A stretch of DNA of 32,370 nt from Jimgerdemannia flammicorona. Lineage: Eukaryota. The stretch lies in contig RBNJ01000353.1 of assembly GCA_003990765.1 (NCBI GenBank), forward strand, positions 1 to 32,370, in the 5' to 3' direction. Below the pieces are notes generated by a model. That model was not told the DNA's origin, did not search any database, and saw only the letters and a list, made by a program, of their open reading frames with translations. The position numbers and the translations under genes were made by a program. Shown piece by piece: positions 1 to 32,370 of the stretch; the first letter of the stretch is position 1, and the number at the start of each line of letters is the position of its first letter.

Positions 1-402
1 TTTTTTACTCTATAGTAACTACAAATAATCTTGTCAACAATTTTATCAGATTTTAGAATAAAGATTATCAAGAGTATGAGAGATTATTAAAGATGTTTGA
101 CTTAAAGTATTATTATTACTATAAATTATTAAAGATTAGTCTATCAATATGAGTACTTAAATATACTATATATATATATATTTAAGTATATATTTACATA
201 GATATATATAATATGTATATAAGTTATATAGTAGATTTAGATTGAAGGATTTAGATTAAAGAATTCAGATTAAAGAATTTGGATTGAGTAATTCAGATTG
301 ATCTGAGTTGGCTCAGATTGTTTCAGATTTAAGATTTAGATCAAACTGCTATATAATAAATTAAATCTAGATTTGATTTGAATCAACTCATTTGAAGTAC
401 TA
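1..402 (-). mobile_element. Left (transposase-proximal) end of a second, more decayed copy of the hAT family at 16618-23124; runs off the window start
   Basis: Reverse complement of 402->300 (tagtacttcaaatgagttgattcaaatcaaatctagatttaatttattatatagcagtttgatctaaatct) aligns to 16618 onward (tagtgctctgaacaagtcaattcaaatcaaatctggattcaatttgtcacataatggtttgatctaaatct). 40-150 aligns to ~17050-17160 (catattga..gtcaaacatct..aaaatctga). Same subterminal aatct/aatcc repeats. Confidence 0.85.
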
Positions 403-2416
403 CTTTCAAGTATCTAGTATCTATCAAGTTATATGACAATAATATCATCTATGCTCAAAGAAAAAGAAATGAGAGATATATCTCTATAGTAATATTATAG
501 AATTTGTGATATTTTTCTAAATATATTATATACTTTAAATATCAGCAAAACCTCTTTTTAATTGAGAAAATAATATCTTATAATAATAAAGAGATATATA
601 TATTTAAAGTGTATAACAGTCTATGATTTAAATAAACGTAAATTAATAATAGCCTCAAAATATTACAATCATTATAAAATTAATAATATATTAAATAGTG
701 TAAAAACTTTTATATATATAATAACTATATAAGAGAATACTTTATTAGAGTACTATTACTTAGTTCTGGAAGAGTTTTCTGGAAGTTCTGAATATTCTGG
801 AAGACTGTTTTCTTAAGGTCAAGATCAATTTCAAATAGAGTATATTATCTATACTTATTAATTTCAAGATTAGATTAATATCTCAACTAAAGTTCTTTTC
901 TGGACTTATTCTGAATATTCAGGAGTTTCTATATTTCAGAAAGTTCAAAAAAAACTAAGATTAGCTTATTTGAATTGATATATCACTATAGATAATACTC
1001 AATTAGGAAATTTTGAAATCTGGTTAGGAGTAAGATCTAATATAGGATGGGTTTACTTAAGAGTAGTTTGTGGATTATTAAAGAGATTTATTCACTATTC
1101 ATAATATTACTATTGGCTAATACTAGGAGTAGTTTATGAAAGAGTATTTATATAGAGAAGTATTCTTGACTTATTTGTCTGTATTCTTGTCAAAGTTTCT
1201 GAGATCTGAAGGAGCAGATATATATTTATACTAATGAGAGGCTATCTGGACTATACTAAATATAGATATAGTACTTTAGTACTTTGATAAGTCAGAATAT
1301 AGTTACATACTATAAGTGTGAACTGATATATCAAGAGATTAACTAATTGCTGAGTTAGTATATTATATAAAATAAGACTAATTTAACTATACTAATGGCT
1401 GCTATGCTATTTATAGATTTAGATACTATCTGGATATTCTTTAATGAGATTACTATCAATGACTTTATCTCTGATAAAGTAGTTATCTATGATGAGTAGT
1501 TCTTAGATTATATCTCTTTATTCATTTATATAGTAATATATTGAGACCATATTACTGTTCCACATAATGTTATTATCTGTCTCATATATTGGATATAGTA
1601 TTGGTGGACAGAGAAAGTGTATATTGTCTTCACTTTTATTGGATTTGATATCAGTATATCTTTAATAGATTACAGTACTATATATTGTAGAGTTATATTA
1701 TACTAGTAGCTATTTTTTATTTTACTTATACTTGGGAGGTGGGGTTGTTGGTTCTATCTCAAGAGTTGTCTGGAGATATAGGTTATATTCTCTAGTCTCT
1801 TTATTGTAGTTGAAGTAATTGGTTATAAATGCAGATTGATACTCAGTCAGTGGTCATTATTCCAATAGATCTTATATATAATATTGAACTATTATAAGTT
1901 TATCAGCAAGATTGGCAGAGTGATCAGGGTTGGTAGTGATTTTTGGCTAGAGATCATATCAGCATTAAAGAGATGATTGTCTTCTGCTTCATTATTATTG
2001 AACTGGATTATATCATAAATGTCCTTTATAATATATCTAACTTGAGATATTTGCAGAATATAATCATCTGAATATAGGAAGAATCTGTCTATAGTTTGGA
2101 CATACTCAATATATTTATGATTGAGTTCTTGCACCATATTATTGATTTGGTTATAGGTTAAAGTGGTAACTATTTCAGTAGTAGTAACTTAGAGGTAAGG
2201 AATAACAGTACTATATTTATATAAGAGTTCTCAGTACTTACAGATAATAAGTTTCTAATATTGAGATATTTCAGTAATATTTATATCATAGTGGTGGTTA
2301 ATTATACATATCTTTCAGAAAACAGCTGATCTGGTAGTAGCTTGAGATTTGTCCAATTCAGTAGACCTTGCTAAGTATGTTAGAGTATTCCATCAGGCTC
2401 CTATGAAATAGAGAGG

Positions 2417-2761
2417 TGTTAGGCTATAGATATTCATGAGAGACAGGGGTACTGTGGCTCAGTTGATAATGGTATTCCAAATATCAGTATAAATAGAGTT
2501 ATAAATTTCAGTAATCATAGCTAGGTATATATTTGAGAGTTACAGTTGTTTATTTTGATTTATTATAGTTCTCTATTTTGATATACTATATATTTAGTAT
2601 ATACTTTTGGTCCTGATTGGTAAGGTTCTGTTTGTATAAATCTTATGTTCTATGACTTCAAGTTGACTCAGCTTCATGATCTGTAACTTCAGTTTGACTC
2701 AGCTTTGTGATCTAGCAAGAATGATATACAATTTTGGTAGCTTGAAAGTTGTATACTTACA
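2417..2761 (-). repeat. Probable decayed LTR of an older Ty3/Gypsy element
   Basis: Termini TGTTAG...CTTACA. Immediately followed by actctcctcttctt (minus-strand PPT aagaagaggagagt), the same junction geometry as the intact element at 3756/3757. Internal 31-bp tandem duplication at ~2653-2713. No partner LTR identified. Confidence 0.4.
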
Positions 2762-3280
2762 ACTCTCCTCTTCTTAGTTTTTGATATTTTTATTAAGATC
2801 TTCTAATTTGGTTTAGTGTTGTTATATCATTTAAATGATCAAAAGTTCAATAATGTTCTTTTTTCTCAGAAAGTAGTATACTTATAGTATAGTTGCTTAA
2901 TATATTAGATTTATATATTAAAGAGTCATATATTCAATACTATATATCAGAAGTAATTCTGACATCATTTATTGCTGGAGAATTTCTCTAAGAAATCTTC
3001 TTAAATGACTATACCTTATTTTCCACCAGTGATATAGGAAGAATAGACTGTTTTCAGTTTTGCTATTTCTCTAGAGAGTTAGTATTTCTTTTTTGCTTTG
3101 ACTTACTGAGTTCTTGATTTCTTTGTAATAATTATAAGAGTGCTTTTAACAATATTCAGGGGGGGTTATATATAGTATAGGAATGATAGATATTGGAGTA
3201 TTTGAATTAGTTGTTCAAGAATTCATATTCTTAAACTAAGTCAATAGTATTCTAGAGGTTTGATTTAGATTTCTATGTAG

Positions 3281-3756
3281 TGTAACGTAGCAGACGCTTA
3301 CTCTTGAAAGTATGTCGGATTTCTGTATCTTGAAAACTTGACTGTTCTGACTCTTGCAGAGTCTCTTGAAGTTGCAGGGGAGGGTGGGTGAGTTCGAAGT
3401 GTATCTGCACACAGGCTTACTAGTTCTTTTGCTATATCTTTGCTTTGAACTATTTCGATCTGAGGTTTATTCACTCGAAGATACTGGGTTATTTATACAA
3501 GTTTGCTAGCTATGAGAGGGTGGCTAAGTAATAAATGAGTCATTTGGACTTTGTTGAAACATTTGGACAATGTCTAAATACTATACTAAATCGGGGTATT
3601 CGATTTGGATAATGTCTAAAATTTAGACAATGTCTAAGAATTTAGACAATGTCGAAATCAAGGACTGCTAACTATAAGGCTATACTACTTTGGAAATGGA
3701 TGCGATCAAGTGTCTATTCCCTATTTCCTTCTTCCATATTTGGCTGTACCATTACA
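3281..3756 (-). repeat. 3' LTR (476 bp)
   Basis: tgtaacgtag...accattaca; aligns end to end with 9500-9976 (by-eye count ~45 substitutions + 1 indel). Minus-strand TATAAATA (3490-3497) and AATAAA (3466-3471). Confidence 0.96.
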
Positions 3757-3770
3757 ACTTCCTCCTGAAT
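3757..3770 (-). promoter_or_regulatory. Polypurine tract
   Basis: Minus strand attcAGGAGGAAGt directly abutting the TGTAAT start of the 3' LTR. Confidence 0.75.
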
Positions 3771-3793
3771 AGATGGTCTCATCCTTGAGGCAT

Positions 3794-4255
3794 CTATTCA
3801 AACTCCCAGGTTTCAACAGTCTGTATGGTCTTGTACTGTACAATTTGCTGCATGACTGTTTCCCAATGATGTCTTCTCACTTTCTCGAAGTCGGTAGGGG
3901 TTACTCCTCTCAGGTGGTCTATCGCTGCTTCATCTTCTCGGAATAACTTGTGGATCCTTTTGGCAATAGTGATCTGTGAGTGGGAGAGTTGACACTCAGC
4001 AATCCAGTCCTCCTTGGTCTTTGCTGGATCCTGATTGAGCACCTGTCCAAGCTTGAAGTACTCTTGGAATTCTGCCTGATATTGATAGACTCTAAAGTGT
4101 AAGATCCAAGAGAGATGAGTTTGCACAATACTCTGAATATCCTCATAGTATGGCTCTATAGTCGGAGGCTCGGTGGTGTGCCATTGTCTTTCGATGGCTC
4201 TTTGGGCAGCACTAGTGATCTTGAGTGCTATTGCAGTACTTTTGTTACTGGCCAT
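3794..4255 (-). CDS. Accessory 3' ORF (153 aa) of the Ty3/Gypsy element, unknown function
   Basis: Open ATG-to-TAG ORF filling the space between integrase and PPT. Its ATG (4255) overlaps the integrase stop (TAA at 4245-4247; ATGGCCAGTAA). Confidence 0.7.
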   Translation of the reverse strand: MASNKSTAIALKITSAAQRAIERQWHTTEPPTIEPYYEDIQSIVQTHLSWILHFRVYQYQAEFQEYFKLGQVLNQDPAKTKEDWIAECQLSHSQITIAKRIHKLFREDEAAIDHLRGVTPTDFEKVRRHHWETVMQQIVQYKTIQTVETWEFE

Positions 4256-5420
4256 GATATTTCTTGAGTCAGTTTCAGTGAATGGTGGTGGGGATTATTG
4301 TGCCTGAGGGTTTTCGTAGCCAAAAGGTGGTCCCTCTTATATCTTGCACAAGGTAAGGTCCTTCCTACTTGGGCTCCAGTTTTCATGACCATGAAGCTTC
4401 CACTATATTCCGATACACTAGGACTTTGTCTCCTATCTTGATAATCTCCAAGGGCTTGTGGGTCTTTTCCACATTCCTCTGTTGTAGTGTCTGCGCCTTG
4501 GTTATGTAATCCTCAGCCTTCTTCCTGATTTGGTGTAGTCTCCATATTTCCATGTCCACATGTTTCCATACAGCATCTCCATTGGATGATAGGGTTCCTT
4601 GAGAACATTCTTCTCCGAATAGTATTTCTCAAGGGGTAAAGTGAGTACTTTGTGATCGGATATCTTGGAGAGCAGATAGTGCTATTGGCAGATAGTGATC
4701 CCAGTTCTTGTAGTTATCACAGATCTTGGCGATAACATTCTTGAGGGTTTTGTTGGTCCTTTCTACTTGTCCATTTCCTTGGGGGTGATAGGCTGTGGTC
4801 CGAATGTGCTGGATCTTGTACTTCTTGTAGAGAACCTCAAATAGCTGGTTCACAAATTCTGTTCCTCTATCTGTAGTTACTTGTGTTGGGGTCTTGAACC
4901 GACAGATGATTTCCTTGTGGAAGAAATCAGTAATGGACTGTGCATTGGCTTTCTTGAGAGGTCCTGCTTCTATCCACTTTGTAAAAAGGTCTATGATGAC
5001 AATGATGTATCAGTTACCAGTCAGGGTCAAGGGTAGAGGGCCGATTACATCTATTGCTATATGGGCAAATGGTACTGGTTCTATGTGTACTGATCCTGGG
5101 GCTTGATTCCATTGGTCTTGTTTCTGTTTCTGGCATTTGTCGCATGTCTTGACAAATTGTCTGATATCTTCCTCCATCTCTGGCCACCATATTGTTCTTC
5201 TTGCCTTATCATATGTATTCATTCCTCCTAGATGGCCAAGTTCATATACTGATTTCATCGCTTGCTCCTTCTTGTGTTCTGGTATGACCAGTAGTTTTCC
5301 TTTCTTCAGTGTTTCTCTGTCAGTTTCGAATTGTTTCCATGTCCTGTTGATAATCATTTGTGTCTATTCTTCCAGATGTTGGGGCATCTTTCGCTGTCCC
5401 AGGTATGTGATAATTCCATA
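4245..5420 (-). pseudogene. Integrase region of pol (zinc-binding, DDE core, GPY/F; no chromodomain)
   Basis: GHLGGMNTY...CDKCQ, IAIDVIGPL, TDRGTEF, TTAYHPQGNGQVERTNKTLK, KLEPK*EGPY; several in-frame stops. Confidence 0.95.
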
Positions 5421-5475
5421 GTAGAGCTTCTTATTCATGATTGATTTGTTGGTTGGAGGTAGTTCAAGGTGTCTG

Positions 5476-6750
5476 TCAGAGAGCATCTGCATTGGAATTT
5501 GTTCTTCCAGGGCGGTGTACAATGGTTATATCATAGGCTTGTAACTTCATTATCCATCTGGCATAGATACCCTTGGGTTGTCCAGTTGTCAGTAGCCAGG
5601 TGAGAGCTGAGTAGTCCATCTGGATGGTGAAGTGTCTTCTGGCCAGGTAGTAGCGGAACTTTTCCACAGCCCAGATGACTGCAAGGCATTCCAACTTATA
5701 GGACTTGTATTCTTTTTCAGCCCCTCGGGTTCCGCGGCTAAGATATGCAATGACATACTCTTTTTTGTCTTCTTTTTGAGCTAGGACTGCTCCTAGTCCC
5801 TGTGCACTTGCATCTGTCTGAAGGATAAATTCTTGGGTCCAATTGGGTCATCTGAGGATGGGTGCCTGAGTTAATCTGACCTTGAGTTCGTCAAATGCTT
5901 TTTGTTGTTTGCCAGTCCACTGGAACTTGGTATCCTTCTTGTTGAGTTTGTAGATTGGATCTGCAATGTTGGAGAATCCTCTAATGAATCTGTGATAGTA
6001 GGAGGCAAGTCCCATGAAGGCTTGGGCTTCTGTAACAGTAGTAGGCCTTGGGTATGCTGCTACTGCTTGTATTTTGAGGGGGTCCATGTGTATTCCATCT
6101 CGATTGATAATATGGCCAAGATCGGAGATCTCGATTTCTGCAAACTTACACTTCTTGGGTTTGATATAAAGGCCATGTTGTCTTAGTCTCTCCATTATCT
6201 GCTGTATGTGCTGCAGATGTTCCTCAGGTGTCTTGCTGTAGATTATTATATCATCAACATAGACCATCATCTATCTTCTCATGTCATAGCAGAAGATTTT
6301 GTTCATCATTCGCTGAAAGCTTGCTGGTGCATTGCACATTCTGAATGGCATTCATAGGTAGATGTAGGTTCCATCTGGGGTAATGAAGGCTGACTTTTCA
6401 CTTGCCACTTCTGTGAGTCCGATTTGGTGGAATCCTGAGTATAAGTCCAAGGTGCTGTAGTACTGTGCTTCATCTCCCAGTGTTATAAGAATGTCACTGA
6501 TGAGCAGCAGTGGTTGGCGATCCTTCTTGGTGACTGCATTGAGCTTTCTGTAGTCGACACAGAGCCTTGGGGCAAATTCTCCAGGTTTGCTTCCTTTTTT
6601 CGGGGCTAGTACAACTGGTGAAGACCAGGGGCTACTGGCTTCTTTGATGATGCCAGCTTCTTCCATCTACTTGATTTCTTCTCTGAGCCATTCTCGGTAG
6701 GCTGGTGGGACAGGTCTTGCCTTCTGGTAAATTGGTTCGGTGTCTCTGGT
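5476..6750 (-). pseudogene. Reverse transcriptase and RNase H region of pol
   Basis: SSPWSSPVVL, RLCVDYRKLN, LDLYSGFHQI, YVDDIIIYS, QTDAS, LECLAVIWAVEKFRYYL, HRPGRTNSNADAL; one frame with scattered stops. Confidence 0.97.
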
Positions 6751-6951
6751 ATCTACCTCGTGATAGTAGTGTGGGGTCTTTCCCTTGATATCCTTGAAAT
6801 CTGTGGCAAGGACATCCTCGAATTTGTGGAGTATTTTCTTGAGTTCTTCCTTGAGTGGGAATTTGTCTCCAATGGTATAACTGTGCTTGCTCATGTTTTC
6901 CTCCTTCTTATGCTTGAGTTCGGTGATCTTGGTGCTGGCGAATACTCGTCT

Positions 6952-7368
6952 TCCTGTCGATCCGAATCCTTTCTTTCCTCTTTTCATTTCCTCCAGATTC
7001 TTGACTTCTATGATCCTTGGCTGTATGATTGGGAAGATCAACATCTGTGCCAATCGGTCCTTCTTCTTGACTGGGAATGGAATTGTAGGATTATGGTTCC
7101 TAGCAATGAGTAGAATTTCTCCAGTATAGTCTGAATCAATGATTCCTCCTTCGATTGTGATTTCGCTTCTAGCCAGGCTGCTTCTTGTCTTGAGAATCCC
7201 AACATGATCCTTTGGGATGGTCATCTCCAGTCCAGTTGCGAGTAGGGTGGTTGTCTGGGGTTCTAGTATAGTTTCTTCTACTGTAGCAATGTCCATTCTA
7301 GCTGCATTTTCTGACTTGTATTCTGGCAAGACTGCATCAGAGTGGATCTTTCGAATCTTGACCTTGAT
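6952..7368 (-). CDS. Trimeric dUTPase domain embedded in pol between protease and RT
   Basis: All five dUTPase motifs in order in ORF 6667..7752: AARMD, RSS, GIIDSDYTGEI, DRLAQM, RGKKGFGSTG; same frame as PR and RT. Confidence 0.95.
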
Positions 7369-7699
7369 TTCTTCTTCATCATCACTGTTCTCCAGGAGGG
7401 CTGGTGGTTCATCATCTTCCTCCTTCTCTTCCTCCCTGATCTGTTTTTCAAGAGCTTTCTGTCTCCTTTCCTGGTAGATCTTCTTGGTTCCGATGGTGCA
7501 CTGGTAGCAATCGTTGACATGCTCTATACAGTACATCTTGATTCCATGAGGACAGACTCCTTGTGGGGCATAGCCTTCTGCGATCTTCTTGCACCATTCT
7601 TCTTCACTCATCCATCCAACTTTCTTCTTCTTTGGGGTAGTCACCATATAAGCTTCCTCTTGCTCACTCTCTTCTTCCTCCATATTGGGCAGGACTCCT

Positions 7700-8075
7700 T
7701 TGTTGATGTTGATGGGAATTTGTATCTTCTGTCCTCGGTAGGTGATCTGCATCTTCTGAGCATTGAGATCGATTACTGCCTTGGCTTTGTGAAGCCATTG
7801 ATTGCTGATGAGGATGTCATAGTTGGTGGCATTGGTTATGATTACATCTACTGGGATTGTTGCTCCTCCAATCTTGATGGGAACATCTCAGATCTTTCCC
7901 AGAGGTGTGGCTCTTGTGCCATCGGCTGTGACAAATACTAACTTAGTTGCTTCTTCCACATCCCAACCTAGGCAGTCTGCTGCCTTCTTACTGAGGAGAC
8001 ATCCTCCTGCTCCTGTGTCAATGATGGCTTCAAAGACTCAATCCTTAATTTGGCATGTTGCATAAGCAGAGGTTT
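7700..8075 (-). pseudogene. Aspartic protease domain of pol
   Basis: AIIDTGAGGCLLS (DTG at 8011-8019)...YDILISNQWL; two TGA stops at Arg-like positions. Confidence 0.92.
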
Positions 8076-8079
8076 TGCG

Positions 8080-9385
8080 ATTGTCCTCACTTTCCTCTCC
8101 TGAGTCCTCTTGAACATTATTGGCCTTGGTTATCTTCCATCCTTGTTCCTTGGTTGTTTCGGCAAGTCCAAACCTCATTTGCTGTCTGAATGTTGGGATT
8201 TCTGTAAGCTGGCCAAAGGTTGCATTGACCTTTTGTTGACTGAGATCCTTGAAGATATCATACTTGAAGGTTTTGGTCTTGCGAAGCTTCTTTTCTTTTT
8301 CTCCTTCACTGGCTGGAGTGGTTCCTCAGATGATATCTTGAACTGCTTGCTCTAGCTCGGTATCTTGGTCTATCTCTTCGGCTTGACTTTCTGTGGCAGT
8401 TTCTATCTGCTTTTCCACTGGGTTCTTCTTTGGTCTTCCTGGCGGTCTCTTGTAGGGTTCTTTGCGAGTATCCTTCTTAGTGGTCTGAGCAGGATAGGCC
8501 TCCAATTCCTCTTCATCGGATTCTCTGATTTCTTCAAAGGTGATTGTATTGGCCTGCTCCTTGTTTTGTGTGACATTGCTTGGTTGAGTCTTGCATTTGG
8601 TTTCACTCATACATTTATAGGAGTAGTGGCCTTCTTCTTCACAGCTGTAGCAGGCACCTTTCTTTTTATCTGAGGTGGTGGCAAACTTCTGAACAGGGCA
8701 GCAATCTCTTCCTCGGATTTTCTTTACCACATCTCCCAGGTGGGCAGTCATTTCAGCAAACCTTTTGGCAAGTTCCTCCATAGGGTCACTGTTCTTTTAC
8801 TGCTCTGTAGCTTTTGGCTGAGGTGTGTTTCAATTGATCATTGTGGTGGGGATTACACTGGTTGCCTTGGGTGCCTCAATTCTGACTCCTGTAACTCTTT
8901 CCATTGTATGGTCTTGTGGGTGTCTGGCTATCCAGAATCACTGGTGATGAGCAGATGGCCATGACTATTTCTGGATGGACTCCTTTCATAAAGGTTGCTT
9001 CGGCTACTTGATCTTGGATAGCAGCAGCATAATCTGCAAGGATTATCTGATATCGAATTCTGGTATAGAATGTGTTTGGGTCCTTGCTCATTCCTTGGCA
9101 TGTTGTGTTGAGCTGATCCTTCAGGGCTTGCTTGATCTCATCTGTGTAATATGTATTTTGGAGCCAGGTCTTCTGTGCTGTCAGTATGGCATTGGCATCA
9201 TTTCCTGCATGGGTTGCGGCTGTGAATGCTGCTCTGGCAGGGCCTCGTAGGCTAAAGAGCATGAGGGCTACTTGCTGTGCTGCTGTCAGAGTCCTTACAG
9301 CAGCATACTGCTCGAAATCGTCAATGAAGGTGATGATTGATTCATCTGAGGTATATCCATGGAATACTGGCAGTCTCATATCCAT
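8080..9385 (-). pseudogene. gag (capsid-like N-terminus, CCHC zinc knuckle, AT-hook-like motif), in frame with pol from 8781 onward
   Basis: LPVFHGY...FIDDFE; CYSCEEEGHYSYKC (Cx2Cx4Hx4C); KRPPGRPKK; YDIFKDL...NATFGQL; frameshift/deletion near 8800-8930. Confidence 0.88.
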
Positions 9386-9481
9386 CTTGTCTGGGTATTG
9401 GGGCTCAGTTTGTATAGTTGTTCGGATAGTGGTGGTTGTTCATTGTTCAGCTTGAAAGTGAGGGATTCATCTTGAATCACC

Positions 9482-9496
9482 AGCCAATGGACACCA
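9482..9496 (-). promoter_or_regulatory. Candidate tRNA primer-binding site
   Basis: Minus strand act-TGGTGTCCATTGGCT, 3 nt downstream of the 5' LTR; begins with TGG, complementary to tRNA CCA. Cognate tRNA not determined. Confidence 0.6.
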
Positions 9497-9499
9497 AGT

Positions 9500-9976
9500 T
9501 GTAATGTAGTGGACACTAAGATGGGCAAGTACGTCGGATTTCTGTATCTTGAAAACTTGACCATTCTGACTCTCACAGAGTCTTTTGAAGTTGTAGGGGA
9601 GGGTGGGTGAGTTCAAAGTATATCTGCCCACAGACTTATTAGTTCCTTTGCTATCTCTTTGCTTTGAACTATTTTGATCTGAGGTTTATTCACTCCAAGA
9701 TACTGGGTTATTTATACAAGTTTGCTAGCTATGCGAAGGTGGCTAAGTAATAAATGAGTTATTTAGACTTTGTCAAAATATTTGGACAATGTCTAAATGC
9801 TATACTAAATCGGGACATTTGATTTGGATAATGTCTAGAAATTTAGACAATGTCTAAGAATTTAGACAATGTTGAAATCGAGGACTGCTAACTATAAGGC
9901 TATACTACTTTGGGAATGGGTGCGATCAAGTGTCTATTTCCTATTTCCTTCTTCCAAATTTGGCTGTACCATCACA
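9500..9976 (-). repeat. 5' LTR (477 bp)
   Basis: tgtaatgtag...accatcaca, direct repeat of 3281-3756. Confidence 0.96.
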
Positions 9977-12900
9977 CTATATATTTAATTAAAATAGAGT
10001 ACTAAATAGCCTATAATGGGGTTTTTTAACAGAATAAGACTGTCTCAGCTTTAGTTGATTACTTGAGAATATATAGAGTTCATCTTGTTTGAGAATATTT
10101 ATCTTTCTACATATATATATCAAGATTTCTAAGTTCTTATTTGATTTAAAGAAGAGGTTTCTGGGGTCTGATGGTATAAAGATTTTAAAGATAATCTACT
10201 CTCCTGATTGTTCTTGAGGAGTTTAACTGATTGGTATTATACTTATTGAGGTATATATTCTTCTTAAAGTAGTTGACTTAGAGGAGATATACTTTCTTCT
10301 TATCTGAGTTTCTAAATCTTTTAATTTGTCTTATACCTTAGATCAGTTTACTATATTTCTTCTTTCTTCTTTTATATTTAGAGCTGACTATACCAGATGA
10401 GTCATCTCAATAATCTCAAAAAAAATATTTAGAGTACTTGTAATTTTTAAGATAAGTGGGGTATTCTTTGACATAATCTGAAATAGCTCTGATTGTGATA
10501 GAGATTATATCTTATATCTATATATTATATCCTGATCTATAATCTACTAGATTGATTTATAAGTAAAGCCTGGGCTCATTTTTGTCTTTAGATTCTTTCG
10601 CTTCCTCTATAGTAGATTCTTTACTACTGGTGTATTCTTTCTGAATAATAATCTTTTTCTTTTTCTTTAACTGCTTATAGCTAATCACTTTGATATGATA
10701 CTTCTTTTCTCTATTATAGTCAAATTTAAGTATCTGTTAACTAATATCAATAACTACATTCATCTCTTTCATCTAGTTGGTACTAAGAATTATTATATAG
10801 GTGATAGCTTCAGTGACAATAGCCTTGAGAATAGAGAACTGAATATATTTAAGAGTAATAGTAATGTTTTATACTTCTTCTAGCAGTTGAGTTTAGGCTC
10901 TATTTGCTACTATAATACTAAAGTTGAACAGTCTATTGATGGATTACTGGAGGATGTCTAGGAATCTTTTAGTAATGATACAGATAGCTGCTCCTATATC
11001 AATAAGGATTTTCATCTTCTATCTCTATATAGATATGTGCTAATATATCTTTTAGCAGTCTGAATAGTAGTTGGTATAGATTTTTATTGTGAGATTAGAA
11101 CTCAGCCAGTACTAGATCTAGTGGTTCTTAATAAATTATTTTAAACCCTAATAGATGTTAATTACAAAAACTGCAGAAGAGAGACTTCTATTTTAACTTT
11201 CAGAATATTTTCCAGACTTTATTATAGATATCTTGAGGCATAGTCTTTAGGGTATACATATTTTTGGATTTTGAGATTATTGACTCTTATTCTTTCTACT
11301 CTATCTCTTTATCTTCTGGTAAGAGGTTTTCTTTGAAAGTTGTAATTTTAGAGATAAAAAGAAATAGAGACTGGAGAGGTGTTTCAATCTGCTCTTCTTT
11401 ATCTTCTCTATCTTCCTCCTGAATAGTTCTTTTGTTTACCCTTCTAGATGGCCTTCCTACTGGTCTTTTTTTTTTTTTTTTTTTAGCAGAGTAGACTGTT
11501 CGTTTATAAATGACTTTAATTGAATATAAGTCTAGATCACTATAGTCTTCACTATTACTTCTCTCTACAGAGAGGACTTCAGTCTTCTTATACTGAGTTG
11601 CATTCTTTCAATTTGATAGTTCTGAGTCTCTTCAGTTATTTTTTATATTATTACATTCTGTAGTATAGTGTCCAAACTATATATAGTGGAAATATTGAAC
11701 TTGGACTCTATCTCAGTAGATACCATCTCTCTTCTTATATCTTATAGCTTTTTTTATTTCTGGATAAGTAGTCTTGATTTCATTATAGTATATAACCTCT
11801 ATTATCTTGTAGATAGTTCCAATTATTATATATGGTGAGTTTTTTTTATTTGTCTAACTAATTAGTCTAGTTTAGAGGTGAGGTCTTAGATTTCATTCTT
11901 ATTTATCTTTTATTTCTTTGTGGTTTCCTTTTCTCTTAAAGGATTCTTTAGAGAGTCTTGATCAAGAGATCTTTCTTATCTTCTTTCTTATTATGATTCT
12001 AAGTAATTTCTTGCTTAACATCAAAGTATTCTTAAGCTGTATCTATTCATTCATCAGACTTCTTAATATCAAGAGTCCAGACATACTGAGTAATATTTAG
12101 AGAAATTCTATTCATAAAGATCATTGGACTAATAATGCTTAATTAGTAATACTAAATTCAGTAGTATATATTCTCTTTTGAATTCTTATAAAGAATACTC
12201 TTGGAGATTCTCTGAGATTTATCTTCATTTTTATGATAGATTCTTGAGCTTTATAGTGAGTTTCTGTTCTTATATACTTTTCAATAAACTAATGGAATCT
12301 GGCTTTATACTGATCTATATAATAGTATATATTGGCTATAGCTTATTCTAGATCAGAGTTTAGATTATTTAATATTCTGGTGAAGATTCCTTTGACTAGT
12401 TCTCTTAGTTATATCTTGAAGACTATAATTTATCTTCTGGAAGTAAGGTCCTTCAGGGTTGCAATTTCTTCAAAAGTATCTAGAAATTCTTTTGAGGTTT
12501 CTACTAGATATCTTATAAATTTAGATAGTAGTACTATTATTTTGTCATTACTATCTTCTGGTTCTTCTTTTGTTTCTGAATTTGTTTTACTTATTATGAG
12601 TATACTAAGTCTAGTTTAGTTACTGAAGGTTGAGAGAGTTGAAAGATGTATACTTGGTCTTTAAAGACTGATACTTCTCTTAGTATTCTTAGGATACTAG
12701 GCTTAGAGGATCTATAGGTCCTAGTAGTGGTGAGATAGATAGAACTTTAAAGTTAAATAGAAATTTGATAATATGATCTTTAAGTTCTTATACAAGTTTG
12801 TCAAAATTTGAGTATAGATTTTTTATATTATCTAATTGATCTGACTGGATCAGATCTTTTGGTAGTAAGTCTTCTAGTATTTCTCAAGTATTGACAAGTT

Positions 12901-14168
12901 ATATTATTAGTAATTAGACTGGTGCTAATTAAGGATTTTATTCTATACTGACCTCTGATTGAGATCTATCTGATATTGAGTAATTGATAAGTCTTAAGAT
13001 AATTACTTCTCTTTTTGTTCAAATATTACTAATAATTTTTTCTCCTATAGTAACTGAGATTGGTGATATTCAAATGTATCTAGTTTGGCTGTTGAGTTCT
13101 TGTAAGCTGAAAAGTTATATAGATTTGAGAAATATCTTTCAAGTTGAGTCTTTAAATATAATATACTGGCTCAATAAAGGTAAATTACAAGATTGAAGCT
13201 GCTATGTAGATTGACTTGAGCTCTCAGTTATTTTATCAAAAGTAATAAAACATTTAATAATTTCTAATATAAGTTCAGATAGTATATAATATAGAAAATT
13301 TTTGTAATTTCCTTATTAAGCAGATTTAGTATAATAAGGCAGATTTAGCAAATTATTCTCTAATAGCTTAGTTTCTATATCTGGGAGATTTCTCTGAATA
13401 TGTAGCTAAGTACTTAAATTAAATTTTTGGTAGATAATTAGACTTTATCTGATAAGTAGATCCAAAATAGCAGAGTTTTTAGATTTAGGCTTAATCTGAA
13501 AAGTAGACTAAAATATAGTAGATTTCTTAAGTTCTTCTAGCTTAGTCTGGCAAGTATACCAAATATATCAGATTTCTTAAATTCAGAATTAATCCAAAAT
13601 TGAGAGATTTTTCTTAACAAAGTTATGTCAATTGAATGTTTTATTTATATGAATGAGTTTAATATAAAGATATATCTAGTTGACTGACTTAAGAAAGAGA
13701 TAACAAACTTCTCTTCTTTATATTAGAGAGTAGATCAGAGTAGAAAAAAAAGCTTACAATCTCTTAAGTAGTAGCTATAAAGCAGATACTTCTCCTAAAT
13801 ATTATAATTTTTTCTAAATTAAGTAGCTTTTGATAGATATATCTTTTAAAGTAAATTAGGCAGACTTGTCTTTCACTTTAGAACTTTTTAGACTGAGGTT
13901 TATTTACACTTTATTACTGAGATATTTTATACAATTATAGTTGCTAGCTAATTATTATATAGTTAACTATAAAATATATAGTAAGGCTAATTTAGAAAGA
14001 TATTCTCTCAGGGAACAGATGTTCTTTTGGAGCACAGGTGTTTTCTCAGAGGACTAGTATACTCTAAAAGTACTAAATTTATTCTAATTCAGTATATTAG
14101 CTATTTATATAATAAGTAATATAAGGAGAAACTATGTTGAGTAACTATGCTGAATATTTTCCATATCA
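9977..14168 (-). mobile_element. Older, heavily mutated Ty3/Gypsy 5' half (LTR remnant, long leader, gag, protease, PR-RT linker)
   Basis: Minus-strand remnants: LSKFIRYLVETSKEFLDTFEEIA (~12460-12530, gag N-term); YFHYI*FGHYTTEC (~11653-11695, decayed knuckle); RPVGRPSR (~11445-11466); ILIDIGAAICIITK (~10970-11010, protease). 13875-13950 resembles the TATA/poly(A) block of the young LTR. Confidence 0.8.
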
Positions 14169-15560
14169 TCTAGCTATAATGATTATTCATTATAAAATAA
14201 AAAATGAATAGCTTCTGTAAGTTGAATTATATAAGAACTAGTACTATAATTATATAGTATTTAAGTTTCTTAAAAGCTAAGTTTGTAGTTTCTTCCATTT
14301 ATATAGTATTTCTTTCTTAAGTAAGATTCAGATTGGTGCAGTAGTTTTGATAAAATTTTGATAAATCTTCTATAGTAAGATACCAGTATTAAAAAGAATA
14401 GTGCTTCATTCAGAGTTTTGGATATTGATCAGTTGTTAATCTTTTTAGTTTTCTTTAAGTCTATATAATTTCTTCTTTAGAAACTATAAATTGAAAGAAT
14501 TAAGTTCTGCTTTCCAAAGTAGTAATTCTTGATATTGAGTCTGAGGTAGTTCTTTTAGATATATTGAAAGAATTCTTCTAGTATTTTATAAAATTTGCTG
14601 AATAAATATTAGAGTCATCTATATAGATAATTAGACAGTGATAGATCAATAGAATATAGACTGAGTTTATCATTCTTTAGAAGGTTGGGAGTGCTTTGTA
14701 AAGTTGGAAGGATATTTAGAGATATATATTTAAATAGTTTTTCCAAGATGAGAAAGGCTGTCTTTTAAATATTCTTGAGATTTATAAAGATCTTATAGAA
14801 TTCTATAAAGAGATCTATACTCTAAGTATCTGATATTCTAAATTAGTCTGGGAGGTCATCAATTTGGAGTAAGAAATAATTATTCTTTTTTATTACTAAA
14901 ATGAGCTTCTTGTAGTCTATACAGACTCTCTGTCTTCTTTTCTTTGATACAATAAATATAGAGCTAATCTAGGGACTAATAGAAGGTCAGATAACTCTTA
15001 TTGTTCAAGAGTTCTTAAATATATTTTTTCTCAAATATCTTTAGGTAGTGGGTATTCTATAGAGATTCTATTAACTAGGTGTTGTATTTTCTATATTTAT
15101 ACTATAAAGATATGATCAGTTATAGAGTAGATTATTAGGGTCTATAGTAAAGATATTCTGATATTTATGAAGAAGTTCTACTAGTTGATATTATTGATAT
15201 AGTATCAGTTCTCCAATATTGATAATAGGCTTTACTATCTTTTAGATTATAGTGAGCCTTTCCTTTCTTCTGAGATGTTTTTCTATTTCCTGATAAATTT
15301 AGTACTTAAGGTAGAGCACTAGATGACCTATGATGGTTTTCTTTGACAAGATGATACTATTTCAGCTTTAGTTAATTACTTGAGGATATATTAAGTTCAT
15401 TTTGTCAAAGAATATATATCTTTTTATATTAAGATTTCTGAGATCTTTATTTAGTTAAAGAAGATATTTCTAAGATCTAATAGTACAAAGATTTTGAAGA
15501 TGGTCTGCTCTTCTGATTCTAAGATGAGATTCTTATAGACTTTGACTAACTGGTATAGTA
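14169..15560 (-). mobile_element. Older Ty3/Gypsy RT fragment
   Basis: RVCIDYKKL (~14905-14930), LLQIDDL, IIYIDDSNIYS (YIDD 14614-14625); 15310-15550 is homologous to 9990-10235. Confidence 0.85.
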
Positions 15561-15834
15561 CTCACTTGTCACAATATCTATACTATTATTAACTATTATA
15601 TAAATACTAATTTTCAATAGTATTCATTTCTCAAACTCTCTATAGTCATTTATTTTATTTGAAAGATAGATAATTTATATACTTTTTACTTAAAAATAAG
15701 ATTCAAAAATAAGATATCTTTATTCTTTTTTAATTTTTAGACTCTCAGAATTATTTTGATACAATTAAGCAAAGGGTTCCATTTAATAAGAAGATATATA
15801 AACTTTTATACTCTATATACTATAAAATATAATA

Positions 15835-16052
15835 AGTAATAAGAAAGTTCAAAGTCAATAAGACAGGAATGTTTTGGGCATTATGTGGAAGATATAAATA
15901 TCTCATTGAGATATAAGACAGAGTAAAACAGTAGATTGTATAATACTGCACCTATACTGTAATAGTTTAGTAATTGTTTTCTTCTTTGCGCTTATACATC
16001 TGTCTATATATAATTATACATTTATCTATACCATATTCATTTTTGCTATTAT
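15835..16052 (+). repeat. Ngaro repeat A1
   Basis: caataagacaggaatgttttgggcattatgtgg...ctgtctatata matches 29401-29590 (caatgaggtaggaatgttttggacattatatag...ctgtctatata). Confidence 0.85.
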
Positions 16053-16699
16053 TCTTACTATTAATTCATACTTTTTTTTTTTTTTTTTTTTTTTTTTCTA
16101 TACTTATTTATTCAGAATATAATTATAAAGTAAATTGAAGAAAAACATCTTTCAGATTTCCTGACAAGAAAGTAAGTATGGTCAGGCCCTAAATAGAGTA
16201 GCCTTAGATGACCCCATATCTAATCTTAGTAAGATCAAGATAGCTGGGGTCTGGTTCTCTCTACTCTGAGCTACTTCTACCCTCTCTCTTCTCACTAATA
16301 ACGATGTTCCCACCAAGGCTACAACCAGCCCCCTCATATAAATAATATATATAATTGTGAAGTAAGAAATTAAATACCATACAGATCTGAGAAAACTCCA
16401 ATAATAAGATACTTTACTCTACCTTGACTGACCATTACTAATCTATATACTTAATAAATAAGTCTGCTATCTAACCACCACTCTCCCTGCCCTGCTCTGA
16501 GTCAGAGGTCACTATCTGGCTTGTGATACCAATACCTCAAGTGGGTACCAATTCATATCTGGTCTTGCCCAAAAGGGCTGCTGAATATGACATCAGTACC
16601 TTGAGTACCTCTATAGCTAGTGCTCTGAACAAGTCAATTCAAATCAAATCTGGATTCAATTTGTCACATAATGGTTTGATCTAAATCTCAAATCCAAAG

Positions 16700-16970
16700 C
16701 CATCTGAATCAACTTGGATTAATCCAAATCACCCCATCTGAATTGCTCCATCCAAATCACTCATCCAAATTACTCTATCTGAATCACTTTATCTGAGCTA
16801 CTCCATCTGAACTACTCAATCTGAATCACTCAATCTGAACTACTTAATCTGAATCACTCAATCCAAATCCTCTAATTTGAATTCTTCAATTCAAATCCTC
16901 CAATTCAAATCCTTCAATCTGAATCCTCATCCAAATCCTTCAACTGAATTCTCCAATCTGAATCCTCCAC
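16700..16970. repeat. Left subterminal repeat array of the hAT (~14-bp units, atctgaa/atccaaa core)
   Basis: More than 15 copies of aatctgaatcactc / atccaaatcactc variants. Confidence 0.85.
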
Positions 16971-17219
16971 ATGACTCATATGCTGGATGCATTCATATAT
17001 ACAATATATATATATAAACATATACATATATATGCAAACATATAAATATACATATTGACAGATCAGTCTTCAACAGTTTACAGTACTAATAATGCTTCAA
17101 GTCAAACATCTCTGATAGTTCTACACCTTCTATATAATTCTCACTCCAAAATCTGACAACATTATGCTAAGATAGAAGATGATAATTTTTTTAATTATTG
17201 CAAGTAAAAAATTAAGATG

Positions 17220-19625
17220 TACTTATTGATATAACTGATACTTGTGTTTAATATACACATGATACTATTTCATCCACTCTTATAAACTATATCAGCCTGA
17301 AGTTCAAAATGCTTGATGGTACAACTTTGAATATATATTGATATATAAAAGACAAATACTCTAACAAAATCAAAAAGAACATAGAGATAAATAAAATTGA
17401 CATCCAAGCTATAGTGGGTATGTTTATCCAATTGCCTGACTATTTCTGTACCAACAACCCCATTTAATCAAAAATATTTAGCCATACTCTTCAGCAGAAT
17501 TTTGAAATTGGCTCATTTGCTGGATTGTATATACAGACCAGCCATTCACAACTATCAAGAGTAATCAACTGCATAGCATCTTTGGTCTCCTCAAGTATGA
17601 TTTATATTTGCCAAGTACTGATACTATTTACAAAGATATTCTGGAGGCCTATAGGAAGGAGCATGACAATCTCCACCAGATACTTCAGATAAAATAAGGA
17701 CAGTACTATGACCTTTGCAAGCTGAATTATATATATATTTTTATAAAAAGCTCATCAATTTAACCTCACATTTAATAAGCAGAATTCAGCAGGCAAAATT
17801 TCATTTACAATCAACATATAGATATCCCTCAATACAATTTTGTTTCTGAGCATTACCAGTTATTAGATTGATCTCAATTGGCAGCTTAAATCTCTCACCC
17901 TTGACTTCATCAAACTTACTGGCCCTTATTCTAGAGACAACATCATAGATGCTTTTATTAGTTATATTTGAGAGCTTGGGATCACAACTAAGATAAAAAA
18001 GGAGGGCTTGTCATCAGGTCAGCATTTTGAGAGAGATTCTAAAACAAAATGGATTTTATTGGTTATTTATTTTCACATAAATTTGCTGACTGAATATTTC
18101 AAGTACAGATTTTGGCCATTACAACAGACAATACCACAAACAACTCAATATTTTTCCAAGTTTTAGCAATCAGCCTCAAATAGAAAAATGTGGCCTTCAG
18201 TATAGAAAACTACCATGTACAATGCCAGGCCCACATACTGAACCTCATTGTTCAGGACTATCTTATGTATATATATAGACAAAACATCTGACAGAGAAGG
18301 GGCCCTGAGTATAATTTCCAAGCTGTGCAAACTGGTTGTATTGGTCAAATTATCTCCACAATAATGAGACAAATTTGCTATACAGTATAGAGCAATCAAT
18401 TTAGCCCTGAAAGAGCTTATATTGGATATCTGTATGTATTAGAACTCAACATTTGCAATGATCCAGCACATGCTGGAGTTTGTTATAGTATGCATTCTTT
18501 TTTCTTTGGTTGGCTGAAGCAACTTGTTTTGGATAATTGAAGATTTTTTTTTTTAAAAAAAAAAAAACAAAAAAAGCCAATAGATTCAATGGTGGCCACT
18601 GACAAAGAAATATGGGGCAAGGCTCTAGGTGAAAGTGAGTGGGACATACTTAGGAATATTGTCAGAGTTTTGGAAGTAAGTAGTAATTACTCTGGCTCCA
18701 TACTCATTTTATCTACCTCTGCATAATACAATACCTCACCACATATAACTGCTAGTGTTTTGATGATTGTATGAAAGATATAGTCAAACAAATGACCCTG
18801 ACAATGAGCTCTATAATATCAGTATACAACCTTCTGATTGACTGGCTAGAAAATAAGCTCAAGAATAGGCTAGAGGGTTGTGGTGATTTATAGTTAAGCT
18901 CAGATCAGAGAGATGCCATAGAGGTTGCTCTAAGCAAGCACAGAAAATACTACTCCAAAACAGATACCACTGTATACTCAATCAGTATAGATATATTGGT
19001 GTGTGGCTATTACTTCTTCTAAAATAGAGAAATCTCTGCAAAAACTTACTCTCTTTTCTCTGAACAGTGCTGGACCCATGCTAAAAGCTACAATACCATA
19101 AAGATCAGAGCTAGAAACAGCACTTCATTGAGAGAACCAAGTAGGCTGTAATTGAAGTATACTGGAAAAACTATACACCACTGCAAGGTTCTGACTATAG
19201 TCTAGACAAATATACTGAGAGATCTCTTCTGTCCCACATTTACTTCAGCAGAAAGAGAAAGAGAGAGCTATTAGTGGAAGAGCTGCTGTCAATAGACAAA
19301 CTTACCATTTACCTTGCCAGTAATCATGTAATTCTGCTAGAGGGTACAGAGGTACTCAACTGGTGGAAGGTGGGTTGTCAGACAGACATTGGGCCAATTT
19401 AACCCACCAATCTAACCACTGCTCTATCCACCAGGGCATGCAGCTATATCAAATGGACTTCTCTAGCCTATATGGGACTACCTGGTGATTCCTGCCTCCA
19501 GTGCTCCTATTGAGCAGGTGTTCTCAGGTAGGGTGAATCATGTTGCCCCAAAGAGGTATATGCTGAATGCTGAGACAATCTGGGCATATATGTGTCTGAA
19601 GTCTTGGTGGGGCTCAGGCTGCTAA
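17220..19625 (+). pseudogene. Intron-containing hAT transposase pseudogene (start approximate)
   Basis: WIVYTDQPFTTI (~17520), GKISFTINI*IS (~17792), LDFIKLTGPYS, ITTDNTTNN (~18118), CQAHILNLIVQ (~18223), LILDICMY*NST (~18416), WWK/DYLVIPASSAPIEQVFS (~19476-19527), MCLKSWW then TAA at 19623-19625. Confidence 0.95.
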
Positions 19626-19754
19626 AATTTGGTAAGTCCTGGAAGTTTGCAGATTAAGTTGGCCTTGTGGAATTTTTAATACTTTTCAAAAATAAAACTA
19701 AGGACTTAGCCCAGAGTTTATAGCCCAAGTGGGGTAGTGATTGGTAGGGTTAGT

Positions 19755-20292
19755 AGCAGCAGAGGGAGTGTACAAAATTTGTGGCCCTCCACCAGCAGCA
19801 AGGAGCAGCCCCAAGCTGTCAGAGCCCCAAGCTGTCAGTGCTCAGGTCAGTGAGCATGGGGTTGGCAGAGGGAGTATGCAAAATTTGTGGTCTTCTGCTG
19901 GCAGCAAGGGGTAGCCCCAAGCTACAAGTGTCCAGGATGAGGGGGTTGGCAGAGGGGGGGGGGGTAGGTGGAGGAAGTGTGCAAAATTTGTAGCCCTCTG
20001 CCAGCAGTGAGGGGTAGCTCCAAGCTGTCAGTACCTAGATCAGTGAGCAGGGTTGGTTGGTAGGATTGATGGGCATGGGGTCAGTAGAGAGAGTATATAA
20101 AATTTGCAGCCCTCTGCCAGCAGCAAGGGGCAGCCCCAAGCCATAAGTATTCAGAACAGATAGGGTAGGTAGAGAGAGCACACAAAAGCACCAGCAGCCT
20201 GTATCCAGACCAGGGCTCAGCAGAGTTGGCAGAGGGAGCATGTAAAATTTGCAGCCCTCTGTCAGTAGCATAGGGGCAGCCACAAGCTGCCA
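19755..20292. repeat. Five ~65-bp palindromic repeats separated by variable spacers
   Basis: Consensus ggcagaggg-agtgtgcaaaatttgcag-ccctctgcc-agcagcaaggggcagccccaagctg; aaaattt cores at 19774, 19880, 19983, 20099, 20244. Confidence 0.9.
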
Positions 20293-20306
20293 AGGAGTCT
20301 GAGTCT

Positions 20307-20412
20307 GGGTCAGAGGGTACTTCTAGTGGTCAGAGGGTACTTCTGGCAGTTGGAGGGTGCTTCTGGTGATCAGAGGGCATTTCCAGTGGTCAGAGGGTGC
20401 TTCCAGTGGTCG
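20307..20412. repeat. 20-bp tandem repeat, ~5.3 copies
   Basis: tggtcagagggtacttctag and variants. Confidence 0.92.
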
Positions 20413-20649
20413 AAGTCCACCACAGATTCAGGCCCTATCACTGGTTTGAGTCTCATGGGCACCCTGGCCCTGCATCACAGTGCTGCACCAGTGGCACTAC
20501 AAGAGCAGAGCCAAGGGGCTAGTAGGGCCCAACATAATGGCTAAACTAGTACTACAGAAGAGGCACCCAGCTGCCAGCCCAATCTGCACAAAATGACTGC
20601 TAAACCCTCATGAAAGATTGCCTAACCCTCATGAAAGATTGTCTAACTC

Positions 20650-22729
20650 TTACCAAAACTGCTCCACCCACTGGTCCCAGGCCTTGATGAGCCTGTTATC
20701 TATTGTGAGTGTGATGACTGTTGTGTCCAAGCTCACCTCAAAGGCAATAGTACTATGGTGGTCATGTGGTTGGAATAGAATAGCCATGTTGGCCACAAAT
20801 GGGACCCCAAAACCATAGGTGAGATTATACCAGACTCTACTACTATCCTCCCAGGTTGGACCCTTCCTTTCCAGAACATAGAACATTACCAAGGTAATAT
20901 TGTTATCTGTGTGTGTGGGCAGAGAAATATTGTGCCTGATATATCCTGATATGATCCAAACATATGATTGGATAAATCCTTGGCCCAGGACCTCGTACTG
21001 TCAGACTGTACTGATGGATACCTGCTCTTGGTCCAGCCCTGGGTGCCCTAGCTTGGAAATCTACCAGATGGACAGTATCTGGTCAGTCCTTTTTACATAT
21101 GGGGGAGCAGAAACCCCCTGGGCCACAGAAATCCCCCAGGTTGCAGCATCTAAAAAAAGTGGAGCTCCTCACCTCATATGGCATGCTAAATTGTACCAAG
21201 AATATATATATAGCTATGGAAAGATCACCACCAAGCTGGCCTACTGTATGCTCTACCAATCTGCTCAAAGAACCTCAGATCATAACCACCATTACTGTAT
21301 AGACTGTGTTGTGCTTATATGTAGTTTGCTCTTTGATGATACTTCTAAAGTTCTGGTAGGGGTACAGAATCTTGTGCATCTCTAGAATTGTATCAAAAAG
21401 AGTATATTAATGAAAAGTGTGATTATCTGGAGAGGAGTAAAAAAAAGAGATATGAGTGTGGAGGATTTTAGAACTCTAGAATCCACCTTTTGCCAATGTT
21501 GCAGTATACCCAATTCCCATCCCTTGCTTTTTTCACTCCCTTTTTCCTGCCACTCAGTATTTGACATAATCTTCACAAACCTCATTGATGTAGTGGCAAA
21601 GCTCATTGCTATAGAGATTCCTTACCACCATTGCAACCACCTCTTCAAATTCATTAATAATGATATGGTTCTCTTCATCATTGGTTACTCCTGCTGGCCA
21701 ATGGATCCCTTGGTCAAGAATGATTTGCTCTGATTCAAATATAGACCCCCAAACCTTAATGATGATGCTAGTACTACTCATGCTGAATATCTTACCCTCA
21801 AATTTCTCTATTTGATCAGATACTAGACATGGTTGAACTTGGGTAACTTTGAACTCTCCTTTCCAATAGAACTGAGCCCTAATCTGAGGAATCAAGATAA
21901 GTATGCAGACAGGTTGCATGTGGATAAGTTGCATATGGATGAGTTGCATATAGATAGGTTGCATATAGATGAGTTATGTGTGGGTGGGTTGTATGCAGGC
22001 AGGTTGTATGTGGATGGGGTGTATATGGGTGTGGGTGTTTTTTAGAGGGAGACTATGTAAAAAATGAAGTTAAATAAAACATGAAGATGGGTATTTCAGA
22101 AAAAGAGTATAAGTGAGTGAGTGAGTGAGTGAGTAAGTGAGTTGTATGCCAATGAGTTGCATGCTAATGAGTTGCATGAATTGCATGAGTTGCACAAGAT
22201 TGCTCATGAAGGCTTGCTTCTGTTCCTTTTGAGACCTCTGCCATATGATATATTGACTCAACAGCTCAGCCACCAAAGGTATGCTCCATAACATCTGCCA
22301 GTCTTTCTTCATCTTGACTAGATGTTACAAATAAAGTTGGCAGATCTTGCCATAGAGCTGTAGACCCTAAGAAAAGCATGAGGTGAATTGGGTCATGCTG
22401 GGGAAATTTAAATAAACACAAGTAAACAAGTAGCAGCAGAGTGAGCAATCTATATCTACTATCAGCTGCTCCAAAAAGGCTGCTGCATATATAGCTGTGA
22501 GATCTGTAAATTTTGAGGTCCAAAGGGCTACTGTGAGTTGTTGCCAGAATTCTCTCTTATCCCCACCATTGCCACTGCTACTGCTATTGCTATCACCACC
22601 ACTATCACCACTACTATTGCCTCTTTGGCTCTCAATGAGCAGCTTGTATGCTACTCATATGAGAAAGAATCTAACATTGTCAGCAGATAGTGTATTTCTA
22701 CCTTGAATACTCTCTCTTTTGATAATCAT
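20650..22729 (-). pseudogene. Five-exon cargo gene encoding a putative TET/JBP-like 2OG-Fe(II) dioxygenase (~504 aa, 7 in-frame stops)
   Basis: Exons 22729-22460, 22366-22196, 21883-21487, 21381-21173, 21117-20650 join via GT-AG introns with no frameshift. Last exon reads HNISLPTHTDNNITLVMFYV...WYNLTYGFGVPFVANMAILFQPHDHHSTIAFE: HxD at 20905-20913, distal His at 20755-20757. Confidence 0.7.
21905..22195. repeat. 15-bp and 9-15-bp (gagttgcat) tandem repeats plus (GTGA)n microsatellite inside intron 2 of the cargo gene
   Basis: aggttgcatgtggat / agttgcatatggat units 21905-22010; gagttgcat units 22140-22195; gtga run ~22112-22140. Confidence 0.8.
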
Positions 22730-22945
22730 TATAGGGTAAAAATGAGTAGACTAGACTAATGTATAATTAAGGGCTGCTGTTTTGTTTGCTTGTGATGCAG
22801 CAGGAAAGAAAAAAGAACAAAGAAAAAGAATAGAGAAAGAACAAAAGAAGAGAGGGAATAAAAGAAAGGATGATGTTACCAAAGTGCAGCAGGAAAAAAA
22901 AACAAGAGCAAAAATAAACAAAAGAAAGAGTGATATCATCAAAGA

Positions 22946-23060
22946 TTTCAATCCAGATGAATCAATCCAGATGGATCAATCCAGATGGATCAATCTGGAT
23001 CAATCTGGATCAATCTGGATCAATCTGGATCAGATCATGAGACCAATCTGAGTTGATTCA
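22946..23060. repeat. Right subterminal repeat array of the hAT (10-14-bp ggatcaatct/atccagat units)
   Basis: atccagatggatca x3, then ggatcaatct x4-5. Confidence 0.88.
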
Positions 23061-23789
23061 AATCATCACATGACAAATCTGAATCGAATCTCATTCAGAT
23101 CAACTCCATCCATTCAGAGTACTACCTATAGCACTATACTCAGCCTACCAGCCCCCCTCTCTCTAAAGTAGAAAAGATGTCACCCTGCTGATTATCTTGC
23201 TGAGTATTGCACTATCACTAGCCAATCATCTGGCCTAATTATCACTACTATCCTGCATCACACTATTTGTCAATTATTAATCATTAGTCACTATTATACC
23301 ATGTATTGAAATTACCTCATCTGCTTCAACCAATTACTTATTATACTTTCTGAAATCCTCCAAGCACTTTCTGAAATTGCTTGAGCCACCTCTATATCTT
23401 GAAGATATAGTGAAAGTCTCCCTAGTGTGAAAGAAAGCCTAAGCATCTGACCCATATTCCTCAGTCTACCAGAGTATACCAGTAAGTTAGATGCTTACTA
23501 CAAAGTCAGCTCCCCCACTGGAAGAATGACTCCTCATCTCCTTAAGTTATTAACAGTGGCTCCCAGAGCCTACATTACACCATCTGGTCAACAAAATGAT
23601 AGAAACCTTGAATTCTTAAAAACTGTAGCCTTGAGATTGGGGCAACTCAACACTAGACTTCTCTTCTCTCACTACTAATTCATATCTTCTTTATCATTAT
23701 AAACTCTCTAATATCTCCAAAGATCAACATAAACTCAACTCTCCTACCTGTCTACTCTACACTGATATCTCCTTTATTAAACAGGTACT

Positions 23790-25060
23790 TCATTTTCTCT
23801 AAGATGACCCCAATGAAGAAGAAAACTCCAACACTAATATTCTCAAGACTTATCTCACCAATCTGGCCAAAAACTCTCTCTTGCTATATACTTCTATATA
23901 TATATCACCCCAAATCACTGAGAAAGCCCCTACACAGCTTATAGCCTTACACTTGTCAGGCCTAGCAATCTTATAACTTTTCTAGACACTTCTGTCAAAG
24001 ATAATATCACTCTCCTGCAAGAACATATTATTACCCAAGATTATCATATTGATGAAATCCTCTCCCTACTATGCTCTTGGCCCAAGTAGCCTTGAGTATC
24101 TGCCCTCAATACCCCTACCTTAGTAGTCGATTAAGATTTTATTAATAGAGCTACTATATCTCTCTTAGCTGCCATAACAGCTGTACCTTAACTCTCACTA
24201 GCTATCTCTACTTCTACACCTATAGTTGGCCAAGGCCAAGGCCTATCTAATAACTCACAGAGTGAGTTTTCTTCTATACTAATCACTCTCCCAGCAGCTC
24301 TGTCCCACACTATTGTTTACAGCATGAATCTCTCTCTCAAATATATATATATTAATTAATATCTGCTCAGTATCATGGTTAATAACTTCTTCTCCACCAT
24401 CTCTACTAGTTACTTTCTAGAATACAACATCATACATATTGAGCAGTACTCCTTCTGAGATACAATTCTTTGAATCCCTAAATGATACTGATATAAGAGT
24501 CTTTTTATAGAAGTCATCATCTCTCATTAAAGAACTTTCTAATATTCTATCTCTTCTTATTACTCTCCTTATATATTTTAGCATTCTCTTTGACATCTAT
24601 TCAGGCCTTTCATTCTGCTTCCAATCTCTTCCTTCTGGTCTACCCTCCTTGACTATTATATCTCTTTTTATACCAAATATATTACAGAAATCACTAATTA
24701 TAGTATCTTACCAGAATAGTGCTACTGATAGTCTCAGCACAACTCTGACCTATTCATAGTCCTCAGTCTACACTAATGGCCACATATCTCCATGACTTCT
24801 ACTCATATCTCAAAGTCAAATATAAAATCCTGAGGCCATTTTGGCAATTCTCAGCAAGCAGCAATGACTCCACTTTGAGATCCAACACTGGCTCTTCCAC
24901 ATAGCTGATCTACTACTCCTACAATAGCATTATAATCAATGGTCTCTCTATGAAGAATCCTGGCTACTAACCTAAAGATTACACATATGCCTATATATAC
25001 TTCTGATATAGTAAAGAATATCCATAGATATAATATCCCCATAATCCTACCCATCACTCC
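23790..25060 (+). pseudogene. Ngaro ORF1 (gag-like) remnant with decayed C-terminal zinc finger
   Basis: ~24980-25040 reads YTYAYIYF*YSKEYP*I*YP, which reverts by transitions to CTYAHICFRCGKEHP.I.CP, preceded by IYYSYN (IC.SYN). Boundaries approximate. Confidence 0.5.
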
Positions 25061-25329
25061 TAGGAACTTATCTCTATTACAACTTCCACCCTACTTATAT
25101 CTATATCTCTTTCATCTATCCCAAATATCACTCTGTATTACCTACTTATCACATACCAATCTCTCTATTATATCAGTTCTCAACCCCATCAATTGTACTT
25201 TATCCTATAGTGTGACTTTATGAAATTCAGTCTTATCCCAACCAATCTCTTATCCAGACTACTATCTCTGCCATCATATAAGGAGTTTTCTTAGGCTTTA
25301 TTGGTCCTTATCAATAACTTATAGGTCTT

Positions 25330-26267
25330 AACTACTGTTCAGCTTTGGACTATCCAGATATCATTACAGCTGATATCACTTATAAGATCACTACTGGTAG
25401 AGTATACAGTCCCTTTTCTTCTCTCCTATTCCTCAACTTCTACTCATCACCTCTTAGTATCATTGCAAAGAAGAATTCTATATCAGCATGGTACCATATC
25501 TACAATCTATCTTAGCTCTGTCAAGGCTGCTCCATTAATGAGAGTATTGATTCTGAAGCCTTTTATCTATCTTATACTTATTTTGATAAAGCTCTTGACC
25601 TAATTCACTATACTGGTCAAGGTTATCTATTATCCAAGATTGACCTTGCTGATGTATATCAATATATACTTATCTATCCTACTGTCTGAGAGCTCTTGAG
25701 GTTTGAATGACAGAACTAATTCTACTTTAATCATTTTGCCCCCTTTGATGCATCATTATCTCTATTTCTTTTCAATCTATTTGCTGAACTTCTGATATGG
25801 GCTGCTGGCTGGTATGATATCTGCTTACTAATTCATTATATAGATGATTTTCTTATTATCTCCAAACCCATCATTACTCCACATCACCTCTGAGCATTTC
25901 TATCTCTATATTATAATCTCAGCTAGTCTACCCAAGTACACAAGATTGAGGGTCCCACTATATCGCTCATCTTTCTTAGTATTGAGATTGACTCTAATAT
26001 CATAGAAGCTCATCTTCCCTCAGGAAAACTTTTCACTATTATGGAGAACCTTTACCTATGATCTTCTTACTTATTTTGTACTTATCCACAATTGTAGTCC
26101 CTCATTAGCTCTCTCACTTTCACATATAAGATTATTCTACCTGACCATCCATTCCTCCAGTATTTCATTGATCTGCTATTATATAACTCTCAATTCTATA
26201 TCTATCTTATTGAGGAGTTTCACATAGATATTTGATGGTAGATTGCATTCCCTCCATTATTGAATAG

Positions 26268-26299
<32 letters not shown>

Positions 26300-27910
26300 T
26301 AACAGACTCAAAGTCTTACAGATTTTTATTAGAAGAGAACCTAGACTAAATAGGCCAAAACCCTCCCCCACTACCTATCAAGCACTGCCCCCCCCCTATT
26401 AACCTAGGCTAACTATTGTCCAGCAGCTCAATTATACCAGGCACAGCAGGATCTATATTGGTCTATACCTTATTCTGTATACCATGCTCTCTCTACTATC
26501 AGAGGGAACTCAGCCATATACTAATGACTGAAAGCATATGCCCAAAACTCCAATATATATACAAGACTATACTCAAGCTAATTAGAAAAGCCCCTGCCAC
26601 CCTAAAGAGAATAATAGATAAAGAAAAAACTCTCATCAAAGTACATCATAGTAGATAGGACCTAGTTCTTCCAGATGAGGTGAGTAGAGAACTTATATAT
26701 AAGATGGGAGGAGACCTCCAATACTCTACTACTCAAGCCTATAGGCCTCAATCACATTTCTGTATCAGCTCTCAGTTCCAGTTGAGTATAGTCAAGATGC
26801 CTGAAATGGGTAGCCTTGGGCCCCCTGACCCTCTCCAATGACTGAGGCCCAATCTACTGAATTACCAAAAGAAGTCAAGAGTGATACCTACCACCTAACC
26901 ACTCTATACCAATCAAAAGGCCCCACCAAAGCAGCACCTGCCCCAGCCCCAATGACTGCCCCCAGCCTGGTATCCTACTGGTTCACCATTATTGCTCTTC
27001 TATCTATCTGTAATGACTATCTCTCCTCCTATCCTGACAACACCCAAAAAACAGTCACCTACATCAGAACTATATGTGATAGAAAGCTCACCAAAGCCAG
27101 AGGGCCCTACTATAGACACCGAGGACCTACAGATAACCTATACTGGACACTTGATACCCAAGGTCAGCTGACTCTCTACATAACCTATAATATACTAAGA
27201 CAGTATCTTGTTGGTAATAGCAAAAGGAAGAAGATGCTACACCAAAATGAATATATCTCAGATACAGCTGGAGGCACCAGAATCTCTGAAAAAGTGAAGA
27301 AGATACTGATCAGATACTAATAAAAGGGCAACTCATCACTATTGCCCTCCTCCCACTATGTCCCTATAGGCACAGTAAACCAATCTGAGATAGAGGAGAT
27401 AATAATAGAGAAAAGGAGACTCAGAAGGTCACCTACCAAACCTTGTGACCAGTAAGACAGCAGAGAAAGGAGCTATTGCTGGAATGGTATATCTGTCATT
27501 TATTCTATTAAGTGGTTACATACTGCTGATATATATCTCTGGATAGATACTAGTAGTGGTCTCAGCTTTAGCATCTTTTTTAATAGCTACTGGTTCTCTA
27601 TATTATGGTCATCTGATCTCCTTCTACTTGATATTCAATTCAAAGAACTCTATATTATCATTGTCACTGCTGCTATATAGAGTAATTACTGGTAATTTTA
27701 GCATATATCTCTTCATATAGATAACTAAGCTATTATTATCATTATCAACTCTGGAACCTCATATAATCTCCTTCTTCTTGAGCTTACATATCTGCTAGTT
27801 ATACTTCTTAATGGCTCAATATATATTTCAACTCTATACAAAATTTATTCTGACTATTGAGAATAATATCACTGATGTTCTATCCTATACTAATCTTCCT
27901 TATTTCTATT
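25330..27910 (+). pseudogene. Ngaro RT-RNase H remnant (interrupted at 26273-27481)
   Basis: SPLSIIAKK, LSKIDLADVYQYI (~25630), APFDASLSLFLFNLFAE, IHYIDDFLI (YIDD 25837-25848), KIEGP, FLSIEID; after the insert WNGIS, WIDTSSG, IQFKEL, HIDN*A. Confidence 0.9.
26273..27481 (-). mobile_element. 1.2-kb insertion with (TA)n tail, probable 5'-truncated retroposed element
   Basis: Splits the Ngaro W-N-G motif; duplicated target gaatagtatat (26262-26272) / gaatggtatat (27482-27492); (TA)n 26268-26296; minus-strand AATAAA at ~26325-26330. Confidence 0.6.
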
Positions 27911-27949
27911 ATCTTACAGATGTACTCAATGGTAACTAATATAATCTCT

Positions 27950-28885
27950 ATGCTATACTGTCTTCTATTATCACTTTCTTTCTATAGTTTGGTCTATAAG
28001 AATAATATATTGATCATATATAGTCATTAGGCCAATAAAACTTTCTCTAATTCTGCACCCTCTATAATACTAACAATACTTCTGGCAGCCCCTTACCTAT
28101 ATCTAAATTGATACTGATATACTAGGTATACTCTCTTACACTATGATAACTCCAATCATCTACTATCAAATAATATCTCTCTACAATCTACTCTCTCCAT
28201 ATTGACTCTGGTTTCAGTGATCTATTTCAAGGCCTTCTCTAGCTTCTACAAGTTATATATGGTATTAAATATTAGCTTAGTATTTGGCCATCTCAACTCT
28301 ATCTTCTCATCATGTTTAATATTTTAAAGTATATCCTAGACTTGCTTTATTTTTCCAACTATAATGATCTTGTTCTGACTCCTACTATATCATTAGTCTA
28401 TATTGGTTTTCTGTGATCCAGCAAACTTATCTAGAGTAATCTATTTGATGCATTCTATCAAATATTATGGAGCAGTATTACCTTCTACCTCAGTATCACT
28501 GATCTCTTTCATATTGTCCTCACTCTTCCAGCCTTCAAGACAGACCCTTTTTATTAAAGTATGACTCTGTTTATTACAAAAATAGATTCCAATATACTAT
28601 ATATGGTCTCTCTTCTATATCTGATATTTCTTATATATCTAGCCCCACTTAGCTCTCTATTGTTTCTACTCATAGCTGGCTGGCTATTCTCATATCTCTA
28701 TCTTATCAACTATCTATGCTTTCTACTTTTCTAAGTCAGGTTGAACTTATATATATACTGGTCATAGCTTCCAGATTGGTGCCACATCCAATACTACCAT
28801 AGTTGGTCTATCTAACTATAAAATCTAGTTACTGGATCATTGGTCTAGTTCTGCTTATAAAGGATATATATATTCATATATCTAT
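27950..28885 (+). pseudogene. Ngaro tyrosine recombinase remnant
   Basis: GFL*SSKL (~28405), FKTDPF (~28535), GHSFQIGAT (28760), LDHWSSSAYKGYI (~28832-28870) = decayed R...K...HxxR...GRW...Y motifs. Confidence 0.92.
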
Positions 28886-29213
28886 CTCATGTATTCTATA
28901 TCTCTATACTTTCCTTACTTGCCTCTATACTACTTGTATTACTATCTATATATCTCATTCTGCTAATTTTTTATAGGTTTTGACCTTCTTTATATAGCCC
29001 ACATCACTAGTCCAACCTATCACATAGCTTATATCAACTGCCCAATATATAGCTTATAATACCAGCTCTCATTCTGTATGGTCTATGTCACTAGCTAGCT
29101 TTTTCTTCCCTTTCATTCCTATTTCCCTCACCTTCTTTCTCATTTCTTCTCTTAGTATTTAGACATATCCTCTCTACTTCATTTATTTTATATCTTATTA
29201 CAATCATATAACC

Positions 29214-29373
29214 TTTTTATTTAGGTCAGTTTTACTGTAATATTTTTCTCTTTATCTCATTTCACAAATACATACATTGACTATAATGATTTAGTTTTCT
29301 CAGTTCTTCATATGGAGTTTCAGAACTTAGAAATATATAGCATAAGCTTCAAATAATATAACCATATGTTGAA
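29214..29373 (+). repeat. Ngaro repeat B1
   Basis: 160-bp ungapped direct repeat of 29615-29774. Confidence 0.92.
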
Positions 29374-29614
29374 TAAGGAGATTTATTAGAATTTATAAAT
29401 CAATGAGGTAGGAATGTTTTGGACATTATATAGAGGGTACAGATATCTTATTAAGATGTAAAATAGAGTAAAATGGTAGATTGCATAATACTGTATCTAT
29501 GCTGTATTAGTTTTGCAATTATTTTCTTCTTCATACTCATATATCTGTCTATATATTCATATATACTATATTTGTTTTCACTATCTCTCTCCCCCTTGTC
29601 TTATCTCTTATATA
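29374..29614 (+). repeat. Ngaro repeat A2
   Basis: Direct repeat of ~15835-16052, sandwiched between B1 and B2. Confidence 0.85.
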
Positions 29615-29774
29615 TTCTTATTTGGGTCAGTTTTACTGCAATATTTTTCTCTTCACCTCATTTCTCAAATATATACATTGACGACAATGACTTAGTTTTC
29701 TCAGTTCTTCATATGAGATTTTGGAACTTAGGGACACACAGCATAGGCTCTGAACAGTATGACTATATGTTGAA
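29615..29774 (+). repeat. Ngaro repeat B2
   Basis: 160-bp direct repeat of 29214-29373. Confidence 0.92.
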
Positions 29775-31190
29775 CTTTGTCTAATATTAGATATATAATA
29801 GTTGAATTCTAGAGCAATCAGAGAGATTAGTCTGCTGAGATAGTTCTCATCATAGATATGACTAAGAAGTATACTGCAGATATCTCTTTCAAAATATTAT
29901 ACTATATCTCAGCTCTTCTAAATAATATGAGCATATGTTCTATATATTAAATTTTCTACTAAATATATAAAATAGAATCTCTATATATATCTGCTTACTT
30001 ATAGTGATCACCTCTTTATTAATACACAATCTCATTACAATCTGACTGCCAACTAACTTTGAAATTGGTTATCAGAATATATGATAATTATCAGTATTGA
30101 TTCTATTTACTATCTTTATACTAACTGTATAGATCTACTGAGATATTGAAGAAGAGGACACTAATTAACAAGGTTCTTGAGAGTGGAAATTAGTGCTCTA
30201 AGACTACTTTCAAACATTATTATCATCTGTCCCATAAGACACCAGTCCTCTCCAAATCCCCTTGTGCCAAATTCATCATTTATACAGTCCTCAAATACAA
30301 GGCCTCTATGCTGGTCCAGCATTCTACTTGCCTCCATTCTACAAACAACTAACTCTGAAATGGTCCAGAACAAAGCAACACTTAGTCCCAGATGGACTTC
30401 AGTGCTATAGGTACTGAAGTCTGTCCCAGACTTTGCAAGCATTGCGGAGGTCTGTGAAGAATTGGTTTTCTACCCCTTATCAATTCTCGAACGACCCTAC
30501 CCTTCTTTCCTTATGGTTTTTCTGATTTTTTTTTTTTCCCTTTCCGGGCATCTTCGTCGCCCTTCTCCTTCCAAGTTTTCCTTCTGCCCACGTGCCAAGC
30601 TTCCTGGGCTAAGGGACTCGAGGGGAGTCGAGGGGTTTCTTTTATTGGGACTACGGTCTTGTCTTAATGTCTCAATCACATATGTCAGTAGAACATGTAA
30701 TTTCGCACAAAACCATGTCTAAGACCCTATATGAGTCACGTCATACATATATAAATACTCCATTGCCACATAGGAAATTTAGCCAAATATAGAGGTTGGA
30801 CGTCCCCGTCATGGAAGTCATCTTTACACTCCGAATCACTTCTTAATCCTACCCCGCACAGTCAACAGATTTTAATTACCCGCCGGGACTGTGGGTCGTG
30901 AACACCACTATAGATAAAAGAGGCAATAATAAAGCCCCGCAATGATTGCGGAGATGGAATTCATACTTTGACTAGGTATACTATGCTGCTGCAAAATGTA
31001 ATCCGTGCAAATGGGCAAGGTGACATTGAGTAGCTTCGTTAGCTTGATAGGCCACAGATAATAATCTAAACTTTCGCCGAATTCCACATATGAGCAACAC
31101 ACACGACGTCCGCGGACTCCCGTCCGTCCACAAAGTCGTATAAATTGAAACAATTCAACCAGTCAAAGCGAAAATCCCCAAAAAGACCGA

Positions 31191-32370
31191 ATGAAGCCCC
31201 GCTATTATCCTCACGTCGTCGGGGCGGCGATCCTCTTCGCCGACCTCCTGCACGCACAGACATTTTCCGGGCAGGCACCTCCTCCCAACACTGCAAACGC
31301 GCTATGGTATAGGTCACCCGGGTCTGACTGGGTTACCGATGCTCTTCCAATCGGTAACGGATACCAGGCCTCAATGGTAAGGATGCATTACGTCGTTTTG
31401 TAATAAACTTCCATACAGAACCTTTCACTTATCCAATTCGATATTTAAAAGGTGTTTGGTGGTGTTGCGGCTGATCGAATCCAACTGAACGAAGAAAGTT
31501 TATGGGCAGGCGGCCCGTTCGAGGACCCGCTGTATTCAGGAAACAATGATGTCCTTGCCAACAGGCAAAAACACATCGACGGCATCGCTGCTTTGAGAAA
31601 TATAATCGCGCAAAGCGAATATAAGTCCACCAGCGCTAACCAATCAGGGACACTTTGGGGTAAGTATCGAAAACAATTCCGTGACCTTTTTTTTTTTGTG
31701 GCATCAGCGCGGTTGCTTCTATACCTTATTTAATATTATTATTTTATTTCCATTCTCACCTCCTTTTTCAGGCGTGGGCGGATTTACGCAATACGGTACA
31801 TTTTTTTTTTTTAAAAAAATATTCTTACAATTGCCAGTGTTCTTCATCATACCCCTTGATCAATTTTGCAGGATCTTACCGTACACTAGGAGAATTGTAT
31901 ATAAATTTGACTGCTCCGACCAGGTTAGTGAGAACGTTTTGCAGTCTCGAAATTTTTTACAATTACTTATATTTATTTCGTTTTCAAAAACAGCGTCATA
32001 AATTACCGTCGAGAACTAAACATGGATGAGGGCGTCGCTCACACCAGTTGGCAGAATCCCGATCTTTCTATTGTCACCAAAGACTACTTTTGTAGTTATC
32101 CGGATCATGTCTGCGTCTTCTCCTTGACCACCAACGCCACCAAGGGCGCAAGCTTCAATTTCAGCTTTCAAACACCGCAAACCGATCCAGTCGTTGCGAT
32201 TAGTTGCGCAAATAATGTCATCACATTCAGGGGACAAGCAGAGACCGGTGGAATGCAATTCGAAGCTCAAGCTCGAGTATGTTTATTTTTATTTCAAGCT
32301 TTATGTCATTATTTTTCGTAATGACGACGATTTTCATCCCGTTTTTTTTTTTTTTGGTTCAGGTTATTAC
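31191..32370 (+). CDS. Secreted glycoside hydrolase family 95 (alpha-L-fucosidase-like), 5' part; continues beyond the window
   Basis: Exons 31191-31376, 31452-31659, 31772-31795, 31872-31923, 31994-32276, 32363->end, all GT-AG and in phase. GH95 N-terminal motifs LWY..P...W..DALPIGNG, IQLNEESLWAGGP, GSYRTLGEL, NYRRELNMDEG, YFCSYPDHVCV; hydrophobic N-terminus suggests a signal peptide. Confidence 0.93.

Follow-up and report, generated by a model that had tools for sequence, protein, structure and literature searches.

A decayed hAT transposon of Jimgerdemannia flammicorona with a probable TET/JBP-like passenger gene

A stretch of 32,370 nucleotides of the Jimgerdemannia flammicorona genome, here called the window, contains a decayed hAT transposase and, on the opposite strand, a gene with the signature of an iron-dependent dioxygenase. 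The locus raises the question of whether the second gene was mobilized as part of the transposon and whether its product belongs to the TET/JBP enzymes. On the balance of the evidence below, the locus is probably a single insertion of the hAT superfamily with an 8-bp target site duplication (TSD) and a convergent, intron-containing gene for a TET/JBP-type 2OG-Fe(II) dioxygenase with a double-stranded beta-helix (DSBH) fold, and thus a member of the "TET-plus" fungal DNA transposons. In active copies, the transposase would have moved the whole unit by cut and paste, and the dioxygenase would have oxidized 5-methylcytosine on the element itself or in trans. Such oxidation may in turn have weakened both methylation-based silencing and methylation-dependent C-to-T decay.

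Termini and transposase of the element

The element occupies positions 16618 to 23124 of the window, where a single pair of terminal inverted repeats (TIRs) and a single TSD surround both genes. The left TIR (16618 to 16629, plus strand; TAGTGCTCTGAA) is complementary at 11 of 12 positions to the right TIR (23113 to 23124, minus strand; reverse complement TAGTACTCTGAA), as expected of the short TIRs of the hAT superfamily. An 8-bp TSD, likewise a property of that superfamily, adjoins both ends; its left copy (16610 to 16617, TCTATAGC) and right copy (23125 to 23132, CCTATAGC) agree at seven of eight positions; only the outermost base differs, by a T/C transition. Identity of at least 7/8 at fixed positions has a chance probability of 25/65536 (3.8e-4). 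The first bases of the left TIR, TAGTG, fit what we take to be the hAT terminus consensus, YARNG. The ends claimed in a preliminary description of the locus, a TIR pair and an 8-bp TSD enclosing both genes, were thus recovered.

An exact 7-bp TSD, which would have assigned the element to the hAT7 group, was considered as well. The heptamer CTATAGC is found on both sides of the element and does not adjoin its right end. The seven bases that do adjoin the ends read CTATAGC and CCTATAG and agree at one position of seven, in place of the 7-bp TSD of hAT7; with the exact 7-mer shifted by one base at the right end, assignment to hAT7 by TSD was rejected.

The left boundary was fixed independently by another hAT end in the window (1 to 402, minus strand). 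It belongs to a second copy, more decayed than the first and from the same or a sister family, which begins with TAGTACTTCAAA and runs off the window; alignment of the element to this end starts exactly at TAGT. In a self-BLAST comparison, positions 39 to 383 of the window, within the second copy, matched the left end of the element at 16637 to 17163 with 72 to 85% identity. Subterminal repeats were delineated by Tandem Repeats Finder and motif counts at both ends, consisting of short repeats with 14-, 28-, and 42-bp periods on the left (16630 to 17000, plus strand) and of TCAATCCAGATGGA and TGGATCAATC units on the right (22940 to 23112). The motif ATCTG[AG]AT occurs eight times in the left 383 bp and nine times in the right 224 bp (22901 to 23124), or 17 times in the combined ends, and is absent from the 5.9-kb middle.

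The transposase lies on the plus strand at 17400 to 19625, its start being approximate and its stop codon falling at 19623-19625. Pfam detected the hAT C-terminal dimerization domain (Dimer_Tnp_hAT, PF05699) at 19476-19607 in one of three plus-strand frames (E 4e-6; 27 bits, with a cut-off of 21.4), and a scan of the same decayed frames gave no match for the RNase-H-like DDE core. By eye, the hAT-like stretches AITTDN at 18115 and CQAHILNL at 18223 could be recognized, which are presumably hAT core motifs. The transposase of the preliminary description is therefore present, but as a decayed pseudogene whose frames are full of stops.

The minus-strand gene and its product

Homologues support three exons of the minus-strand gene, namely, a large N-terminal exon (21883-21485), a middle exon (21379-21173), and a last exon (21060-20653, followed by a TAA stop codon at 20652-20650, so that the feature spans 20650 to 21060). 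The last exon, which was also found by tblastn, matched five of 1.84 billion representative proteins in phmmer (P0001 to P0005; E 9e-59 to 2e-5). The middle exon (MHKILYPYQNFR...) was included in the tblastn alignment to residues 92-202 of P0004 (E 4e-7), and the N-terminal exon aligned by tblastn to P0004 and to exon 1 of the metagenome locus L001 (E 3e-7), as well as in a multiple alignment (A2). An intact homologue of the gene is carried by L001 and by a second metagenome locus, L002. Two intron positions are common to the window gene and the metagenome homologue, and the start of the middle exon coincides with an exon start of L001 (MHSCITPYRNFK). Further upstream, open frames suggest two tentative exons (approximately 22330-22205 and 22654-22440) and the gene start (22205 to 22654 overall, minus strand); the first of these exons has a nine-residue match to an upstream exon of L001 (E 0.018), and no alignment of the second to L001 was obtained. 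Of the five-exon gene with an HxD...H signature that had been proposed, three exons and the signature (HxD at 20913-20905, second His at 20757-20755) are upheld, but the two upstream exons stay tentative.

Additional homologues were few. A word-based search with the 116-aa exon for longer proteins gave no match, the same type of search with P0004 returned only P0004 itself and P0006, and a search with a second alignment (A1) returned only P0004 and P0001. A cluster look-up yielded no names.

Exons 3 to 5 contain four in-frame stops, two in the N-terminal exon (at 21556 and 21535), one in the middle exon (21277-21275), and one in the last exon (21003-21001), all of them TGA. The preliminary description was silent on the gene being dead.

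Heavy mutation, the unsupported upstream exons, and the lack of a Pfam match might suggest that these frames are open by chance in decayed repeat DNA and that there is no second gene. Against this stand matches to independent database proteins at E 9e-59 (P0001, 73% identity to the last exon) and E 2e-27, the intron positions in common with L001, and the colinear match of the 374-aa P0004 to two minus-strand stretches in tblastn (E 4e-7 and 3e-11). The database protein matches and the colinear match already refute a chance origin, to which we assign a negligible probability. With five database proteins, two metagenome loci, and shared introns behind it, the minus-strand dioxygenase gene is real.

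In alignment A1, the first His is invariant in seven of seven rows, with HxD in five and HxN in two, and the second His is present in six, the seventh row being truncated. The motif reads THVD in P0004 and P0006 and THTD in the window, P0001, and P0002. The iron triad of P0004 comprises H283, D285, and H335, in agreement with the HxD/E...H arrangement of 2OG-Fe(II) dioxygenases, and the DSBH fold of that superfamily was likewise found.

The TET/JBP identity of the enzyme had been put forward together with checks that included HMMER against Tet_JBP (PF12851) and structure prediction. In Pfam scans at E up to 1 or, for a further set, up to 10, covering the window frames, P0001 to P0006, and the L001 exons, no match to Tet_JBP or to 2OG-FeII_Oxy_6 was obtained, so the first check came out negative. 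Three minus-strand frames and five family proteins gave no 2OG family of any kind at E up to 1 (Tet_JBP, 2OG-FeII_Oxy_6, or other), and all six frames of L001 gave no relevant match. A PHROGs search returned noise only; phmmer and two profiles run against PDB chains returned nothing, or noise at E 0.67. The solved TET enzymes used for comparison (Naegleria NgTET1, 4LT5 and 5CG8; human TET2; Chlamydomonas CMD1; and Coprinopsis CcTet) gave no sequence-level match to the window dioxygenase family.

Structure prediction, the second check, was divided in its outcome. A Tet enzyme was the best structural neighbor of one low-confidence model (pLDDT 45, pTM 0.46), and three NgTET entries again ranked first in a second structural look; sequence identity to solved TET-family enzymes in the alignments was 9-13%. 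On the other side, the Tet match was absent when a poorer model was used, and Foldseek with model 2 gave 0 matches at E ≤0.001, the best having E 0.019. A language-model feature search (Atlas) with P0004 returned fungal 2OG-oxygenase and Tet_JBP clusters. At rank 1 (score 0.96, 209 shared features, Basidiomycota), 15% of the members carry PF20515 (2OG-FeII_Oxy_6), and at rank 11 (score 0.91), 16% carry PF12851 (Tet_JBP). We take PF20515 to be a fungal 2OG-oxygenase family; a literature search on PF20515 found no paper.

The second gene is supported as coding for an enzyme of the 2OG-Fe(II) dioxygenase type, and its best structural neighbor, in the one low-confidence model, is a Tet enzyme. Membership in TET/JBP is moderately supported, as the structural neighbor and the Atlas clusters speak for it, but the Pfam, PDB sequence, and Foldseek searches and the poorer model do not. 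Alternatively, the passenger may be a 2OG-Fe(II) dioxygenase from outside TET/JBP, for instance one that hydroxylates proteins or a repair enzyme of the AlkB type, captured from the host and having no role in DNA methylation; we consider this improbable.

Arrival of the dioxygenase gene in the element

The preliminary description had seen no separate TIR or TSD around the second gene, and none was found here, with the proviso that repeat-less or decayed termini would escape such a search. The dioxygenase segment (approximately 19626-22900, including a tandem array) could also have arrived later in an already inserted hAT and never have been mobilized by it, having been brought in by recombination or by another mobile element, such as a Helitron-type or other TET-carrying element with no recognizable ends. 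A nested insertion keeps the outer TIRs and TSD unchanged, so that a late arrival is compatible with both. Kojima 2025 (Biology 14:1741, PMC12730594) describes Helitrons that carry TET genes, as well as the passive movement of TET genes from one transposon family to another with no terminal signatures, which adds to the plausibility of this route.

The G+C-rich tandem array that separates the two genes (19700 to 20420), 720 bp long, also favors a late arrival, as it lies at the junction and is of unlike composition. It consists of approximately 106-bp units and of a 20-bp unit at 20308-20411, was delineated by self-BLAST pairs (19757-20288) and Tandem Repeats Finder, and has a GC content of 0.52. 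In addition, the transposase, with one 27-bit Pfam domain, seems more decayed than the last exon of the dioxygenase gene, which retains an open stretch of 116 codons 73% identical to P0001; this fits a late arrival and is no test of it.

A late arrival is opposed by the result that the segment is not enclosed by any inverted repeat accompanied by a flanking duplication. Scans for inverted repeats gave 2 pairs at k=12 with ≤1 mismatch (shuffle mean, 1.1) and 7 at k=14 with ≤2 mismatches (shuffle mean, 0.8). The sole excess over the shuffles came from overlapping windows of a low-complexity AGAGAGAGTAT match from the array unit, none of them with a TSD. Moreover, the published TET-plus transposons hold the gene as an internal passenger (PMC12730594). 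The window shows one full copy of the element and, of the second copy, only 402 bp of one end. Overall, we regard a late arrival as unlikely, and transport of the dioxygenase gene within the hAT element as the preferred reading.

Relation to published elements and fate of this copy

The preliminary description knew of no hAT-borne TET gene. In Kojima 2025, 20 TET-carrying hAT families are described from six Puccinia species (rust fungi), TET/JBP genes are placed inside hAT and ten other lineages of fungal DNA transposons, and the enzymes are proposed to counteract methylation silencing and C-to-T hypermutation (PMC12730594). Novelty can therefore no longer be claimed, because both the hAT-TET association and the same anti-silencing role are already published there; the preliminary description had itself named a prior account of such associations as a refutation.

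The Puccinia hAT7 elements and the element studied here have in common a TET/JBP-type gene (here a probable one) inside hAT TIRs and a fungal host in which repeats undergo C-to-T decay linked to methylation (PMC12730594). They differ in several respects. The TSD is 7 bp in the 20 hAT7 families and 8 bp (7/8) here; the TET gene lies upstream of the transposase in the same orientation in hAT7-1_PCor, hAT7-2_PCor, and hAT7-1_PHor but downstream and convergent here; and the hAT7 dioxygenase is of the PU type, whereas that of the window appears by eye to be nearer the PE type. The consensus start of hAT7-1_PGr, the one hAT7 start compared, is unlike the TIR of this element. Among the published TET-plus consensus starts, compared over at most 400 characters each, neither the TIR nor three guessed CpG-restored variants of it found a terminal match.

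By eye, P0004 and the PE type show the same order of conserved blocks (PMC12730594, Table S1): an N-terminal strand pair, a helix, a ..SAG.. block, two helices, and the metal motif, followed by GG.F...G......N...W/F.P...HG[ST] and then G[LM]S.V. According to the paper, the PE type goes undetected in standard profile searches (with CMD1, HHpred gave E 1.4) and is recognizably like CMD1, NgTET, and CcTET by structure (PMC12730594); the window dioxygenase resembles it in escaping profile searches and, in one model, in being TET-like by predicted structure. The hallmark of the PE type given there is HxE, however, and the window dioxygenase family has HxD in its place. The PE carriers listed in the paper do not include hAT, the carrier here.

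Two other systems bear a more distant likeness. Kyakuja-Dileera-Zisupton and Plavaka transposons of basidiomycetes reportedly carry a linked TET/JBP gene, as Iyer et al. (2014, cited in PMC12730594) are said to have described; these belong to another transposase superfamily and have other TET/JBP types (AG and PU) than this hAT element. In Arabidopsis, the transposon VANDAL21 encodes a factor, VANC, that reverses the methylation which the host places on the VANDAL21 family. The analogy would be functional only, and only if the proposed activity holds, as VANC is not a dioxygenase but an unrelated protein from a plant host.

The copy in the window is long dead, both genes being pseudogenes. The observed-to-expected ratio of CpG is 0.012 in the element and 0.02-0.03 in its flanks, versus 1.2 in L001 and L002. 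With both genes disabled and CpG almost wholly lost, the copy appears to have been methylated and to have decayed like its neighbors, and since its CpG loss equals that of the flanks, no protective effect is visible in it. It thus provides a counterexample for the anti-silencing idea, as the passenger gene gave no lasting protection in cis.

This hAT with a TET-like passenger is a further example of a type first published in December 2025, and it opens no new question, because the association and the hypothesis were both published then (PMC12730594). A more tentative possibility, which we hold to be less likely than not, is that the TET/JBP-like enzymes borne by transposons include a fourth lineage, as yet unnamed, to which the passenger belongs. 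This lineage would combine the PE block order with HxD, would have been captured independently by an 8-bp-TSD hAT other than hAT7, and would also survive in environmental fungi without CpG depletion, where its genes are intact and contain introns (L001 and L002). If so, it would widen the published scheme, which comprises 11 transposon lineages and three enzyme types, and would add a case in which the enzyme visibly failed to save its element from CpG decay. If confirmed, the locus would be a further case in which a DNA transposon independently acquired a TET-like gene, with an ordinary 8-bp-TSD hAT as carrier and a divergent HxD enzyme as cargo, and would lend more support to the idea that such captures recur and have therefore been favored by selection.

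Boundaries and transposase of the hAT element

The hAT element extends from 16618 to 23124. Its left TIR, TAGTGCTCTGAA, starts at 16618 and shows an inverted match at 11 of 12 positions to the right end, which closes at 23124 as the reverse complement of TAGTACTCTGAA. Adjoining these ends are two TSD copies, TCTATAGC at 16610-16617 and CCTATAGC at 23125-23132, that are identical at 7 of 8 positions; the sole mismatch, a T/C transition, falls on the outermost base, and agreement at 7 or more of 8 fixed positions has a probability of 25/65536. Results confirmed both the TIR pair and the 8-bp TSD that had been proposed from the sequence. An exact 7-bp TSD (CTATAGC) was also considered and rejected, as this 7-mer does not abut the element on its right side and the 7-base stretches that directly flank the two ends share 1 position of 7. 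The left boundary was independently confirmed by a second copy end at 1-402 (minus strand), because its homology to 16618-17163 begins exactly at TAGT and the preceding flanks are unrelated. This second end, with the TIR TAGTACTTCAAA, is more decayed and more A+T-rich and belongs either to this hAT family or to a sister family; it extends past the window edge, so that one end alone is visible and its cargo is out of view. Short-repeat arrays are present at both ends of the element, where 8 copies of the motif ATCTG[AG]AT lie within the left 383 bp and 9 within the right 224 bp; the intervening 5.9 kb has none. In both flanks the plus strand is strongly enriched in C (GC skew of about -0.36 to -0.4), which suggests that the hAT landed within one older repeat. 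The flanks also contain dispersed repeat pairs of 75-83% identity (15852-16011/29397-29556, 29214-29373/29615-29774, and 9986-10209/15303-15518).

To evaluate the transposase, the three plus-strand frames of 17000-19701 were scanned against Pfam with stops written as X. One of the three frames matched Dimer_Tnp_hAT at 19476-19607 (E 4e-6, 27 bits against a cut-off of 21.4), and the frame terminates at 19623-19625. Upstream of this domain, the stretches AITTDN (18115) and CQAHILNL (18223), which we take to be typical of the hAT core, were recognized by eye, and the part that holds them was matched by no Pfam model. The plus-strand gene is therefore a hAT transposase, as previously described, albeit a decayed one interrupted by numerous stops and frame changes.

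A second gene on the minus strand

The minus strand carries a 116-codon open stretch at 20650-21000 that contains THTD and, 50 residues on, a conserved His. A phmmer search with 172 residues of this frame against 1.84 billion representative proteins matched five proteins: P0001 (73% identity, E 9e-59), P0002 (49% identity, E 2e-27), and P0003, P0004, and P0005 (E 1e-8 to 2e-5). P0004 (374 amino acids) is colinear with two minus-strand stretches of the window, its residues 92-202 aligning to 21697-21362 (E 4e-7) and its residues 254-337 to 21000-20749 (E 3e-11). Among 23 stretches matched in a scan of metagenomes, two encode a relative; these loci, L001 (1-3666) and L002 (1-2870), are separate records that are 99.0% identical over 2717 bp and have a CpG o/e of 1.2. 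The metagenome homologue is intact and contains introns, and the frames of L002 are broken. At two positions, an intron of this homologue falls where the window gene is interrupted, one after ..A[KS]G and before MH... and the other before ..HP.LP.LD.., and this agreement, together with the homologues, supports three exons at 21883-21485, 21379-21173, and 21060-20653 (minus strand). The TAG at 21063-21061 most likely supplies the acceptor AG of the last intron rather than a true stop. Of the five exons of the preliminary description, these three stand, and the two further upstream ones are not established, the first giving a 9-residue match at E 0.018 and the second aligning to no homologue. 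Exons 3-5 contain four in-frame stops (21556, 21535, 21277, and 21003; minus strand), every one TGA, and the second gene is thus also a pseudogene. Former CpG sites that changed from CGA to TGA could account for the first three; the TGA at 21003 stands where P0001 has Trp. The homologues and the shared intron positions show that the second gene is real. Downstream of the homologue, L001 carries a second multi-exon gene at about 2200-3400 and, at 3490-3620, short GATTTGA-type repeats that recall the subterminal repeats of transposons; its 3.7 kb yielded no transposase domain.

The encoded protein had been described as a TET/JBP-like dioxygenase. With an E limit of 1, the three minus-strand frames and five family proteins matched no Pfam family, and with a limit of 10 a further set matched no relevant one; PHROGs returned nothing useful, and PDB chains were matched neither by phmmer nor by two profiles. 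In the seven-row family alignment, the metal triad is nevertheless apparent, with the first His in all rows, HxD in five and HxN in two, and the second His in six, the seventh row being truncated. A language-model atlas placed P0004, whose neighbors include Basidiomycota and Mucoromycota, beside a Basidiomycota cluster (0.96, 209 shared features), 15% of whose members carry PF20515 2OG-FeII_Oxy_6, and at rank 11 beside a cluster (0.91) with PF12851 Tet_JBP in 16% of its members; the window exon by itself led, at 0.84, only to phage 2OG-FeII_Oxy_3 clusters. An AlphaFold model of P0004 built from an 11-row alignment, of low confidence (pLDDT 45, pTM 0.46), was compared with 48,161 PDB representatives, and at least 47 of the best 50 rows were Fe(II)/2OG oxygenases by title, although Foldseek gave no match at E 0.001 or better (best E 0.019). 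Together with the triad pattern and the atlas, the model makes a 2OG-oxygenase fold likely; since the Foldseek comparison is not significant, the model is of low confidence, and profiles are silent, membership in TET/JBP is only moderately supported. Overall, a real hAT element contains a real second gene, probably for a TET-like dioxygenase, and both genes are dead.

Association of the second gene with the hAT

An inverted-repeat search against shuffles found no inverted repeat with flanking duplication around the dioxygenase gene, the sole excess being one low-complexity match from the tandem-array unit, in agreement with the earlier reading that the gene lacks a TIR/TSD of its own. This argues against the gene being a nested or late arrival in this hAT copy, which we consider unlikely even though the outer TSD would survive a later nested insertion, the dioxygenase exon looks better preserved than the transposase, and Helitron-like or signature-less TET transfers are described in the accessible text of PMC12730594. 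The gene may have moved as part of the hAT. Between the transposase and dioxygenase stops lies a G+C-rich (0.52) tandem array at 19700-20420, with units of about 106 bp and a 20-bp unit at 20308-20411, that may mark where acquired DNA was joined.

The association had been regarded as possibly new, but Kojima 2025 (PMC12730594), the only source returned by a literature search for hAT7 (its 7-bp-TSD hAT families) with TET, already reports in its accessible text TET/JBP genes inside 11 DNA-transposon lineages, including 20 hAT families in six Puccinia species. As described there, the TET-carrying hATs all have a 7-bp TSD, whereas the present one is 8 bp, and in the three hAT7 families of described order the TET gene precedes the transposase in the same orientation, rather than being downstream and convergent as here. 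The rust elements encode a PU-type enzyme, whereas the present family, judged by eye against Table S1, has the conserved-block order of the PE type. According to the same paper, PE-type proteins escape detection by profiles (HHpred E 1.4 to CMD1), as does the present protein, and are structurally similar to CMD1, NgTET, and CcTET; their hallmark is HxE, in contrast to HxD here. The element thus adds a further case to a kind that went into print in December 2025 and is unusual in its 8-bp TSD, convergent order, and PE-like block order with HxD.

CpG depletion and the proposed anti-silencing function

The hAT element retains 3 CpG in 6507 bp (o/e 0.012), and its flanks stand at 0.03 and 0.02. 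Because GpC is normal (0.96), the loss is CpG specific, a pattern that deamination of methylated CpG would produce. This decay, the short introns, and the Basidiomycota and Mucoromycota neighbors in the atlas are consistent with a fungal host. A Gypsy-type LTR retrotransposon at 3308-9976 (minus strand), with protease, dUTPase, RT, RNase H, and integrase domains and LTRs (3308-3756 and 9527-9976) that are 92% identical, has a CpG o/e of 0.27 and is therefore younger or less decayed than its surroundings. At about 30000-32370 the value shifts sharply from 0.02-0.03 to 0.98, and this part (30-32.4 kb) carries a plus-strand gene matching Glyco_hyd_65N_2 (E 2e-35, best stretch about 31986-32279); since its region is CpG normal, CpG loss is confined to repeats.

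The accessible text of PMC12730594 proposes that transposon-borne enzymes erase or modify methylation marks and work against hypermutation from C to T, so the anti-silencing function suggested for this element is not new. The decay of the present copy speaks neither for nor against such a function in live copies. For this copy no lasting protection in cis is evident: it was methylated and decayed like its neighbors.
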